Assembly: GCA_951406725.2 (NCBI GenBank)
Contig: OX597818.1
Location: forward strand, 111,414,001-111,478,000
DNA length: 64,000 nucleotides
Origin: Octopus vulgaris
Taxonomy: Eukaryota
Direction of reading: 5' to 3'
The notes beneath the pieces were generated by a model that saw only the letters and a program-made list of their open reading frames with translations, was not told the origin of the DNA and did no database searches. This document shows positions 1 to 64,000 of this stretch, in pieces. Both the position numbers and the translations under genes were made by a program. Within the stretch, counting starts at the first letter, position 1, and the number at the start of each line of letters is the position of its first letter.

Positions 1-250
1 CCAGTAGTCACCTATGCATACCAGCTTCACCTCTCCACGCCACCGATGTTATCAAGGGAAAGGTAAAAGGGTCGATACAGTTTGACGTCACTGGTGCCGT
101 CACAACTCATTTCTACAGCTGAGTGAATTTGAGCAACGTGAAATAAAGTGTCTTGCTTAAGAACACAACACGCAGCCCGGACAAGGAATCGAGCTCACAA
201 CCTCACGATCATAAGCTCGATGCTCTAAACATTGAGCCATACACTTTCAC
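1..250 (-). mobile_element. tRNA-derived SINE (family A here), truncated by window edge
   Basis: Minus strand reads A-box-like TGGCTCAATGTTTAGAGCA and B-box-like GAGCTCGATTCC, then GTGTTCTTAAGCAAGACACTTTATTTCACGTTGCTC, a core shared with copies at 37165, 42557 and 62152. Confidence 0.75.
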
Positions 251-322
251 ATGATAGATAGATAGATAGAGAGGGATTAGATAGAAAATAATGAGTGTAT
301 GTTATATTTAGGGTGAGGAGGA

Positions 323-481
323 AGGCAGCGAGCTGGCAGAATCGTTAGCACGCCGGGCGAAATGCTTAGCAATATTTCGTCTGCCGCTACGTTCTTTTCG
401 GACTCGATAAATTAAGTACTAGTTACGCACTGGGGTCGATGTAATCGACTTAATCCCTCCCTTCCAAAATTTGGGCCTTTG
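323..481 (+). mobile_element. SINE family B, internally deleted copy
   Basis: AGGCAGCGAGCTGGCAGAATCGTTAGCACGCCGGGCGAAATGCTTAGC...GGGGTCGATGTAATCGACTTAATCC matches copies at 2430, 4048, 13870, 47241, 48950. Confidence 0.75.
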
Positions 482-935
482 AGGAAGTAAAGACACACCG
501 TTTGCCAACAAACGAGATATATTCTCTGTGACAAAACGCAGTGAGTAGCTTGCCCCCTGTTCGAACATGCATCTAGTATATTCGGACTGATAATAACATT
601 GCAATTTTACTGATCACTGCTTAGCGCTCCCTCCCTAAACGACATTGAATATCTAAATTCTTAATTGTTGTTAGTATCAACAAAGCGAAAGTTTATATTA
701 AAGCTACAATAATGAAGAACCACTTGTTTATCGTGTCTCTCATAACATACACATTAACAACACAAACAACACAAACAACACTAAGTACTTAAAAATCTAC
801 TTGTTTCGATGTTAATGTTAAACAGTTTTAGCACGTTAACTAATTGAGGTTTCCGGTGACCTCATTCTTCAGAACAATTTCTAATTCCGGTTTGACATCC
901 ACAGATAGTTTCGACGCCTGCTGGGTTTCGGCTAC

Positions 936-978
936 TCCACATTGATAAGGGGCAAATACCCCGAAACTAGTCTGTGGA
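936..978 (+). ncRNA. Minimal type I hammerhead ribozyme, U3-A8 core variant, in PLE-like pLTR fragment
   Basis: TCCACA-TTGATAA-GGGG caaata CCCC-GAAA-CTAG-TC-TGTGGA: stems I and II pair fully, stem III palindromic, GUC cleavage triplet; inverted copy of its 3' half at ~894-913. Confidence 0.8.
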
Positions 979-2429
979 TGTCGTACCAGCAAAAGGAAGC
1001 TGTTGAATTTCTAATTCCTAATACGACATCTGTGTATCATGGACGTATCACAAAACAAACATTCATTTCTAGTTCATCCTAAACACGAAATAATCCATAA
1101 TTAAAAATTGCACTTGTTTTAATTATGGTCCATCCTGACAGATTAATATAATAAAAGACATCCCAACCATGGCATTAACGACTACTTTATGCTATATGTT
1201 CTGTCTTTATATACGACAGTAGGGTATGATTCACGAAACCGTTGCTGCTAAATCTCTCCGGTCAGGCCACCAGATTGGAGCCAATTCGTTCGCTCGCATA
1301 ACACATGTTTCCCCTTCTAAGTGGACTGTGTGAGAATTAAGTGCCTTCTGAAGTATCTAAGCGGAATGTCGACACTATATCTAGTAAGACCACACCATAT
1401 TCACTTGATAAATTGCAGCTGTCTCTCTTTTTCACTTTCTTTCTCTCTCTTCCTCTCACTCTTTCATCTGATCTGCTTCTTTTTTTCACTTTTCCTTTTG
1501 CCGGTTAACTTTCGTTATTGATCGTTCTTATTTAACTTCTTATTTTCTTAAATATTCTTCGCCTGCCGCATAATATTGAGATAAATCTGACATGACATTT
1601 AACCAAAGATAATCAATGAAGAGGGGAAAAAAAATCGATCATGCTAAAAGACAAGGAAAAACCAAATAAACAAAAACAATGAAACTGCTCTGAAAAACCC
1701 TCGTAGAATTTGTCGTCAATAACCAAATTCCAGCCAATCCTGGAATTTAACTCATCGAACAAATATCGAATTGTACTGAATGCCCTTGGAAGAACAGACT
1801 CTTGTTCTGTTTAAGGTGAATGTCTCAGAATTTAGTAAAATTACAAAACAGAACGTTGCTTTCTTATCGTTGTCCTTTGTTCTTCCAGTTTCTTTAGTTT
1901 TTCTTTTCTTGTATTTCCAAAAGCTTCTCTCACTAAATTTCTCACACTATCCTACTATGTTTTACTTGCAGATCTTAAAATACATGAAAAGGACAATAAT
2001 CTTCTTTTTGTTTTTATGTGTGTGTGGGAGTAACTGTGTTTATGAATGTTTTAGTGTAGTTTTCAGCTGTCGTGTCACCACCAACGACATGTCACGCTGA
2101 CTTCCAGATATTCTAATGAAGACACAACTGTGCAGCATTTTAAAAAATGGATTTATCACTTGTTCGATCTGTTTTATAATAGCTATGAAGACACTCGCTG
2201 CTGTTGTTACTGCTGTTTAGCCAGTCGTGATCAAAAGCGTTCCGACAGTGACTGTTGAGCCTTTATGTTTATTATAGGAATACAGTACTATAAAATGTCC
2301 GATGTCCTCTTTTTCTTTCTAAGAAATGATGTGATTTAAGGAAATTTGACTGCTATTTCTAACATGCAGGATAGATATGCAATGGCTTCTTCATCATCTG
2401 GAGTTGATGTGAAGAATAGTGCAACACTA

Positions 2430-2830
2430 TTCTTTTCCACTCTAGGCACAAAGCTCGAAATTTTTGGGGAGGGGTCCGGTCGATTAGATCAACCCCAGTA
2501 TGCAAATGGTACTTATTTAATCGACCCCGAAAGGAAGAAAGGCAAAGTCGACTTCGGCGGAATTTCAACTCAGAATGTAAAGACAGAAGAAATACCTATT
2601 TCTTTACTACCCACAAGGGGCTAAACACAGAGAAGACAAACAAGGACAGACAAACGGATTAAGTCGATTACATCGACTCCAGTGCATAACTGGTACTTAT
2701 TTAATCGATCCCGAAAGGATGAAAGGCAAAGTCGACCTCGGCGGAATTTGAACTCAGAATGTAACAGCAGACGAAATACCGCTAAGCATTTCGCCCGGAA
2801 TGCTAACGATTCTGCCAGCTCGCAGCCTTA
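2430..2830 (-). mobile_element. SINE family B, two units in tandem (younger copy joined to a headless older copy)
   Basis: Block TTTAATCGACCCCGAAAGG...AAAGTCGAC.TCGGCGGAATTT.AACTCAGAATGTAA occurs twice (~2516 and ~2700), each with a different tail. Confidence 0.8.
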
Positions 2831-3135
2831 CAAATAGTGCAACATTATTGACAGAGGAAAGAAGGCAACGGACCAAAAGAGGAGAGAAGTCCCCAAAAAT
2901 AACAGACGTAGATCTTATCTGTTGAAATGATGTAAAGGGTAAATTTCTGCATTAGATAAGATTTTGAGTTTAGATTCTGTTTGTGTTAGGATCAGCTTTA
3001 ACGTTTATACAGTTTGATCTCCGAAATAAATTTGTGTAATATGATAATAGATTAAAAAGAGAAGGATGTGTTTCAAGAGGACTATGACATCATCATTGAA
3101 TTGTGGTACTTATGTGTTTGTGTATATAAGCATAT

Positions 3136-3640
3136 ATCACGCAATCATGATCGACCAGACTGCCGGATGCACTTTGTATCATTTTAGCTTTCAAATGATA
3201 CCACCCCGCTGGTTAGGTGAGCAACCCAAAACCCTCCACTTCCTCATCGGAAGGGTTGACAACATCGCCGGTGTAACCCATTTACAGCTAAGTGGACTGT
3301 AACAACTTCATGCTAAAAAAGTGTTTTGCTCGAAAGTCCCCATCTGGCGGTCGTGAATGCAGTCCCGTAAACACAACGCCCTATGCCTCCTTAGTCTTCT
3401 CTCAGAGTGTGACAAGGTTGGCCCTTTGAAATATAGATACAAGAGAAACAGGAAGAAAGAGCGAGAGAAAGTTGAAGTGAAAGAGTACAGCAGGGTTCAC
3501 CACCACCCGCTGCCATAGCCTTGTGGACCTTTAGGTGTTTTTGCTCAATAAACACTCACAACATCCGATCTGGGAATCGAAACCGCTATCCCACGACCGC
3601 GAGTCCACTGCCCTAACAACTGGGACATTGCGTCTCCACT
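3136..3640 (-). mobile_element. Mosaic of SINE fragments (family D tail and head, A/E-type pieces)
   Basis: 3440-3640 is the reverse complement of the head of the element at 61799; 3136-3230 matches its tail. Confidence 0.65.
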
Positions 3641-4047
3641 CTTTCTAATAACAACACATTGCTACATACTGAAATGGATTCAGTTACTACCAAACAGACA
3701 AGATTATTATTAAGGTTAGGCGACATAAATTAAAGTAACTCGTTAAAAAATGAAACATTCTTAATTTGAAAGCTGTTTTGGTATACAGTGTTGTGAGGGT
3801 AAACAACCATAAAAATAAGACGTGAGAATGTAAAGAGAGTGGAACAATAAATATGTTGCGAAATTACCAGTCCAAGTGCACTCGAAAAGTTTTATGACAA
3901 CTCTATAAAATATCATGTGACAGAATAAGGTAGGTGTATGCGTGTGTGTGTGTGGGGGGGGGGGCGTAAGTGGCATTCCGACTGATACACACGCACTCAC
4001 ACACACACATACACATGCATGGAAACAAACGCATATACATTTCTATA

Positions 4048-4270
4048 TCTTTACTACCCACAAGGGGCTAAACACAGAGGGGACAAACAAGGACAGACAA
4101 ACGGATTAAGTCGATTATATCGACCCACAGGACGCAACTGGTACTTAATTTATTGCCCCTCCCCCGAAAGGTCGACCTCGGCGGAATTTGAACCCAGAAC
4201 GTAACCGCAGACGAAATACCGCTAAGCATTTCGTCCGGCGTGCTAACGTTTTTGCCAGCTCGCCACCTTG
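4048..4270 (-). mobile_element. SINE family B
   Basis: Near-complete match to 2597-2830. Confidence 0.8.
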
Positions 4271-4334
4271 AAACAAACACATATTTGTCCATAAATGTAT
4301 ATGCATTTATGTGTATACATAACAATATGTATAT

Positions 4335-4560
4335 CTTTTATCTTTTACATGTTTCAGTCATTGGAATGCGCTTATGCTTCAGGAACGCCTGAAAGGGTTT
4401 AGTCGAAGAAATCGACTCCTACTACCTATTTCTTTTAAAGCCTCGTACTTATTCTCTAGGTTACATTTGCCGAACCGTTAAGTTACGGAAACATAAACAA
4501 AATAGCACCGGTGCTCAACAGACAGTGGGAGATAGAGTCATATACAAAATAGAACACACA
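4335..4560 (-). mobile_element. SINE family C, 3' portion, diverged
   Basis: TGTTTCAGTCATT...TTTAGTCGAAGAAATCGAC...GCCGAACCGTTAAGTTACGG matches 22468-22680. Confidence 0.6.
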
Positions 4561-4567
4561 CAAAACG

Positions 4568-4570
4568 TAC

Positions 4571-4665
<95 letters not shown>

Positions 4666-4712
4666 CATACATATATATATACATACATATATACATATAC
4701 ATATATATATAC

Positions 4713-4762
<50 letters not shown>

Positions 4763-4772
4763 CATATATACA
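4568..4772. repeat. (TA)n/(TACA)n microsatellite, one of dozens of similar tracts in the window
   Basis: Direct reading. Confidence 0.95.
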
Positions 4773-5080
4773 AAATATGGGGGTTTAGTTCACAGGTGAT
4801 CTAAACTAAATTAGGTACGCTAGGTAAGTGCTGTAACCGATTACTAGGGCTCCCAGGTCATAGCCAAGACAGGAGTTAGGGAACCATTGTAGATTTCCGA
4901 TATAATGTATATATAAATTGTTAAAGAGGACAACAGGATTGCACTTCTACAAGATCAGAAATTTCAACTGTGAACGTTTATGTTTTTTTTTCTTCTCTTT
5001 CTTCGTCTCCTTATTCCTCTACTCCTGTCCCTTATGTCGTCTTTTTCATTAATCTATACCCTTCTCATTTTCCCTAATTA

Positions 5081-5135
5081 TCTCCGATGACGGAATATCC
5101 CATACTCTGGGTTATCGCAGAAACACCTGTAAATC
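5081..5135 (+). ncRNA. Decayed hammerhead motif in PLE-like pLTR fragment
   Basis: CCGATGA...GAAA-CACCTG-TA: one change in the core and one in the CAGCTG palindrome relative to the motif at 5455. Confidence 0.4.
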
Positions 5136-5301
5136 TTTGAATTTTTTCCAATATTAATAATGTACATGACTTGAGATGTTTACCTTGCCTTAACGTTTGT
5201 TGTCCTTTTAAACAATTATATATATATGTATATATATATATATATCCACATGTACATGTGTATGTATATATATATTATATATATATATATATATATATGT
5301 G

Positions 5302-5351
<50 letters not shown>

Positions 5352-5454
5352 CATGCATACATATATATATAATATATATACACATATACATACATATATA
5401 ATATATATACACATATACATACATATATGTATATATATTTCAATCTATCAATTG

Positions 5455-5517
5455 AGATCCTGATGACATTGAATCAGGACCTCACTCGTAGTGTTTACCT
5501 GAAACAGCTGTAAGTCT
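5455..5517 (+). ncRNA. Type I hammerhead motif, imperfect stems
   Basis: AGATC-CTGATGA...CCT-GAAA-CAGCTG-TA-AGTCT; canonical core, palindromic stem III, stem I with one mismatch. Confidence 0.55.
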
Positions 5518-5854
5518 ATAATGCACAAATAAATGTATGAAGCCCTTTATTTATACATTTCCTTTCTATAAATCACTTTTTGGAAACATATCGTATTAAC
5601 TCCGTAATGCAACTGTGGATTGGTTGCCAGGTCGACTGGGGATATACTACGACTTCGGCTTTCGACTTTGGATTATCGGCAGTTCAATACCAATCACAAG
5701 GCCTTTCGTTAGCCTGGTGTACTTGTATTTGCACAGACTTTAAGAAATATTTTGCACTGATTACGAACCCCTTTGTAATAAATCTTTGTTCTGACACACA
5801 CACACACAAACACGCACATACACAGATATATAATTGACCGCCAGTTTTTAAAAT

Positions 5855-6005
5855 TCTCTCTCTGTTTATTTCATCATGTTCCTTTCTGTTGAAGAGCGTA
5901 GGCTCGAAACATAAACGACCATCTCATCTTCCCGAGCGTCAAACTAATACACCTGCTTGTTGTTTACACACCTGTCTTCGTCTTTTGTTTTTCTATGAAT
6001 TTCAT
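5855..6005 (+). mobile_element. PLE-like pLTR fragment with hammerhead-like motif at 5882-5917 (CTGTTGA core)
   Basis: CTTT-CTGTTGA-A-GAGC gtag GCTC-GAAA-CATA; related copies at 18918, 25618 and 61125 on the minus strand. Confidence 0.6.
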
Positions 6006-6147
6006 TTATATATATACATAAATCAGAACAAAGACTTATTGATAAGGGATTATTACGGACATATATACATGAGAATGTCTAAACATGTATATAGATATAT
6101 TGTGATTTGATTTATGATTAGTAGGAAGCGAGGGTGAGACAAAGTGA

Positions 6148-6182
<35 letters not shown>

Positions 6183-6747
6183 AGAAATTAGATATAAATT
6201 ATAAATTACAAAGTGGGACAAGAACGCAAAAACACACAAAGAGACGACACAAAAAAACAGACGGGTCACTCGAAGCCTCTAATCTTCAGTCGGGAACCGG
6301 ATCATCTTAGCAATTTCGGCTGTTATATATATGTATGCATAAATGCCTGATTTATCATAGAGCAAAGGTGAAGATTGTCTGAATATAACCCACATATTTA
6401 AACAGCTGTTCTACAACTTGCCGGATATATATCACATATGTGTGTGTGCGTGTTTGTGTGTGTGTATGCGTGTGAATGTCTAAGGGCGGGGATGCACAGG
6501 TCGCTATATTGTTAGGTTTAGATAGAATGTCGAGGAGCTGGAAGTAAATTATGTATGTATGCGGTATGATGCATGCGAATATGGTTTTGTGTCTGTATGA
6601 ATGCAGGCACTTGCATACGAAAGAGTGCAAGCACTCAACAAACAATATAACTTTGTTTAAGTATGGATATGTGAATTGTTATTCCTATTCAACTTCATGC
6701 ACACAATGTCCACCCCAATCAGCTGGCTGAATATGTATTCTGGCTGA

Positions 6748-6788
<41 letters not shown>

Positions 6789-7158
6789 AATGTAAAAAAA
6801 TACAAACTGGGACAAAAACGTGAAACATTTAAAAGACGATACAAAATCAATCTTCAGTCAAGAACCGGATCATCTTCGCAATTTCGGCTGATTAATCTTG
6901 AGATTGCTCCGATCTGGCCAGCCCCAAATCTAAGCCAAGCGCATTAGATTCCTTGGAAGAAAGCCTCGAATGTATACAAAACAAGGACAGAAAACCGGAC
7001 GATGTTACACGAATAAAAATACAAAAACACATAAAAACAATAATGATAACACGAATAAGAATACAAAATACGTAAAAACAATAATGAATAATAATAATAA
7101 CAACAAAAACAGGACGTTACAGACAAGCGTCTTTTCGACAGATATATATATATATATA

Positions 7159-7356
7159 AAGTTAATCCAAACATGAAAACACAAAGAGAAAACACAACAA
7201 CGTGAGTACATGGAACGCCCAGGAAAGGAAAGAAAGAAGGAGGACTTAACGTTTCGAGCGGAGCTCTTCGTCAGAAACATAGGAAAAGGAAAGATCCAAG
7301 GATTGGAAAAGACGGAGGAAAAAATCACCAACGATACACACGCGGTCACATTTTGA
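7159..7356 (-). mobile_element. PLE-like pLTR fragment with hammerhead at 7244-7278
   Basis: Minus strand GTTT-CTGACGA-A-GAGC tcc GCTC-GAAA-CG-TT-AAGT; flanked by (TA)n; second copy at 33090. Confidence 0.65.
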
Positions 7357-7411
<55 letters not shown>

Positions 7412-7615
7412 TATATGTCAAAATATTGTTGTTTGTCTTGTTTTCCTTTTGTGTCTTTCGTTGTTCGAAATAATAGTTCATATTCTATGTACTCGTACTT
7501 CGTATTTTTTGTTGTACCCGTTTCGTGACGTCCTGTACCCACATATGCATATATATATATATATATATATACGTATAGATGTAAGTATGTACATATACGT
7601 ATGTATATATGCCTG

Positions 7616-7667
<52 letters not shown>

Positions 7668-8476
7668 GATTTAACGCCACAATCCTCTTCCAAGTATGTA
7701 TATATATATGTATGGATGTATAACTACTGATTTATATCTCTGTCTGATAATCTTCAGTGTTGTACTGGGAGAAGGAAGTGTGTGGGCGTTGGGGTGGGGG
7801 GTACTATGCTTAGTATGAGTTTCGCCAAAATATGCCCGTTCACTCTATCCCAAATATGCGCTTGCCGAAACGCAATCAGAGCATAGCATACGAATGTATG
7901 TATATGCATATATGCGCGCGCACGTATGTTTGTGCGTGTTTGTGTGTGTGTGTGTATAAACAGACACGAGTGTGTGAACAAACGAAAGGAAGTGGCCTTC
8001 ATTTGGTCAGAGTTATATGTGTTGTTTCATAACAGTTTGGCTCGGTTCTATGCAGCTAAGAGTTTCGTTGGCGTGAGGAGCAAACCTATCCCGTCAGGCA
8101 TTTGTGAATCAAACAAGAGCAAATGAGGAAACTTCAAGATTGCTTCTAGAGATTAGGCCTGCATTTGATCGACTTAGATCACGTGGTGCTATATTGTCCA
8201 TACTGTCGGACAGGATGTTGGAAGGCAACAGTTGTCGATATATATGGATGCTGTGGAATTATTTACCGACATAATGAATATTGCCGCAGCCTCTAGACAC
8301 AGCGACGACATTTGCGTGCCAACACCTTGTCTAACTACGTGGAATTGAGAACAAAGATAATATCTGAAATATAAAACTATATCTCCGTCTATCGCTGTCT
8401 ACCTGTCTATTCATCTATAGACACATATGTATATCTAAACACATTCCTATACATACACGTAAGTGTTTGTTTACGC

Positions 8477-8540
<64 letters not shown>

Positions 8541-8768
8541 ATATATATACACGTATGTATATATATATATATATACATATATACATATATATATACACAC
8601 ACATATATACATATATATATACACAATTATATGTATATATATGTATATATGCATATACATATATATATAAACATATACGTATATATATATACATATGTAT
8701 ATATATGTACATATACATATATAAATACATATATGTATATATATAAATACATATACATATATATATAT

Positions 8769-8838
<70 letters not shown>

Positions 8839-10139
8839 ATATATGCACATATTCTCTCTTGTTATAAAACATACAAGTACTCCTCAGGGTATACCATAAT
8901 TTGTCTGAGCGAGTCATTTTTCGCAAATACAGATACATATATAAATATATATACATACATACATACACACAAACACACTCAGATACACACAAACTCGCAA
9001 ACACACACACATATATATATCTTCGTGTGTGTATGTATGTTTATCGTTACATGTGTTCGTGTACACATACTTAACCTATGTAAATAAGAAATTGTCCTCT
9101 AGTTATATAGCATGCTTGCTATAAAATGTTACTTTTTGGCAGACATCTTGAGTTAGTTAATTGCCGATTTTAGAACAATGCGTATTTTCGTGATTAAAAA
9201 TCGATCTCTGTTGTCTTGTTCACGAAGCAAAAGATATTCGATTCTGCAAAAAATCTTGCTGCCGGAATGTTCTTCCACGTATAATATGTCGTCTGCGAGA
9301 CTGGCTCTAACATCTATTACTTCTTCATGTTTAGGTCCAACAAGATTAATGAACCAAGATAAATATAAATTCATTGTAACACACTTCTCAATATTGTTCT
9401 CCTGTTGTTCTTCGCTTGTTGTTTCGCTTATTTATTTTGTGTAGAATTGTCGAGTGTTTGTTCTTCATTTTGTTTTCAATTTGTTAAAGAAATGTCTTTT
9501 GTAGAGAAGTTCTAGTATGAGAAAATGCCAGTGTATTAAATATAAGTGATGACTAGTATACACGACTTACGCTTGGATTGTATAAAGAATGTTGTTTGGT
9601 GTAAAACTGCTTGAAATTATCCAAAAGATAACATTATTAGCTAAAATGTCGACTGGATCACACAGGATGTAGACCAAACATAGAAGCACTTGTAAATCAC
9701 TTTACAACGAGAATAGTCGAGCAGGGGAGGTAACTGCTCATTTACTAGGGAGGAGATAAATAAACATACAAAAACACAAAAGCTAAAAAACTGAGATGAA
9801 ATATGTACAGTGATGGCTATGTGATCATGAATTAAAATATATACTGAGATCAAATTTGGTTATGTGTTGGTATTTAGGCGTATCCTATATTTTTCGATAA
9901 ATAAATTTTCTTTATTGAAACGTTCTTGTACAGAAATTGTTCTGTTTTTCACTGGTAGATGGAGAAAACTGTGAAGTTTGGTTGGATATTACCTGCACAT
10001 CTCTCTATGTGTTCATATATATGAATATATATATATAACAAAGTGGAGTTGTGGGGTACCGCACGAGTGGAATTATATACGAAAGAAGGTTTGAAAATGC
10101 AATTTTCGTATATATATATATATATATATGCATAAGTAT

Positions 10140-10143
<4 letters not shown>

Positions 10144-10211
<68 letters not shown>
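10144..10211. repeat. (GA)n microsatellite
   Basis: Direct reading. Confidence 0.95.
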
Positions 10212-10217
<6 letters not shown>

Positions 10218-11009
10218 TTACATAAATATCATGTGTTTATATGTGAATAAGAATGTGTGCAATTGCGTGTGAGCGTAAAGTTCTAAGAATGCTTAAATGT
10301 GTACATTACGTAGATTTTCTGAAATAGAAATTTCTCAGTTGTGTAAGAGTATCACTCGTGTGAAACGTTAATAAAAAAAATTATATAAATAAAAATAGAA
10401 GAAAATTTAACTAAAAAAATAGAAAATGAGACAAAATTGAAAGTTGGAGAAATTACTATTTTGTTGCAAGTTTCACGATGCTGGAAAATGTTGTTTTCTA
10501 TAAGCCGTTTACGTCATCACAAGACCATCTGAAATCTCAGAGAAGAGGGAAAGAGAAATGCTGAGAGAGAAAATAGCACAGTTCACATGGAGGAACTGGT
10601 GTCAAGTCACAATACAATATCACCTTTTTGGCTAGTGTGTGTGTGTGTATGTGTGTGTTTGTGTGTGTGTCTTTAAGCTTCCATCATCCATATCCGTGGA
10701 GGTGGCGTTGTTGAAACGAAAGATATTTGGTGTGAAGTTAGTCACGTACACAACTGAGTAGTTGTGACACACTACTAGTGATTTTCACATTATGGACTCA
10801 TCCCCCACCTCACACACACACAAACAGAATATATAGTACGAACACACACATACACACACATATATATATATACATATTTGTACACACACACATATATTTG
10901 TATACGCTAAAGAAGTACTACATAAACAGTTTTTATACAAATCCTGACTGCATTCTAGTTTTTAATATATAAGATCCGTACACCAAACAATCTCTCTCTC
11001 TCTTTCTCT

Positions 11010-11320
11010 CTACCTACCTACCTACCTATCTACCTACCTACCTACCTACCTACCTACCTACCTACCTACCTACCTACCTACCTACCTACCTACCTACCTA
11101 CCTACCTACCTACCTACCTACCTACCTACCTACCTACCTACCTACCTACCTACCTACCTACCTATTCTCTCTCTGTCTCTATCTATCTATTTACCTATAT
11201 ATCTCTCTCTCTTCCCATCTCTACCTCTCTATCTATTCATCTATTCATCTATTTATCTATCTATCTATCTATCTATCTATCTTCTATCTATCTATTTATT
11301 TATCTATTTATTTATCTATC
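11010..11320. repeat. (CTAC)n followed by degenerate (TATC)n
   Basis: Direct reading. Confidence 0.9.
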
Positions 11321-11334
11321 AATTACACACAGGG

Positions 11335-11768
11335 ACAGGCATGGCTGTATGGTATGACTCTTCGTTTTCAACCACATAATTACCGGTTTAGTGCCACTGC
11401 ATGGCACCTTGGGCAAGTGCCTTCTCAGTATAACTCCGAGCCGACGAATCACTTGTGAGTGGATTTGGTGAAAAGAAACTGTAAGAAGCCCTTCGGATAT
11501 ATTTATGTGTTTGCCTTTCTCGCCTACCGCCGCATGACAACTGATGTTGGTTTCTTTACGGCCCCGTAACATAGAAGTTTGGCACAAGGGACTTGTAGAA
11601 TCATTACCAGATTGAAGAACAGTAAGTATTGGAATCAGTGCTCCAGCACGGCCGCAGTCAAATGACTGAAACAAGTAAAAGTTATATATCTTCTTTTATT
11701 CTTTAACTTGTTTCAGTCATTTGACTGCGGCCTTGCTGGAGCACCGTTTTGAGTCGAGCAAATCGACC

Positions 11769-11770
<2 letters not shown>
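11335..11770 (+). mobile_element. SINE family C (diverged) followed by an inverted 3' fragment of the same family
   Basis: Head ATGGCTGTATGGTA...GGTTTAGTGCCACTGCATGGCACCTTGGGCAAGTG, tail GCCGCAGTCAAATGACTGAAACAAGTAAAAG; reverse-complement tail at ~11700-11770. Confidence 0.7.
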
Positions 11771-11843
<73 letters not shown>

Positions 11844-12117
11844 GAGTGATGATAAGATAATGGAGAAATAAGTAACAATGAGAGGTGGTACAAATTAGTT
11901 TAATTAGTTAAATAATGGCTTTATAGCACCAAAGATCCACTTCTCATTGTTATTTATTTCTCCATTTTCTTATCGTCTATATATACATTAGACTACGGTT
12001 TACCTTTTAAATTACCTGCTGCCGTATACTTTATAACAAGGACCAATAATACTGAAGTAATTACCAGGAGTGCCTCTAGATATATCTATCCCTCAGAAGT
12101 TTCAACACCTCTAACTT

Positions 12118-12193
<76 letters not shown>

Positions 12194-12381
12194 TTTATAT
12201 ATATATATAAGAGAGACCAAAGTGTACGTACGCCGGCATACGTACAAGAACGCCAGCCGAAAATGCAAAGATAATCTGGAACTCGACTGAAGAAAGAAAA
12301 CTTCGAATAACCCGCCCTTGTTTTTTTCTTGTCTCTCTTTTGTATCATCTGTCTGGATGTTTTGCTTCTTGTCCCACTTTT

Positions 12382-12437
<56 letters not shown>

Positions 12438-13869
12438 TATGTGTGTTTGTGTGTGTGTGTGTGTGTGAGTTACTTCGTAGTGATGAACTGTCTTACTCGA
12501 TTTTCGAAACTTATTAGGTTGTCGTCAAATGCGTCTACATCAATTTGATCAATCCTAGAGAAACATGGAACCAATCTGCTTATATGTCCAACAAACCCAG
12601 TGGTTTCAGAGAACTGGAGCTTCTAATCGGCATACTGTGAGTATTTAACTCTTTATTTGAGACCAGCTGCCTGGCTTCGATGGTAAGTACTGTAGTTCTT
12701 TGATCAGTTAAACACTCTCGTCATTGAATATTCGTGTAAACGTGTGAACGTTCCACGAGCAAGTCTAAACTTATTCTCATTCACAGTCAGTGTGATAACG
12801 AATGGCAAAAGCTAAAGCTTTATAAATACAGTCAATCTGAATTGGGTGTTTTCATATAATTTCTGATAATTTCGTCGAGATAGGATCAACGTGAGGTTAT
12901 GGTGAAAGATATGTGTGTAAAATGCTATCGAATAGGTTCGAACCCCGGACCTCATGATCTTAAAACCAACTTGTTTACCAACTCGACCAGGACTGATTAT
13001 CTGACGTATTTGCATTATTGTGTATAAGGGAGTTCAAATGATTCCACCCGTCCTCAAGATATACGAATGGATGGATTTGATTTGAAAACTGCAAGTTCGA
13101 GAAAGTGTTTGTCCGTTCTTTGGTGCCTCATTCACTTTGCAAGCTACGAGCTGCCTTTCCCCGTGCATTTCTTCGTTCTACATCTAAACAACGCATGGTC
13201 GGACGAGAATTAAGCATCGAGGCCAATGATAAAGTGAAGTAGCAGTATATTTGATACAAACTGTGAACTCTTCGGTCGGCAGTTCAAACCCACTTAGTTT
13301 TGAATGGTTGTATGTGAAGTAGTACACATAGCCAAACTAGCAGCAGCAGTATGAGAATAACATAGATGATTGTTGTACATAAAGAGCGATATACCAGAAT
13401 CAATATCGCATTGCGACAGACTTACATTTGATTGGAGCCAGAAGCTCTGGTAGGGCTTTAAAATAGATAGCATCACTTTATCAAATAAAATTTATTTGAT
13501 AAGAAACTTATAAATAAATTCTGTTGTCTGTTTAGAAGAGTTTATCTCAGCTTAAAATATTTCGTCAAAATCTTTGTGGTTACAACAGAATTTCCATTTA
13601 CCCTGCGTCACATAAAACCGTTACCATTTTGTACCGGTTAAACACAAGAAATATATCTCAACTGGGCCCTTGTGAATGGTGCCTCTGAAATATTTAATCT
13701 CAAGGCAATTGTATTTTGTTTTACGCCAGTAAAATTTACACCTGGATACATTTATCTTTGCCTGATTAAAAACTAGAATTCCATTAAAGACGAATTACTA
13801 ATTACAAAGGTATTAAGTCTGACGTGCAAAGGTATTAAGTCCGACGTATTTCATTAATCAAAATGAATA

Positions 13870-14088
13870 CTGGTTTCAAGTTTCGGAAGAAGGCCCAGCA
13901 ATGTCGGGGCAATGACTAAGTCGATTACATCGACCCCAGTGCTCAACTGCTATTTAATTTATCGACCCCGAATGGTATAAAAAGTAGAGTCAACCTCGGC
14001 GGAATTTTACCTCAGAACGTAGCGATGGACAAAATACCTCCAAGTATTTTTGCCCGGTGTGCAAACGGTTCTTCTCGCTCGCCCTCTT
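13870..14088 (-). mobile_element. SINE family B, old copy
   Basis: AAGTCGATTACATCGACCCCAGT...ATCGACCCCGAA...CCTCGGCGGAATTT shared with other B copies. Confidence 0.7.
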
Positions 14089-15096
14089 CTAATCAAAATA
14101 AATATTAACAGGAATGTAACGAATGGAATCGACACATTTTTCTCTGCACACAATGGCAGCACTTGAATGTATTGTCGTCTTCTAAATATAAGTAACGATG
14201 TCTGCGAATCGAAAATAATTAGATTGCCGTATATCTCATCTTGTGCGCTGCAATCTATTAATGTTATCAATGTCTGAATGATATTACTTTGGTGTGTAAC
14301 ATATGTTGTTAATATCTGAATGTATGTTGTTACTGAAAATTTATTATAGCAAATAATATATTAAAGCCGTTTTATTGCTATTTATGCGACGCAACATATT
14401 ATTGCATTTCATCTTTCGTGTAACTGATTTCGCTTTTTGCAAAGCACGAAAATTACACAAAATATCGTATATTGAATCGACCTGGATGAGTTAATTAATA
14501 TCCAGAAAACATAAAACAAAAGAAACAGTCTTAAATCGCAATGTATCGAACTCTTAACGCAATTGTATTCTTAGATATGAACAGGTTCTACGGAACAAAG
14601 ATTTAACACCTCAGCACAAAATTACTTCCAGAAAACTACACAACCAAACAACATAGACCACAGAGAGTTAATCCTTTCAGAATACACAAATGATAATTGC
14701 CACATAGGATAATTGTCAGATGGTAGTCGTCGCATATTCAGCCTGATTGTTCTAGTTTACTTTCATCATTGCACGTGTGCGGATATGACATTTAACGCGA
14801 TGCATCCATCGCCAGAGGACTTCATAAAATACAAACCGGAACAAGAAATGAAATTAAAGTGAGACATCTGTACGTCAGTGGATCTCAGTGACAAAAGCTT
14901 GCACAACATTTTTGCCACTCTCTCCGTCGCCATTGTAGTTTCTCACTATTCTCACTTGAGGTTTTAGAGTATCTTTCTTCTAGAAGAGCTGCCTTCCCCA
15001 CGGTTTTGGCAAAAATAACGGGAACCTACTCTACTCATGGGAAATTTATTTAACCCATAGATGGATCCTGACAGGAACTACAGTCCCGAGTCATAA

Positions 15097-15554
15097 TGGC
15101 TTGGACATATTAGTCGTATGGAAGATGGCAGAATCCCCAAGGACATACTCTACGGAGAGCTTACTAGGGGCACTAGGTCTGTGGGAAGACCGTTCTTACG
15201 ATACAAGGATGTTTGCAAAAGGGACATGAAGGCCTGCGACATCAGTATTAGCAACTGGGAAGCAGTTGCCAGCAACAGTGGAGATTGGCGACGTACTGTA
15301 GAAGAGGGAACACAAAGGAGTGACAGAGAGAGAGAGAGGAGAAATGGAAAGACAAGAAAGATGTCAACAAGAAACTATGACATTACATAGTCTTCGCTAC
15401 ATTTGCGGCACCTGCCAGAGGGAGTGTTTGTCGAGGATAGGAGTACACAGCCACAGCAGGAAATGTATTAGGACAGGAAATGTAAAAACCGGACTAGATT
15501 ATTTTATGCGCAACTCCATTGTCTCCCGAGACAAAAAGGATGCTAACAACAACA
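15097..15554 (+). mobile_element. RTE-clade LINE, 5'-truncated 3' end (frameshifted)
   Basis: WLGHISRMEDGRIPKDILYGEL...GRPFLRYKDVCKRDMK and terminal C2H2-like CGTCQRECLSRIGVHSHSRKC; short (AAC)n tail. Confidence 0.9.
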
Positions 15555-15673
15555 AATATATATATATTTGTGTGTATATATATATATATGTATATATATA
15601 TACATACTAATACAATTGTTCGTTTGTTTTCCACCTGCCTTCGTCTTTTGTTTATTTTCATAAAGCTTCCCGT

Positions 15674-15706
<33 letters not shown>

Positions 15707-15709
15707 GTG

Positions 15710-15758
<49 letters not shown>

Positions 15759-16739
15759 TTGTGGATATATACGCATATAAAATGTTGGAGTCTGTCATAA
15801 TGGACAGCTGAGGGCTCCACAGCTTTTTTCTGAAAAGCTTGCACAAATGATTTGTTTATTGTAATGAAACGTTTGTACCGTACGTTAATTCACGCCCTCC
15901 ATCAAATCGACTTTGGCCAAACAGAAACAGGATGTAACACGTATATGACTGCGCGCGCATGTGTGTGATTCGCTGCATTGCTACTCCATTGCTTCCCAGA
16001 ATTCCCCGTGTGACACAATTCTAGATCACTTTAATCACTTAACTGCAACTACATATATTAAATTCTCTTCCTAATCGTAAGCATTATACAAATACATGCA
16101 CTCGTTTTAGGAATTGATTAGGAGAAACTTTGTCTGGTTAACTGTCAGATTAATAAATTCTTAGTTTACTAATTGACAAAGTAAAACATTGAAATCAGCA
16201 GAAAGTAGTGATGGTTTGCGTGGGAAAATAGAAAAGGAGAGTTGAAACTGAGGTGCCTGAATTTCTTCGGTGTTGTTACAAATATCAATAACACCGTCAA
16301 CGTTACGGACTCTTGAAATTTATTTAAAAACTTTTGCGTTATAAATTTTATGAAGCCAACGTGTCAGGTATTAGATGCTTGGCTATTCGAACGGAGCCGT
16401 TGTAATAACTGCTGTATTACTGAACAAGCAAAGATTTCAAGTTATTAACTCAAAATGGCTACAGCCACAAGGCCATTAAAACTTTAGTCCGCTTTCAATA
16501 AAGTGACTAATGAATAAAGAAAGCAAGACAATAAAACAGCCACGAAAATAAAAGCGTGTGAAAACTGCAGCCAAACAAATGAAAGAGGGAATGCATAAAA
16601 GCATTAAATATTTTAAGTAGAAAGTCAACTGTTTAACAAAACCCATAAAATTTCCTAAAACCATTTTTCTTATTGTTATTTTTTGCTGCAGTTAAGCTGC
16701 CAAATCCCTCATCTTCCCAACGTTTTACCCCACTCTCTA

Positions 16740-16773
<34 letters not shown>

Positions 16774-17104
16774 GCTAAATTCCTTTATAGGCCTGCAGGT
16801 TTCGCTGCATCACGGTCATTATCTTAAAATACTTTGCCTCGAAAATATCGGATGTTATCTATTCAATACATTTATTACCAAAACTAAGCAACTATAAATT
16901 TTTGTAAACTGCAATACTTTTAGAGATTGCAATAAAAGAAAAGCTTCAAGAGCCTTCTAACTGTCACCAAAGTGATTCTCAAAGTATTTAATTACTGTTT
17001 TCTTCAACAAACATCGATCCTGTTTTATGCAAACTACAATGTATCCGGCATCTGTCCTGTTCCCCCTCTTCCCTCTCCCCAAATGCTGCATATGATGTAT
17101 GATA

Positions 17105-17390
17105 TCGTACTTTCGTTAATTGGTTTAGCTGCCAACGTAGTCACGAGTCGTCGTGGACATCCTCGCGGCCCTCTTACGTGGACCCAACGGAAAATCCGTT
17201 GTGTGATACATAGGAAGAGAGAGGGCTGCACCAGCGACCAGATAGGGTTCAATTACAGTCAAGGAAACCGAAGTGACATGAAATGAAGTGCTTTGCTGAA
17301 GGACACAAAGTGCTACCTTAGCCTTCTGAAGCCCTGATCTTTTAGCCACGAACCAAATATATGTTAACCACCATGTCACGTGCCCTCACT
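17105..17390 (-). mobile_element. Old tRNA-derived SINE (A-type core)
   Basis: TGAAATGAAGTGCTTTGCTGAAGGACACAA core followed by a decayed tRNA-like head in reverse orientation. Confidence 0.55.
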
Positions 17391-18917
17391 CTAATGGCAC
17401 ATATCTCTTCTTTAACCCCTGGAAAATGCTGTAGGAAAAGAATATTATCGACTTCAGTGATTTCATGCATGGCAATCGCTGAGTAGTAGTGCTATAATCG
17501 ATCGGTGTAAATTATATCTGTTACCAATTTGATCAATACAATAACGATGAAAGGCAAGGTCAGTTTTATTGGGGTTTGGTAGCAAATGAACCATAAAACT
17601 GCAGGGTATTTGGCTAAGCACCTCCCATTTTGGTTACTTTACCTCATCATCTTAGACACTACCAAGACTTTGACAGGGAGCGGCAATGGAAAATATTTAA
17701 ACTCTCTTTCTCTTTCTCTGTCTCTCTCGCATCTCTCTCTCTCTGCGTTTATCTGTGTTACTATTACACATTGATTACTAATGAGTCTATTTCATGCTAT
17801 TGGGATAAAGTTTCTTCAATCTTTATTTTATTTATACTGATATCTCATGCTTCATAATCCCTCTTTATGTTTCCCTCTTTGTTTTAAACTACTAATTATA
17901 CCAATATGTTTCTATGTCGGCACAATCTACCTTTATTCCCTGTCATTTTCATCCATATTTTCTTAACTAAATTTCTTCGCAAAAACTGTATCCTTTTATA
18001 GCACAAACACTTCAACATCCATCGACTGACGTGAGAATCAGAGTTTAATTTATCGTCTCAACAAAAGTTACCTTAGAGCTTTGAATTATATTTTCCATAA
18101 GTCTTAACTGTAAGATTCGTTCACGGAATGGATTTTTGGAATATAATATAGTGTCGTAGTAAATACTTAGCATAATGTAGATGTATCACAATTTTCGGGT
18201 GAGATTGAATTATTAGACGAAATGGCTGATGAAACATTTTTTGTTTCTAGAACTGTTTATGTCAATTTTGTGAGTCTCCTGGCGGCCAGTTAGTGTTGAA
18301 GTGGAAACCGAGAATGAGTATATCTTAGGATTTTTAGGACTAAATTGGGTCTGGTTGCAGTGGTAAACACTAGCCCTTCCATTGTCATATCGTATTTGCT
18401 GGTTTGTATAGAATCAGTAATACTAAGCCTGTCCACGTGTTGTGATTTTTGTGGTGTGATTTATTTGATCGCTTTGGGCGACTAGACCAATCCCTCATTG
18501 ATTGAATATATCGTTTATGTATTCAGGGAAAATTACAGTCATCGATTACTTTTATAAGACACCAAATTCGATTTTTTTATCTTGAGGCTTTTCCTTCAAG
18601 CTATTCTTTAAAATGAGATGTCGAATACAAAAGTTCCTTTTGAGAATCATGGAATTATAACACCGGCAAAGTTAATGCAAATGTCTTTTAAAAGACACTA
18701 AGTAGCTTTTTAACTCCAGTTCTTTGCACATACACAAACATATGCATACACTCGTATGTACACACACATATACACACATATAAGTAGTGTGATTATGCAT
18801 ACATATAATGAGACATACATTCATATACATACAAACAAACAAACACATACACATCCGAATACAAATGTACATACACACATACATACATGCATACAACATA
18901 CATACATACATACTTGC

Positions 18918-19025
18918 AAAAGACGAAGACGGGTGTGTAAACAACAAACCGATGTATTAGTTTAATGCTCGGGAAGTGAGAAAGTCTTTTACGTTTCGAG
19001 CCTACGCTCTTCAACAGGAAGGAAA
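18918..19025 (-). mobile_element. PLE-like pLTR fragment with hammerhead-like motif at 18986-19021
   Basis: Minus strand CTTC-CTGTTGA-A-GAGC gtag GCTC-GAAA-CG-TA-AAAG; homologous to 5855-6005. Confidence 0.6.
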
Positions 19026-20537
19026 TTAGATATCATTTGAAAACATCGCTGCACAATTTGGTAAGAAAGCAAACAAGATTAATTATTAAAGTTTGTTAAA
19101 TTAATTTGTATAGAAATATTTCTAGGAAAAGTCAGCACTTTCATAGCTACACAAACAAACACGCCTATTTCTGCTACATATATGCACACACACATCCGAA
19201 CGTTCATACACACATACATACTTATATACATGTACATACACATACGTAGAACCATACACACTTCAATACAGGTGTGCGTGCGTAGCTGCGTGCGTAGCTG
19301 CGTGCGTAGCTGCGCGCGTGTGTGAAGGTAGACTGTGAGTGTATGAGTTGTTTCCTACAATCTTCCTGGTTGTTGATCGTTTAGCAAGATATATATTCAT
19401 TTTATATACACTGACATACATAAATACATACATTCGCATATACACAGACACAAATACAGGCATACGTATGAATGTGCATACTTACGTATGTAATTACATA
19501 CACACATTGCAACCCGTAGATACACTCGTGTATATATATATACATATATACATACATAGATGTTTGAGAAAAGCACCATTCTGTCAAAATATACATGATT
19601 TACGTGTTACACCCAGTTGATATGTCATAACAGATCTTTTTCTAATTATCGTCGCTGTTTTCCGTTTTCTTTTCCTTCCTTCCCCCGCTTATTATATGAT
19701 TTACTTAATAGAAAAATATAGGTGTTGCGCACACCGATACGAATTTATATACATCAACTCTACATCATAAACCATAACGACAATCACCCATCATCATCAT
19801 CATCATCAGCTTAACTTCCACTGTTATTGTCATCACCATCGATTTATCACACTTAGAACAACAACGCATACATAGACACAAACACGGGAAGAAAAACTGA
19901 AAATAAATTTAATAACAAACAAGGAAAATCGCAAAAAAAAAAAAAAAATATCGTCACTTCCCGTTCACGCGCACAAATTCAGACTCAGACGAACAGATTA
20001 TCAATGGTTGAGTTTGCAAAAGATTTTAGCAAATTTTGGCAACGCTTCTCAAAATCACAAAATTACATTAAATTTTCTAAGGTAGAAGAAAAATATTTCG
20101 TGAAAGATACTGTTTTTTTTTTTTTGATATATAAGTAACGTGAAAAATATATTAATATCTATATTAATATAATTTGTCTGTCTGCACACCACTCTATCTC
20201 ATTAATAAATATATATTTACTTTTTGCATTCCACCAATTCTATAATGTATCATTAAACTTTTATTGGATAAACACACACACACACACACACGCATATATA
20301 TACATACATACATACATACACACACACGCATATATATACATACACATACACACATATATAAATATGTATTTAGACACATACATGTATGTATATATACGAA
20401 TATAAAGTGTTGTATATATATATATGTTTGCGTGTGTATGTGTGTGTGCATGTAAGTATTTTCTTATGTATATGTATACATATATTTGAATGTTTATACA
20501 TACCCATATATATATGTTTGCACATTTATATATATAT

Positions 20538-21920
20538 AAACAGGGAAACAGATCCCTCGCAGTCAACTATCGCCCAATCTCACTCACCTCCCACATCATT
20601 AAAGTGTTTGAAAGAGTGTTAAGATCAAGGATAGCTGACTTCCTGGAGACCCACAAACTCCTAAATTCAAATCAGCATGGCTTTCGCTGTGGCAGGGACT
20701 GTCTAACACAGCTCTTACACCACATTGAAGATGTACTCAAAGCCTTGGGAACAGGTTCGAACTCTGACGTCATATACTTTGACTTCAGTAAAGCGTTCGA
20801 CAGGGTAGACCATAACATCCTACTCTCAAAATTGGCAAATGTTGGAATCCGTGGAAAAGTTCTACACTGGATTCAGTATTTCCTAGCGAATAGAACACAA
20901 CATGTTGTAGTTGATGGAGTCCATTCAAACCCAGCAAAAGTCACCAGCGGTGTTCCCCAGGGAACTGTTTTGGGTCCGCTACTCTTCATAATTTATGTAA
21001 ACGACCTTTCCAGTGTCGTACATCACTGCAAAGTGAGAATATTCGCTGATGACACTAAGCTCCAGCAAATCGTCAATGAAGAAGCAGACCGAACTCAACT
21101 CCAGTCTGACCTATATGCTGTGAGTCAATGGGCAGACAGAAACAAAATGCAACTGAATGAGGGAAAATTTGAACTGATGCATTTTGGAAGAAATTCCTCA
21201 CTAAAACAACCATACTCTCTTTCTTCAGGGGAACCGCTCACAGCCTCTAACAATATCAGAGACCTGGGTGTAATTGTTGATGACGATCTCAGTTGGAGTG
21301 CACACATCAACAAGAAGGTCGATACAGCTCGTAGGATGAGTTCCTGGATCTTAAGAACTTTCCGGTCCAGAGAACAAGGTGTCATCATACCACTTTTTTC
21401 ATCCTTTGTACGGCCACACCTTGAATACTGCTGCCCACTGTGGTCTCCTCACACAAGACAAAACATCTCCAGAATTGAGTCACCCCAGAGGGCTCTCACT
21501 AAACAAATTGAAGGCATGGCTGCTCTCGATTATTGGGATCGCCTTAAAGCCTTGAAACTTTACTCCCTCCAGCGTCGCCGTGAGCGGTAGATCATTTGTA
21601 CGATGTGGAAAATATACCGCCAACTTTGCCCAAACGACCTAAACATTAGCTTCAAGGTTCATCCGAGACTTGGACCACGGGCTATACGTCCCCTGCCAAA
21701 TTCAAGATCACAACATACATGTACACTGCAACATAATTTCTTTTCCTCAACAGGCCCTGCCCTATTTAACATTGTCCCGAGGGAGATCAAAGAGGAAAAG
21801 GATCCCATCAACTTCAAACAGAGTCTGGATAGATTCCTTCAAAGAATACCAGATAAGCCACCCATAATTGGATACAACTCACCCAACAAGAACTCACTAC
21901 TTGAACAAAACTTGACTTAA
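20538..21920 (+). pseudogene. Non-LTR reverse transcriptase ORF2 remnant with one in-frame stop
   Basis: ORFs 20490-21590 and 21603-21920 are in the same frame; the N-terminal residues of the first ORF are microsatellite-derived. Confidence 0.9.
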
Positions 21921-22011
21921 ACAGGATTCGAATAATCCTATCAGGTGGTGCTATTAAGTTAGACATGGCCTGGACCAATCTCTGGTCGAAACATAACTAA
22001 GTTTTATCTAA

Positions 22012-22016
<5 letters not shown>
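20538..22016 (+). mobile_element. CR1/L2-group LINE, 5'-truncated, with RT domain and 3' end
   Basis: NYRPISLTS, QHGFR, DFSKAFDRVDH, SGVPQGTVLGPLLF and FADDTK motifs; frame continues past a TAG at 21588-21590 to 21920; tail of repeated CTAAGTTTTA(T); TA-rich flanks. Confidence 0.95.
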
Positions 22017-22089
<73 letters not shown>

Positions 22090-22103
22090 GGAGTTACAGA
22101 ATA

Positions 22104-22218
22104 GAGTAGATAAGATCCGGGTCACATGTCTCATAGCGAGCGGAACCTCAGAAGTGGTCTTACCACTTCTGAGGCTCTGCTCGCTATGAAACACGTGTAG
22201 CCTAGATCTTATCTACTC
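22104..22218. repeat. Imperfect palindrome (~55-bp arms, 3-nt loop), likely PLE terminal inversion
   Basis: GAGTAGATAAGATCC...CCTCAGAAGTGGT ctt ACCACTTCTGAGG...GATCTTATCTACTC. Confidence 0.8.
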
Positions 22219-22420
22219 CATCCTTATTCGCACACCTGGCAAGCGTGGTCGCCTACTGTGAAATATAAAAGAACTATTTTTCAGTCTCTCATACTTCGAT
22301 AAGAAAAGAATCCACGACCTCCCATCTCAATAAACCACCATTGTCCCTGAAAGTTGTTTTTTATATTTACTATAGTTTGCTTGAAGCTAACTTTCTCCCT
22401 ACAGCTTGATCCCTGGATCT

Positions 22421-22463
<43 letters not shown>

Positions 22464-22467
22464 TATA

Positions 22468-22869
22468 CTCTTTTACTCTTTTACTTGTTTCAGTCATTTG
22501 ACTGTGGCTATGCTGGAGCACCGCCTTTAGTCGAGCAAATCGACCCCGGGACTTATTCTTTGTAAGCCCAGTACTTATTCTATCGGTCTATTTTGCCGAA
22601 CTGCTAGATGACGGGGATGTAAACACACCAGCATCGGTTGTCAAGCAATGCTAGCGGGACAAACACAGACACACAAACACATATTCACATATATATATAT
22701 ACATATATACGACAGGCTTCTTTCAGTTTCCGTCTACCAAATCCACTCACAAGGCATTGGTCGGCCCGGGGCTATAGCAGAAGACACTTGCCCAAGATGC
22801 CACGCAGTGGACTGAACCCGGAACCATGTGGTTGGTTAGGAAGCTACTTACCACACAGCCACTCGTGCG

Positions 22870-22872
<3 letters not shown>
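22468..22872 (-). mobile_element. SINE family C, full length (tRNA head, CORE-like block, (AAAGAGTA)n tail)
   Basis: Minus strand GAGTGGCTGTGTGGTAAG...CCGGGTTCAGTCC...GGCATCTTGGGCAAGTGTCTTCT; near-identical to 34124 and 38841. Confidence 0.85.
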
Positions 22873-22968
<96 letters not shown>

Positions 22969-23309
22969 ACGTCTATATCTAGCATGTTGACTGTCCACTT
23001 TTCGTGTTCAGTCCTTAATTGGTATATATAAATATTTTAATCTTCGGATTCTTTTTTAATATGCTAGACCACTGGTCTTAATTGATAAATATCAATTTCT
23101 ACCCTTAATTAATTTTATATAAATAAATGTTCTCTAACCGATAAATTAACTGCTGCTAATTATTAGCTGCAGGCTAGTTTCCTCGGGTCTCAACGCGCCA
23201 AGGTAAAGGCATTTGAAAGATATATTCAAATGTAATAGGCTGAACTCCATGCACGCGATATTTCGGTATCGTGTTTGCATTTAGTCCAGCAAATTACATT
23301 TATAACGGA

Positions 23310-23374
23310 CCATGCTGATGATGGCTGCAGTTTTCCTTGCGGAAAATAACAGCTGAAACTAAGTTAGTACATGG
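23310..23374 (+). ncRNA. Type I hammerhead ribozyme, canonical core
   Basis: CCATG-CTGATGA-T-GGCTG...TTTTCC ttgc GGAAAA...CAGCT-GAAA-CTAAGTTAG-TA-CATGG; predicted cut after GUA at 23369. Confidence 0.88.
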
Positions 23375-23814
23375 GTAATTATTTTATTTCGTATATTTTT
23401 CACTTGTTTATTGCTATGGTTTTGTGTTGAGTTTGATCTGAGAACATAATCTTTTGTGGAGAATGACGATTTGACGTCTATATCTAGCATGTTGACTGTC
23501 CACTTTTCGTGTTCAGTCCTTAATTGGTATATATAAATATTTTAATCTTCGGATTCTTTTTTAATATGCTAGACCACTGGTCTTAATTGATAAATATCAA
23601 TTTCTACCCTTAATTAATTTTATATAAATAAATGTTCTCTAACCGATAAATTAACTGCTGCTAATTATTAGCTGCAGGCTAGTTTTCTCGGGTCTCAACG
23701 CGCCAAGGTAAAGGCATTTGAAAGATATATTCAAATGTAATAGGCTGAACTCCATGCACGCGATATTTCGGTATCGTGTTTGCATTTAGTCCAGCAAATT
23801 ACATTTATAACGGA

Positions 23815-23879
23815 CCATGCTGATGATGGCTGCAGTTTTCCTTGCGGAAAATAACAGCTGAAACTAAGTTAGTACATGG
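23815..23879 (+). ncRNA. Type I hammerhead ribozyme, second tandem copy
   Basis: Identical to 23310-23374, 505 bp downstream; predicted cut after 23874. Confidence 0.88.
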
Positions 23880-24110
23880 GTAATTATTTTATTTCGTATA
23901 TTTTTCACTTGTTTATTGCTATGGTTTTGTGTTGAGTTTGATCTGAGAACATAATCTTTTGTGGAGAATGACGATTTGACGTCTATATCTAGCATGTTGA
24001 CTGTCCACTTTTCGTGTTCAGTCCTTAATTGGTATATATAAATATTTTAATATCGGATATATAATATGCTATATATCTTAATTGATAAATATCACACACA
24101 CTACCCTTAA

Positions 24111-24169
<59 letters not shown>

Positions 24170-24170
<1 letters not shown>

Positions 24171-24965
24171 TGTGGTTGTCTACTCCTTATGCAGAGTTTG
24201 GCCACCTCTTGTATACCTACACCTTATTACCATCATAGCATCTGATGTGGATTTGTAAACCAGATAATGTTCTGAAAAGACACCCACATAGATTGCATAT
24301 CTGATTTGGACCAGCAAGATCTGCAGTTAAGTTCTGATGTTTGTGGATCTCAAAACGTATTTTGAGGCCTCCATTGGATTTGCAAATCTTCTGGCATACG
24401 CTGCATTCAAAGGTTTGCACATACATATAGGCAAAATAGTTGGTGGAGGTCGGTTTTCCATGTTTTCGCAGATGAGTTTTGAGGCCAGCAAAAGACAAGC
24501 ATGGTCTCTCACAGACTGCACACATAAAGGTCATTGTCATTCACCTTCTCGATCGTTATATTCTTCCTTAGATCTCTTTTGAGTCTTGTATTATCCTGGC
24601 CTCTTCAAATGCTTTCACTTCACTCTTTTGTTCGCCATCCAGCTCGATCTGAAGCATGTCTTCTAGATCCATTCCGAGTAACTTCGTATTAGTCCTTATC
24701 CTGTCCTTAAACTTGTTTCAGGTTTACGGCGATAGTATTTCCTCTCTGCAAGATCACCATAAAATAGCTGTTTCGGCATGCGTTCATCCGCCATCCGAAC
24801 AATATGGCCACACCATCTCATTTGGTTCCTCAAAATCATAGCTTTAATTGAGGTTATGCCTGCAGATGCAAGGACATCTGTGTTTGGAGTAAAAGAACTC
24901 CATTTAATTGTGCAATGCCCGAAGGTTACGGAACTGTGGGCTTATGTCGAACACCTGCAGTCACA
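24170..24965 (-). mobile_element. RTE-clade LINE 3' end with three C-terminal C2H2-like fingers, decayed
   Basis: Minus strand IKWSSFTPNTDVLASAGITSIKAMILRNQMRWCGHIVRMADERMPKQLFYGDL, then CAVCERPCLSFAGLKTHLRKH, CSVCQKICKSNGGL, CNLCGCLFRTLSGLQIH. Confidence 0.85.
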
Positions 24966-25558
24966 TTCGAGAAGAATGCAACTGTTGAGCGAACCTATAA
25001 TTAAGATTGTTCCGCTGCATCCCCCTAAATAGGGAAGAACAGGCTTGTCTTCTCTCGGTAGTTACTGTTGCGAAGGAGGTAGTATAGGAGACGAGAGTGA
25101 AAGGGATTGCGACAGGCATTTTAATTTCCAGCCTTGGGTTAGTTAGCTTTTTTCTTTTCCACTTGACAAGAAAAATAAGAACGGTGAAGAAATGCCTGTC
25201 GCAAAGTGTTTCGTAAAAGATGGAAGACTGTAACAAGTATGTTCAGAGTGAAAGAACCTGTTTAAGCGAGAACTTAAAAAGGGAACACAAAGTCTTCATT
25301 GTGAGAATGTGGTTTGTGGGGTCAACCATATTTTGTTAATCATACATTAGTTTTTATTTTGTATCTTTAAAATTATTCATTCATACTGTTAATCTCATTC
25401 GATCCCCGACTCCATATTTGTTTGTCTGTCCTTGTATCGTCTCCTCTTTCTTGAACCTATATGGTGAATAAAGAAAATGGACCATGCGACAGGTTGTACT
25501 GGATTACAGGTTACCGGTAGCGCCCAAGAGTGACCTGACACACACACACACACACACA

Positions 25559-25616
<58 letters not shown>

Positions 25617-25617
25617 G

Positions 25618-25800
25618 GGAGAGAATTCACAAAAAACCAAAAGACGCAGACCGGTGGTGTAGACAACAAACAGATGTATAAGTATAACACTCGGGAAATG
25701 AAAATGTCTTTAACGTTTCGAGCCTACGCTCTTCCACGTAGAAAGAAACAAGGAAAGAAAATAAAAACTGTGTAGTGGCTAGCGATCTATCATGGCGAAT
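25618..25800 (-). mobile_element. PLE-like pLTR fragment (5855 family), hammerhead core decayed
   Basis: ACGTTTCGAGCCTACGCTCTTC and the flanking tail match 18918 and 61125. Confidence 0.6.
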
Positions 25801-28242
25801 GATATAAATGTGTGTATATATATATATATATACACAAATTTATTGTATTATACATGCCAAGTGCGCAATACTTTTACCATGTTTGGGAATTTTCATCCAG
25901 TTATAGACATTAATTTTGTTTTATAGCTGTATGTCTTTTAAAGTTTCTTAATTCCTGTCCACTTTCAGCAACAGAAATATCTTTAGGTTCATAATTATCA
26001 TTTACCCCACACAGAGAAAGCCACTCTGACATGAGACTGCGATTTTGAAATCTTGTTTTATGAGACGAACGGGATTATGACTTAGTAAGTGATAAATGTC
26101 TTTTGAGATGCCATTACACTGCCTAATTGCTGTTTCTCGAAACATACTACTGTCTATTCTTATTTGTAGAATGTCAAAGTCACTACACAAGTCTATTTGT
26201 TTTGTCGATTACTGATTTGTTGATGGATAGATGTTTTAATTGTCTTATTATTTTACATTGAACATCTAAGTCGGTGCAATGCCTTAATTTTTTAATTTCT
26301 TTTTCTATACAACATTACTCTATGTTGTTAATTTATACATTATGTCATGGTAAATGCCAAGCTTGTTTGGCGCTATTTCCTGGTTTGTTTCTATCTTAAA
26401 GAATTGTTATAGCTTCGCATTGTCCAGTTCCAAAGTAGCACAAGATTTATTATTTAAGGACTGAAACTTTGGCACACATGTATATGGGGAGGAATAGATT
26501 CACTAAATCATTGTGTCTTCAAGTAGGTTAAATAAGTTCCATTGGTGACCATTCCATATTTCGAAAAATCTTCATTGTATGACTTCACTGACCGTTGTCT
26601 TCTTCCTTCATTAAGCTACTTGTCTACGTCATTTGCTGGAGATTTCGCTGCTATTTCCATCTAGTCAGCCGAGAGGGAAAGCACTTTCTCGTTGACTCCC
26701 TTTAGGAACAGTAGAACGTCTGACAAAAACTCCTACTGGAACTCCGAACATGACCTCTATCTCTCAACAACGAATGACGACTACGGCTTACTATCCCAGT
26801 GGGGCATTTGTCATATTCTGAAGCTGTGCATTTGGGCTTCAGACAGAAGTATTACTTTGACTGTTGGAGCATTCATGAAGGCCAGCATTCGTGAGGGGCG
26901 TTGTGAATTCGTTGGTCGGAGCCGGCTCAACCCATCCCGGGTGAATGCAGCCGCAAGTACAAATAACTACAAGTACACGACTAAATGCTGTCTTTAGCCT
27001 CAGGAATGTCCTTTGTTCATTTGCTGTGTCAGCTGATTTTACTTTAGGTTCTTCTGTGACTGATAAACAATTACCGTAATGAGGTCCGACGCTAAGTTTC
27101 TGTCATTCTTTCGGGACAGATAAATAAACTACCAATATTCTCATGCTCTGCGTCGTTAAGTCCAATTCTCTCTTTTATCGCCGGGAATTTGCTACATTCT
27201 TGTAGCAGAAATCCGCTACGTTCTTGTAGCAGAAACGTGCACTGTTGAACCCGGGTACTCATGATAGGCCTCTAATGTCGAGGGAGAAACGTATCGATTG
27301 AAGCAAACTTCTTGACTGCATTGATTTAAAAATCATTAGAATCTACACTAAAGTACGGGGGTCGAATTTAATTTCCGGTCTCATCACAAAATGTATGGCT
27401 TTGTATCAGCAGAAAGTCGTAGTCAAGTTAGTGGCTAGGATATCTTAATTCATGATTCGCATTGGTTATATTGACTTCCTAATGAAAAACCTGCCAGTTT
27501 GGTCTTGGTCATTTATGTGGAATCAATGAATGAAATAAGTATCATGCATTGACATTCTAGAATTATTTGTTGTTAAACAGAATCGCTTTTGCTTCAAATA
27601 CAAATCTCTGACGTCTTGGAGATATCTTTGCTTATATTTGCTCTCAACGTCCGGTACGAAAGAAGTACGGAAGTTTAAAACACCTCGAAGAACAATTACT
27701 GTTGTGTAACTTTATGAAATCTAAAGGACCAAAGAGAACACATTTTATAAGAGAATTTTAAATGAGAATGCATCCGAAAAAAATAAACATGTGAAGAAGC
27801 ATCCGTGCAGCTGCTTGACCTGCTAAAAATAACAAATTAAAATTATATTTGAACGTCGTAAAAATAGTTAGGGTACTCATTAAATATGCAAAAAAAAAAA
27901 CAGAATTGGAAAAGGTTAAAAAGAGTGGAATGTCGTTTAGTCATTGGCCAGTGACAAAATCAGGATGATTTAGATTAGAATTTTACTTACTTTGTGAAAG
28001 AATCATTTTCCGAATTATCACATTTCCGAAATTGGTTTTGCATTGCATAAAGTTGTGTATTGGGGTTGTAGGACCTGGATTTGAAGATGAGAAAGTAAAA
28101 AGCGTTTCATTTATGTATACTAAGAATAGAGTGAATGAATGACAAAAGTAATACATGCATACATAATCATTTCTTTTATCTTTTATCCATTGAGGAAGAC
28201 GGTAAGAAACTTGTTGGTAGGAAAAAAGGGTGCGTCTAAGAA

Positions 28243-28277
<35 letters not shown>

Positions 28278-28561
28278 ATGTGTGTGTGTGTGTGTGTGTG
28301 AGAGAGTGGGTGTGTGGGTACATATACATATTAGTGTTTTTACAAGATGGCAACCTTTTCTCTGAGATGCAGATTTAGAAGCAAAAAAAAGTAATTTAGA
28401 TTTTTTATCTCCCACTTCATATCAAGCGAGTCCATGTATGTGTGTGCGTGTGTGTGTGTGTGTGTGTGCGTGAGTATGTGTGTGTGTATGGGTATGGTGT
28501 AGTGTGTGTGTCAATACGTGTGTGTGAGTATGGCGTAGTGGCGTGTGAGTATGTGTGTGTG

Positions 28562-28638
28562 TGAGCATCCCATCGTAGTGAGTATGGCTACTAACCCCAA
28601 GATTCTGAGTTCGATTTCAGGCAGTGACCTGTATAATG

Positions 28639-28701
<63 letters not shown>

Positions 28702-28803
28702 TCGAAAAAAACCCTTAGGAATGAGAACCCAGGTTCAAAATTCCCCCAAGACAACAAAGAAGATGAGGACAAATATCCATCAAATGTAAATAATATAAAT
28801 AAT
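28562..28803 (+). mobile_element. tRNA-headed element with internal (AAT)n and a tail shared with the hammerhead hairpin at 56387
   Basis: B-box-like GAGTTCGATTTC at ~28606; (AAT)n 28634-28699; tail AAGATGAGGACAAATATCCATCAAATGTAAATAAT matches ~56524-56558. Confidence 0.6.
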
Positions 28804-29157
28804 GTGTGTGTGTGTGTGCGTATGTGTAAGAAAAATATAATTACTAACAAAGAAGTATGCTATTAAAATAAACTATCATTTACCTCCTTTTGTATAAACC
28901 ACTGTCATCCAAATGAAATTCCTTATACACATGGATACATGCAGACAAAAACACACGCATACACACACACACTCAGCGTGAGAGATATATTTTTGTAGGG
29001 AGTGACAGTGTGATAAAAACGTATAGAGATGGGGAAAGTTTACCATGAAAAAAGCGAAAAATGAAAGCGAGAGAGAGAGAGAGAGAGAGCGAAAGAGATA
29101 GATAGATAGATATATATATATAGAGAGATAGAGATATATATATAGAGAGAGATAGAG

Positions 29158-29191
<34 letters not shown>

Positions 29192-30434
29192 ACAGAGAGA
29201 GAGAGGGAGAGAGAGAGAGAGAGCTTTTCTGTTGCTGTCACAGATTTTGAAATTTTAGAATTAAGTGAAAATTTTTTAATTTGGTATGTTGGTGTACATT
29301 TCCACGCTGAATCCGAGTTTGCGATTCATTTATTCCAGAAAAAAATTAGAGAAATTTAAGAGAGCTTTAAAGTTTGATCATTTTTTCCCAATCAGAAAAT
29401 AGGATTTATGCGTAATAGTTGTCATAGAATGAAAATAAACGTTAGAATGGGAGCAATGTGTGAGAGTGAATACTTATGCAAAGAGAGTGTCAAAGAGTAT
29501 GGTAAATATATAGAAAGATATACATCAGTGGTGAAATATAGAGAAGAAATGCTGTCGATCTGAAAGTGAAGTTATTTCTCGTAGAAAATTATGCTTTTTT
29601 TAATATTATTTATGGACAACCTTTTCTCTGAGATGCAGATTTCGAAAATCAAATGTGTTTTTTCGAGTATGTACCGTTTCAGAGCCTTTCTGGGCTAAAT
29701 TAACTCACATAACCAAATACGATCGCATTTATATAGCAGATGAGCACACACATACATATCTACTGGAAATATACAGAGAGAGATGCTTACTTATAAAAAC
29801 AGTAATATGTACATGTACACACACTCACACACACACACACACACGCACACACACACACACACGCACCCCCACACACACAAACGTTCTTAGACGCACCCTT
29901 ACACATACAGAAAAACATATAGTCGGTGAGGCTTATATGTACGCATATACTGAGAGATATTTAATGAGGATTAAAAACTCAAGATGGCAATTTCCTGTAG
30001 CTCTACTTCTGAAAATGTTTGGAATATAATGAGAAACTATTGAGAAACGATTGCGTATGAAATAAGCGTTATTATTTGAGGAAGACGGTAAGAAACTTGT
30101 TGATAGGAAGTGAGGAGGTGACAGATGGGGGTGGGGGTGGATTTCACTATGGAGTAGCACTTAGGGAAGTGTAAAAAAGGATATCTCATACGTACACACA
30201 CATGCACACTCACACACACACACGCACACACATAGCGTAGAAGTAGAAGGATTTGGAACCCAAACAGGTACCTTATTATAACACTCTGATATAATCCAGA
30301 TCTGACAAACCACATTGAACGATAGGGAACATTAGGACATATACGAAACAGAAACACGTGTCGGATTAGAATTTAATGTGTGTAATACTGTAATAAACAA
30401 ATTTTCAAGATGTAATATCTTCTACTCATCTTTT

Positions 30435-30485
<51 letters not shown>

Positions 30486-30512
30486 ATATATATGTGTGTG
30501 TGTGTGTGTGCA

Positions 30513-30552
<40 letters not shown>

Positions 30553-30864
30553 TGCATAAATATATATATATTTGCATATATATATGTATATATATATATG
30601 TATATATATATGCATGCACAAATATACTTACATATATATATATAAATATTATATTAAATTAGAGATAAAACCACTATTAGGCAAATCAAAGTGAAAATCA
30701 TAAGCCAATACATAGAAATAAAATAAAAAAAAAAAAATATAAAATATAAAATCCTAAATTAAAATATTTAAATTAAAGTTAAAATTTTAAAAATTATTTA
30801 AATTAATAATTTAAACTTATAAATTTTAAATATATATATATATATTTATTTATTATTATTATTA

Positions 30865-30920
<56 letters not shown>

Positions 30921-31154
30921 TTTTATTTAAAAAATTTTTTTATTTTTTTAAAATTATATAACTATCAAAAAGTATTAAAAGTTTAATATAAGATAAAGAG
31001 AAAAAACACTACGATCGTTTCATGCCCGTAACCAATTTTGATTTTATTCCCCTTATTTTGAAAATGTGTGTATAATACTGCACCCATTTTCTTTGCCTCA
31101 TTTCAAGTACATAATTAATCTGAATCCCAATTATTTTGCTTAACTCGTCAACCA

Positions 31155-31218
<64 letters not shown>

Positions 31219-31313
31219 GTGTCTAGACACATATATATATATATATTGTGTCTAGGAGGGTAACTTTCTAGGTGCAATCCCATGGTCATTCATGACCGAA
31301 GGGGGTCTTTACC

Positions 31314-31380
<67 letters not shown>

Positions 31381-32147
31381 TTATATGTGTGTGTGTGTAT
31401 ATGTATATAAATGTTGTGTATACATACACACACACACATATTGGCAATAAACGCTCGGCAAAACTATATTTGAAGTAAGTGTGTTAAGAGTTATTACCTT
31501 TTTAAAATAGAATCTTAAAAAAAACAGAATTATACGACTCTCTTGGAATGAGGTTTTTTTCGCATTGTATGGCAGTGTTTTCGTTGATCAATTCTTGGAA
31601 CACTCGTGTTATGGCGTAATCCATAGAGAGGAAATTGTTTGTAGTAAGCTTGTTTAATTTAGGATTTAGGATTATTATGAAGTATTCTTCTAAGAGTAGT
31701 GTAATGAATAATTAATCAGAAAAAACCATTGTGTTAAAATGTGTCATTTCTGAATATCGAGGTTTTATGAAATACAGATTATTACCTAAGGCCTATTTAG
31801 TCTGTTAAAGGTTGTGGAATAGCTTTTGCAGTCGAAATTGTCTCTGTACGTATGTAAAATTGGCAGTTAAGAATTGAGTGATCGGAAATAGAAAGAAATA
31901 GACCCATTAACTCCATCCAAGCAACAGCATTTCCTGCCTGAAAGTTGAATATCGTTGCAAATATTTCTCCCTATAAAAATATTGTATAATTTGTAACAAA
32001 AAACCCCCCTTACAAATGTTTCTTATTCTAGTACGCTTAAGCTTTCGATTCTTTACATAACATGAACCGATTCCTTATCAAACGAACGCTTACAAACGTT
32101 CATCTGAACTTATAGAACGTACGTTCCCTTAAGGGGATTATTTTCTA

Positions 32148-32350
32148 TCATCATCATCATCATCATCATCCGGGTTTTGTCTCCGTTAATGAAGGTGGCC
32201 AGATCTACCTCAATGCCATAGCAACCGAGGTAGGCAGGTGCAGCCCACCCCAACATTTGGGATGGCTAGTGTCCATTCTCCTTTGCTATCAAGAGGCTTT
32301 TTTGGAGCTGGATTTTCTACAGGGAGTATGCCCTTGTTTACCCCCAACCT
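32148..32350 (-). mobile_element. Probable SINE/LINE 3' end with (GAT)n tail
   Basis: (ATC)n run followed by a GC-richer body ending GGATTTTCTACAGG...ATGCCCTT...CCAACC; family not assigned. Confidence 0.4.
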
Positions 32351-33089
32351 CAGTTTCTAGACATGAGTGGTCCCGAGACTAAGGCCTCTACCATGATTTT
32401 TAAGAAATGTAATCGAAAACTAGCCCAGGAAAGTAGGGATGCTACTCCCTAAGACCCATTTCGAAGCCCCCACTAACTATGGGATTATTTACCACAATAC
32501 AAAACAAATATTGTTTCTAAAACCTACATCACCTTGCAAGTCCTTTATATCGTGTTACACTCAATATTATTTGCTATTTTCGCAGTCAACTTATAAGCAA
32601 CACTGATCCAAGGTGTACACATTTATCTAGAGTCCTCATAATAATAATTTGCACACTGCCATCAAACAGATGTTATAAAGGTTTCGAAAATCGTAGAATC
32701 ATTCCAAAATAGCCTGCAACCAATTAAATAAATAATGGCGAAGATTTCCATTTTCTAAACAAAGGTGTATTTGCTGTGACAGTCATGATTAAACCAAACG
32801 ATGTCCGGGTGGCACTTTGAAGAATTTTTAGTCGAATCAATCGACACCAATACCTTTATTTGTTTTTTTTAAAGCCTGGTAATTATTCTATCGGTCAATT
32901 TTACCGAACCGCTAGGCTACGGGGACATAAAGACACCAATACTAGTTGTTAAGTGGTGGTGGGGGACAAACACAGACACAAATACTTAAAATTCGCGCCC
33001 ACACAAACACAAACATATATATATGTTTATATATCTATATATATACATACATATATATACATATGTATATATATACATATATTAGTTAA

Positions 33090-33320
33090 TATATTAGTTA
33101 ATCCAAACAAGAAAACACAAAAAAACACAACAACGCGAGGACGTAGAACAAATATAGTATTATTGGACGCTCAGGAAAGAAGGGAAGAATGAGGGTTTAA
33201 CGTTTCGAGCGGAGCTCTTCGTCGGAAAAATAGGAGAAGAAAAGATCCAGAGAAGGGAAGACAGAGGAAAAAAAATCGTCAACGGTACACACGAGGTCAC
33301 ATTTTGAAAGACCGGAAGGA
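33090..33320 (-). mobile_element. PLE-like pLTR fragment (7159 family), hammerhead at 33195-33229 with core change CCGACGA
   Basis: Colinear with 7159-7356. Confidence 0.6.
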
Positions 33321-33590
33321 GAAAGTGTGAAGAAAGATGTTTTCAAAGACAGAAGAGTAGTATGGTCAAATACAGCGGAATGTTAGGAGGGGGAATGTGT
33401 GTAAGTATGGATGTGTGCGTGCGCGGAGGTCTGCGTGTGCGCGTGTGTGTGTATGTGTGTGTGGTTGTAGCTGTAAACAACAGGCTAGTAGTAAGCTGGC
33501 TAGTTGGTAAGAATAAGGAGTGGTGTTTTTGTCCCTGCCACAGGTCAGTACATTGAAGTATGTGTGTGTGTGCGTGTATGTATATGTATC

Positions 33591-33624
<34 letters not shown>

Positions 33625-33651
33625 GTATATACATACATATATATATGTATA

Positions 33652-33744
<93 letters not shown>

Positions 33745-33800
33745 TACGGAGAAGTACTCGCATAGCAAGTAATTTGATCTGAGATCGTGTGCTGAAACGA

Positions 33801-34082
33801 AAACAATTGCAGCGTGGAAGGTGTTTATAAGCCATTTAAGAAACACACAAAAGCCGTTCGATTCAATTCAACATTTAAGTTTAATTTGTCAAAATATTTT
33901 CGTCGCTAAAATCCGCGACCTGTTCACTGACAAAAATCAGCACGGAATTTTGTCAGTAAACAGGTCGCGGATTTTAGCGACGAAAATATTTTGACAAATT
34001 AAACTTAAATGTTGAAGTGAATCGAACGGCTTTTGTGTGTTTCTTAAATGGCTTATAAACACCTTCCACGCTGCAATTGTTT
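33801..34082. repeat. Near-perfect inverted repeat (~135-bp arms); each arm has hammerhead architecture with a G3-C8 core
   Basis: TTGTCA-GTGAACA (GTAAACA in the + arm)-G-GTCGC ggatttta GCGAC-GAAA-ATAT-TT-TGACAA; + arm motif 33950-33997. Confidence 0.8.
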
Positions 34083-34123
34083 ATATATATATATATATAT
34101 ATATTTATTTATTTATATATAAA

Positions 34124-34530
34124 TGAGTGGCTGTGTGGTAAGAAGCTTGCTTCCCAACCACATGGTTCCGGGTTCAGTCCCACTGCGTGGCACCTTGGGC
34201 AAGTTTCTTCTGCTATAGCCTCGGGCCGACCAATGCCTTGTGAGTGGATTTGGTAGACGGAAACTGAAAGAAGCCTGTCGTATATATGTATATTTATATG
34301 TATGTGTGTATATGTGTTTGTGTATCTGTGTTTGTCCCCCTAGCATTGCTTGACAACCGATGCTGGTGTGTTTATGTCCTCGTTACTTAGCGGTTCGGCA
34401 AAAGAGACCGATAGAATAAGCACTGGGCTTACAAAAGAATAAGTCTCAGGGTCGAGTTGCTCGATTAAAGGCGATGCTCCAGCATGGCCGCAGTCAAATG
34501 ACTGAAACAAGTAAAAGAGAAAAAGAGAGT
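34124..34530 (+). mobile_element. SINE family C, full length
   Basis: Reverse complement of 22468-22872. Confidence 0.85.
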
Positions 34531-35027
34531 ATATATATATATATATATACACGACGGACTTCCGCACTGTTTCCATCTTCCAAGTGGCTCGAGGCTATAC
34601 TAGCTTCCACTGTAGTAAAAGATAATTGTCTAAGGTATAACGTATTGGAATTGAACCTGGAACCACGATGTTGCGAGGCACGCTTCTTACCACAAACTCA
34701 CACTTGCCAGCAACTGGTTTATTATTTCATGTTTCTTACAATATTTTACCCTTTCAATTGACCTATATGATCCCCTTTCTCTCTTTCTAAGAACCCTTCC
34801 GTTCTTTCCGATATTTCTCTCGCAATCTTTCCCAGATTCTAACATTTTATTATATACACGACATTTAAAAAAAAAAACTTCTCCATTACCATTCTCAAGA
34901 TCCAAAAAGATGAAACAGAAAAATCGATATCCTGAAATTTTTCAGCTGCACTAATTATCTCTGTTACTCTGTCACTCCTAAATCTTACTTCAGTATAATA
35001 ACAACATTACACACACATAGACATTTA

Positions 35028-35068
<41 letters not shown>

Positions 35069-35858
35069 ATGTCTGTCTACTATCTATCCACAGATAGACA
35101 GATTTAGAGATAGAGAGAGAGAAATAGAGAGATAGGCATACATAAATATAGGGATGAATTGAGAGGGAGTGAATGACACATTTTTTTAAGGCTATCAAGA
35201 ATCCTTAGATTTTAATTACTATCCAGATACCCTTGTGACACACTAGACACCGCGGGACACTGTGGAACCGGGAATCGATGTTCATTACAGCCTCGACTGC
35301 AGCTGATCGTCGGATGGGGATCAACGTTTGTAAGCAACATGGTGACTCGTTGGTTAGTGGACATTGCCGAAAGGAAGTATCAAGGTTTGACGATTTTTCT
35401 TTACTTTCTGTTCAATTATTTCTACATATTTTCTATTGCTTATCATCGCTATTTCTATTTTGTTAAACACTTCTGTAAAATTGTATCGGTGCTAGTTGAA
35501 CATTAGGCGTAAGGATCTTTTATCTCTAGTACGGTCAAAGACGTCTCCATCTCAATTCTAAATTTATTTATTGGTTTTATTCACAATATTTGATTTCCCC
35601 CACATATTGTGCGCATTAATTTTCAACCAAGCTAAGTGAAGATATCCTCTCTTGGTAATTTAGACATGTACTTTACACATACACACACACACATATATAT
35701 ATATATTTATATTTGTATATATATATTTATAAAAATATTTATATTTGTATATATATATTTATATTTGTATATATATATTTATAAAAAGATCTCTTCGTAC
35801 AAATCTAACCCTGATGGACTGACCACATACGATACAGCTAAGGGTCAGACCCGATTCT

Positions 35859-36240
35859 GATTGGTCAACACGTTGATGACGTCTAATTCTGCTAGACTGG
35901 ACAGGATACAGACAAGGGGCAGAGATTAGTCAGAATATTGATGACGTCCTTTTCTGCTTGACTAGTCACCTAACAGGTACAGACAAGGGGCAGATCTAAT
36001 ACAGCTATAAGTCGTGATTGGTCAGAATTTTGATGACGTCCCGTTCTGCTTAACTAAGCCACCTAACGAAACGATTGTTCAAAACAGGATACAGACAAGA
36101 GGCAGTTATAATACAGCGATAGGTCACGATTGGTCAGAATGTTGATGACGTCCCGTTCTGCTTGACTAAGCCACCTAACGAAACGATTGGTCAAAACGTT
36201 GATGACGTCACGTTACGCTGGACTGACCAGTGTTATAAAA
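35859..36240 (+). promoter_or_regulatory. Array of reverse-CCAAT plus CRE-like modules ending in a TATA box; probable element-borne Pol II promoter
   Basis: GATTGGTCA-N6-TGATGACGTC units at 35859, 35924 (GATTAGTCA), 36016, 36128, 36185; TATAAAA at 36234-36240. Confidence 0.5.
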
Positions 36241-36552
36241 CCTGAACAATTCACAAGATTCGCCAGAATCATCCAGCGAACACCACAGTTGCTCAAGGTA
36301 AAAATGAATTCCTCTCTCTTTCAGGAACATCAGTTTTTTGTATTGACTACATATCGCCGCTTTGATCTGTTTTTTGTATTGGATGCATGTCGCCACCGTG
36401 AACCGCTGCATCATGCACTTTAAACATATAGCATGAACGAACTCACTTCAAACTATATATATGAACTTTATGATGTCTGACACCGTTGTGTATTATAAAT
36501 GAATTTCTTGTGATTGATAGCATGAACTATCTTTTTTTATATATAACTTTTT

Positions 36553-36590
36553 TTGATAAGGTTCATTTCAGGAACTGAAACATGTTATAA
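36553..36590 (+). ncRNA. Hammerhead-like motif, U3-A8 core, stem I poorly paired
   Basis: TTGATAA-GGTTC atttcag GAACT-GAAA-CATG-TT. Confidence 0.45.
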
Positions 36591-36648
36591 TGTATATATA
36601 AAAATTAAAAATTGTATAATATAGCAGCATTTTCGAACTTCATTTTTT

Positions 36649-36701
<53 letters not shown>

Positions 36702-36767
36702 TGTACTTTCAATAGTATTTCCGAAGAACAGAATATGAATAAGTAACAAAGATGTACAGGTATTAAT

Positions 36768-36852
36768 TCATTACGGCCGTTTCAAGAAGTTTCATTTAAT
36801 TCATTAATGAGAACGTTGTATCAATTTGGAAGAAACCGTTCTCTTCAGATGA
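36768..36852 (-). ncRNA. Type I hammerhead motif with long irregular stem II
   Basis: Minus strand TCAT-CTGAAGA-GAACG...-GAAA-CGGCCG-TA-ATGA; stem I pairs, stem III palindromic. Confidence 0.6.
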
Positions 36853-37164
36853 CGGCAAAGGTATCAAACATGAATGGTAAACCATTTTCTAAACAAATTT
36901 ACATCAATAATGGAAACCAAACTATTTACATTGTTTCCTATTGTTATAACTATGTGTATGTGCATGTATGTATGTATGTATGTATGTATGTATGTATGTA
37001 TGTATGTATATATATATATGTACATGTATATATATATGTGTGTGTGTGCATGTATGTATAAGCAATACAAAATGCTTCAGGTTAACCACAATACTCTCCT
37101 ATATGTAGTATGTATGTATGTATATATGTATGTATCTATCTATCTGTATGTGTGTGCGTGTGTA

Positions 37165-37483
37165 AAGGCGCGGGATTTAGTCGTTAGAGAATTCGGTTCA
37201 CGATCGTAAGGTGGTAAGTTCAATTTCCGGCGACGCGTGTCCTTAGGCAAGACACTTTATTTCACGTTGTTCCAGTCCACTCAGCTGGCAAAAACGAGTA
37301 GTACCTGTATTTGAAAGGACCGGGCTTGTTACACATTGTGCCACGCCGAAATTCCTTGAGGACTACGTTAAGGGTGCACGTGTCTGTGGAGTACTCAGCC
37401 ACTTGCACGTTAATTTCATAAGCAAGCTGTTCCGTTGATCGGATCAGCAGGGACCCTCGTCGTCGGAACCGTCTGAGTGCTCC
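37165..37483 (+). mobile_element. tRNA-derived SINE family E
   Basis: tRNA-like head, GTGTCCTTAGGCAAGACACTTTATTTCACG core, body matching 42557 and 62152. Confidence 0.8.
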
Positions 37484-37484
37484 A

Positions 37485-37531
<47 letters not shown>

Positions 37532-37603
37532 TTATACTGAAACTAGGTAAATAGATTCTTCGAACAGGGACAGTTAGTAACGACACCTGCTGGGTCTGAC
37601 TAC

Positions 37604-37646
37604 GCTGCATTGATAAAGGGCAAATACCCTGAAACATGTCTGCAGC
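37604..37646 (+). ncRNA. Minimal type I hammerhead, U3-A8 core, same family as 936-978
   Basis: GCTGCA-TTGATAA-AGGG caaata CCCT-GAAA-CATG-TC-TGCAGC; compensatory changes in all three stems versus 936-978. Confidence 0.85.
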
Positions 37647-37874
37647 TGTCTGACTGGCAGGATGAAGCGGCTGACCTCCCTGTTCGAAGGTTTATAATGG
37701 ACGCAGGTTGTGTGTCAAATAGCTAGCTTGAGGCGGTGGCCTCTTGGAGCTAATCAGCGACAGCTTTAGTCTTATTTTTATAAGACTGCCATATAAGTAT
37801 GGCGATAACTATTAATTTCCAGTAATGCTGCCGTAATCTCCTTTAGAGAGACTTAGTAATTTTAATATTTCTAT

Positions 37875-37906
<32 letters not shown>

Positions 37907-37980
37907 CACATGCTCCATATATATATAAGTTCAGCAAAATTTCGATTCAAATGAATATGGTGCTTAAGTTGTGTATTTTG

Positions 37981-38096
<116 letters not shown>

Positions 38097-38771
38097 TATA
38101 CACACACATATATATATATATGTATCTGTTTATGTAAACACACGAATAAACACATAAATGCAAAACAAGATGGGAAAAATAGTACTCGAATAGCAAAGGT
38201 AGAGCAATATGATTTTTTATTAAAACAACAAAAACCTCACAAAACTCTTTTGTGATGTGTTGCAGTTTGAATAAAAACATGCATTTGTGTATATATAAAT
38301 TGTCTCAACGTTTCAAGGAGTTTTGTTAAGTGAGGGTATTTAAAGGTCTTCGTAAAAAATAATTTGGTACAGTAAAATAATTTGTTGTATTGATTTTACA
38401 TAAATTAATATTTTTAACATCTTTTATGAGTTTTGCAATGTCAAGAAGGCGTCTTCCAGAATTTGGTTGCTTATATGTGCAGACGCACACGCGCACACAC
38501 ATTAACACAGAAAACATACACACAAAGATATATATATATATATTTATACATATGTACAAACATATACATGCATATAACTATATGGATATAAAAGTATATA
38601 CATATAAATTTTCTCACATATATACATAGACACAAATGCATGGATATATATATATATATATATATAATTCACGCGCGCACACGCACACACATACATATAT
38701 CGTATTGTAATACATATTGGTATTCATTTTCATTACACACACACACACACACACACATATATATGCATGGA

Positions 38772-38840
<69 letters not shown>

Positions 38841-38842
<2 letters not shown>

Positions 38843-39247
38843 CGTAGGAGTGGCTGTGCGGTAAGTTGCTTGCTTACCAGCCACATAGTTCCGGGTTCAG
38901 TCCCACTGCGTGACACCTTGGGCAAGTATCTTCTACTATAGCCTCGGGCCGACCAACGCCTTGTGAGTGAATTTGGTAGACGGAAACTGCAAGAATCCCG
39001 TCGTATATATGTATATTTATATGTATGTATGTGTGTGCGTATATGTGTGTGTTCTGTGGTTAGCAACCGATGTGGTGTGTTTACGTCCCCGTAACTTAGC
39101 AGTTCGGCAAAAGAGACTGATAAAATAAGTACTAGGTTTACAAAGAATAAGTCCTGGGGTCGATTTGCTCGATTAAAGGCGGTGCTCCAGTATGGCCACA
39201 GTCACGTGACTGAAACAAGTAAAAGAGTAAAAGAGTAAAAGAGTAAA
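38841..39247 (+). mobile_element. SINE family C, full length
   Basis: GGCGTAGGAGTGGCTGTGCGGTAAG head to (AAAAGAGT)n tail. Confidence 0.85.
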
Positions 39248-39249
39248 GA

Positions 39250-39289
<40 letters not shown>

Positions 39290-39391
39290 ATATTAGACAA
39301 AAATAAGATAATAAATCCAAGGCTGTGAGGAGCCTTTTTTTCAGGACATTTTTATATGTATGTATATATATATGTATATATATATATATAT

Positions 39392-39697
39392 CTTTCTCTT
39401 TTCTCTCTTTTACTTGTTTCAGTCATTTGACCGCGGCCATGCTGGAGCACCGCCTTTAGTCGAGCAAATCGACCCCGGAACTTATTCTTTGTAAGCCCAG
39501 TACTTATTCTATGTGTCTCTTTTGCCGAACCGCTAAGGGACGGGGACGTAAACACACCAGCATCGGTTGTCAGGCAATGCTAGGGGGACAAAAACAAACA
39601 CACAAAGACACACACACATACATATATATATATATACATACATATATACGACAGGCTTCTTTCAGTTTCCGTCTACCAAATCCACTCACAAGGCATT

Positions 39698-39698
<1 letters not shown>
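39392..39698 (-). mobile_element. SINE family C, 5'-truncated, inverted relative to 38841
   Basis: Colinear with 22468-22760. Confidence 0.85.
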
Positions 39699-39747
<49 letters not shown>

Positions 39748-39754
39748 ATGTATG

Positions 39755-39805
<51 letters not shown>

Positions 39806-40143
39806 ACACACACACACACATATATATATAAGTTTATATGTATGTATCCGTCTATATAATAGGTAACTGCACGTACATATACTTAATATTTATTATTTAT
39901 TTTTTGAGTATGCATGTAAGTATGAATATAAGGAGGCGCGTGTGTGTGTGTGTATGTGTAAGCATAGATATATGTATACTTTTACGCATGTGTGTACTTA
40001 TGTGTATATATGGATGCGCGCGTGTGTGTGTGTGTATGGGTACGCATGTACATGTGTATGTGCGTGTATGTGTATATGAGTATGTATGTATGTGTGTGCG
40101 TATATTTGTATATGTATGTATGTATATGTATGTGTGTGTATGA

Positions 40144-40184
<41 letters not shown>

Positions 40185-40929
40185 TATATATGTATGTATC
40201 TGGGTGTGTGTATGTGTATAAATGTATGTATGTATGGATGTATGGATGTATGTATGTATGTATACGTATGTATGTGTATGTGTGTATATGTATGTATGTG
40301 TATGTGTGTATATATATGTATATATGTGTGTATATATATGTATATATATATGTGTATATATGTGTATATATATATATATATATACAATATAACGCGTGCG
40401 TGCGTGTATGTGTATGAGTGTACGAATGAGTGAGTGTACGTGCTAAAGAGTGTGCGTGCGTGAATGAGTGCTTGTTTTCCAGTAGACAGATATATGGACT
40501 GGCTGTCATAGCCAAGATGTTTGTGACCAAGCGGCCAAAGATAACAAAAGTAATAAACGAAGATAATAAAATTAAAAGTAGGGAATGGGTCTGTATTTGT
40601 ATGTGTATATATATATGTGTGTATGTGTAGGTATGCATAGGTACACATATGTATATACATATGTGCATAGGTATAAGTGAGAATCTCCTTATTTACTTAA
40701 CACTCTACTCCCCCATTTTTTCTATATATATATTTTTTTATATATATTTTTTTATTTTTTTTTTATTTTTTTATTTTTTTATTTATTCTTCTATCTAATT
40801 TAACACTGACTCCCTGACCACTCCCCCAAGTATGATATTTTGCGCTATGCCTACCCCCAAAAAGTCCCCCACCAACACCCCTTTAAACCTGCCTAAATGT
40901 ATAAATGCCAATACAAATTCTTGTTAACT

Positions 40930-40980
40930 AGCGTCCTGAAGATTTCTCTTGAATGAAACAGTTCTAGTCCTGTAGAAGCT
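40930..40980 (+). ncRNA. Type I hammerhead motif in PLE-like fragment (~40680-41066)
   Basis: AGCGTC-CTGAAGA-TTTC tctt GAAT-GAAA-CAG ttctagtc CTG-TA-GAAGCT; one stem I mismatch; AATAAA shortly downstream. Confidence 0.65.
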
Positions 40981-41821
40981 CCTTCTATATAATAAATTAA
41001 TTTTACTCTGCTATGTATTGAGTACCTTATTTACTGTGGTTAACCCCGAATCAACCCGGGACCTACATATATATATCTATATATATATTCATGGCCACAG
41101 GTGTATGTATATATACATAATACACACACACGCATGTGTATGTTATATCTACTTACATATTAAGTAATGATTGTCATAATCACACGAAGTATAACGTAGG
41201 GAAAAGCGAAATATAAAAGCAAAAGAAAAAAAAATGAAAGCTAAACCTACATTGTTCAACGCTTCCCGCCTAATCTTGTTATTACATGCAACTAACACTA
41301 ACATCTTGGAGCTTCCACATTGATGAAGTTTGTTCTTGTTTGTTATAGTTCTTTCTGTTATTCTAATATTCTCATTATCTGTGCAGTGAGGTGAAAGATG
41401 TTGATGGGTAAATTGGTTGGCAGGTTTATTCAAAATAACTTTTGAACTTAACAATAGGACAAACGAAGTGATTAAGCAGAGTCTCCTGCGAAATCCTGAA
41501 GAATTGTTTACAGAATAAAGAAATAAAGAAAAATCTTTTGTTGAAATATTCTTTGAATGGAGCGAAAAATACAGAAAAATGTTATCTACGAAATAAATGG
41601 CACAAGAAAGGAAAAAACCCAATAATTTGTTGCATAGAGTCACATACACATCAAAAACGAATGCAGTGGAGCACATACAGGCATATACATACATATATAA
41701 ATACATACACACACACACATGTGTGTGTGCGTGTGTGTGTATACACGTATGTATTTATATGTATATATAAATATATATATATATATACAAAAGTATATAT
41801 GTTTATGTATATATACATATA

Positions 41822-41897
<76 letters not shown>

Positions 41898-41965
41898 TAT
41901 ATTTGTTTATGTATATATATATATATATAAATATATGGGTATATATATATATATAAATATATGGG

Positions 41966-42008
<43 letters not shown>

Positions 42009-42556
42009 ATTAACGCACACGAACATACGAATACACGTACACAGAGATAACGGCATTGCACACACACACATACACCACACATACACACACGTAAGCCCAC
42101 ACACACGCACGCCCACACACACGCACACATATACACCCAAAAACAAAGATAAAGTCACACACACATGCACACACTGGTTGTGCCCTTACTGATACAATTA
42201 CCTGCGCATGCGCGGAATTACATCCATACATTTATGTTAATGACTCTACATTCTTGTGCAAAATGAAGATAAGTCTAAATTAATATTCTTTAAACGCTCA
42301 CAAACCGAGACACAGGTTTATGAAATCATTCAAATGCTTGTGCATTTAAGATGGTCATGTTGCTTTGTTCTCCTCCTGCTTCTAGGTTTGCAATTGCTGT
42401 ATTCTTCGATTCAGCTTTCATTATACTATGACGTAATAATTATTGAGAAAGGCCTCGTAACTTGCAAAAGCGAACGACCGATTATGATGACACATGTAAC
42501 TCACCAAGAGCGGTGAACCAATTGTATATACAGTTTCAGTGCTGTGTGTAAGAGCT

Positions 42557-42815
42557 GTGAAGGCACATGTCTTACGATCGTGAGTTCAATTCTCGGCGAC
42601 GCGTTGTGTCCTTGAGCTAGACACTTTATTTTCACGTTGCTCCAGTCCACTCATCTGGCAAAAATGAGTAGTACTTGTATTTCAAAGGGCCAGCCTTGTC
42701 AGTTTGTGTCACGCCGAATCTCCCTGAGAACTACACGAAGGGTAAACGTGTCTGTGGAATGCTCAGTCACTTGCACGTTAATTTTACGAGCAAGCTGTTC
42801 CGTTGATCGTATCAA
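42557..42815 (+). mobile_element. SINE family E, partial
   Basis: Colinear with 37165-37445. Confidence 0.8.
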
Positions 42816-44631
42816 AAAAATCCTTTACAGATTTGAATCAGTCCTGACGAAAGGCGAGGTTGGAGAGATTATAATGAATGTGATGGGGAATTTAGTCTAT
42901 TTGTAATGAAAGGAAAATCAAGCATCGGCGAGTTTTGCTAACAAACGTATTGGAACAATTGTTAACTACGTCAGTTTCCCTCCCGACCCTATTGACTTCC
43001 TGTTAACAACTTAGGAAAGAAGTGACTGCGATTCGGATAATTTTTGGAGTGGTCGATGACCCGGGGAGGGTTGAAAGGAAGATAAGCCTGTCACTTCTTA
43101 GAAATGATATCAAGAAACTAAAAAATATAATCACTGCACTTGTTAAAAGCCATTCTGTTTGTACTCAAAGAAATTCAGCGTGCTGTCTGTGTTTTTTGTG
43201 GGTTGAAAAATAGCCATGAATATCCGCGGAATCACCAATATTTTTTTATCAAATCTTCTGTAATTATTGTAAAAATGGGCAGATTTGATTGTTACTTACT
43301 ATAACACGCTCCGAGAATATATTCTCAGGTATCTCAACGTAGTTATTAAGAAGAAAATTAGCCATTTTTCTTTTATATTTTTACCAAAAGCTTTCTTTCT
43401 TTTTGCTTCATTCTATAGCAGCTTAGAATAAGTTCCACGACGATGACATCATACGCTGAATCGTTCATTGATTTTGGTAAAACTCAAGTCTATGACAATA
43501 TATTTTTGGAACTAGATTCAATGTTTATTTGTGATCGTATTAACTATATTGGGATCGTTCAAAACTATACACGTATTTAGTGTTTCTCTCTCATTTTTTC
43601 AGATATAAATATGGATATTCTGTGAGTTGTTAGCTCTGACCAGAGCACCAATAATCCAAAGCGTTAAAACCGACAGCATTCCCTCTTCTTCTATGATTTT
43701 TCTTTTTCATGTAGTGTGCTTATCACTCTGTTACCTAAGGAACCTTTCCCTGTTTAGTATGACTGCGCGGGGTTTCAGAAAGATATGGCCGCCATTTCTA
43801 GAGCTCGAACGACAAACATTCTAACTGTAATCGTTCCACCATTTATGTATTCACTAACCAATATCTTCATCCTTTCTTTGGGATAACGTGGTGTTACTTG
43901 AAGACGATTTAGCTGTTATTTCTAGTAAATGAACGATCTGTGTAAAGGGCTTTACATTTTAAGTGTTTTGGTTGTTTTTTGGAATGTAAAACTTGTTTGT
44001 GTTTCTAATAGATTTCTGGCAATGTGTAAACGTATGTGTGTATGTGCGTGTGTATGTATGTATGTATGTATGTATGTATGTATGTATGTATGTATGTATG
44101 TATGTATGTATGTATGTATGTATGTATGTATGTATATGTGTGTGTGTGTGTGATGTACTGAGAACTGGTGATTTTTGCTGTAATGGTAGTTGTGATGGTT
44201 GTAAGGAGGTGACGGCGAACGAAGAGCAAGCAGTAACCAAGGTAACAATTGTTAATGGAGAGAGGTGGCAACCGAGATAAGAGAAGTGTCGATTAAACGA
44301 TTCCCGGATGCAGAATCATACATAGCCCTACACATAGACATACGCACACAAGCACACAGAGTCACACATACAAACACACACATACACTCAGAATTGAACT
44401 GAAATCTCCCGTTATTTATCGTAGTGATGTTGTTAGAAGAGATGTTAGAGGACGAATCGGTTGTGGTAATGCTAAGGAAATGACGCTAAAGTATTTATAT
44501 ATATTTTTTATTGCTCTGAAATTTATATTTTATAAAATCTCGGATGGTTTAACGCATAGATTTTAGTGAAAACAATTGTTGTCTGGAGCCATTACGAACG
44601 AAAATTTCAATTTTCAAACACTGATTTCTAT

Positions 44632-44708
<77 letters not shown>

Positions 44709-45314
44709 GTATACATAATATTGTTCTGCAACGGTCTATGTAGGTAATGCTATAGCAATGGAAAGAAATCGGACACAAAATCTATTTTACACACAACATT
44801 TATATTATTGGAAATACTGATAAAACTATGGAACGAAATAGAAAACATAATCTCTTATAGATACAACATTTATATTACATTAAACACAGTTTGGAAAGAA
44901 ATTAAGTTTCGTGAGTTTCTATGAAATGCTAGCAATTTTGTCGTTTTCTAAATAAACGAGAAAAGTTATTCCATTCGCCGCACGCACGTGTGTGTGTATG
45001 TATGTGAGTGTGTGTGTGTATATCACAGTGTCGACCAGACTACTGGCTAATATTATACATCGCTGGTTATAGTGCGCATCTCATTGTTTTAGCGTTCGAA
45101 TGACGCCGTCCTGCTGGTTATGTGAGCAGGACAACATTTCCCCAGATATAAAAGCTTAACCATTTAAAGGGTTAACAATCTACAGGGCTAACCATTTACG
45201 GTTACGAGGAAAGGAACAACGTGAAGTGAAGCATTTTGCTCAAGGAGACAATACCCGAACCAATGGGCCACGCGCCTTCAAGCGCACACAAACACACACA
45301 CACATGTATGCATG

Positions 45315-45374
<60 letters not shown>

Positions 45375-45779
45375 AGTTCAGCAAGATTTAGATTCAGATG
45401 CATATGGTACTTAAGTTAAAGGCACCAGAATTTGGTATGGGATTATCCATATAAATCAAATGGGGTGATTATAATCAAAATAAGAAATAAGGATATCCTT
45501 GTTGCTTATTTTGATTTTATATATATATATATATATATCGTCTTTTTAGAAAAACATAAATCCGGAGACGAAGCACAGTCTAAGACGTAGAGCAGTCTAT
45601 ATGTATTACTGGTGAAGGCTGATTTATAGCGCTTCTCGCCATACCTCTATGGCGTATCTTCACACCCTAAGATTACTTGGCCTGAGGTCATAGGACAACA
45701 GGTCTTATATTCATACATATGTGTATATATATATATATATATGCTATATGTTATCTCCGTTGAGATTATCTCCAAGCGC

Positions 45780-46022
45780 TACCATTCTGACTTAAACTAC
45801 ATTATTTTCCCCAGGTGACGGCCATCTCAGCCAATTATTCCAGTACAGTCCTTTACGACATCTCCACTGGTCTACCTATAGCTCTCCTTCCTTCAACTGT
45901 CCACTCATTGGAACGCATGGTCCAGTAACTCCCATCGCCTAGTACAGATGGTGTCTTGCAGTTTAATTAAACGGGCTCTTCTCATGATTTCATCCTTTGT
46001 GATGTGGTCACGCTTGGTGATC
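45780..46022 (-). mobile_element. Heavily decayed RTE-like LINE fragment
   Basis: Minus strand ITKRDHITKDEIMRRARLIKL and, after a frameshift, EWTVEGRRAIGRP. Confidence 0.5.
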
Positions 46023-47060
46023 TTAAAGCTTTTTTAATTCACCAATGAAAAAACATTCTCTGTATTCCAGACCCTGTCCGTCTCTTCCATGTTCCGCTTG
46101 TACAGAATGTCGTTGGAATGACGATAAATGAATGGTGAATGGAAGCGCATGGCCATATTGATCTAAAAAAACAACCAAAACACTTAAAATGTAAAGCCCT
46201 TTACACAGATCGTTCATTTACTGCAATCGCTTTTCCTTGTCTAGTCTTGACATCAGTTTTTGCTTTTCTATTTCTCTCACTGTTACAGATTAGGTATCTA
46301 AACAAATTGACGAGTCCAATATTCGTCCATCATGGTTGATGAGTTTTGGTTAATTTTCGCATATGTATAAGGTTTTTGTTTTTGGCAAATGACACAGAGA
46401 CCAAGTCGGGAGATAATTTTACAAAGGCTTGCACGATTTTAGGGATATCACTGAACGGATCAATATTGCCTAGAAAGTCAAGATCTGAGTTTCTAGCTGG
46501 TCCCTCAAATCGGTTTATTCATGGACTGTTATAATTAAGACGCCCTCTAATGGGGATAGAATATATCCTTGACGCACTTCTGTGAAAAACATGGTACGTA
46601 GTAGTTACGGTTTAGGTTCTGACTCAGCAACTGGAACTTCCGGTGGGGCGAATCTCATCGTAGAACAAATACTCACCCAACATAAAAGTATGGAATAAAA
46701 TCGGAAACCTTAGAAATCGTTCATCGTCAACTTTATCAATTAAAAAAAAAGTCTCCGATTATTTCAGTCCCTGTGGAGAATTGTCGAGCTTCATGAAGTT
46801 CCATCGAAGTTTATCAATATCATGCGCTCGCTCTACCGGAAGACTTCTTGCTGTATAAGAAGCAACACGGAAATAATGCCGTATTTGACATTGGACATAC
46901 ATACATGATTGTAAATATGTGTGTGTATATATATATATATATGTGTATATACATATATACACACATACGCATAAACACACACACACGCACCCATATATAC
47001 TTATGTGTCTATATATATATGCATGTATATATTTATGTACATATATACATATGTATACAA

Positions 47061-47133
<73 letters not shown>

Positions 47134-47240
47134 CACACACATACACACAAATACACACACACACACATATATTTATATAAATATATGCATGTATTTTATT
47201 TATATACATATATACATATATATGAATATATACTTACATT

Positions 47241-47672
47241 AAGGCGGCGAGCAGGCAGAAACGTTAGCACGCCAAGCGAAATGCTTAGCGGTATTTCGTT
47301 TGCCGCTACGTTCTGAGTTCAGATTCTGCCGAGGTCGACTTTGCCTTTCATCCTTTCGGGGTCGATAAATTTAGTACCAGTTACGCTCTGGGGTCGATGT
47401 ACTCGACTTAATTCCTTTGTCTGTCCTTGTTTGTCCCCTCTATGTTTAGCCCCTTGTGGACAATAAAGAAATAAGAAACGTCAGCACGCCAGGCGAAATG
47501 CTTAGTAGTCTTTCGTCTGTATTTGAGTTCTGAGTTCAAATCTTTCCCAGGTAGACTTTGCCTTTCATCCTTTCGGGGTCATTAAGTGAAGTACTAGTTG
47601 CGTCCTGAGGTCGATCTCATCGACTGACCCCTCCCCCAAAATATCGGGCCTTGTGCCTAGAGTGGAAAATAA
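47241..47672 (+). mobile_element. SINE family B, full copy followed directly by a headless older copy
   Basis: AGAAACGT.AGCACGCCA.GCGAAATGCTTAG occurs at ~47257 and ~47474, with different tails. Confidence 0.8.
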
Positions 47673-48105
47673 TATATACATACAATTATATATTTGTTTT
47701 TTTTATTCCTTTTACTTGTTTTAGTCATTAGACGGTGGCCATTCCGGGAACCAGCTTGAAGGGCTTTAGTTTGGTATTTATTTTATCAGGAACTTTTATC
47801 GATCTGCTTGGTTACATCGATGTAAATAAACATCACCGGTTCCCAAGCGAGGGTAGAACAACCAAGCTTTTACATGGTTCTTTTGACAATCTTTTTCTAA
47901 AAAGTGAAACCGGTAAAGTAAATAAACATCTTTTAAAATTGCATTTTCAAACCTTCTTTCATATGTAATTCCACTCGTGCGGTACCTTACAACTCCACTT
48001 TGTTATATATATATACACACACACTTGATATAATATGATTCTTTGTATGTATGTATGTATGTATGTATGTATGTATGTATGTATGTATGTATGTATGTAT
48101 GTATG

Positions 48106-48156
<51 letters not shown>

Positions 48157-49084
48157 ACATGTGGCGAAGATGCAAATGCACGTATACATGTGTGTGTGTG
48201 TGTGGGGGTGGGTGTATGCGCGCGCGTACATGTGTTTCAGAAAGCATATTCAAAGAAAAAGCAAGATATTCATTAATAGTTATAATAATTCTGAAGGAAA
48301 AAAACCCAGTCATCGTTATCCGTGTTAGAAAGTACAAGTTACGCTGAGAGAAAAGCACGAGTAAAGGTAAGAGTAAGAGAGAGTGAAAGAGAGAGTGAGA
48401 GAGAGAGAGAGAGAGAGAGATAGGAGAAAAACAAGCATAGAACCTAAAATAAAAAAAAAAGACAAATGGAGATAAAGATAATCATCACAAGCGCCAAGTC
48501 AACAATAACTATGGAACAAAAAAACAGACGAAGCTATAAAAGGATTTCTATTATCGAAAAATAGAGATAAACAAACTCACCACTATGACGGCTACGTTGT
48601 GCGGTGTGGTTGTTTTTTTTTTATTTAAAAATTTTTCAATGAACGTAATGCACTAAATTATATTACAAGATGAAACCTTAACAGTTAAGAACTGGGGGAA
48701 AAATATATATATTATTTCGATATTATGTTATGATGGGTTATCATCATCATCATCATCATCGTCATCATCGTCATCATCTGTATCACGCATATGTATAATG
48801 CTTATAACACTATTTGTTTCTCTTTTTCCTTTGATTATCAATAGTTTTTTGTAATTTGTCTCTCTAAATAACCCCTCTTTAGTTGTCCACATTGTAACAA
48901 CGACAGCAACAACAGCAGCAACAACAACAACAACAACAACAACCACAGTTTTGAATTTATCGACCCCGAAAGGATGACAAGCAAAGTCAACCTCAGCGGA
49001 ATTTGAACTCAGAATGTGAAGGCGGACGAAATGCCGCCAAGCATTTTGTCCGGTTTGCTAACGATTCTGTTATTTTACTGCCTT

Positions 49085-49093
49085 AATAATAAC

Positions 49094-49170
<77 letters not shown>

Positions 49171-49226
49171 TAATAATAATGATAATAATAATAATAATGA
49201 TGATGATGATAATAATGATGATGATG

Positions 49227-49320
<94 letters not shown>

Positions 49321-49330
49321 TAATAATAAT
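49085..49330. repeat. (AAT)n/(GAT)n microsatellite
   Basis: Direct reading. Confidence 0.95.
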
Positions 49331-49851
49331 GACAGAAAGATAGATCCGAATAGGCCATACATCATATTGAAAGACTTCAGACAAAAATCTTGCCTCCTCA
49401 TTGATATGACTGTCCCAATCGATATAAACGTATCTGCCAAGACCTACCAAAAACTGAGCAAATATAAAGATCTTGAAATAGAAATTGGCAAAATATGGAA
49501 CCTGAAGAATAAAACAATACCTATTGTCATAGATGCCCTGGGATTGATAGCAAAAGGGGATGATTGCTACCTAACTCAGATACCAGGAACCCCAAAATGG
49601 CAGAAATTCAAAAGATAGTGCTCATGGGAACTGCTCATATCCTACGCAAAATACTTTCTTTGTAATCTCAAGTTTTAAAACAAACATAATTTTCGTATGG
49701 TTTTTCAGGCATTCACTAGTACAACACTAAGTACAAAACCAAATATATGACACCCCAGGCATAACACCAACATGAACTTCTAACCTGTTGTCTCTTGAGG
49801 TATCTGGGTGAGCTTGGAGTCAACTTGTACAAATACAAAGCAAAGTCAAAC

Positions 49852-49853
<2 letters not shown>
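49331..49853 (+). mobile_element. R4/Dong-like LINE 3' end (restriction-like endonuclease domain plus 3' UTR)
   Basis: NRPYIILKD...LLIDMTVPID...KLSKYKDLEIEI...PIVIDALG, then EIQKIVLMGTAHILRKIL; bounded by (AAT)n on both sides. Confidence 0.9.
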
Positions 49854-49924
<71 letters not shown>

Positions 49925-49926
<2 letters not shown>

Positions 49927-50439
49927 AGTACATACAGACCGAACCATCAAGGCCAATAAACCAGATATTGTTGTGAAAGACCAAAACAATAAAGTTTGCT
50001 TATTGATCGACATGAGCATCCCCTGTGATCATAATATCTCAGCGAAAGAGTTTGACAAGCTCAGAAAATATAAAGACCTACTCATTGAAATTGAGAAAAT
50101 GTGGCATCTCAAGGCGGTTACAATACCAGTGATCGTAGGAGCACTAGGAATGATCAAGAAGGGAACTGAAAATTAGATGAGAATGATCCTTGGCTTACCA
50201 TCCCTGCAAGAAGTGCAAAAGATTGTCTTAACTGGTACATCACACGTATTGAGAAGAGCATTGTCGATGTGAGAACTGTTGCTGCTCATGTATTTTAATT
50301 TAACTTTAAAAAAAAAAAATGAACGAACTATTGAGTTTGGTTTAATGGCCTACCAATGTATACTATGAGTTTCTTTGCCCTAGGAGTTGGGAAGACACTC
50401 GGCAAGAAATGGAAGCAAATTTGAAAGAAGAAAAACAGA

Positions 50440-50441
<2 letters not shown>
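49925..50441 (+). mobile_element. Second R4/Dong-like LINE 3' end, different family
   Basis: TDRTIKANKPDIVVKD...LIDMSIPCD...KLRKYKDL...PVIVGALG, then QEVQKIVLTGTSHVLRRAL; bounded by (AAT)n. Confidence 0.9.
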
Positions 50442-50490
<49 letters not shown>

Positions 50491-50493
<3 letters not shown>

Positions 50494-50965
50494 GGAAGGA
50501 GTAAAACCGCCCAGGTGTTGATAATTTCGATCTTATTCCGTCCGTTTAATTTCGACTTAAGGATCAGTCTCAGTCTGCCCAAGTACGCCACCTTAAATTT
50601 TTCTGTCATTTCTTTCTCCAACAATTTATCCATTTCCAAAAGGAATATAAGAGACGCCATGAAAATATAGCCACGCTTGTCCATTGGTCATTTTGCAACA
50701 AGTATGGACTTGACAGAGCAAAAAATTGGTACAACCACAAACCTGAAGGCATCATCGAAAATGATTATACAATGATCCTGTGGGATTTTATGATTCAGTG
50801 CGACCATGAGATAGAAAATAGGAAGCCAGACATAGTTTTAATTGAGAAAGAAAGCAGACTATGCTGGATCATAGATATAGCAAGCCCGCTGACAACAAGG
50901 TATGCGATAAGGAAGAAAGAAAAGTCGATAGATATGACAGATTAGCTTGGGAAGTTAAGCAGTTT
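50491..50965 (+). mobile_element. Third R4/Dong-like fragment with inverted 5' segment
   Basis: 50491-50638 minus: YLGRLRLILKSKLNGRNKIEIINTWAV; 50638-50965 plus: EYKRRHENIATLVHW...ILWDFMIQCDHEIENRKPDIVLI...IIDIA. Confidence 0.85.
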
Positions 50966-51476
50966 AAACAAATATATAAAGTCACACGAAATAGTAAAAT
51001 TTCATATATGACACGATACAGCAAATGGAATTGTTCAAGTTTTGGTTTGTTCAAATCATAATTCATTATGTCAATATACAGAAAGAAAATTCCAGATAAT
51101 CCATTTCGTAATACATGTGAAAGTTTATGTGACTTATTGAAATAGCCCCATTCAGATCAATTAAAGAAATGACACATCTTCACTAGATAATGTAAAGGGG
51201 TCTCGCAGAATACTGCCAAATACCGATACTTTTATTTATGGACACCGGAAGTTTGTAAGGCGTTCTGTTTGGCAATCTAACAATTTTGTCAATTCACACA
51301 TATTCACACACATACGCGTGCATTGTTTATAATGAAAAAGAGAAGTTCTTACAAGGTTTTGTTTTACTAAATTATATCTATATTAAATTTTTTCGACTGT
51401 TCTTGCTTGCCGTTATTTCAAGTTTTCCGTTGATACCATCGCAGGTATTTACTTCATAAACAAATTTAGCTATCCA

Positions 51477-51535
<59 letters not shown>

Positions 51536-52293
51536 GTACATATTTAGATACATAAAACCTCATTATTTTACTTATTAAGAAAACCGTGCGAATCATTCGA
51601 AAGGCGTTGTATTGCGAATTGAGAAAAAATTTCCTTAAACAGAGGTCAAATTTGATAAAAGAATAAACTGCCTGATTTTATGCCAAAAAAAAAAAAAATT
51701 AATCTTCACTTGATATGACAGTCACATGTTTGAATTCCCATGGTGCACGTCAGAATATTTCTTTCCTCGTGAGGATGGAGAGCGACTGTACGTAACTTGT
51801 TAGTTGGGGTTAATATTTCGACTTGCCTTTAATTCTTGACCCGAACGAATGACTGCAATACGTAAGTCTAGCCTTAAATGTGTTTGCGATCAAGTTGATA
51901 TACGGTTTTACTATATAGTCCCTTGAGTTTCTATCAGCTCTTTGTAATACTTCTTTAAAGGAATTTCCTCTTCGGGGGGAAAAAGTATTTGGCAGAGCTA
52001 TTGTTCTTAGATCGGGGAGGTTGGCGAATGTTTTAGAGATTTGTAATCTAATTTTGCCCTCTACTACCGTAGTTACCCTTTCTGCAATATATATTGAAAT
52101 ATCCGTGTGAAGAGAACGTTTTAATATCATCTTAGATAAAGGGAACTATTTCAGTAGAGTGCAGATCAATCATAACGCATGATTGATCATGCCAACGTGA
52201 AACTTAAAGTAACGACAAATAGTGTCTACAAATATACGAACAGACAGACAGACACCCACCCACGTGTGTGTGTGTGTGCGTGCGAATACTATA

Positions 52294-52349
<56 letters not shown>

Positions 52350-52488
52350 TCAATAAATGGTGGGGTTGTGTTGACCGCACGTGGAGAAATGATAAGTAAG
52401 GAAAAATTTTTTTAAAAATGCAGAATGCTCAAATGAAATAAAATTTTAATAAAATGAGAAAATGATAAAATATATAAATATATATATT

Positions 52489-52529
52489 TATTCAACCGGT
52501 TTTCGTCAATGTATGACTTGTCAAGAATA
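52489..52529 (-). ncRNA. Minimal hammerhead, U3-A8 core, left arm
   Basis: Exact reverse complement of 53759-53799. Confidence 0.8.
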
Positions 52530-53166
52530 TTTATGTTTTAAGAAGTTTTTTTGAAAATTAGAAAGGGGAAAAAAAGAAAATTGCAATGTTTTTTGTAAAA
52601 GAATAATGATAAAAATGTACAAAAATTAAAAAATAAGTTCTCCGATACATTGTGAGTTCGTTGTGTATCTTGAGTTTTATGGTTGTTTACCAAAAAGTTA
52701 CCTTGAGGTGTTAAGATCCAAAGGGATTAAGAGCATGTGATGTGTTGTGTTGTTGAATACAGCATGTTGCAGGACAGGAAGTAGTAGTAATTGTGGTCCT
52801 GGTTCTTCAGTTCCTGTGTTGTGAGTAAGGGGAGAAAACTCTTTTGAGTTCTTCAATAAAACCCAAATTATAAAACTATCATTTTAGCTTCATTTGCATT
52901 ATCTTTTTTATATATAATTGCTTGTTAACTTAACTTTCAGATTTTAACACTTTATTTATATTATTTTCTAATAATATAAAACTGCATAGACAATTGCATT
53001 TCAAATTGTCATATCATTTATAATAAAAATGATAGTAGTAACAACAACAATAGTGAAAATGATATTTAAAGAATATAAGTTTTAGCTTGAAGTGGTGAAT
53101 GCATGGTATCTTTATATATTTGTGTTAGTCCATCCATGAAGAGTGAGGTAGAGGAAGGAAGTTTGA

Positions 53167-53277
53167 TCAACGAGGAGTTTGCATATTAAGTTGTGTTTGG
53201 AATTTTTCAATAAAGAGATTCTCCTTGTTAATTCTCTCCTGTGTGGTGATCCCGTCTTTACATTGGTAGAAGGGGAA
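53167..53277 (-). pseudogene. C-terminal remnant of Penelope GIY-YIG endonuclease ORF
   Basis: Hand translation FPFYQCKDGITTQERINKENLFIEKFQTQLNMQTPR*; R..KE..FI......LN pattern typical of GIY-YIG C-termini; below the ORF-track cutoff. Confidence 0.75.
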
Positions 53278-53758
53278 TGACAATTTGAAATGCAATTGTC
53301 TATGCAGTTTTATATTATTAGAAAATAATATAAATAAAGTGTTAAAATCTGAAAGTTAAGTTAACAAGCAATTATATATAAAAAAGATAATGCAAATGAA
53401 GCTAAAATGATAGTTTTATAATTTGGGTTTTATTGAAGAACTCAAAAGAGTTTTCTCCCCTTACTCACAACACAGGAACTGAAGAACCAGGACCACAATT
53501 ACTACTACTTCCTGTCCTGCAACATGCTGTATTCAACAACACAACACATCACATGCTCTTAATCCCTTTGGATCTTAACACCTCAAGGTAACTTTTTGGT
53601 AAACAACCATAAAACTCAAGATACACAACGAACTCACAATGTATCGGAGAACTTATTTTTTAATTTTTGTACATTTTTATCATTATTCTTTTACAAAAAA
53701 CATTGCAATTTTCTTTTTTTCCCTTTCTAATTTTCAAAAAAACTTCTTAAAACATAAA

Positions 53759-53799
53759 TATTCTTGACAAGTCATACATTGACGAAAACCGGTTGAATA
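53759..53799 (+). ncRNA. Minimal hammerhead, U3-A8 core, right arm
   Basis: TATTC-TTGACAA-GTCA tacat TGAC-GAAA-ACCGG-TT-GAATA; stems I and II pair fully; AACCGGTT palindrome. Confidence 0.8.
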
Positions 53800-53893
53800 A
53801 ATATATATATTTATATATTTTATCATTTTCTCATTTTATTAAAATTTTATTTCATTTGAGCATTCTGGATTTTTAAAAAAATTTTTCCTTACT

Positions 53894-53931
<38 letters not shown>

Positions 53932-54011
53932 CGTGCGTGAATACTATACATATATATATATATATACTTCGAAAGGGATGCGTGGCGTTCAATCAAATAA
54001 TAATATAACTA

Positions 54012-54048
<37 letters not shown>

Positions 54049-54266
54049 TGCACACACAAACACACACAGACACACATATATAGGTATAGGACGTCTCCAA
54101 CAGTAAACAATATGAAATACGAAAACAAATGAGTTCAATAGGCAAACAACGAGAGAAACAAGTGGAAAACAGGACAAGTGACGCAAAGAACGACCCTTCA
54201 TTAGTTGTCGGCTGTCTATCTACTCCTCATTTGGAGCATAAATATATGTATGTGTGCGTACGTGTT

Positions 54267-54301
<35 letters not shown>

Positions 54302-54389
54302 TTGAGTAGTTGAATGAATTATCTTGTTATGGATAATTCGGTTAACCGATACCTGGGTAGCAAATTCACTCGTCGTTCAACTCCATTCT

Positions 54390-54462
<73 letters not shown>

Positions 54463-55082
54463 GTACATATTTAGATACACTTATACGCACCTGCATATAC
54501 AAAAAAATAATAAATTAGCGAATATGTTTTGTCAAACATAAAACTTAATATAATACTTTTCTTCCAAGGAAACAATTATAGCAGTTAAACAAAAACACTT
54601 ATGATATACTAAGGTATAAATTCTAAACATAAAAAAATTATTGTTTTCAACAGAAACATGGACATTTAGCAGGGGGGAAAAACCGCCGAAACTTAGATAG
54701 AAGTCTACAAAAAGGAACAAAACATTCTATTATAAAGCAATGCTAAAGCTAGAGCCAAAGAAAGCCTTATAAATATGAAACAAAGATAAACAGTTTGAAA
54801 CTAAACTGAAACGTAAAAAAACATGGCAATAGAATTTGCTATCGTCTACCTTGGAACGAAAAATACAAATTAAACTGATAGAATGGGTGAAATAAAAATC
54901 ACCAATGGAAATACATAAAACAATAAAATAAAATGAAGTGAAATGGTTTTTCTTTTGTTATGCTTTCATTTGAAAATGAATATTTCGAATGAAAACCAGT
55001 AGAATTTTCGAAGACCTACTTAAGCGTATTGAAAAAACATATACAGGAATTTGATATCTATTAGAAATTCTATAAACATAAA

Positions 55083-55139
<57 letters not shown>

Positions 55140-55215
55140 TACACACACGCGTGTGTGAGTTTGTGTGTATGTATGTATGTATGTATTTTTGCATGTATGT
55201 ATGTATGTATGTATG

Positions 55216-55256
<41 letters not shown>

Positions 55257-55354
55257 GCCATTTATTTATCCAACACAATACGCACATATATATATATATA
55301 CTTATATATACAAATATATCTGTATATATCTCTTTCCCTCACAATGAATGAACT

Positions 55355-55356
<2 letters not shown>

Positions 55357-55390
<34 letters not shown>

Positions 55391-55414
55391 TCTCTGTCTG
55401 TCTATCTATCTATC

Positions 55415-55483
<69 letters not shown>

Positions 55484-55490
55484 CTCTCTA

Positions 55491-55587
<97 letters not shown>

Positions 55588-55616
55588 TTATCCATCTGTC
55601 TGTCTGTCTGTCTGTC
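55357..55616. repeat. Compound (TCAA)n/(TATC)n/(TC)n/(TGTC)n microsatellite
   Basis: Direct reading. Confidence 0.9.
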
Positions 55617-56116
55617 ATATCGAGAGAAACCTTACAGTAACATTGAAAACTTTTACCTCTTACAGCCAGTGAGAGAGCTCGGAACATGGTAATTCATCCT
55701 GTTAGAAGTAGCGACCAAATCCCAAATTAGGAACTGCTATAGAAGAATCCTCTAATCGGTCACTGGACTTGCTAGTGATAGCTGCTAATACTACCTCAAC
55801 TCAAACTCTGTCTTATAAAAAATGAGAAAGACGCACTGGATAGTGTAAACCTTGAGAGTTTGTCTCTGAAATGTAAGTGTGATAGTGACTATGTCTATCT
55901 AGGTTTCCAGTTCCCCTGGGTCAGTGCCGATCTGTGCCTACAACAAGAACAACTACAAATAATAAAATTGATTTATCTGAGCACGGAAATTATAAGATTG
56001 TGATTTGTCGAACAAAGAATTTAATTGTCCATTAGTTCTTATGCCTACTAATGAATCTTTTCTCCTGAAGAGAACCTCAGAAACTCGGCGCAAGGTTCAG
56101 AAACGCACCAATATGA

Positions 56117-56625
56117 CCAAGAACTGGAACGGGAAGTGCTGGTTCATCCTCCATAATCTCCAGACTTGGCGCCGTCATATTTTCATCCCTTTCGACCTCT
56201 TTCGAACACTTTGTGCGGTGTATCATTCAATAATGACGTAGAATTGAGGGCTTAGTTGGACGAATTCATTGAGTCAAGACCAGAAGTTTTCTATCGCCGA
56301 GGCATCGGAAAACTTATTGAACGATAGAAGAATATATTATTGATCAATTTGTTGTAGATCTTTTAAAAATAAAGTTCTATATTTAGGAGATGAGGAATTA
56401 TGTACATTATTTACATTATTTACATTTGACGGATATTTGTCCTCATCTTGTATGTTATTAACACAAGACACCTGATGAAGGCTGGAGGGTATACCAGCCG
56501 AAACGTTGTGTTAACAACAAACAAGATGAGGATAAATATCAGTCAAATGTAAATAATGTAGGTTTTTTTTATGTTTAAAATAAATTTGAAAAAACACTCG
56601 TGAATTATTCCTCAACAAAATATAT
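56117..56625 (+). mobile_element. Mariner transposon remnant (transposase C-terminus and probable right end), interrupted by a hairpin insert
   Basis: QELEREVLVHPP*SPDLAPSYFHPFRPLSNTL...FYRRGIGKLIER* matches the mariner YSPDLAPSD region; TIR-like GAATTATTCCTCAACAAAATA-TA at ~56603-56625. Confidence 0.8.
56467..56512 (+). ncRNA. Minimal type I hammerhead, canonical core, inside a hairpin insert (~56387-56560)
   Basis: GACAC-CTGATGA-A-GGCTGG agggtata CCAGCC-GAAA-CG-TT-GTGTT; tail duplicated in inverted orientation upstream. Confidence 0.8.
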
Positions 56626-59106
56626 AATTATATTGATACAAAATTAAGTGTCACGAAGCGGACCTGGTTGTATTGTTGTTACGCCCTAAGTCAAGCCTCA
56701 TCGAGCACGTATTCCAACAATGACAATCTTATCCGTTTCGTTTCAGTCACAATTTATCTAATGCGTCATTCTCTTACAAGACACACGAATTAGGTTTGAA
56801 ATGTAACCCCACACTACTCCTAGTAGGTCACACAGTGATACAGGTTTCTTTTGTTCGGCTTGAGAAAATCACATAAACAAAGCGTATTACATTTTATCAG
56901 GTGCTTTGATCCCCACCTATATCTATTTCAGTCCGAGGTCAGCACGCCTTGTTTGAAAAGTGGGAATAAACATTTATTTCTGGTATTAATTGACTCATAT
57001 CAAGGTTGCCTGCAAGAATAGGTCAGGTAAACTGATTCCTTATTTATAAATAGTTTTGCGAAAGTGAAATAAGGAGGTTTATTTTGTGCAAGAAGACAAG
57101 CCTAGCGTTTCGCGTCGTATCCTTCGATAGAAAAATAGCAAAGAAAATGTCTCCTTCAAATCTCATCCTACGCTCTGTGATATTCAAATTATAAACAACA
57201 TTTTTCGATAAAACAACATTCTTTAAAGAATAAAACCTGACGAATCGATTCCCAGTTTACAGTTCATTTTCTTTTGATTTTGTTTGTGTCCTTTGATTTA
57301 TTTGTGACTTTATTTTCTCTTTTCTACAGTTTTTGATAATTAAAAATAAAATATTCTGAAAAACATCTGCGTTTTGGAGAAATCCAGATGGCGTTGTTGT
57401 TGTTTTGTTAACATTGTTGTTATTGTTATTGTGCACTCGAGATCAACCACAATTAAATCGACCATTGACTACAGTCTTACATTGTTTATTGCGTCCTTCC
57501 TTTGATCAAGGGAGAGTAACGAGGGAAATTTGGCTGCTATTTCTAGTAAGGCGTTGAACCACGTAGACACATTCTCATTGAGTTGGGAGAATTATGTTTC
57601 AGAGGAACTGAATAGAGAAAGAAATGTTACGGAAGCAGCCAATGAGAGCCTCTTGGACGATTTCCTACATGATACAAGCATGTTTTACTCAAATTTCACC
57701 ATTCTGTCTTTTATAAAATGATAAGCGTTCGATAATCTAATTTCTGATACATGCAAGGATATAATGGTTATGATTGGAATGGATTTTGAACATAGGACTA
57801 CTCGATCACGGTCAACCTGTGGTTAAACAACAACGATGACGACGACGACGACGATAGCGTTAGCAACAACAACACCAATAACAGCGTAATGGAGAATCGT
57901 CAAGAAATAACAAAGATGCAATTCTCAACATGCGCAGTCGACCTGCACGAAATACCAGCCAAATGTTCTTCAGATTACGCCATACTCACATAAAAAGGAA
58001 TGAATGCGCTAGAAAAAGCAGTCGCAAAAAATGAGATAGTCAGGTTTGGAGCGCTTTTTGAAGTTAGGTCAGCTAAATAAGAGTTATGTTCGGTTTAAAC
58101 AACAGCAACAACAAATAACAACAACAGAAAGACTCGGTGGATTGATATATAAAGGATTGAAGGGTCACATTTTGAGCCAGTTTTGAATTTCTATGCCTTG
58201 CCGGATAAGAGATGGAACTGGGGAGCCAAAATAACGAAGAAAATTAACAATGATGGACATATTAAATACTTTAGTTTATACAAGATGTTGGTCACATCTG
58301 GAAAGTCTCTAGAACATAGATTTGCTCAATGTTGACCTATGACTCAACAACAATGGATGATGGCAGTTTCGTTATGTACAATGATCATGAGAAAGGGTTG
58401 CATGTCCTTGAGCGACCATGGAAACCTATCCTTGGTACTACGAGATTTTTCTTCCTGTCTGTGCAAAGCGAACCCTCCATTTGTATTCATCCGAGATGAA
58501 GACGACTCTAATGTGAAATGCACGGAAAGTCAATCAGTAGAGTCAATCCACGGAGAGTCAATCAGTATAATCTTTCGACTCAGAAGACTGCCCACAGTGA
58601 ATGAACGTGCAAATATGGCGGCGCTGATCAGCAGGCTGTAGGTTTTACATTAGAGGGGTCATCATCTCGGAGAATGGCATTACCGCAATGCAGAGCTCCA
58701 TTCACCATGGAATTGCTGGGACGGTGTGAAAGACAGCACTAGATCCCAGTCCTTGATTCGTTGCCGTGGCTGACTCCCCTAAATTCATCCTTTCCTAAAG
58801 TACTCCATAGGGAGTAACAATGTAACAATAAACGAACAGAAGACATTTTAGACAAGGTTGTCTCTAAGCTGCATAAAGTGGGTTGGTCACGGCTGGAATG
58901 CATTATAATATAAGATTTCGTTGAGCAATGCTTCTCTGGGATTAGTCAAAGACAAACAAAATGTAATGGAACAATTGGTGAATGTCTGGAAATATAATTG
59001 TAATTAGTGGAAGCGATTAGACGTCTTGCCACTACAGCGACATCTACTGACGAACTTAACGTTAATTGTTCTATAGTCAAATGAATACAAATGGAGGATT
59101 CGCTTT

Positions 59107-59137
<31 letters not shown>

Positions 59138-59323
59138 TGTATAATGTAGTATATTTATTTTTATTTATATTTTTCATTTTTAGGTATTTTTAATTGGAAT
59201 GTAATTTTATATCGCAACATTATCTCCCTTCACTTCGCTCATCAATTAGTGACGTGACAGAGAGAAAGAGAGTGAAAGGGAAAAAGAAAGCAGATTGATT
59301 GAAATAAAATACATGTGGGTAGA

Positions 59324-59452
<129 letters not shown>

Positions 59453-59700
59453 GCATATATGTTCGTATGTGTGTGTATATATATATATGTGTATGTATGT
59501 ATATATTTATACATGTATATGTGTATGTATATGCATATATATACATATATATGTATGTATATATACGTGTATATGTATGTGTATATATGCATACACACAC
59601 ACACACACACATATGTATATAACACTCACAACAAACGCATGAACATATATACGCATATATACAAGCATATTAGGTGAGGAGAGAGAGACACTCGCAGAGA

Positions 59701-59789
<89 letters not shown>

Positions 59790-60089
59790 TAGTTTTTGAT
59801 CATGAAAAAGCAATATTTACAGAGAGAGAAAATTGAGTAAGAATGTGATACATAGTAAGAGAAAGCGCTACACACGCGCACGCACATATATACACTCATA
59901 TGCACACATACACACACACACATAAGCATAAACATACACACAGAGACACACGCTTACACAAACACACATATCCGCTTTTTGTTGTTTTGCCTTGTTTGTG
60001 TTTCCGCCTGTCCTCGTCTCGTCATGTTTGTCTTTGTTTATGTACATCTTGACAAAATATATAACCACACACACACACAGATGTGTGCG

Positions 60090-60176
<87 letters not shown>

Positions 60177-60229
60177 GTATATGTATATATATGTACGTAT
60201 ATGTATACATATATATATGTATGTATATG

Positions 60230-60285
<56 letters not shown>

Positions 60286-60292
60286 GTATATG

Positions 60293-60325
<33 letters not shown>

Positions 60326-61058
60326 GTGTGTGTGTGTGTTTGTAAAAATGTATATATTCATATAGGTATCTATCTATCTATATATGTCTCTATGTATTTA
60401 AATATGTACACACACATACACACACACACAAACACACGTGTGTACGTACATATACGTGTATATAAACTCACAGAGAAAGAGAGAGAGAGAGAGAGAGTGA
60501 AAGAGTGAAAGAGATACATAAAGAGACAGAAAGATCAATATGTACAAATAGAAGGGAAAATAAGAGAGACAGAGAAAAAGAGGGAGAGAGAAATTGAGAT
60601 AGAGAGAGAAACAGAGGAAGATGGTGAGAAAGATAGTAAGAAAGAGAGAGAGAGAGATGGTGAGAAAGATGGTAAGAGATATAGAGAAAGAGATAGAGAG
60701 ACGTTAGGAAGGAGAAGGAGTCGATGGAACATGGAACGGAATTTAGTGTAGCTTTGACGTTTTATTGATTAAGTTGGTTTGTGTTGTTTCTTTTTGTTAC
60801 TATTTCTATTAAAATGAATTTGATTACTTGTAATTTATTCAAATGGATTTTACTGTGCGACTCATATCGGTTCCTAATTAATTGTCTTTGCCTTGGATGT
60901 GTTGGAACTTTTAGTTCTGATAGTATTTAGCTAAAACTGGACGAAGTATTAGGAAACGGAGAAGCGAATATAAGCGGAGAAACAGAAGACTTTGGGATAA
61001 GTGGATAGACCTACACAGGAGATGCATATAAATACATACATACATACATACATTCACT

Positions 61059-61112
<54 letters not shown>

Positions 61113-61124
61113 CATATATATAGC

Positions 61125-61305
61125 TGAAATTTACAGAACAACAAAAGACGAAGACAGGTGTATAAAAATCAAACAGGTATATTAGTTTAACGCTCGGGAG
61201 GTTGTGAAAGTCTGTTACGTTTCGAGCCTACGCTCTTCAACAGAAAGGAACATGAGGAAATATACAGAGAGAGAATGAAATAAGTTTTGGAGCTAGCGGT
61301 CAATC
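61125..61305 (-). mobile_element. PLE-like pLTR fragment (5855 family), hammerhead-like motif at 61212-61247
   Basis: Minus strand CTTT-CTGTTGA-A-GAGC gtag GCTC-GAAA-CG-TA-ACAG. Confidence 0.6.
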
Positions 61306-61322
61306 ATATATATGTTTGTATC

Positions 61323-61358
<36 letters not shown>

Positions 61359-61591
61359 TGTGTGTCTGTGTGTCTGTGTGTCTGTGTGTCTGTGTGAAAG
61401 GTTGAACAGCAGAACACAAGGAGAAAAAGTTAGACGGAAGCAGAGCAAACGGGAAACTAGACGAAAACTTAACGGACGAGAAATACAGACAAAGACACGA
61501 TACACGGAATATTCGCAGATTTTTCCTCGTCAGTCAACGAACCAAAATGTATTTGTGGTTTCGCGCCTATGTATGTATGTATATATATATA

Positions 61592-61674
<83 letters not shown>

Positions 61675-61707
61675 GTATAGGTATCTGTCTCTCTCTGTCT
61701 GTCTGTC

Positions 61708-61745
<38 letters not shown>

Positions 61746-61754
61746 TCTAATTTA

Positions 61755-61798
<44 letters not shown>

Positions 61799-61802
<4 letters not shown>

Positions 61803-62117
61803 CTAGTGGTTAGGGCAGCGGACTAGGCAATGGCCTAGTGGTTAGGGCAGCGGACTCGCGGTCGTAGGATCGCGGTTTCGATTCCCAGACCGGGTGTTGT
61901 GAGTGTTTATTGAGCGAAAACATCTAAAAGCTCCACGAAGCTCCGGCAGGGGGTGGTGATCCCTGCTGTACTCTTTCACCACTCTTTCTCTCACTCTTTC
62001 TTCTGTTGGCCTGCTCGCTTAGCGAGCGGGGTGGCGTCATTCGAAGGCTAAAACAATGCGAACGCATTGTGACCAGCGATGTGTAGCAACATCTGATGGT
62101 CTGGTCGGTCACGTGAT

Positions 62118-62123
<6 letters not shown>
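61799..62123 (+). mobile_element. tRNA-derived SINE family D, full length, with duplicated head
   Basis: A box TGGCCTAGTGGTTAGGGCAGCGGACT twice, B-box-like GGTTTCGATTCCC, tail TCACGTGATCACGTGA into (TA)n. Confidence 0.85.
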
Positions 62124-62150
<27 letters not shown>

Positions 62151-62151
62151 C

Positions 62152-62462
62152 AGGCACTCCGTCAGTTACGAGGACGAGGGTTCCAGTTGAACCGACCAAC
62201 GGAACATCTTGCTCGTGGAATTAACATGCATGTAGTTGAGCACCCCACAGACACGCGTATCCTTAACGTAGTTCTCAAGGAGATTCAGCATGACCCAAAG
62301 TGTGTCATGGTTTGCCCTTTGGAAATAAAGATACGACCCACATTCGCCAGCTGAGCAAACTGGAGCAAGATGATTTAAAGTGTCTTGCTCATGGCACAAA
62401 GCACCGTCGAGTATCGAACTCACGGTCTTACGATCGCGAGCCGAATTGCCTTCATTACGCAC
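62152..62462 (-). mobile_element. SINE family E
   Basis: Reverse complement of 37165-37483, diverged. Confidence 0.75.
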
Positions 62463-62689
62463 ATATTCATGCACACTCAAAGGCAGACGAGAAAAAACAC
62501 ACACAGAAGCATACATTCTCACACATGCATATATAGAAAGTGTGAAAGAAAACCGCTCATAGGTTTTTTTGTTGTACCCAAGCGTTGGTGAAGTAACGCA
62601 GGTGCGATCAGTGTCTTCATATAAATAATATTTCTCTTTTTTCCTTTTTTTCTTTTAGTTACCATCATCAATACATTTACAGATAGAAA

Positions 62690-63157
62690 CAAGCGACCGT
62701 CCGTCGAAGGGTCTTTGGGCTAACGTTCCTCGATCGAGTACTTAACTTGGAGGTCAAAGAGGCGCTGCATGTAGAAACGCTACATTTCTGAAGTGAGAGG
62801 TCACAACTCCGATACTGCGGGCATGTGATAAGAATATCCGAGGAAAGTATCGCTGGACAGGTTCTACGGGCAAAACCAATCGGCAGGAGACCCAGGGGTA
62901 TGGCTGCGATCGAGATGGTTGGATAATATCCATTAGCTCGGTTGGTCTTGCCTGCGGAAAGATCAAGATCCGATGGACGGCGTGCTTGAGGGCTCTGCCC
63001 CCACGACCGTCCCTGGAAGAAGTGAGCGAAGGAGATGAGATGCCACTGTCTTTGTTTGGAATGGTGCACCTGGTGTGTTTGTTGGTGAAACATTTATAAA
63101 GAATGGTGAACGTGGAAGGTATTCCTGCCATGCAATGAAAGGTAAGGTAAGGTAAGG
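62690..63157 (+). mobile_element. RTE-type LINE 3' end with (AAGGT)n tail, decayed
   Basis: RRVFGLTFLDRVLNLEVKEALHV...ERSQLRYCGHVIRI...VLRAKPIGRRPRG; tail AAAGGTAAGGTAAGGTAAGG. Confidence 0.8.
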
Positions 63158-63450
63158 AAATGGATAGAGATGGCAGAGAGGTAGAAGAGCGGTAGAGAGT
63201 GAATGATTTAGAGGTGAAGAAAGGAAGTGTGCATGTGTGTGTGTGTGTATGTGTGTGTGTGTGAGAGAGAGACAGACAGAGACAGAGACAGATAGAGTGA
63301 TGGAGAAAGGGAGAGAGTGTGAGATATAGAATGATGGAGAAAAAGAGAGAGTGAGAAATGTATTAGGAAAGGGTGGAGGTAAAAATTGATGATGAGAGAT
63401 GAATAAAGGAGAAATGGTAAAAAACTGATGATGAAAAATGTAAGAGAAGC

Positions 63451-63500
<50 letters not shown>

Positions 63501-63945
63501 ATGAGAGAGAAAGAGAGAAAGATAAACAGTGAGTTAAAGGATGTGAAGTATTAAAAGACTTTGGTAGAGAATTAGATATAAAATAGGAGAAAGTAAAAGA
63601 AACAGAAACGAGATAAGAGAGAAACTGGTCAATAAGAAAGGATTGATGAATGAGTGATGAGAGAGGGATTGTAAGGAAGAGGATAAAGAGAGGAGGAGGA
63701 GAGAGAGGGTGAGGAGAGAAAGAGAAAGGCAAAGAAAAGAAAGAGAAATGAAGGAGGAGAGATAAAACTAGGGTGGAAGGAGAGATTGTGAGAAAAAGAA
63801 TGGTTAAAGTGGGAAAAGAATGAGAGAGAGAGAGAGAGAGAGAGGGAGAGAATAAAAGAGAAGAAAAGGGAGAGAGAGAGAAAATAAGGGAGAAGACAAA
63901 AGAGAAAGAGAGTGAAAGGAGGACGGTGGGGGTGGGGAGAAGAGT
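63158..63945. repeat. Purine-rich (GA/GAA) low-complexity tract
   Basis: Direct reading. Confidence 0.85.
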
Positions 63946-64000
63946 TTTAAAGTGATCTTGATTTGTTTAACAAACACGTCAGACTGTTGAATTTTATTCG

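What the first reader, a model, noticed from the sequence alone, without database searches (positions are those of the whole stretch)
28562..28803. tRNA-headed element sharing a hammerhead-bearing tail: a possible Penelope-dependent SINE
Seen: B-box-like head, (AAT)n linker, then ...CCCCCAAGAC|AACAAAGAAGATGAGGACAAATATCC..., whereas 56464-56560 reads CAAGAC-ACCTGATGA...GAAACGTTGTGTTAAC-AACAAACAAGATGAGGATAAATATC. The 28.7-kb copy has both flanks but lacks the ribozyme, consistent with a deletion between short AC/ACA repeats. Inference: the intact family is Pol III head + (AAT)n + HHR pLTR-like tail. Known SINE tails usually derive from LINEs, so a PLE-derived self-cleaving tail would be unusual.
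Basis: inference. Interest (0 to 1): 0.75.

Follow-up and report, generated by a model that had tools for sequence, protein, structure and literature searches.

The report
Abundant hammerhead repeat with tRNA-like head
This is a damaged copy of a very abundant short mobile repeat, probably from an octopus, whose other copies carry a small self-cutting RNA motif and show the insertion pattern of Penelope-type jumping genes; it resembles the known blood-fluke Sm-alpha elements, but whether its tRNA-like front end belongs to the whole family is still open.

Summary
The 28.7-kb copy reads tRNA-like head, (AAT)n, a 54-nt middle and a tail. It lacks 46 nt between two ACA trimers that at 56.4 kb hold a minimal type I hammerhead of the Penelope kind. 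Contigs of four public runs confirm the family norm: after the middle come the hammerhead letters (128, 136, 268 and 11 contigs), and AAT-type runs lie before it. The family has at least thousands of copies. Not shown: that the head travels with the tail in other copies (it is seen once), that it is the 5' end, Pol III transcription (no A box in register), self-cleavage, or an autonomous partner. Best reading (0.55): a short non-autonomous Penelope-mobilised element with a tRNA-derived head. Main rival (0.25): the truncated 3' end of a longer autonomous element. The idea has precedents: Schistosoma Sm-alpha/Sj-alpha and retrozymes. I found no paper on this family. New variant of a known kind.

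The parts
28531..28541 (+). Perfect A-box-like 11-mer in the TG-rich left flank, 67 nt before the B box; may be chance, a tandem echo of the head, or the element's displaced A box (unresolved)
   Evidence: 0 mismatches; 5 perfect A boxes on both strands of the window
28552..28563 (.). Left (TG)n flank; the insert sits in a TG tract (a 13-bp repeat on both sides is uninformative as a TSD, since the 13-mer occurs 17 times per strand)
28564..28633 (+). Head; 28588-28628 has the spacing of a tRNA 3' half (anticodon loop 28588-28594, 5-nt variable loop, T loop 28610-28616); the 5' half does not look like a tRNA
   Evidence: no Rfam hit, no ARAGORN call, no stable fold (z +0.5)
28609..28617 (+). B-box-like motif, one mismatch to GWTCRANNC
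28634..28699 (+). (AAT)n linker (pure run 28641-28697, 19 units); AAT/AAC runs precede the middle in other copies too
   Evidence: loose ends before 28706, 28713, 28715
28700..28753 (+). Middle segment of the family; followed by the hammerhead in other copies
28751..28753 (+). ACA junction of the 46-nt deletion that removed the hammerhead core and the 3' strand of stem I
28751..28802 (+). Tail, ending in a doubled AAATAAT-type unit, then (TG)n; family depth falls off at about 28789-28797 (28792-28832 masked by the tool)
56467..56512 (+). Minimal type I hammerhead: stem I 56467-71/56508-12, CUGAUGA 56472-78, unpaired A 56479, stem II 56480-85/56494-99, GAAA 56500-03, palindromic CG 56504-05, predicted cut after U56507
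   Evidence: descriptor hits 2 in the window, at most 1 in 200 shuffles (0 in 196)
56508..56560 (+). Tail of the plus-strand, 5'-truncated copy (which starts at about 56464)
56404..56466 (-). Inverted copy of the tail; its 5' end lies in a 3-nt overlap (56464-56466) that contains the predicted cleavage position
   Evidence: (fold-back -81.1 kcal/mol, z -14.95)
56376..56403 (-). Probable one-sided 3' extension (about 28 nt) that can pair over 9 bp with the tail; its membership in the family is not tested
   Evidence: 87 of 9,087 background windows reach a 9-mer match
56103..56330 (+). Broken mariner transposase C-terminus; the hammerhead unit sits just downstream of it
   Evidence: SETMAR E 3.4e-14, Mos1 E 7e-10

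Best explanation
A short (about 290-320 nt), non-coding, high-copy retroelement built as tRNA-derived head - (AAT)n - middle - minimal hammerhead - tail - short extension, copied in trans by the reverse transcriptase and GIY-YIG endonuclease of a Penelope-like element (PLE). Shown: the order (AAT)n-middle-hammerhead-tail in many copies, high abundance in three organisms' runs, the PLE-type ribozyme features, and PLE-type insertion anatomy at 56.4 kb. Inferred: the head belongs to the family; it serves or served as a Pol III promoter; two hammerheads on one or two RNAs pair through the ACGU palindrome and cut after U56507; a PLE protein primes at a nick (here in a TG tract and behind a mariner fragment) and leaves 5'-truncated, inverted or partly tandem copies. 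The 28.7-kb copy lost its ribozyme when a polymerase skipped the folded motif between two ACA trimers at the base of stem I (inferred), so it is a dead copy.
For: Family order and abundance: hammerhead letters behind 28753 in 128/136/268/11 contigs; 2,626/2,876/4,861/302 contigs laid; summed depth 54,000-117,000 times single-copy depth, at least about 1,700-3,800 after the harshest overlap correction; middle/tail depth 0.79-0.93. Ribozyme: against the min-HHR features in PMC4209133. Anatomy: against PMC8557442 Fig. 2 legend; two single-contig junctions of the same kind (28715/28751 on opposite strands; a go-back from 28770 to 28751 via the 7 letters at the cut site). Head in this copy: (TG)n brackets head-to-tail on both sides and no AAT lies at the 3' end, which fits one insertion (inference). 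tRNA 3'-half invariants in register.
Against: The head is seen in one copy only, and no call reached past the (AAT)n in other copies. No A box at tRNA spacing; the B box has one mismatch; no Rfam tRNA or ARAGORN call; the T stem pairs poorly. Window-wide the tRNA descriptor is not rare (5 places against a mean of 2.2 in shuffles; with the B box fixed, 5,818 of 100,000). No TSD could be read at either site. No autonomous PLE with this tail was found: no PLE domain in 136 of 220 window ORFs scanned, and no genome is held. PLE minimal hammerheads cleave poorly in vitro.
Confidence: 0.55

Rival explanations
1. The unit is the 3' end (pseudo-LTR) of a longer, autonomous PLE. The many short copies are its 5'-truncated insertions, and the tRNA-like piece is an internal part of the 3' region, not a SINE head.
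For: PLE insertions are mostly 5'-truncated, and dispersed min-HHRs were read as truncated PLEs. The head shows only a tRNA 3' half and no A box in register, as a copy truncated at about 28564-28588 would. The 56.4-kb copy is exactly such a truncated end.
Against: Depth falls little from tail to middle (0.79-0.93), and the copy number is very high, both of which fit a short unit, though neither excludes this rival. No ORF is seen next to either copy.
Confidence: 0.25
2. The head is a separate tRNA-SINE fragment. The family is only (AAT)n-middle-hammerhead-tail, and the join at 28.6 kb is a one-off, as an earlier scan note found for a similar-looking case in another genome.
For: One copy only. 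The head's B-box region matches two other SINE-like copies in the window at 15/17 (2744-2760, 48999-49015).
Against: An insertion into the AAT tail of an older SINE should leave AAT at the 3' side as well; here the 3' side is TG, and TG brackets the whole unit. Beyond those 17 letters the head matches no other SINE in the window.
Confidence: 0.12
3. An ordinary LINE-mobilised tRNA SINE that once captured a PLE end; the hammerhead is a passenger.
For: SINEs dominate octopus repeats; the window holds a LINE RT; HHRs may be dispensable in PLEs; hammerhead-less copies exist (this one; 2 of the 32 listed pieces, both in run X8, bridge the site).
Against: An inverted 5' partner and a one-sided extension are described as PLE features, and the extension as not seen in TPRT of non-LTR elements. 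No poly(A) or LINE-type simple-repeat tail at either 3' end.
Confidence: 0.08

Closest known systems
Schistosoma Sm-alpha / Sj-alpha SINE-like elements
   Same: Short, non-coding, very abundant; tRNA-related sequence (Sm-alpha-like copies score as tRNA-Gln-TTG, PMC2770079) and a Pol III promoter upstream of a type I hammerhead (review PMC6765202).
   Different: Schistosome HHRs of this kind are described as canonical and often tandem; here the ribozyme is the minimal PLE type without helix III, an internal (AAT)n is present, both window copies are solitary, and one shows an inverted partner. Pol III transcription and cleavage were reported for Sm-alpha and are untested here. I could not read the primary paper.
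Pseudo-LTR ends of EN+ Penelope-like elements with minimal hammerheads (Cervera and de la Pena 2014; Craig et al. 2021)
   Same: All four min-HHR hallmarks; hammerhead about 50 nt from the 3' end; 5' truncation, inverted partner, probable one-sided extension, insertion in a microsatellite.
   Different: No RT/GIY-YIG ORF attached or found; a tRNA-like segment upstream, which the passages I read do not describe for pLTRs.
Animal non-LTR retrozymes (Cervera and de la Pena 2020; Li, Clavereau and Pollet 2026 preprint)
   Same: Non-coding units of a few hundred nt with a type I HHR, proposed as non-autonomous PLE derivatives; monomers are common in some families.
   Different: Defined by head-to-tail tandems and circular RNA, neither shown here; the 2026 preprint has no occurrence of 'tRNA' (listing) and sampled vertebrates, insects and a coral.
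Non-autonomous Chlamys PLEs such as MRC1 (Craig et al. 2021)
   Same: Short non-autonomous elements that form pLTRs and share 3' ends with autonomous PLEs.
   Different: Green algae; most Chlamys lack canonical HHRs; no tRNA head mentioned in the passages read.

Membership tests
Minimal type I hammerhead of PLEs | CUGANGA and GAAA..UH core with helices I and II | tested here: met
   helix I 5 bp, helix II 6 bp; Rfam has no hit, as expected without helix III (inference)
Minimal type I hammerhead of PLEs | Extra base between 9 and 10.1, G10.1-C11.1 pair, palindromic 15.2-16.2 | tested here: met
   A56479; G56480-C56499; C56504-G56505 (features)
Minimal type I hammerhead of PLEs | Self-cleavage as a dimer | not testable with these tools
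   needs in vitro transcription
PLE-type insertion | 5' truncation with an adjacent inverted copy | tested here: met
   56404-56466 inverted to 56464-56560; one similar single-contig joint
PLE-type insertion | 30-40-bp extension at one end | tested here: inconclusive
   about 28 nt at 56376-56403, 9-bp complement to the tail, background 87 of 9,087; empty site unknown
PLE-type insertion | Partial tandem forming a pLTR | tested here: inconclusive
   none in the window; two single-contig go-back joints
Autonomous PLE | RT plus GIY-YIG ORF attached | tested here: not met
   no such domain in 136 of 220 ORFs scanned, the longest first; says nothing about other loci
tRNA-derived SINE | Short, non-coding, high copy number | tested here: met
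   (for middle, hammerhead and tail; rough figures)
tRNA-derived SINE | tRNA-derived head | tested here: inconclusive
   3'-half invariants in register, 80 of 100,000 shuffles; a degenerate 20-mer built on the head lies in ARAGORN tRNA genes in 53 of 67 viral loci, of mixed isotypes (partly circular); no Rfam or ARAGORN call on the head
tRNA-derived SINE | A and B boxes at promoter spacing near the 5' end | tested here: not met
   in this copy: B box one mismatch; best A box inside the head has 3 mismatches; a perfect one lies 67 nt away in the TG flank. Other copies not seen
tRNA-derived SINE | Head is the common 5' end and co-occurs with the tail | not testable with these tools
   no genome held; the one read-laying run covered 28690-28950 only; indirect searches blank
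tRNA-derived SINE | Target-site duplication | tested here: inconclusive
   microsatellite at 28.7 kb; at most 8 bp, offset, at 56.4 kb
tRNA-derived SINE | 3' tail shared with a partner LINE, or poly(A) | tested here: inconclusive
   no poly(A) at either end; no LINE or PLE library to compare with
tRNA-derived SINE | Pol III transcription | not testable with these tools
   no run on record as RNA; no T4 stop inside the unit on the + strand
Non-LTR retrozyme | Head-to-tail tandem of HHR-bearing units | tested here: not met
   both window copies are solitary; other loci not seen
Non-LTR retrozyme | Abundant circular RNA | not testable with these tools
   only contigs were available

The most novel reading that the evidence does not exclude
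A genuine Pol III, tRNA-headed SINE of tens of thousands of copies whose partner is a Penelope-like element: it has a fixed 5' end at the tRNA head, takes its 3' end from an identifiable autonomous PLE, and its copies bear PLE-specific scars, with inverted partners starting at the hammerhead cut site. That would be direct genomic evidence of a SINE-PLE partnership and of hammerhead cleavage shaping PLE insertion junctions.
Probability: 0.35. Interest if true: 0.7.

Novelty: new variant of a known kind. Interest (0 to 1): 0.5.

Why it matters
SINEs are normally paired with LINEs. PLE mobilisation of short elements (retrozymes, Sm-alpha-like repeats) is argued mainly from co-occurrence and sequence likeness, and the role of the minimal hammerhead in PLEs is stated to be unclear. 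A family with thousands of copies, a PLE-type ribozyme and PLE-type junctions would allow a statistical test: do inverted and tandem partners start at the cut site? It would also show whether a tRNA promoter can drive such an element. If the head proves internal to a long PLE, the finding is ordinary.

Tried and rejected
No own genome, so the co-occurrence count could not be run. DNA pattern scans for hammerhead, head, middle and tail in prokaryote genomes and viral contigs found nothing of this family. The six metagenome hits share only 19-24 letters and are chance. The one head hit in a cyanobacterium is not a tRNA and shares only the 20-mer. Searches for spurious protein translations that might span head and tail were blank. 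Four window motifs were not found in paper texts or in the supplements searched (only 12 of 33 files of PMC10294476; bioRxiv supplements are closed, so the retrozyme preprint's tables were not seen). No RNA holder listed; run X14 is only guessed to be RNA, so nothing is claimed on expression. Rfam hits in the window are microsatellite or hairpin noise. The 13-bp TG repeat at 28.7 kb was rejected as a TSD (17 occurrences per strand). No isotype is assigned to the head: the nearest tRNAs are mixed (Thr 20, Gln 9, Arg 8, Met 5 and others of 67). Three of the five loose hammerhead-pattern matches (849, 40936, 56065) fail the stem descriptor.

Full report
Setting. The window is AT-rich animal DNA full of microsatellites. 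I take it to be an octopus genome from recalled SINE motifs; no call names the organism, and no whole genome is held. The sequencing-run search listed 24 runs from five coded organisms.

Observation. A self-BLAST finds the tail of the 28.7-kb copy twice more, both at 56.4 kb: forward at 56514-56560 (42/47, E 4.6e-13) and inverted at 56456-56404 (49/53, E 6e-18). The head and the middle have no other copy in the window. Upstream of the missing part the two copies share only CAAGACA, so the window alone could not prove a deletion.

The family norm. I laid the contigs of four runs (X2, X8, X12, X14; organisms A, B, D, B) on 28690-28950 at 80% likeness. 2,626, 2,876, 4,861 and 302 contigs were laid; 614, 645, 985 and 75 fit only in part. 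The largest loose-end class in each run lies behind 28753, and its consensus is the hammerhead of the 56.4-kb copy (128, 136, 268, 11 contigs). The class before 28751 is the ribozyme's 3' half (63, 87, 107; 10 with a garbled consensus in X14). Loose ends before 28706-28715 are AAT/AAC runs (50, 55, 71, 9 contigs; two more in X8 show an AAG run). 217 further loose-end rows were not shown. So (AAT)n-middle-hammerhead-tail is the usual order, and the 28.7-kb copy has lost 46 nt between ACA at 56468-70 and ACA at 56514-16. Both trimers lie at the base of stem I, so a polymerase skipping the folded motif is a natural cause (inference). Two of the 32 listed pieces, both in X8, also bridge the site without the ribozyme, with many differences; they may be orthologues or repeat deletions. 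The tool warns that summed depth is no copy number. As a rough bound, tail depth is 54,000-117,000 times the depth of single-copy-like contigs, about 1,700-3,800 after dividing by the largest possible word overlap and 18,000-39,000 with a milder correction; middle/tail depth is 0.79-0.93.

The ribozyme. 56467-56512 folds with a 5-bp helix I, the CUGAUGA core, one unpaired A, a 6-bp helix II opened by G-C, GAAA, a palindromic CG and UU; the predicted cut is after 56507. A stem-aware descriptor finds 2 such motifs in the window and none in 196 of 200 shuffles, one in the other four. These are the hallmarks that Cervera and de la Pena list for minimal hammerheads of Penelope-like elements (PLEs), which need a dimer and cleave poorly in vitro (PMC4209133, parts 1-2 of 4 read). 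Rfam gives no hammerhead hit.

This copy has no head, AAT run or middle. It starts at about 56464, and upstream lies an inverted copy of the tail, giving a fold-back of -81.1 kcal/mol (z -14.95). The two arms overlap by 3 nt (56464-56466), and the position that matches the cleavage site falls inside that overlap. This may reflect a cleaved RNA end, or only template switching at the complementary strands of helix I; one locus cannot tell. The inverted arm runs on for about 28 nt (56403-56376) into a stretch that pairs over 9 bp with the tail (background 87 of 9,087 windows) and is absent from the other end. Craig et al. describe 5' truncation, an adjacent inverted copy and a one-sided 30-40-bp extension as typical of PLE insertions, the extension not being seen for non-LTR elements (PMC8557442, passages). 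One search holds single contigs with similar joints: middle and tail start on opposite strands (X12), and a go-back to the tail start through the seven letters at the cut site (X2). The unit sits just behind a broken mariner transposase (E 3.4e-14). No clear TSD is seen at either site.

The head. From 28588 the spacing is that of a tRNA 3' half: a 7-nt loop with Y32, U33 and R37, five bases, a 5-nt variable loop, G53 and a TTCGATT loop. A descriptor of these textbook invariants hits the head in 80 of 100,000 shuffles of its 70 nt. It is not rare window-wide (5 places, mean 2.2 in shuffles), and with the B box fixed the rest arises in 5,818 of 100,000. A degenerate 20-mer built on the head falls in tRNA genes in 53 of 67 viral loci, of mixed isotypes; this is partly circular. 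Against: no Rfam or ARAGORN call and no stable fold; one mismatch in the B box; no A box in register, the best inside the head having 3 mismatches, while a perfect one lies 67 nt upstream in the TG-rich flank. So a tRNA origin is likely but weakly shown, and the promoter of this copy is not intact. That the head came in with the rest is suggested by TG tracts on both sides of 28564-28802 and by the lack of AAT at the 3' end (inference). I also recall this join from other octopus sequences, but that is memory and I give it little weight. Every indirect attempt to see the head in a second copy was blank.

How it most likely works. A short non-coding RNA with a PLE-type 3' end is reverse-transcribed at a nick by a PLE protein in trans, leaving truncated, inverted or partly tandem copies; a tRNA-derived head supplies, or once supplied, the promoter (0.55). 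The order of parts, the abundance, the ribozyme type and the scar are shown. The head's membership, the promoter, cleavage and the partner are inferred. The main rival is that all this is the 3' end of a long autonomous PLE (0.25). A one-off join (0.12) and a LINE-driven SINE with a passenger ribozyme (0.08) are less likely. No PLE domain was found in 136 of the 220 window ORFs scanned; the only RT is a LINE-type RVT_1 at 20490-21587.

What is known. Schistosoma Sm-alpha and Sj-alpha are SINE-like elements with a Pol III promoter followed by a hammerhead (PMC6765202, passages), and Sm-alpha-like copies score as tRNA-Gln (PMC2770079, passages); the primary paper was not held. Animal retrozymes are proposed to rely on PLEs and have been called a new type of SINE (PMC7761336, PMC7229834, PMC8969392, passages). 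A 2026 preprint argues that they are non-autonomous pLTR derivatives (10.64898/2026.07.22.740005, parts 1-3 of 5 read; supplements closed). Non-autonomous PLEs such as MRC1 exist in algae. Cephalopod repeat surveys list tRNA SINEs and Penelope but no such hybrid in the passages read (PMC8967140; PMC6962438); PMC10886601 (passages) has no mention of Penelope. Ten literature searches found no description of this family; Repbase, Dfam and most subscription journals were not searchable, so it may be catalogued there. It works like Sm-alpha or a retrozyme monomer. It cannot yet be filed as a SINE (A box not met in this copy, 5' end unknown) or as a retrozyme (no tandem seen).

Verdict. Real feature, correct deletion, right ribozyme class; the SINE claim is plausible but its key step is untested, and the concept has precedents. 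New variant of a known kind; interest 0.5.

Noticed in passing
window 7245-7282 (-): A second minimal hammerhead (4-bp stems I and II, same GAAACGTT end) in a short element between (TA)n tracts; unrelated in sequence to the 56.4-kb one, probably another PLE-type family.
   Followed up: partly
window 849-872 (-), 40936-40959 (+), 56065-56104 (+): Loose hammerhead-core matches that fail the stem descriptor; 40936 and 849 look like decayed motifs, 56065 overlaps the mariner fragment.
   Followed up: partly
window 20490-21587 (+): 366-codon open frame with a LINE-type reverse transcriptase, Pfam RVT_1 E 2.6e-32.
   Followed up: no
window 24220-24540 (-), with repeats near 23084, 23589, 24084: C2H2 zinc-finger array next to short matches spaced about 500 bp apart, suggesting a tandem zinc-finger repeat.
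   Followed up: no
window 2346-2842: ARAGORN's only call, a tmRNA, overlaps tandem SINE-like copies and is very probably false.
   Followed up: partly
window 11637-11745: Head-to-head palindrome of a SINE-like tail, scored by Rfam as a plant miRNA hairpin below its gathering score.
   Followed up: no
window 49007-50942: Several fragments with a restriction-like endonuclease motif of R2/R4-type LINEs (motif recalled; no Pfam hit), each beside long AAT runs.
   Followed up: no
window 52602-53687: Matching segments in inverted orientation (52602-52641 with 53648-53687; 52947-52980 with 53309-53342) point to a long inverted-repeat element of about 1.1 kb.
   Followed up: no
window 12943-12964 (-), 34677 (-), 61876 (+): Other tRNA-like or A/B-box-bearing heads, probably ordinary tRNA SINEs.
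   Followed up: no
window 28833-28950: A separate, lower-copy repeat just right of the element (summed depth about 4,000 in X2 against 1.9 million for the tail).
   Followed up: no

Follow-up and report, generated by a model that had tools for sequence, protein, structure and literature searches.

Metazoan non-LTR retrozymes are described as non-coding repeats with units of 150–450 bp (350–390 bp in mussel) and a GC content below 50%, each unit carrying one type I hammerhead and being predicted to form a highly self-paired circle; they occur as dispersed monomers, co-exist with Penelope-like elements (PLEs) and are flanked by longer target duplications, the criterion being >4 bp (PMC7229834; bioRxiv 10.64898/2026.07.22.740005). 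A cycle of transcription, cutting, circle formation and Penelope-type copying has been proposed for them (PMC7229834; PMC4209133), and in the available parts of this literature the link to PLEs is built on co-occurrence, shared hammerheads and terminal similarity. In PLE hammerheads helix I has 6 bp and helix II 4 bp, and helix III is a short palindrome that functions in a dimer, with U3-A8 covariation in Schistosoma mansoni, and circle-templated insertion of more than one unit was proposed in the same work (PMC4209133). The described anatomy of PLEs includes pLTR tandems, inverted 5′ copies, a 30–40-bp tail and a microsatellite bias (PMC8557442).

The window, by which we mean the whole 64-kb stretch of Octopus vulgaris DNA analysed here, contains two hammerheads that invite comparison with these systems. 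The copies that carry them are paralogues, members of two subfamilies (A and B) of one non-coding mobile repeat of ~365 nt, which is best read as a metazoan non-LTR retrozyme and adds an example to that published class. It shares with described members the unit length, the low GC content, the single type I hammerhead, the self-paired predicted circle, a target duplication (here 13 bp), the co-existing PLEs and the dispersed monomers. Unlike the metazoan retrozymes in the available parts of PMC7229834 and the preprint, three of the four octopus families have a U3-A8 core, subfamily A occurs as insertions of 0.4–2.3 units with no long tandem arrays seen, and copies of the family end at two fixed UA-rich sites and have (TA)n as their target. 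Unlike the pLTR-derived retrozymes that the available text of Li et al. 2026 describes, the octopus unit showed no DNA similarity to PLE termini at the 95 loci compared. The hammerheads treated in the available sections of PMC4209133 resemble the octopus motif in the U3-A8 pair, the short palindromic helix III and cleavage as a dimer, but are minimal, lack tertiary loops and lie in the pLTRs of RT-coding elements, whereas the octopus motif is a full hammerhead in an ORF-less unit. The S. mansoni Sm-alpha hammerhead shares loop II (CAAAUA), a 6-bp stem I and a 4-bp stem II (PMC2632901; PMC6155905), together with an internal loop 1 that has U6-A7-C8 on one strand and U1 on the other (PMC2632901). 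Relative to Sm-alpha as presented there, octopus families A–C carry U3-A8 in place of C3-G8, and the 3′ side of the internal loop is predicted to be unpaired at the U1 position only.

The retrozyme class, the U3-A8 core, the loops and dimer cleavage are thus all published, and the surprise offered by the ribozyme is modest. What the octopus family adds is evidence at the level of insertions: they end at two internal UA-rich sites and not at the cut, have (TA)n as their target, often carry an inverted 5′ piece and show signs of a single template. Our survey of the literature on hammerhead ribozymes, Penelope, retrozymes and octopus returned no octopus retrozyme and no description of the family, which the supplements of PMC7229834 and the preprint may list; a paper on O. 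vulgaris repeats (PMC13282606) contains no mention of hammerhead, ribozyme or retrozyme.

Two extended hammerheads

A scan of both strands of the window for strict type I hammerheads returned two motifs only, one in each copy:

912..1005, + strand: copy 1, a 94-nt fragment of subfamily B
930-982, + strand: hammerhead of the subfamily B fragment, with core 942-948 and predicted cut after C972
37536..37877, + strand: copy 2, a subfamily A retrozyme insertion with copies at 97–99% (boundaries by blastn against 20 loci)
37559..37688, + strand: rod-like stem with the hammerhead of copy 2 at its tip (fold z −7.2, 0/200 shuffles)
37559-37570 and 37677-37688, + strand: outer arms of this stem
37598..37650, + strand: extended type I hammerhead of copy 2 (from sequence, scan and pair counts), comprising lower stem I, UAC/U internal loop, stem I and stem II
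37610-37616, + strand: its U3-A8 core
37621-37626, + strand: its stem II loop, CAAAUA
37634-37639, + strand: its helix III palindrome
after C37640, + strand: its predicted cut

The initial annotation had reported both motifs as UUGAUAA hammerheads, and all its coordinates and sequences for them proved correct when re-read in the window, among them stem I at 936-941/973-978 and 37604-37609/37641-37646, the upstream decamer common to both copies and the arms enclosing the second. It did not observe that UUGAUAA is itself a compensated core, with U3-A8 as its 3-8 pair. Both cores are intact, having N3 U4 G5 A6 N7 R8 A9, G12 A13 A14, A15.1-U16.1, H17 and the 3-8 pair. Judged by sequence, both motifs are full type I hammerheads with predicted self-cleavage after NUH. 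They are not chance occurrences, because a genome-wide search with the strict core pattern found 569 matches, against none for the reversed control. A pattern with the canonical core matched 44 times, and 11 of the 30 fetched matches were unrelated sequence and were set aside. Rfam returned nothing at gathering score over the whole window and no hammerhead at E ≤ 1 for either copy, which is probably a limit of the library caused by the core variant and the short helix III; two weak matches to miRNA families at copy 1 stem from its inverted piece.

Over the 53 aligned nucleotides the two copies differ at 11 positions, all of which keep pairing. Ten of them belong to five double changes, of which stem I has three and stem II and the helix III centre one each; the eleventh turns a G.U into an A-U in lower stem I. 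The 19 unpaired positions are identical. The claim that the copies covary in all three helices stood for stems I and II and needed revision for helix III, where CUAG and CAUG differ within a loop of 2 nt. The folding model does not permit such a loop, which cannot close in the monomer, and the changed positions pair only in a dimer. For a double hammerhead, with stems I and III swapped, the scores were −34.2 and −33.8 kcal/mol, versus −29.0 and −28.2 kcal/mol for two open monomers. Families B, C and D are also predicted to form a rod at this place, each from a different sequence.

The repeat and its families

(TA)n is abundant in the O. vulgaris genome (2.8 Gb, 227 contigs). For copy 2, 40 of 2060 candidates were scored, which puts its relatives at 97–99% identity at 40 or more, on many contigs; for copy 1, 40 of 859 candidates were scored, and its relatives at 87–95% likewise number 40 or more. 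The flanks of subfamily B copies continue into sequence that matches A, and full A and B units are 80% identical. The genome holds at least four families. Their unit spacing is given by natural tandem dimers, found in all four with a hammerhead per unit: 365 (A), 360 (B), 357 (C) and 350 nt (D). Families C and D align globally with A and B at 54–60% identity, compared with 21–27% for a shuffled control. Units of the families (350–365 nt, GC 41–48%) have a longest ATG frame of 43–69 aa and one type I hammerhead each, and their circular folds gave z scores of −8.0 to −2.9 (30 shuffles). Two loci (L191 and L214) are older relatives of family C at 72–83% identity, with tandem and inverted pieces, and were missed by the strict core pattern.

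Both window copies are sub-unit monomers with a single hammerhead. Three direct dimers and no trimer occur among the 100 subfamily A matches listed of 112. No pair of LTRs surrounds an internal region, and the loci share no flank beyond the unit; no ORF lies in the unit and no RT frame is attached to it across the 144 loci from the retrozyme searches. Contigs from four presumed-RNA runs cover parts of the unit; ends, strand and circles are invisible in them, and their deepest coverage falls on a flanking repeat.

Covariation and the level of selection

For a broader view of the motif, 131 pattern matches were reduced to 112 copies by removing 13 that fit no family and 6 truncated in stem I. 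The 3-8 pair is U3-A8 in 88 of these, C3-G8 in 21 and something else in 3, and the helix III centre is a palindrome (CAUG, CUAG or CCGG) in 104. The U, A and C of the internal loop are kept in 106, 107 and 105 copies and the opposite U, equivalent to U1, in 112 of 112; the search pattern contained neither UAC nor the opposite U, while the first 12 columns did enter the truncation filter. The contact between loop II and an extended stem I that the initial annotation had suggested corresponds to the motif published for S. mansoni, and it is predicted for the octopus copies.

A covariation alignment was made from 38 copies hand-picked to span the subfamilies, 35 of them distinct. In these 35, 93.1% of cells are paired and 15 of 17 pairs show double changes, including C3-G8/U3-A8 in the core; slid controls were 25–53% paired. 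On four of five measures none of 500 shuffles scored as high, and on the fifth, the count of further pair types, 59 of 500 did; related sequences inflate these figures, and the shuffle result is not a probability. Selection on structure, read earlier from the two window copies, is thereby borne out: the larger alignment yielded the opposite of mostly uncompensated stem substitutions. Helix III comprises two invariant pairs and the palindromic centre. Among subfamily-majority cells 100 of 102 pair; the two that do not are the basal pair of stem II in D, which is C.A, and the palindrome of an intermediate group, which is mixed. The tree has a graded series of B1, B2, B3 and A, with median identities to the majority of 0.93, 0.94, 0.95 and 0.99 (the last inflated by best-hit sampling), and places a separate CUAG to CAUG switch within D. 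Family D, whose loci include L071, L095 and L102, has the canonical C3-G8 core, and in 14 of 21 copies stem II starts with a C.A mismatch at its base; the sub-branch of D that made the switch did so independently of subfamily A.

Where a copy departs from the majority of its own subfamily, the change breaks a pair 106 times and preserves pairing 81 times. In 29 copies of subfamily A, chosen by a 21-mer outside the core, private changes affect 11 of 418 core positions and 69 of 2673 outside it (both 2.6%, P 0.87). The core appeared less mutated in 19 copies of subfamily B (4/285 versus 84/1820, P 0.01), a figure confounded by sampling, as these copies were the best matches to a query that bears the core. 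Because the core of young copies has accumulated changes at the same rate as the sequence around it, we read inserted young copies as decaying neutrally and selection as probably acting on the lineage of replicating source RNAs and not on the window loci. The covariation between the window copies is best explained as a record of selection on those source RNAs.

Insertion anatomy

The insertions in the window have the following further features:

37809..37816, + strand: first UA-rich end site (unit ~168-184), read through in copy 2 (from 3′-end mapping of 24 insertions)
37871..37877, + strand: second UA-rich end site (unit ~232-242), at which copy 2 has its 3′ end and leads into (TA)n
37478..37530, unstranded: left flank of copy 2, an (AT)n target, with a 12-mer at 37478-37489
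37875..37922, unstranded: right flank of copy 2, (TA)n and the second copy of the 12-mer at 37911-37922
889..913, − strand: inverted 25-nt piece at the 5′ end of the subfamily B insertion, from the 3′ half of the hammerhead
876..888 (left) and 1006-1018 (right), unstranded: 13-bp target-site duplication of copy 1, an exact repeat

Copy 2 comprises ~342 nt of the circularly permuted 365-nt unit, is truncated at its 5′ end and has one hammerhead; the 12-mer repeat around it may be a target-site duplication.

To sample insertions we took a 21-mer immediately 3′ of the cut; the first 30 of its 112 matches were used, and they represent 24 independent loci. The 3′ ends of 21 fall at unit positions 168–184 or 232–242, two UA-rich sites that together make up 28 of 365 positions, and one further insertion ends at a UA-rich site once a 41-nt deletion is bridged. 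(TA)n directly follows 19 of the 24, against a background of 9%. An inverted 5′ piece is present in 13, and in 11 of these 13 it ends at the two UA-rich sites. Sizes range from 0.4 to 2.3 units; ten insertions exceed one unit, reaching 836 nt (2.3 units), and repeat the unit seamlessly, entering no ORF. None of the 24 starts or ends at the cleavage site: in 23 the sequence continues upstream of the cut for >10 nt, and the remaining one crosses it as well.

Non-majority bases recur within an insertion about tenfold more often than between separate insertions (26 of 126 variant cases versus 154 of 7108, in 45 distinct insertions); seven of the 26 come from one perfect inverted duplication, without which the count is 19 of 119. 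Such sharing is consistent with a single circular template per insertion. A multimeric transcript with homogeneous units, template jumping or a local duplication after insertion could produce it as well.

A candidate helper

A search for GIY-YIG domains found 148 matches among 150 scored of 6136 candidates, many of them in a 781-residue open frame. At 12 of 12 loci picked for this frame it is open, with 95–99.5% identity, and encodes in order RT, a CxxxxCxxC linker and GIY-YIG. The candidate helper family thus has the arrangement that defines a Penelope-like element, an ORF with RT and GIY-YIG between pLTRs. The pLTRs are ~450–550 bp long, contain a minimal U3-A8 hammerhead with an ACAUGU palindrome, and are 99–100% identical within one copy. 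The relatives found in a protein search number 566, the closest at 59% identity, and none bears a name that settles the clade; the linker motif is the sole basis for the tentative label ‘Neptune/Nematis-like’. One intact element (L143) also has a 479-residue upstream frame (768-2204) with no Pfam match, which overlaps the start of the 781-residue RT/GIY-YIG frame (2126-4468) in another phase.

A 22-mer from the 3′ end of the helper family has 715 exact matches in the genome. Among 30 loci found with it, 24 were scored as running into (TA)n, as do three more with a variant end motif and two at a second site ~40 nt further on, and one is an internal pLTR; adjacent inversions occur at 2 of the 30 within the 1.5 kb examined, fewer than for the retrozyme. 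By the sequence at its ends, the intact RT and GIY-YIG element leaves the same insertion footprint as the retrozyme. Several Penelope-like families end in (TA)n, and the footprint names the class of enzyme and not one helper. A fragment of the candidate helper family sits 0.9 kb upstream of copy 2:

35783..36659, + strand: Penelope-like 3′ fragment, 78–82% identical to intact elements (blastn and motif scan), ending in (AT)n
36553-36586, + strand: its minimal hammerhead, with U3-A8 core and ACAUGU palindrome

A 112-bp tandem repeat at 35972-36197 is part of the 3′ region of this fragment. Clustering of retrozymes beside PLE ends is not significant: the helper 22-mer lies in 2 of 100 retrozyme loci, one being the window, and the other by itself does not differ significantly from the 0.1 expected. 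The strict core is absent from 47 of 47 PLE loci. When the unit was compared (blastn, word size 7) with the termini of 95 PLE or PLE-like loci, which represent part of the PLE families of the genome, only neighbouring retrozyme copies matched, and these loci offer no support for descent of the unit from a pLTR.

A match between palindromes was considered as a pointer to one particular helper and rejected. Such a match is expected by chance, because the hammerheads of PLE or PLE-like elements in this genome include ACAUGU, ACCGGU, ACUAGU and AGUACU, and a cutting heterodimer would need a matching stem I as well, which A and B lack.

Proposed cycle and alternatives

From the observed hammerhead anatomy, covariation, family, permuted unit, insertion anatomy and intact Penelope-like element we infer a cycle whose steps, from transcription onward, would run as follows. 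A locus with two tandem hammerheads would be transcribed, and the pair would associate into a double hammerhead by way of a swapped stem I and the helix III palindrome of 6 nt, assisted by the contact of loop II with the internal loop, and cut after GUC. The monomer would then be ligated to a circle. An endonuclease would nick (TA)n, the freed DNA end would pair with one of the two UA-rich sites of the circle, and RT would copy 0.4 to 2.3 turns, with frequent second priming producing the inverted 5′ piece. We consider it probable overall that the ~365-nt retrozyme, predicted to cut as a dimer and likely to form a circle, is likely copied into (TA)n by a resident Penelope-like RT and GIY-YIG. 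Counting against such a cycle, only one Xenopus retrozyme dimer out of nine cut in vitro (bioRxiv 10.64898/2026.07.22.740005). The window copies are predicted to be dead ends that are now decaying, because each has a single hammerhead and less than one unit.

The same element and Penelope-type helper could instead work from a linear template, an uncleaved multimer or a template-jumped monomer with no covalent circle. Hammerheads with a short helix III cut poorly as monomers, according to axolotl data (PMC7229834), and the near-identical pLTRs within helper copies point to re-reading of one template in a long element too. A cleaved linear monomer would end at the cut, yet no sampled insertion does so; insertions attain 836 nt, or 2.3 units, although the 100 listed subfamily A matches include just three direct dimers and no trimer; and circles have been shown for coral, mussel and axolotl retrozymes (PMC7229834). 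We regard a linear template as unlikely. That the unit is instead the truncated 3′ end or solo pseudo-LTR of another autonomous Penelope-like element strikes us as very unlikely: insertions longer than one unit repeat it seamlessly and enter no ORF, the loci have no flank in common beyond it, and the resident PLE hammerheads are minimal, without a CAAAUA loop. A tblastn search of the 144 loci with two PLE proteins matched two, one an old adjoining remnant and the other ~3 kb off. In favour of such a parent are the PLE-like anatomy, the partial sampling of the family and the finding that 24 of 57 Xenopus retrozyme families match known transposable elements, mostly PLEs (bioRxiv 10.64898/2026.07.22.740005).

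A LINE (of CR1, RTE or Dong/R4 type, for example) might also move the unit as a SINE-like passenger, the hammerhead trimming its 5′ end. LINE RT remnants lie within the window, such LINEs are reported to have been active recently in O. vulgaris (PMC13282606) and copy 1 has its 13-bp target-site duplication, but the unit has neither a single fixed 3′ tail nor 5′ ends at the cut, and its inverted pieces duplicate sequence and mostly fall at the two priming sites, a PLE pattern; we see a slim chance at best for a LINE. Scarcely credible is a regulatory job in place for the window loci as host-selected ribozymes. The strong covariation between the copies and their intact cores would accord with it, but the differences are subfamily diagnostics common to dozens of loci, private changes disrupt more pairs than they preserve, and in subfamily A the core is hit at the background rate.

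Returning to the Penelope-driven circle, a more elaborate version is distinctly unlikely in our estimation and is offered as a conjecture. On this view the genome would preserve a stepwise evolutionary series of a replicating circular RNA. Joint changes of stem I and the helix III palindrome would act as a self-recognition code that restricts each subfamily to cutting dimers with its own members, and the palindrome would also dock the circle on helper RNA; CUAG would have given way to CAUG twice, once from B to A and once in D, and CAUG is the palindrome of the Penelope-like family that is abundant and young. Because intact helper copies and dimer source loci are known, the question of what mobilises animal retrozymes, and how, can be tested directly. 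The young dimer loci and the intact candidate enzyme provide material for direct assay, and the subfamily series forms a natural compensatory-mutation dataset for the hammerhead core, tertiary loops and dimer helix in motifs missed by Rfam.

Other repeats in the window and genome

At 47858-48005 the window contains the end of another repeat (1926 first-look candidates, with copies at 95–97%), which ends in (TA)n and has inverted partial copies, a hammerhead-like core with an ACCGGU palindrome and no ORF within 1.5 kb; it is probably another PLE terminus. Elsewhere in the genome, an AT-rich repeat family (loci L228–L238) has a minimal hammerhead-like core with an ACUAGU palindrome and also ends in (TA)n; its pattern gave 506 matches, compared with 103 for the control. 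A LINE-type RT remnant interrupted by a stop lies at 20490-21920 (RVT_1, E 2.6e-32). Fragments beside (AAT)n runs at 49330-50945 have translations that resemble the restriction-like LINE endonuclease and are presumably akin to Dong/R4; the one fragment checked had no Pfam match. The region 52547-53742 is an inverted repeat with 466-nt arms that are 98% complementary and 264 nt apart.

What the first reader, a model, noticed from the sequence alone, without database searches (positions are those of the whole stretch)
52347..53896. Penelope element hidden from the ORF track: 620-bp inverted pLTRs, GIY-YIG tail, UUGACAA ribozymes
Seen: near-identical inverted arms, a 264-bp spacer encoding ...PFYQCKDGITTQERINKENLFIEKFQTQLN on the minus strand, an HHR in each arm, and a 45-bp extension (52347-52391) only on the element's 3' arm. 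Established: 5'-truncated PLEs often have an inverted pLTR upstream. This ties a U3-A8 HHR to a PLE directly and gives a ~620-bp dsRNA stem if transcribed.
Basis: partly seen in the sequence, partly recalled or inferred. Interest (0 to 1): 0.7.

Follow-up and report, generated by a model that had tools for sequence, protein, structure and literature searches.

The report
Young truncated Penelope retrotransposon insertion
This is a recently inserted, heavily shortened copy of a Penelope-type jumping gene, built from two head-to-head copies of its 3' end that each carry a rare but already described self-cleaving RNA motif, so it is an ordinary example of a known kind.

Summary
Arms 52392-53012 and 53277-53896 are 99.7% identical (2 differences) around a 264-bp spacer, a 44-45 bp tail lies on one arm only, and both ends sit in (TA)n. 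The 36-codon minus-strand peptide is the C-terminus of a Penelope-like element (PLE) GIY-YIG endonuclease. It is the best of 2686 window segments against a profile of 23 RT-EN relatives (E=1.2e-7), and those relatives are Neptune-type. Each arm holds a U3-A8 type I hammerhead motif, but with an extra A in GAAA. Only one motif is sense in any transcript, and in a read-through RNA the 620-bp stem sequesters it. A sister family in the window and a related RT-EN contig carry U3-A8 motifs without the extra A. The claimed novelty is already in print: U3-A8 in a PLE (PMC4209133), inverted truncated copy plus tail (PMC8557442, PMC3846280), and tail ends as RT start sites (PMC11167929). Verdict: a young, 5'-truncated, non-coding, Neptune-like PLE insertion; a new member of a known kind. 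Cleavage, transcription and editing are untested.

The parts
52301..52346 (.). (TA)n tract at the element's 3' end (target site)
   Evidence: sequence; tract located
52347..52391 (-). 44-45 bp PLE 'tail', on the direct (3') copy only; 60% A+C. Its last codons read TPPFIDL, weakly like the KPxIINL start of related ORFs.
   Evidence: similar tails at 47969-48004 (+) and about 10071-10037 (-)
52360..52380 (-). small hairpin GUG-C-GGU / AC-rich loop / ACC-C-CAC in the tail; candidate RT initiation signal
   Evidence: same fold in 3 of 3 tail copies, none more stable than shuffles; role inferred from PMC11167929
52392..53012 (-). 3' arm: last 621 nt (3' UTR/pLTR) of the direct, sense copy, without the tail
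52489..52529 (-). type I hammerhead motif in element sense: U3 at 52524, core UUGACAA, extra A in GAAA, palindromic stem III ACCGGU, predicted cleavage after U17 at 52494
   Evidence: not found by Rfam
52989..53010 (-). 7-bp hairpin starting 2 nt inside the truncation point of the inverted copy
   Evidence: 25 of 887 positions have such a stem within 0-3 nt
53013..53169 (-). stop codon (53169-53167) and unique proximal 3' UTR, in the spacer
53170..53277 (-). last 36 codons of the PLE ORF: C-terminal helix of the GIY-YIG endonuclease with conserved R, E and N; no start codon
53277..53896 (+). inverted, more truncated second copy (620 nt, no tail), joined head-to-head to the direct copy
53759..53799 (+). 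identical hammerhead motif in the inverted arm (U3 53764, U17 53794)
53894..53916 (.). (TA)n tract at the other end (overlaps the last bases of the arm)
   Evidence: sequence printed

Best explanation
This is a recent, 5'-truncated insertion of an endonuclease-bearing, Neptune-type Penelope-like retrotransposon into a (TA)n microsatellite. It encodes no protein and can only be a passenger. SHOWN: its anatomy and the identity of the endonuclease C-terminus. INFERRED mechanism (twin priming, about 0.5 within this reading): the RT-EN protein of an intact copy elsewhere nicked both strands of the self-complementary TA tract and primed two cDNAs growing towards each other. One started at the outer RT start site (52347, tail included) and ran about 930 nt; the other started at the inner site (52392 equivalent, no tail) and ran 620 nt, stopping just past a hairpin. 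The two were then joined head-to-head. The hammerhead is the family's pLTR ribozyme, a dimer-dependent type I motif with U3-A8 in place of C3-G8. At this locus it is probably silent: its only cis partner is antisense, a read-through RNA buries it in the 620-bp duplex, and the extra A lets an 8-bp AACCGGUU helix capture the cleavage-site U. Both arms share the extra A, so the donor already had it and still transposed. The confidence given is for the identity as a truncated PLE insertion.
For: Peptide: best of 2686 six-frame window segments against an HMM of 23 relatives that excludes the first hit (27.8 bits, E=1.2e-7). The 36 aa alone score 26.0 bits against a best of 4.2 among 2000 shuffles. 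It is 20 of 31 identical to P0002, which has Pfam GIY-YIG. R15, E19 and N31 are present in 33 of 33 ungapped full-length alignments, out of 73 proteins compared. Of 5 longer relatives scanned, 4 have RVT_1 and 3 have GIY-YIG matches. Among 24 relatives, 24 have the CX2-5CxxC linker, 23 the cysteine-bearing GIY-YIG core and 22 the H..H pair. The hammerhead is sense, 643 nt after the stop. A sister family in the window repeats the core TTGACAA, the stem ACCGGT, the tail hairpin, the (TA)n end and an endonuclease C-terminus. Contig L002 has a U3-A8 motif 184 nt after an RT-EN match. The literature describes the same architecture, cleavage and extension of both strands from two adjacent RT starts that bound the tail, and insertion in vitro without ribozyme cleavage.
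Against: No RT or catalytic GIY-YIG core is left in this copy, so the clade rests on relatives at most about 65% identical over 31 aa. Pfam does not recognise the peptide. The first homologue search found nothing. Of the 4 phmmer hits, 2, including the top one, are unrelated repeat proteins. The 23 relatives were reached through P0002, itself found with the peptide, so the HMM test is not fully independent. Tail similarity to the sister loci is marginal on its own: scores 34 and 31, while 2 of 60 shuffled tails reached 34 or more. The L002 and 47883 motifs have only a 3-bp stem I and do not fold as hammerheads by free energy. The joining mechanism is not shown, and snap-back synthesis explains the same sequence.
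Confidence: 0.95

Rival explanations
1. Same element, different genesis (snap-back). One 930-nt cDNA folded back over a 264-nt loop, primed on itself at 53012 and copied its own arm; the endonuclease then resolved the intermediate at the tail boundary.
For: The plus strand reads tail-arm-spacer-reverse arm, as fold-back synthesis would give. A hairpin lies at the junction (25 of 887 positions have one). Junction palindromes were read as self-priming in PMC3846280, and PMC8557442 ascribes the tail to endonuclease resolution.
Against: Copying must stop exactly at the tail boundary, which in the one PLE studied in vitro is an RT start site on RNA. Only 1 nt of junction microhomology can be seen.
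Confidence: 0.35
2. A foldback or MITE-type DNA transposon with long terminal inverted repeats and a TA target duplication, which happens to hold a PLE fragment.
For: Long, near-perfect inverted arms with TA at both ends.
Against: The inverted repeat stops 44-45 bp short of one end. The spacer is collinear PLE coding sequence plus UTR, and the arms hold a PLE-type hammerhead.
Confidence: 0.02
3. Sequencing or assembly fold-back artefact.
For: Near-perfect inverted repeats are a known chimera signature (own knowledge). One of the 2 arm differences is a homopolymer indel.
Against: The symmetry ends exactly at element boundaries, the flanks are unrelated, and the asymmetry matches the published PLE tail.
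Confidence: 0.03
4. The locus has a host function as a source of long dsRNA (editing substrate, small RNAs) or as a working ribozyme.
For: The predicted duplex is about -1030 to -1050 kcal/mol on either strand.
Against: There is no expression evidence. Of 146 low-repeat frames scanned, 1 had a Pfam match, a C2H2 exon about 28 kb away, so an intronic position is not shown. The insertion is young and single-copy in the window.
Confidence: 0.07

Closest known systems
Neptune-clade EN+ Penelope-like elements (as defined in PMC8557442)
   Same: C-terminal GIY-YIG end, hammerhead in the pLTR, microsatellite target. Relatives have the long CX2-5CxxC linker and CCHH; by eye the linker length fits the Neptune rows, not the short Nematis rows, of Fig. 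S2.
   Different: This copy keeps only 36 codons. The tail is 44-45 bp against the quoted 30-40. No RT tree was made.
Cercyon PLE of Schistosoma mansoni with U3-A8 minimal hammerhead (PMC4209133)
   Same: U3-A8 core covariation in a PLE pLTR. The paper also notes pairs of motifs on opposite strands 100-700 bp apart.
   Different: Here stem II is 4 bp without the bulge after A9, stem III is a 6-nt palindrome, there is an extra A in GAAA, and the two motifs are 1240 bp apart.
Penelope-13_HM and Pen2a/Pen2 of Adineta vaga
   Same: 5'-truncated inverted copy at the 5' end, a hammerhead on each strand, a tail on one arm only, and a palindrome at the pLTR 5' end.
   Different: Penelope-13_HM is Hydra clade with a C3-G8 core. 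The Adineta copies often have 8-10 bp TSDs, which cannot be seen in a TA tract.
PAc (Poseidon of Anolis carolinensis, PMC11167929)
   Same: The tail lies between two RT start sites at an AC-rich stem-loop, the target is AT-rich, and both strands are cleaved and extended.
   Different: Different clade. In PAc the ORF starts inside the hammerhead; here there is no ATG within 300 nt of the tail end (last at 52650).

Membership tests
EN+ Penelope-like element | ORF ends in a GIY-YIG endonuclease with conserved E and N | tested here: met
   only the last 36 codons are present
EN+ Penelope-like element | PLE reverse transcriptase in the same ORF | not testable with these tools
   That part is lost by 5' truncation and no full-length copy was reachable; 4 of 5 relatives scanned have RVT_1
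EN+ Penelope-like element | pLTR organisation with an inverted 5'-truncated copy | tested here: met
   against the descriptions
EN+ Penelope-like element | optional tail at one end only | tested here: met
   44-45 bp at 52347-52391, slightly over the quoted 30-40 bp; similar tails at two sister loci
EN+ Penelope-like element | type I hammerhead motif in the pLTR, sense strand | tested here: met
   variant core, missed by Rfam
EN+ Penelope-like element | variable-length target site duplication | tested here: inconclusive
   both ends in (TA)n; an imperfect repeat of about 40 bp flanks the element
Neptune clade | long CX2-5CxxC linker and CCHH motif | tested here: inconclusive
   absent from this truncated copy; in relatives: linker 24 of 24, GIY-YIG core with cysteines 23 of 24, H..H 22 of 24
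Neptune clade | RT phylogeny groups with Neptune references | not tested
Naiad clade | endonuclease N-terminal to RT, no canonical hammerhead | tested here: not met
   a stop follows 5 codons after the conserved LN, and a hammerhead motif is present
Hydra clade | no CCHH, CxCX5C linker | tested here: not met
   relatives have CCHH and CX2-5CxxC; the listed Hydra-1_oBim hammerhead differs. Judged on relatives only.
TIR DNA transposon / MITE | inverted repeats reach both element ends | tested here: not met
   44-45 bp extension outside the repeat on one side
Type I hammerhead ribozyme | core N3 U G A N N8 A with a 3-8 pair, G10.1-C11.1, stems I and II, UH site | tested here: met
   U3-A8, G10.1-C11.1, 5-bp and 4-bp stems, U16.1-U17
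Type I hammerhead ribozyme | exact G12 A13 A14 A15.1 spacing | tested here: not met
A natural U13a insertion is listed in PMC3088659. I file it as a hammerhead-like variant, not a proven ribozyme.
Type I hammerhead ribozyme | self-cleavage | not testable with these tools
   needs an in vitro assay

The most novel reading that the evidence does not exclude
The UUGACAA...GAAAA-CCGGU motif is a working dimeric hammerhead that tolerates both the U3-A8 swap and an A inserted in the GAAA box. It belongs to a Neptune-type lineage in which relatives switch between C3-G8 (L004) and U3-A8 (L002, 47883, this element), which would make a natural series for testing core plasticity and whether PLEs need their ribozyme. 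I found no such doubly variant core in four paper searches. A large survey of PLE hammerhead variants that I recall (Luense et al. 2017) was not in the listings and was not read.
Probability: 0.2. Interest if true: 0.4.

Novelty: new member of a known kind. Interest (0 to 1): 0.2.

Why it matters
Modestly. It is a clean, very young snapshot of PLE integration: both outer ends fall on the two tail boundaries that in vitro work identified as RT start sites, so it can help to tell twin priming from snap-back. It adds a U3-A8 hammerhead in a Neptune-type lineage, with a core insertion that did not stop the donor from transposing. Such elements are missed by ORF, Pfam and Rfam scans, which matters for repeat annotation. 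If transcribed it would give a long dsRNA, as any young inverted repeat would.

Tried and rejected
Word-index homologue search with the peptide: 4 candidates, none scored. Pfam on the peptide and on the 62-aa frame: no family. Rfam on the whole window at gathering score: 0 hits; at E up to 10 on the element: 11 hits, all microsatellite noise at the flanks; on L001-L004: 1 chance hit. phmmer hits P0001 (beta-helix repeat protein) and P0004 (CLIP repeats) were dropped as repeat-driven chance matches. The 51810-52145 frame next to the element looked PLE-like by eye but has no Pfam or PLE-profile match. An alternative hammerhead register (8-bp AACCGGUU stem, G17, extra C before U3) was rejected because it needs two core defects and the sister motif at 47883 keeps ACCGGT with a normal GAA. 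The idea that the tail encodes the ORF start is only suggestive: TPPFIDL ranks 6th of 1945 7-mers in the element, 79 of 91063 window 7-mers score as high, only 5 of 10 long relatives supplied the motif, and there is no in-frame ATG. The 3' UTRs of the element and of the second endonuclease remnant show no alignment beyond AT-rich noise. A MAFFT alignment of the three tail regions misaligned the element's tail and was not used. L001 (161 nt of 3' sequence) had no hammerhead hit, and L003 has no 3' sequence. The imperfect flanking repeat is not accepted as the element's TSD: it has 2-3 differences in about 40 bp against 2 in 621 between the arms, and extra TA on one side. Names of cluster members for the two named relatives could not be obtained. 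No eukaryotic genome collection was available, and viral and metagenome contigs stayed unchecked, so copy number and family-wide conservation of the extra A are unknown.

Full report
Observation. The region 52347-53896 sits between two (TA)n tracts in an AT-rich, microsatellite-dense window. Alignment gives inverted arms 52392-53012 and 53277-53896 with 2 differences in 621 columns, a 264-bp spacer, and 44-45 bp (52347-52391) beyond the left arm with no partner. No further copy of the arms exists in the window. On the minus strand the order is inverted arm, 36 codons ending in TGA at 53169-53167, 3' UTR, arm, tail.

The peptide. Pfam and a word-index search saw nothing. phmmer over 1.84 billion representatives gave 4 hits at E up to 0.001. 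Two are repeat-rich chance matches, including the top one. P0002 (E=2e-4) has a Pfam GIY-YIG domain and matches 20 of 31 residues at the end of that domain; P0003 is a fragment that looks endonuclease-like by eye and has no Pfam match. P0002 led to 23 longer relatives among 78 candidates; of 5 scanned, 4 have RVT_1 and 3 GIY-YIG. An HMM of those 23 ranks the element's frame first of 2686 window segments (E=1.2e-7). The 36 aa alone score 26.0 bits against a best of 4.2 in 2000 shuffles. This test is not fully independent, since the set was seeded by P0002. Of 73 collected proteins, 53 match the peptide at E up to 0.1, and R15, E19 and N31 are present in all 33 ungapped full-length alignments. 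Among 24 relatives, 24 have the CX2-5CxxC linker, 23 the cysteine-bearing GIY-YIG core and 22 the histidine pair. With a C-terminal endonuclease this points to Neptune or Nematis, and the long linker fits the Neptune rows of the published alignment by eye. The stop codon excludes Naiad. No RT tree was made, so 'Neptune-type' rests on relatives.

The hammerhead. Each arm reads TATTC TTGACAA GTCA TACAT TGAC GAAA ACCGGT T GAATA: stem I 5 bp, U3-A8 core, stem II 4 bp with G10.1-C11.1, a palindromic stem III for dimers, cleavage after U17, and one A too many in the GAAA box. The centroid fold shows stems I and II but is no more stable than shuffles, and Rfam does not detect it. A descriptor written after seeing the motif gave 8 window hits against a mean of 0.03 in 100 shuffles, and hit 3 of 5000 shuffled arms. 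A looser one gave 9 hits against 0.15 in 60 shuffles, and 15 of 3000 arms; with no extra A allowed the element's 2 hits drop out. Five of the 9 hits are U3-A8 (942, 37610, 47883 and the two arms); those at 942 and 37610 are regular, with different but paired stems.

Independent support comes from a sister family in the window. At 47883 the same TTGACAA core and ACCGGT stem occur without the extra A, followed by a tail-like stretch ending in (TA)n. That stretch recurs at 10122-10013 (84.5% over 110 nt), directly upstream of a decayed endonuclease C-terminus at 10026-9872. These two loci are the best non-self matches to the element's tail among 3196 windows, although the scores alone are marginal (34 and 31; 60 shuffled tails averaged 29.2, max 35). 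All 3 fold into the same small hairpin with an AC-rich loop, none beyond chance stability. Four related RT-EN contigs turned up in MAG assemblies, probably host DNA. L002 has a U3-A8 motif 184 nt after the ORF match, L004 a C3-G8 motif, L001 none in 161 nt, and L003 lacks 3' sequence; 1 of 2000 shuffles hit for L002 and for L004. The L002 and 47883 motifs have weak stems and do not fold as hammerheads by energy.

How it works. Shown: a truncated PLE 3' end present twice, head-to-head, in (TA)n. Inferred: an intact element supplied RT-EN in trans. The purified Anolis PLE protein cleaves and extends both strands of AT-rich DNA and starts RT at two adjacent sites in an AC-rich stem-loop that bound the tail. 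Two cDNAs of about 930 and 620 nt from the outer and inner start sites, joined at their ends, give exactly this locus. Snap-back copying of one cDNA gives the same sequence and stays a real rival; a 7-bp hairpin at the junction (25 of 887 positions have one) fits either. The arm divergence of 0.3% implies a young insertion.

The ribozyme is probably silent here. In either transcript direction only the later-made arm is sense, and folding of the whole element pairs all 41 nt of the motif into the duplex (-1053 and -1026 kcal/mol, against -3.5 for the monomer motif). For isolated motifs the double-hammerhead dimer scores -16.5 against -19.5 for a dimer whose 8-bp AACCGGUU helix takes up U17. That the donor moved with this core fits the report that ribozyme mutants still insert in vitro. 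There is no evidence of transcription. One of 146 low-repeat frames, chosen from 240, had a Pfam match: a C2H2 exon at 24220-24540.

What is known. U3-A8 covariation in nature and a U13a core insertion: PMC3088659 (passages and section 8). U3-A8 in the Cercyon PLE, opposite-strand motif pairs, and weak dimer-dependent activity: PMC4209133 (parts 1-2 of 4 of the text and keyword passages of the supplement PDF). Inverted truncated copy, 30-40 bp tail, (TA)n bias and clade motifs: PMC8557442 (passages, section 11, supplement parts 1, 2 and 54 of 59, keyword search); its Penelope-13_HM has a hammerhead on each strand. Inverted pLTRs, tail and junction palindromes: PMC3846280 (passages). RT start sites: PMC11167929 (parts 1-2 of 4). 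bioRxiv 10.64898/2026.07.22.740005 was seen in part 1 of 5 only and its supplements were not seen. Luense et al. 2017 on PLE hammerhead variants is recalled, was not read, and may list this core. Searches showed no description of this family or of a U3-A8 core with an extra A; they cover open-licence papers only.

Source. The organism is not given. An animal, probably a cephalopod, is my inference from recalled genome features; the 2 named relatives are labelled Argonauta hians and Crassostrea virginica. This was not tested.

Verdict. The feature is real and correctly identified, and it is ordinary in architecture: a new member of a known kind, interest 0.2. The one open oddity is the doubly variant ribozyme core.

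Noticed in passing
window 47873-48010 (+): Sister PLE 3' end: U3-A8 hammerhead with the same TTGACAA core and ACCGGT stem but no extra A, then a tail-like hairpin ending in (TA)n.
   Followed up: partly
window 10122-9872 (-): Older PLE remnant in partial tandem: tail 84.5% like 47919-48028, a short TA tract, then a frameshifted GIY-YIG C-terminus.
   Followed up: partly
window 936-978 (+) and 37604-37646 (+): Two related, regular U3-A8 hammerheads (core TTGATAA) with different but paired stems I, II and III; no PLE ORF seen next to them.
   Followed up: partly
window 22966-24131: Tandem repeat of about 505 bp between TA tracts, with a C3-G8 hammerhead in each unit (23315, 23820); retrozyme-like or PLE-derived.
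   Followed up: no
window 56472 (+) and 7274 (-): Minimal C3-G8 hammerheads; the first lies in an inverted repeat 56412-56560.
   Followed up: no
window 51480-51552 and 54407-54479: Exact 73-bp direct repeat (50 bp TA plus a 23-bp unique part) placed like the TSD of a larger, roughly 2.9-kb insertion that would contain the element; the inner sequence is unidentified.
   Followed up: partly
window about 52263-52310 and 53917-53966: Imperfect direct repeat (GT)7-GCGTGC..GAATAC-(TA)n on both sides of the element, 2-3 differences; an older local duplication or a degraded TSD.
   Followed up: partly
L001-L004: Eukaryote-type PLE RT-EN contigs inside bacterial MAG assemblies, most likely host contamination; L002:2161 has a U3-A8 and L004:1852 a C3-G8 hammerhead motif.
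   Followed up: partly
window 24220-24540 (-): Frame with C2H2 zinc-finger matches, the only host-like exon found among 146 frames scanned.
   Followed up: no
window 20490-21590 (+): 366-aa non-LTR retrotransposon RT fragment (RVT_1, E=2.6e-32).
   Followed up: no
window 38953-39699 and 33801-34082: Other inverted repeats made of a common interspersed repeat family.
   Followed up: no
window 44004-43912 (-): Weak match to the PLE RT-EN linker region (E=0.17).
   Followed up: no
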